From the NCBI GenBank assembly GCA_000388065.2, contig KB932202.1: a stretch of 9,954 nucleotides of DNA. The stretch is one strand, 5' to 3'. Every line of letters starts with the position of its first letter. The first letter of the stretch is position 1. Positions 1 to 9,954 of the stretch are shown here, piece after piece. The notes beneath the pieces were generated by a model that was given only the letters and a program-made list of their open reading frames with translations, did not search any database and had not been told where the DNA came from. The DNA comes from Fonticula alba ATCC 38817. Taxonomy: Eukaryota; Protista; Nucleariida. A program made the position numbers and the translations under genes.

Positions 1-19
1 TGTGTGTGTGTGTGTCAGA

Positions 20-64
<45 letters not shown>
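1..64. repeat. Compound microsatellite (TG)n-(AG)n inside the last visible intron of gene 1
   Basis: (TG)n at 1-15, then AG repeats at 17-64 with one T interruption at 34. Confidence 0.95.
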
Positions 65-66
<2 letters not shown>

Positions 67-149
67 CGAGGAGGAAGGGAAATATGGGGGATAGAGCGGG
101 CGAATGGATCAAAGGCACAAGAAGAGAGAAAAGGGGATGGGAGACCGGA

Positions 150-153
<4 letters not shown>

Positions 154-180
<27 letters not shown>
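154..180. repeat. (AG)n microsatellite directly after the GTGCGT donor, reading (TC)n on the transcript strand
   Basis: Read directly from the sequence. Confidence 0.95.
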
Positions 181-186
181 ACGCAC

Positions 187-1437
187 CTTGAAGTTCTTGA
201 TCGCGGCGATGGCGTGGTGCATCTCCGCACGGATGTCCTTCTGCAGCTTGCGGGCCGAGCGCGACAGCTCGCCCTGGGTGGCCTTCAGAGAGCGGAGGTC
301 CGCGGCCACAGCGCGCACCGACTGGCCGTCGACGGCCGAGACAATCGTCGGGGCGGCCGGGGCGGCCTGGGCGGCCGGGGCGGCCACCACGGCGGCCGTG
401 GCCATGGCCGAGGAGGCCACCGGCCGGGAGACATTCGCGGCAACACCACCGCCAGTCAGGGCACCGAGGAGCTCATCACGGAGCTGCTCAAACCGCTCGG
501 CCAAGGCGGCGCCAGACCCGGCAGCCGGACCGGCCGCCCCGACCCGCACGAAGCACCCCTCGGCCAGGAAGTCCATGTCGTCCAGCTCATAGAAGTCCAC
601 CTCGCCAGCCTCGCGCACGGACACAACCGGCGTCGCAGGGAGCTCGGCATCCGGGAAGCTGGCCCGGAACAGGTCAAGCAGGGCCCCATGCAGGCCGGCC
701 AGGCCGGCCACCGGGCCACACGGCTCAAAGCGCACGCGCTTGCGCCGGTCCCCCAGCTCGATGAAGAGCTTGGCCAGGGCAAAGGACCGGACGGGCTGCT
801 GGTCCTCGACCGCAGCCTGCTCCTTAGAAACATGGACGGGCTTGGAGGGCACCTCGTCCTCATCCTCGGAGACCCCGCGCCGGGGGGACTCCTCGGCGGT
901 GGCCAGCTCGCTGGCCGGCGGGGGGGCCGTCTTGGTGGCGGACTTCGGAGCCTCGCTGGCCTCGGTGGGCTCCAAGTCGGACACCAGAGTGGCCGGGTCC
1001 TGGACCAGCACCGCATCGGAGAAGGACTCCTCAACGGCGGCAACCGGCTCCAGGACACACGTCTCGGTGGAGGAGGTGGGCGGCAGAAGCTCAACGCCAT
1101 CATCCGTCTCGGGGACCGGAGTAGCCTCCTCCACTGGGACCTGGGGGGCAACCTCCACCTCGGCCTCGGCCTCGGCCTCGGATTCGGTATCGGGCTCGGG
1201 CTCGAGCTCGACTTCGGGCTCGGGCTCGGGCTCGGCTTCGGGCTCGGCTTCAGGCTCGGACTCCGGGTCGACAATCTCGGACTTTGTCTCGGCCGGGGTC
1301 GGGGTCACCTCGGGATCGGCCTCCTCGGCGGCCGACTCGCACTCGCTATCGGGCTCGACGAAGGGGATGATGATCTGGTCATCGGGCGTTTGCAGCGCAT
1401 GCAGCACCGAGGACACCAGACACGAGTCCTCCGGGTT
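187..1437 (-). CDS. BUD6: Gene 1 exon 5 of those visible (417 codons): end of FERM-like region, acidic Glu/Pro linker, Bud6/Aip3 (AIP3) domain and coiled coil
   Basis: Acceptor gtgacAG|AAC at 1439-1438; donor AAG|GTGCGT at 186. Translation LFIELGDRRKRVRF...LLDLFRASF...PVVSVREAGEVDFYELDDMDFLAEGCFVRV (from 768 downward) fits the AIP3 N-terminal pattern of fungal Bud6 (LF.xGD..K...L.LF...F...P.I.I.....FYELE...D...G.V), recalled from memory. It is followed by heptad-like VRAVAADLRSLKATQGELSRSARKLQKDIRAEMHHAIAAIKNFK. Third codon positions are strongly G/C. The symbol means family membership (BUD6/AIP3-like), not proven orthology. Confidence 0.85.
1157..1262 (-). repeat. Coding degenerate hexamer repeat encoding (E-P/E-A)n
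   Basis: Plus-strand ctcggc/tcgggc units translate on the minus strand as ESEPEAEPEAEPEPEPEVELEPEPDTESEAEAEAE. Confidence 0.85.
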
Positions 1438-1518
1438 CTGTCACGGACGGAACGGAGAGATGTGGCCATGATTAGAGAAGAGTCGAGCAGGATGCCCGAA
1501 AGACGCGCATGGAGGGGG

Positions 1519-1522
<4 letters not shown>

Positions 1523-1548
<26 letters not shown>
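1523..1548. repeat. (GA)13 intronic microsatellite
   Basis: Read directly; lies inside intron 1438-1585. Confidence 0.95.
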
Positions 1549-1554
<6 letters not shown>

Positions 1555-1585
1555 CATGCAAGGAAAGAGGAAGAGGCATGCGTAC

Positions 1586-1828
1586 GAAGTTGGCCGGCAG
1601 GCAGTAGACAAAGGAAACCCAGGCATTGCAGGCGAGCGACGAGTAGTGGGTCAGGAAGCCGTTGACCACATTGGGCCAGTCGCTGTCAGACTCGCTGGTG
1701 TTGCGGCCCTCGCTAAGGTCGGCAATGGACTTCTTGAAGAAGAGGACGAATGCATCGGAGGCGCCGGTCCCGGTGGCAATGCTGGTGGAGAAGTATTCGA
1801 AGGACTCCAGGATCTCGCCGAGATAACT
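1586..1828 (-). CDS. Gene 1 exon 4 (81 codons): SYLGEILESFEYF...AFVLFFKKSI...THYSSLACNAWVSFVYCLPANF, putative FERM F1 end and F2 start
   Basis: Donor TTC|GTACGC at 1585. The acceptor is the first AG after a CTGAC branch-like motif (about 1885-1881) and a pyrimidine tract: cctaAG|AGT at 1830-1829. Phase 0 at both ends keeps the frame with both neighbouring exons. Confidence 0.8.
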
Positions 1829-1998
1829 CTTAGGCGGCCGTGGGCAGCAAAGGGGGAGGTAGCAGCCGAACGGGCGGTGCGTCAGTGACAGTTTGCAAAT
1901 GCAGCCCCAAGGGGGCGGGGGCGGGGGCGGGGGGGGGGGGAGGCACATGGCCGCCACCAGGGGGTGGCGCCGGCAGCGGGCATAGCCGGGAAAAGTAC

Positions 1999-2103
1999 CT
2001 TGGGCTTGTGGCTAATAAGCCAGTTGTGCAGATCCGTGCTGAGAGTCCGGTGCTCCGTGGCCGAAGAGTCAAGCAGGCGGCGAACCGAGCGCGACAGGGC
2101 AGT
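1999..2103 (-). CDS. Gene 1 exon 3 (35 codons): TALSRSVRRLLDSSATEHRTLSTDLHNWLISHKPK
   Basis: Acceptor ccccctCAG|ACT at 2105-2104 and donor AAG|GTACTT at 1998. The exon is 105 nt, phase 0/0 and stop-free, and lies between two pyrimidine-rich stretches. Confidence 0.75.
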
Positions 2104-2293
2104 CTGAGGGGGCCAGGAATGGGGGGACGCGAAGGGGGACGAAAGGTCCGGTTGTGTTCGAGTCAAGCGAACAATCAGACACCGAGAGAGGGGATGGAGA
2201 GGAGGGGTGAGACCAGGCCCGCGGATGATGGGGTGTTGTGTGGCGGTGCTACAGGGGGGGGGGAGGCGACAGGAGAAGCAAGCCAGCACGCAC

Positions 2294-2611
2294 AGCCTTC
2301 ATGATGGACTTCCAGATGAGAATGAAGTCGGCCGGCGTGGCCAGCAGGGCGAGAGACGGGTCCAGGGCCAGAATCTTGGCCAGCTGAGCGACAGTGGCAG
2401 TGCCGGGAAGCGGCACCAGCAGGCTCAGGCCATCAGTGCCATGCGTGCATGCCCAAAGAGTGCCATGGGGGTGGGGCACGCCGAGGGCCTGAGCGGCGAG
2501 GCGATCGAGAGTGTCCTCCGCGTCCAGGGGAGCCTGCAGCTTGTGGACCTCATCCATCGACACCGCGGTGCCAATCTGCGGCACGCTGCCCAGGACGAAG
2601 TAGGTGATGTG
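2294..2611 (-). CDS. Gene 1 exon 2 (106 codons): HITYFVLGS...GTDGLSLLVPLPGTATVAQLAKILAL...ADFILIWKSIMKA, putative ubiquitin-like FERM F1 lobe
   Basis: Acceptor gtgCAG|CAC at 2613-2612 and donor GCT|GTGCGT at 2293. The exon is 318 nt and phase 0/0, with a globular alternating beta/alpha hydrophobic pattern. Confidence 0.82.
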
Positions 2612-2730
2612 CTGCACGGCGGGAGCAGAAGGGAGAGGACCGAGAGAGGGAGGGGGGCGCCACGGTAGGAGGGAGATCGTCAGGATTGGCACAAGCGTCG
2701 GAAGAGGAAAGAGGGAGGGCGAGGGAGAAA

Positions 2731-2830
2731 GAGAGAGAGAGTGTGTGTGCGTGTGCGTGTGCGTGTGCGTGTGCGTGTGCGTGTGCGTGTGCGTGTGCGT
2801 GTGCGTGTGCGTGTGCGTGTGCGTGTGTGC
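2731..2830. repeat. Intronic compound repeat: (GA)5 followed by (GTGTGC)13 at 2745-2822
   Basis: Perfect hexamer array inside intron 2612-2869. It reads (CACACG)n on the transcript strand and explains the HTHTHT, CVCVCV and ACACAC ORFs. Confidence 0.95.
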
Positions 2831-2869
2831 GGAGGGGGGAGGGGGAAAGCAAAGGGGGCGGGGGCGCAC

Positions 2870-3256
2870 ATCGGCGGGCGGGATAGCCGGCGAGGTGGGC
2901 GCCGAGACGTCGCCCTCATCGCCGGAGCGGACAACCTCGGCCAGCTGCGAGGCGGCCTGCTTCTCGACCGACGCGGCCAGGGCCTCGGTGGCAGCGGTCG
3001 AGGTGTTGGCGCCGCGCCCCTTGCGGCCCTGGCGCTGGGTCGGCGCGGCGGAGAGCTGCGGCGGCTCGGCATGCTGGATGACCACGCTCTCGCGCTGGAA
3101 GGAATCCGGCATCGGGGACATGGGCGTGTCGGGCGAGGAGAAGCCCGGCGTCATGGGCGACGAGGGGGAGGAGGGGTCGGTGCCAGTGGAATTGCCGCCG
3201 GCCGAGGCGGGGCTGCGCGCCGCGCGGTTTCCACGCCGCTTCTGGCGGCGGTTCAT
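2870..3256 (-). CDS. Gene 1 first visible exon (129 codons from ATG 3256; frame stays open to the gap at 3284): disordered, basic then SP/TP-rich
   Basis: Donor GAT|GTGCGC at 2869, phase 0, with GC3-rich codons. The frame also reads PPSPPTKPT upstream of the ATG into the N gap, so the true start is uncertain. Confidence 0.7.
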
Positions 3257-3284
3257 GGTCGGCTTGGTGGGCGGCGAGGGGGGG

Positions 3285-3386
3285 NNNNNNNNNNNNNNNN
3301 NNNNNNNNNNNNNNNNNNNNNNNNNNNNNNNNNNNNNNNNNNNNNNNNNNNNNNNNNNNNNNNNNNNNNNNNNNNNNNNNNNNNNN
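3285..3386. other. Assembly gap (102 N), flanked by G runs
   Basis: N run. Confidence 0.99.
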
Positions 3387-4692
3387 GGGGGGGGGGCAGG
3401 AGCGTTGAGGAGACAACTCGGGAGAAAAGTGGTGAAGCCCCGGCCGAAGGCCCCGGGACCGGGTGGGTCGCCCAGAAATGATTGGCTCTCTGCTCACCTG
3501 AATGGCGGCCCGGCGAGGGCCGCCGGGGGAAAGGCCCAGCAGGCCGAATCTGGCCTTGTCCAGGCGCCGCGCGAAGGACCGAGGCCCGAGACGGGGAACA
3601 TTGGCGGACTAGAGAGCTCGAGGCACGTCCAGCCCTCAACCAGCTGTCCCCGGCTTCCCCCCCCCCCCCCCCCCTCGCATCGGGCTGCTCGAGGGGTTGT
3701 TGGGGTGATCCAACAGAGGGCGACGTCGCGCCCGGGGACAAGTGCGGATCGAGCCGGCCAGCCGGCCGGCCCCGGGCCCGGCCGCCCCCTTCCTCCCCGG
3801 GGGGAGACCCCAGGGGCAGCGGTGTCCTTTTTGAAAAGCGTCCGTCCCGAGCAAACCAGCCCCCTTTCGGCCCTCCCCCGGGGGCGGGCGGGGGCGGGCG
3901 GGGGGGACACGAAGGGGGGCGCCCCTCGGGGAGAGCTCGTGCGCTTGTCTGGCGTCCGGGGAAGGTGCACACCTGGCCGCCAGGCTGAGCGGTGGGCGGC
4001 GAGACAGCCGAGCGACCGGGGGCGGTGGGGAAAGCAAGACCTCCCCTGTGCCAGCAACAGGACGAGAGGTTCCAGCCCCCCCAGCCCGGCGGGGACCGCC
4101 GGGGGGAGGGCGGGGGGGGGGGGGGGGACATCATTAATGAAGCCAGGGGATGCTTCGGCGCGGGGCGGACCGGTGCCTGGCCGCGGCGAGCGCAAGCAAG
4201 CGGCCCGGGGCCAGAGAGCGGAGGCCCACGAAATATGCCAATTGCCAATGTCCCCCAGCCGCGCCGAAAGGCCAGCTGGAATGCCTCGGCAGCCGGCCCG
4301 ACAGGCTCATTCTTCGGGCGCTGGCGAGATGGGGCCCGCTCGGCTGCTCGCCGCCCGCCCCGGCACGTCCCGGCCGCCGCGCCCGGGCCCCTCCTTCATC
4401 GCACGTCGGCCTCCGGTCTTGGCATGCACCGCGCGAAGGATGAAAACCGTGGCTCGCCGCAATGACGAGCCCGCCCCCGGGGGCATGGGGTACTGCGGGC
4501 AGGACCGGGGGACGTGGACACCGGCACGCAACAGTCGCGCCGTGTCAACAGTCCCCTCTCAGGACGAAGGATCCTCCGCCCCCCTCCAACTTGGCCCGCG
4601 GGAGGGTGTGTTTCAGCGCCCCCGGTCCCCGGCAGGCGGGCGTCGCCCAAGCGCGGGCGGAATCTCCGCCGTGACATGCTGCCGGGCCGGCG

Positions 4693-4713
4693 TGCACGAA
4701 GACCGCCTCCCTC
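4693..4713 (+). repeat. 21-nt word TGCACGAAGACCGCCTCCCTC; exact inverted copy at 8989-9009
   Basis: Plus 8989-9009 reads GAGGGAGGCGGTCTTCGTGCA, the exact reverse complement. Confidence 0.9.
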
Positions 4714-5213
4714 CCAGACCGGCCAGCGGAGGGGAGCCGGGCGAGGGGGGGCGGGGGGGGCGGGGAACAACTGGAAACCACGCCCGCCGGACCTCGCCCC
4801 GGGCCCCCGTCCGTCGTCGTCCGAAGGGCAGTGCCACTCTGCGGGCTCATTTTCCGGGGACATTCCCCCGGGGCCAGGGCGGCACATACTTCCTGTCTCC
4901 GCCGCCCTCCTGCGGCCCGCTCCCTGGCCCCCAGAGTCCCGGCCCCCCGGTGTCGCCGGGTGCCCCCCAGCGCCCGGTGCTCCTGGGAGCTCCGAACAGG
5001 ACCGTCCAGAACACACACCACCCTGAGCGCTTTTGCCCCCCCCCCCCCCCCCCCCCCCTGCACTCCAGTCACCGGATCCCCCGAAGAAGGGCAACCTGCC
5101 ACAAAGGAGGGCCAATCAGCGGGCAAGGTCCATTGTTCAGGCTGATCCGGAGGCCGAGGCGTCCTGCGCCGCGCCCTCGCCGGGGGGGGCCTTGCGTTTC
5201 TTGTCCGGGAGAA

Positions 5214-5999
5214 NNNNNNNNNNNNNNNNNNNNNNNNNNNNNNNNNNNNNNNNNNNNNNNNNNNNNNNNNNNNNNNNNNNNNNNNNNNNNNNNNNNNNNN
5301 NNNNNNNNNNNNNNNNNNNNNNNNNNNNNNNNNNNNNNNNNNNNNNNNNNNNNNNNNNNNNNNNNNNNNNNNNNNNNNNNNNNNNNNNNNNNNNNNNNNN
5401 NNNNNNNNNNNNNNNNNNNNNNNNNNNNNNNNNNNNNNNNNNNNNNNNNNNNNNNNNNNNNNNNNNNNNNNNNNNNNNNNNNNNNNNNNNNNNNNNNNNN
5501 NNNNNNNNNNNNNNNNNNNNNNNNNNNNNNNNNNNNNNNNNNNNNNNNNNNNNNNNNNNNNNNNNNNNNNNNNNNNNNNNNNNNNNNNNNNNNNNNNNNN
5601 NNNNNNNNNNNNNNNNNNNNNNNNNNNNNNNNNNNNNNNNNNNNNNNNNNNNNNNNNNNNNNNNNNNNNNNNNNNNNNNNNNNNNNNNNNNNNNNNNNNN
5701 NNNNNNNNNNNNNNNNNNNNNNNNNNNNNNNNNNNNNNNNNNNNNNNNNNNNNNNNNNNNNNNNNNNNNNNNNNNNNNNNNNNNNNNNNNNNNNNNNNNN
5801 NNNNNNNNNNNNNNNNNNNNNNNNNNNNNNNNNNNNNNNNNNNNNNNNNNNNNNNNNNNNNNNNNNNNNNNNNNNNNNNNNNNNNNNNNNNNNNNNNNNN
5901 NNNNNNNNNNNNNNNNNNNNNNNNNNNNNNNNNNNNNNNNNNNNNNNNNNNNNNNNNNNNNNNNNNNNNNNNNNNNNNNNNNNNNNNNNNNNNNNNNNN
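5214..5999. other. Assembly gap (786 N)
   Basis: N run. Confidence 0.99.
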
Positions 6000-6020
6000 C
6001 CCCCCCCCCCCCTGTTTTCC
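6000..6020 (+). repeat. C13-TGTTTTCC; identical direct copy at 9934-9954
   Basis: The first 21 nt after the large gap equal the last 21 nt of the window. Confidence 0.85.
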
Positions 6021-6465
6021 GGAGAGCCGATCGATGTACACACATTCCCCTTCCCCCCCTCGCCCGGAACCGGGAACGATCTGCCGGCGAAAAATGCCTC
6101 ACGCACCCCGAAAGCGTTGGCATGTACCTGCCAATGGATCCGCATACCCGAGAGGATCGAGACCCCGCCCCGCGAATGAGAGCCCGCGACGGCGAGGGGC
6201 ATGTGGGGGGGGGGAGGGCCAAGGAGGGGCAGAAAACAGGCGCATCTATATTTCGCGCGTGCGCGCACACAAGAAGCGAGCAAGAAGATGGGCCACCAAG
6301 GAAAGGAACAAGGGGGAGAAAGGCAGACAACAAGGGGTGGGGGGGGGGGGAACAGAGCCTCTGAGAGAGCGGAAGATAAAGAGAGGCACATTCCCCCCGC
6401 CCGAGGGGGGGAGGGGGGGCACACATGCAAGGGAGAGGGGCCACAGACAGGTCACGGCCCCGGCA

Positions 6466-7260
6466 TCAGGGCGCCGCAACGGCAACGACCGTGGCCACGG
6501 CTCCAGACGAGACCCAAGAAATCAGCAGGGCCGTGGTGCCGAGCAGCGCACTCAGCACCAGGGCCGAAGCAAAGGGGCTGGCGGTGGCGGCCACCGGCGG
6601 GGGGCCACCACTAGCACCATGCCGTCCCGTGCCGGGTGCGGCCGCCGACGCGCGTGCCAGCGAGGACATGGATTCCGAACGAGTGAGGATGCCAGTGCCA
6701 TTAAGGCGGTGCCCGCCGCCGCCAGGGGTGGAGGCCAACTGGCCGCCTCCTCCTCCGCCTGCCGGATGCAAACCTCGGTGGTGGTGGTGCTGTGTGGACC
6801 AGTGGTGCACACCGGGCCCCGGGGCGCCGGCCACATCCAAACGGTTCATGGCCCGGCCACGCAGGAGGGGCGAGGGCTGGGGCGACACGCGGCCATCATG
6901 CGCCCCGCTGAGGAAGCCCCCACTGCGCAGGAACATCGACAGGAGCGGCACCTGTAGCAAAAGCCACTCCACCAATAGCCAGACCGACGCGGCAGCCGGG
7001 TCGCCGGCCGTGGTCGACATGCCCCGAGGCACGCCAGCCAGCGAATCGACGCTGCCACTGCGCGAGAGACCGGGCCGCGGGTCGGCGGGACCCGGCGCGG
7101 CCGACGTCGAGTCCGCCGCGCCAAACACCGACGGCAGCAGGTACCCGGCCACGGACCAGGCCCCGGAGGCAACGCTCTTGAGCAGGGACCCGACGCCCCA
7201 GCCACCGGAGGCCACAGGCGTCTCGGGGACCGGCGCAGGAGCGGGAACAATGACGGCGGC
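6466..7260 (-). CDS. Gene 2 terminal exon (264 aa + TGA): uncharacterised, low-complexity, with an amphipathic segment, an internal hydrophobic segment and a hydrophobic C-terminal tail
   Basis: Acceptor gagaCAG|GCC at 7262-7261 (phase 0) and TGA at 6468-6466. Codons are GC3-rich, and pyrimidine-rich UTR-like sequence follows on the minus strand. Confidence 0.7.
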   Translation of the reverse strand, partial: AAVIVPAPAPVPETPVASGGWGVGSLLKSVASGAWSVAGYLLPSVFGAADSTSAAPGPADPRPGLSRSGSVDSLAGVPRGMSTTAGDPAAASVWLLVEWLLLQVPLLSMFLRSGGFLSGAHDGRVSPQPSPLLRGRAMNRLDVAGAPGPGVHHWSTQHHHHRGLHPAGGGGGGQLASTPGGGGHRLNGTGILTRSESMSSLARASAAAPGTGRHGASGGPPPVAATASPFASALVLSALLGTTALLISWVSSGAVATVVAVAAP

Positions 7261-7320
7261 CTGTCTCGCGGACCGCGACCGCGATCGAAGAGAGGGAGGG
7301 AGGGGGGGAGAGAGCCGGAC

Positions 7321-7362
7321 GTAGGAGGTCAGTTTGAGGGGGCCTATCAGGAGGATGCCCTC
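7321..7362 (-). CDS. Gene 2 micro-exon (14 codons): EGILLIGPLKLTSY
   Basis: Acceptor tttctcCAG|GAG at 7364-7363 and putative donor TAC|GTCCGG at 7320, followed by a pyrimidine tract. Phase 0/0. The 60-nt downstream intron is in frame and stop-free, so it could instead be coding. Confidence 0.6.
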
Positions 7363-7440
7363 CTGGAGAAAGAAGGCCACCACAGCAGACCGAGCCGGAG
7401 GGGGCCAGGGATGGGGGAGGAGGGGGAGGGGGGGAGAGCA

Positions 7441-7482
7441 TGTGTATGTGTGTGTGAGAGTGTGTGTGTGTGTGTGTGTGTG
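7441..7482. repeat. Interrupted (TG)n intronic microsatellite
   Basis: Read directly; lies inside intron 7363-7491. Confidence 0.95.
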
Positions 7483-7491
7483 AAAACGCAC

Positions 7492-8785
7492 GGTGACGGG
7501 CTCCTTGTTGATGGCCACCGCCGGGGCCAGCCGCTGCCCAGGAGGCGGGAGCTTGAAGTGCTCCAGAGCATGGATCGGCCGGTCCTGGTTGCGGGAGTCC
7601 TCGCCGCCGGTGAGGTCGCCAATCGGACCGCCCGCGACGCCCCGGGCGGTCGAGGAGGACGAAGAGCCGGAGGAGGAATCCAGCTCGGCGGTCAGCCGGC
7701 GCGCGGCCTCCATGGTCTTCGGCACCAGGCGCTGAAGGGTCTTCTTGGCATTGAGCAATGTGCCGCCGGTGGTACCGGCACCGGACATGCCACGGGCCGC
7801 GGCGGATGACGCCGGCGCCGGGTACGGCTGGCTCAAGCGCGCCGGGCTGCTGCTCACGCCGCGTACCCCGGAGAGGCTGAGCTTGCCAACCGGCCGGGGG
7901 GTGGCCGGGGCAGCGGCCGGAGCGGCCACCACCGGCGCCGGCGGAGCCAGATGCTCCTGGGTCACCTCCACCAGCAGGGGAATCCACCACTTGTAGAAGA
8001 ACTGATAGGCGCTGATGGCGTGCGGCCGGATGGTGGACCAGAGGAAGAAGCTGTGATAATTGTCCACCTGCGCGCGGACCGACACGGACACCCGGCCGGC
8101 ACGCGGGACGGCCACCGGGGCGGGCTTCTTGGCCGGGGGGGCCACGCGCGCCGGCGTGTGGGTGCCGGTCCGTGCTGGCGAGGCCGCCAAGTGGAAGAGC
8201 CCCGGGAAAACCGGGCGCGGGACCTCGGAAAGGCCCTCGGCATGGTCACGCCCCGGGTGCTTGCGGAAGGACAGCTGCAGCAGGCTGGTGGGGGCCGCCG
8301 AGTCGAGCGCCGGGGCCGGAGCCAGGGCCAAAGAGCCGGCACTGGCCGTCGGAGTAGCCAGACCGGTCGGGGACTCCGGCTCGCTGAGGCCATCGCTCTC
8401 GGACGAGTGGTGATGGTCGGCCCCCAGGAGCCGGGGCCCGGCCGCGTGACGGAAGAGATGGTCCACCGGCGAGTCGGCCTGGAGGGGATAATCGTCGATG
8501 GTCGAGGCAAGAGGGCCCCCCCGAGCCAATGGTGCATGCCGGGGAGTCGACGTGCCGGAGGGGCTCGGGGAGGGGACCCCACCATCGTCCGAGTCGGACT
8601 CGGCGTCGGCGTCGGCGTCGGCATTGGCGGTGGCCGCATCGGCGAGCTGCAAGTCCTGCTCGGACATCGAGTCGACCACCGTGGCCGACTCGTCGAAGAT
8701 CGGCTTAATGGTAACCAGGATGTTGGCCTCGTAGTCCGCGTGGCAGGGGCCATTTTGGGGCTTGTTTTTGATCCAGAGGCGGAAG
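7492..8785 (-). CDS. Gene 2 large internal exon (about 431 codons): uncharacterised protein with short ordered blocks in disordered Ala/Pro/Ser sequence
   Basis: Acceptor cctttgcttgtCAG|C at 8787-8786 (phase 2) and donor ACC|GTGCGT at 7491 (phase 0). Open frame with GC3-rich codons. Ordered blocks include FRLWIKNKPQNGPCHADYEANILVTIKPIFDE, VSVSVRAQVDNYHSFFLWSTIRPHAISAYQFFYKWWIPLLVEV, LLNAKKTLQRLVPKTME and IHALEHFKLPPPGQRL. No family recognised. Confidence 0.8.
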
Positions 8786-8825
8786 CTGACAAGCAAAGGC
8801 ACGCGGCAGGGAGGGGGGGAGGGGG

Positions 8826-8835
8826 NNNNNNNNNN
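8826..8835. other. Assembly gap (10 N) inside the intron upstream of gene 2 exon 8785-7492
   Basis: N run after a G-rich tract. Confidence 0.99.
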
Positions 8836-8988
8836 GACCGTGGTGCCAGTGCGCCCGTACCCCGGCGTGCCGTGGCGCGTTCCCCCCCCCCCCCCCCCCC
8901 GACAGGTCACCATCCAGCAGGCCCGTGTCGGGACCCCCCCCCCCTCGCTCCCTGTGAATGTTGCTCGGCACCCTCGCCCCCGATCCGA

Positions 8989-9009
8989 GAGGGAGGCGGT
9001 CTTCGTGCA
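8989..9009 (-). repeat. Inverted copy of the 21-nt word at 4693-4713
   Basis: Exact 21/21 match, checked base by base. Confidence 0.9.
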
Positions 9010-9074
9010 AGTCAGGCTCGGACCAATGGACCGTCGTACCGCCCCTGCACACACTCGAATGAGAACACAGACAT

Positions 9075-9108
9075 GCGTGCACGCACACGCACACACACAA
9101 GGACACTT

Positions 9109-9142
<34 letters not shown>

Positions 9143-9207
9143 GCACACTCGCACACACACTCGCACACACACTCGCACACACACTCGCACACACACTCGC
9201 ACACACA
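9075..9207. repeat. (CA)n microsatellite grading into a 12-nt unit TCGCACACACAC, about 5 copies at 9149-9207
   Basis: Units start at 9149, 9161, 9173, 9185 and 9197, with a shorter 8-nt unit at 9141. Confidence 0.92.
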
Positions 9208-9933
9208 TGCCAATGATGTGTTGTCCTCGGGCCCCGGGGATCGTCGGATGATAGCCCCTCGAACCCTTGATTGATCACCTCTGTCGCCATACCCCGCCGA
9301 TCTCCATGGAGGAGAAGCCCCCGTCGGAGGCTCCCGGGGCCGGGGGGTACCCCTGGCGGCCGGTGTGCACGAGGGTGGCCGAATCGCCGCCGTGATGGAT
9401 CGAGCGAGGCGCCGGCGTCGTCAGGCCCGCCGGAGGAGCCGCGGACACGCAACAGCGCAGACATCAGGGCGCCCCGGAGGGGCTGGGAGCGAGCGAAAAC
9501 CCGGGGACACCCTGCGATCGCGCCCCCTCCCTTGTCACACGACCCCCTCCTACCCCGGAGCGCCGATGGGCGGACACTCGTAGCATGCCCGCCGAGCCAG
9601 CCGCCGGAGATGGGTCGGCCCGCGGGGACGCATTCCAGAGGGGAAAAACCGGCCTCCCTCGCCCCGCTCCCGGGGTTCCCCGCTGCCTGCTCAGGGGAGA
9701 GCTGCTTGCGTGGGGGGGGGGGGGGGGGACGGCCGGGGGGGAGCTGGACCCGCGAGGTTAGAGATGACCCGGCCACGGTCAACTATGAGCAAGCATGCTC
9801 ACCCCCGGAGGGCGCCGCCCGCGCTGCGTGCGGGTTCGCCCCCCGGCCCCGAGACGCGCCCAAAAGCCCCCGCCCCCTCCCGCCGCCACCCAGGCTCGCC
9901 GCCACTGTCCGACCCGGAGGCCGGCCCCCCCCG

Positions 9934-9954
9934 CCCCCCCCCCCCCTGTTTTCC
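9934..9954 (+). repeat. C13-TGTTTTCC direct copy at the window end
   Basis: Identical to 6000-6020. Confidence 0.85.

Follow-up and report, generated by a model that had tools for sequence, protein, structure and literature searches.

An expressed gene of Fonticula alba combining an orphan front module with a probable AIP3/Bud6-type tail

The AIP3 family (PF03915) includes Bud6/Aip3 of Saccharomyces cerevisiae, together with SRCIN1/p140Cap and KIAA1217/SKT, and its AIP3 region is about 400 aa long. The front half of yeast Bud6 is poorly conserved. FERM domains, such as those of KRIT1, talin and the MyTH4-FERM unit of myosin VII, are composed of a ubiquitin-like F1 lobe, a helical F2 lobe of about 100 residues (FERM_M) and a PH-like F3 lobe, and many of them have solved structures. 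The beta-grasp follows the order beta-beta-alpha-beta-beta-(alpha)-beta. Nucleariids, to which Fonticula alba belongs, are the lineage sister to fungi. In yeast Bud6, localisation depends on the N-terminal half and formin activation on the C-terminal half, with binding of the formin DAD and G-actin assigned to residues 489-788 (PMC3204064). Our literature search returned no paper connecting Bud6/AIP3 with FERM or with nucleariids.

The window analysed here is a 9,954-nt stretch of contig KB932202.1 of the GC-rich, amoeba-like eukaryote F. alba ATCC 38817. It carries a minus-strand gene with five in-window exons (3256-2870, 2611-2294, 2103-1999, 1828-1586 and 1437-187) of 387, 318, 105, 243 and 1251 nt, respectively. 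Scripted joining showed that each length is divisible by 3 and that all exons are phase-0; once joined, they form a single open frame of 768 codons with zero stops, beginning with the ATG at 3256-3254. All four in-window introns are of the GT..AG type: intron 1 (2869-2612, 258 nt, GTGCGC..CAG, with a (GTGCGT)n microsatellite), intron 2 (2293-2104, 190 nt, GTGCGT..CAG), intron 3 (1998-1829, 170 nt, GTACTT..AAG) and intron 4 (1585-1438, 148 nt, GTACGC..CAG, with an (AG/CT)n run). Exon 5 ends at 187 with a GTGCGT donor, past which only CT/AG microsatellites, the start of intron 5 (186-1), are found; the window edge truncates the gene and the remaining part lies beyond it. In the spliced frame, the peptide TLWACTHG starts at 2461 and is followed, in this order, by ADFILIWKS, NWLISHKPK/SYLGEILESFE, which spans intron 3, FVLFFKKSI, THYSSLACNAWVSFVYCLP and PEDSCLVSSVLHALQ. 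With GT..AG introns, a 768-codon stop-free frame and every quoted peptide recovered, the phase-0 exon model proposed in the initial annotation holds. Intron 1 is itself in frame and stop-free, giving a false ORF (2249-3256, 335 aa) that merges exon 1, intron 1 and exon 2 and whose His/Thr repeat is encoded by the (GTGCGT)n microsatellite. Each of introns 1-4 contains one CTRAY site (CTGAC, CTGAT, CTGAC and CTAAT), located 34-71 nt 5' of the 3' splice site, and all four are nearly AG-free except for the acceptor, with AG-free tails of 143-255 nt.

Transcripts were sought in four public runs of the year 2012 (X1-X4, two samples from one study), whose RNA status is merely guessed in the records. 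The runs contain 0.69-0.70 of the words sampled from 187-3256, which is near the exon share of this interval, 0.75. Contigs of X1-X4 mapped on 1-3280 cross the joints 2870/2611 (in 4/4 runs), 2294/2103, 1999/1828 and 1586/1437 (the last one as 1435 plus the letters CT) with zero mismatches or extra letters, and contig depth inside introns 1-4 is zero. Since the GT..AG introns are exactly removed, these contigs stem from processed, spliced transcripts. One X1 contig of 3563 nt (record 1) runs from 3280 to 190 through all five exons, continues for 1216 nt beyond, and also extends 22 nt past position 3280; its first exonic stretch covers 3280-2870. Since this contig spans all five exons, one mRNA carries both the front module and the tail. 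Indeed, the possibility that the presumed FERM-like exons and the AIP3 exon belong to different mRNAs is contradicted by their presence on a single contig in a single continuous frame. The gene is real, spliced and expressed, with at least six exons, and its complete protein is no longer than about 1170 residues.

Two N runs, corresponding to assembly gaps, are present in the window, at 3286-3386 (100 N) and at about 5190-5990. Since the former is separated from the downstream start codon by just 30 nt, the promoter and the 5' UTR are missing from the assembly. Elsewhere in the window, a 915-codon open frame on the minus strand (6466-9213) passes through CA/TG microsatellites and probably belongs to a second multi-exon gene; it matched no Pfam family at E<=0.1. 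The region 3400-5100 has 73-75% G+C and overlapping long ORFs on both strands, which are likely compositional artefacts.

The predicted protein is divided into zones of clearly different composition. Exon 1 (3256-2870) encodes aa 1-129, a basic, Ser/Pro-rich N-terminal tail that is probably disordered. The following zone, aa 130-378, is hydrophobic and aromatic-rich in the spliced frame, with low-complexity sequence on both flanks, and is probably a folded alpha/beta module. Exon 2 (2611-2294, aa 130-235) encodes the first part of this orphan module and exon 3 (2103-1999, aa 236-270) probably a helical insert inside it, followed by the aromatic-rich part from exon 4 (1828-1586, aa 271-351), with the strand-like stretch FVLFFKKS and a Trp/Tyr-rich, helix-like stretch. 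The first 27 codons of exon 5 (1437-1357, aa 352-378) complete the module with the PEDSCLVSSVLHALQ stretch and then QIIIPFV. The acidic linker described earlier after the folded-looking front part is indeed present, as a Pro/Glu-rich low-complexity segment of aa 379-565 (1356-796), which includes a period-6/12 DNA repeat at 1159-1263. The rest of exon 5 comprises a hydrophobic block (795-541, aa 566-650), interpreted as the block with which an AIP3/Bud6-type region opens and modelled with a low-confidence fold, an Ala/Gly-rich spacer (540-334, aa 651-719) with pLDDT < 50, and a long helix (333-187, aa about 720-768), probably the start of a coiled coil. The front module and the AIP3-like block were also compared as candidate internal duplicates, and this idea was rejected, the local score of 24 being below the shuffle mean of 26.7.

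The initial annotation had assigned the front part to a FERM-like module, made of F1 and the first part of F2, whose text follows the FERM consensus in order. Tested as contiguous exon pieces, one exon at a time, the module gave no FERM_N, FERM_M, RA or ubiquitin-family match in Pfam at E<=10 for any piece, and phmmer found zero matches for exons 2 and 4 against all PDB chains at E<=10. The language-model search returned no usable neighbour for exon 4 (recognition 1295) or exon 2 (recognition 1824), on a scale where most known families reach 2300. The claimed order along the consensus was not borne out: when compared ungapped, 7/21 fixed positions of F1 and 3/9 of F2 were matched, and 58/500 and 474/500 shuffles, respectively, did equally well. 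Since these ungapped patterns are not above chance, the resemblance to FERM needs free gapping. Furthermore, only about 70 residues separate the FFKKS strand from the acidic linker, which is too short for an F2 lobe. The absence of F3, pointed out previously, was confirmed, as the Pro/Glu-rich low-complexity linker directly follows the module in place of a PH/PTB-like lobe.

Searches for relatives of the module in larger libraries had a similar outcome. Exon 2, scanned with HMMER over 1.84 billion cluster representatives, gave three matches with E from 3e-5 to 8e-4. The two that were inspected are tandem-repeat proteins aligned via repeated short stretches, and the third, showing the same pattern over seven short stretches, was likewise treated as spurious, leaving no genuine relatives of exon 2 among these representatives, a library from which the host's own protein is also absent. 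The metagenome scan with exon 4 found zero relatives. The host's own protein is missing from both protein libraries searched, and an exact look-up of the two long in-window ORFs gave no record; the lack of relatives thus weighs less than the size of these libraries would imply.

Some structural information came from a low-confidence model of exon 2, which places strands at 181-186 and 192-197, a helix at 203-217 and a further strand at 226-229; being built from one exon alone, it covers just the first four elements. Among the 40 highest-ranked structural neighbours of this model, all of them weak, about half are ubiquitin-like domains, including SAP18, the Grb10 RA domain, the ASPP2 N-terminus, 2cs4, the AF-6/afadin RA domain, PLC-epsilon RA1, the USP7/USP11 UBL and PB1. 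These neighbours suggest that aa 130-378 may start with a ubiquitin-like beta-grasp. At such low confidence, this weak beta-grasp-like lead does not separate FERM F1 from RA, UBL or PB1.

Three ways of naming the front module can be weighed on these data. If residues about 179-367 were a true FERM relative, composed of F1 and the first F2 helices and devoid of F3, they would anchor the AIP3 part to a membrane-protein tail or to the cortex. The possible beta-grasp start and the presence of F1 lobes among the weak structural neighbours fit this interpretation, whereas the module has neither sequence-profile support nor room for a full F2, lacks F3 and directly adjoins an acidic linker, which makes a FERM relative very improbable. 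The FERM identity of this module is unproven, and it should not be named a FERM domain on present evidence. The module could instead be a beta-grasp of the RA or UBL type that carries a helical extension and would bind a Ras/Rap-type GTPase or another partner, linking small-GTPase signals in this way to a Bud6-like factor. The strand-strand-helix-strand order of the exon 2 model and the large share of ubiquitin-like domains among its neighbours speak for such a beta-grasp, but the module has no RA or ubiquitin Pfam match, carries a long helical insert and extension, and is modelled with low confidence; we consider this assignment possible, albeit doubtful. An intermediate form is also conceivable, in which a shortened beta-grasp of the FERM-F1/RA type, equipped with a helical extension of its own, would dock either on the tail of a membrane protein or on a small GTPase, turning the protein into a membrane- or GTPase-tethered Bud6-type formin activator. 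To our knowledge, such an architecture has not been described for fungal Bud6 or for animal SRCIN1/KIAA1217, and we regard its occurrence here as improbable.

The assignment of the tail to the AIP3 family, initially proposed from motif reading, was examined in the same manner. In the language-model search with 187-765, the top cluster was 'Actin interacting protein 3 domain-containing protein', with PF03915 in 100% of its members, at a score of 0.78 (148/256 features shared, recognition 2402), and 6/10 of the best family matches agreed on AIP3; by the tool's own line, scores < 0.9 count as leads only. AF2 without alignment predicted a helix at model residues 147-191 (aa about 722-766) with pLDDT 84-93, the overall pLDDT of the AIP3-like piece, 50, being too low for a fold search. 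Pfam at E<=10 gave no PF03915 row for exon 5 or its three sub-pieces, with no more than the initial third to half of the domain falling inside the window. The CcmH and Prim-Pol rows, the only ones obtained with the five exon pieces and three sub-pieces, were rejected as sub-threshold chance matches. No matches were found in the word-index protein search with the whole exon 5, its residues 222-417 or, at E<=10, its residues 214-305, a search whose length filter drops proteins of about 1100 aa. Similarly, the AIP3-like piece gave nothing relevant against PDB sequences and no relatives in the metagenome scan. Thus, the motif reading is backed by the nearest language-model cluster (0.78), with the confident terminal helix as additional support, but not by a Pfam PF03915 match at E<=10.

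The missing Pfam, word-search and metagenome support, together with a language-model score of just 0.78, would suit a C-terminal part that is a lineage-specific coiled-coil scaffold of unknown role, resembling AIP3 by chance. However, the motif reading and the language-model cluster are two independent leads that converge on one rare family, and the length of the remaining mRNA suits an AIP3 region, since 1.2 kb of further mRNA provides room for the rest of about 400 residues. A chance resemblance is, in our opinion, rather unlikely, and quite probably the tail belongs to the AIP3 family.

When compared with Bud6, the Fonticula protein shows a similar two-part logic, in which the front half varies and the rear half is conserved, its own C-terminal half consisting of a probable AIP3-type block and then a long helix. 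In contrast to Bud6, the visible part of the Fonticula protein has no profile match, and in its front half an acidic spacer of 190 residues follows a folded orphan module. The formin- and G-actin-binding parts would lie beyond the left edge of the window, within the up to 1216 nt of further mRNA, and the comparison concerns the in-window part. The role of formin co-activator put forward in the initial annotation rests on these outer parts of the AIP3 region.

Collectively, the best explanation of the data, to which we give a probability of roughly 0.55, is one expressed gene of at least six exons that encodes a disordered tail, a lineage-specific orphan module, an acidic spacer and a probable AIP3/Bud6-type start. 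In such a protein, the basic disordered tail (aa 1-129) would precede a lineage-specific folded alpha/beta module (aa 130-378) with no detectable sequence relatives, an acidic Pro/Glu spacer (aa 379-565) and, from aa 566, the putative AIP3/Bud6-type start, in which the hydrophobic block, the Ala-rich spacer and the long helix are truncated at the window edge. By analogy with yeast Bud6, the front module could serve as a targeting or regulatory part, a speculative role, and the flexible acidic spacer might let it act at a distance, the C-terminal part outside the window being the presumed formin nucleation-promoting factor.

On present evidence, this locus is an ordinary gene that is expressed and encodes an orphan domain, and a FERM-AIP3 fusion is not established; the gene is probably a new member of the AIP3 family with an orphan front module. 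If the tail truly is AIP3, a Bud6-type factor would exist in the lineage sister to fungi, with a folded, apparently lineage-specific front module replacing the poorly conserved front half of Bud6, and it could reveal how the targeting of formin co-activators worked at a time when no fungal polarisome existed yet.
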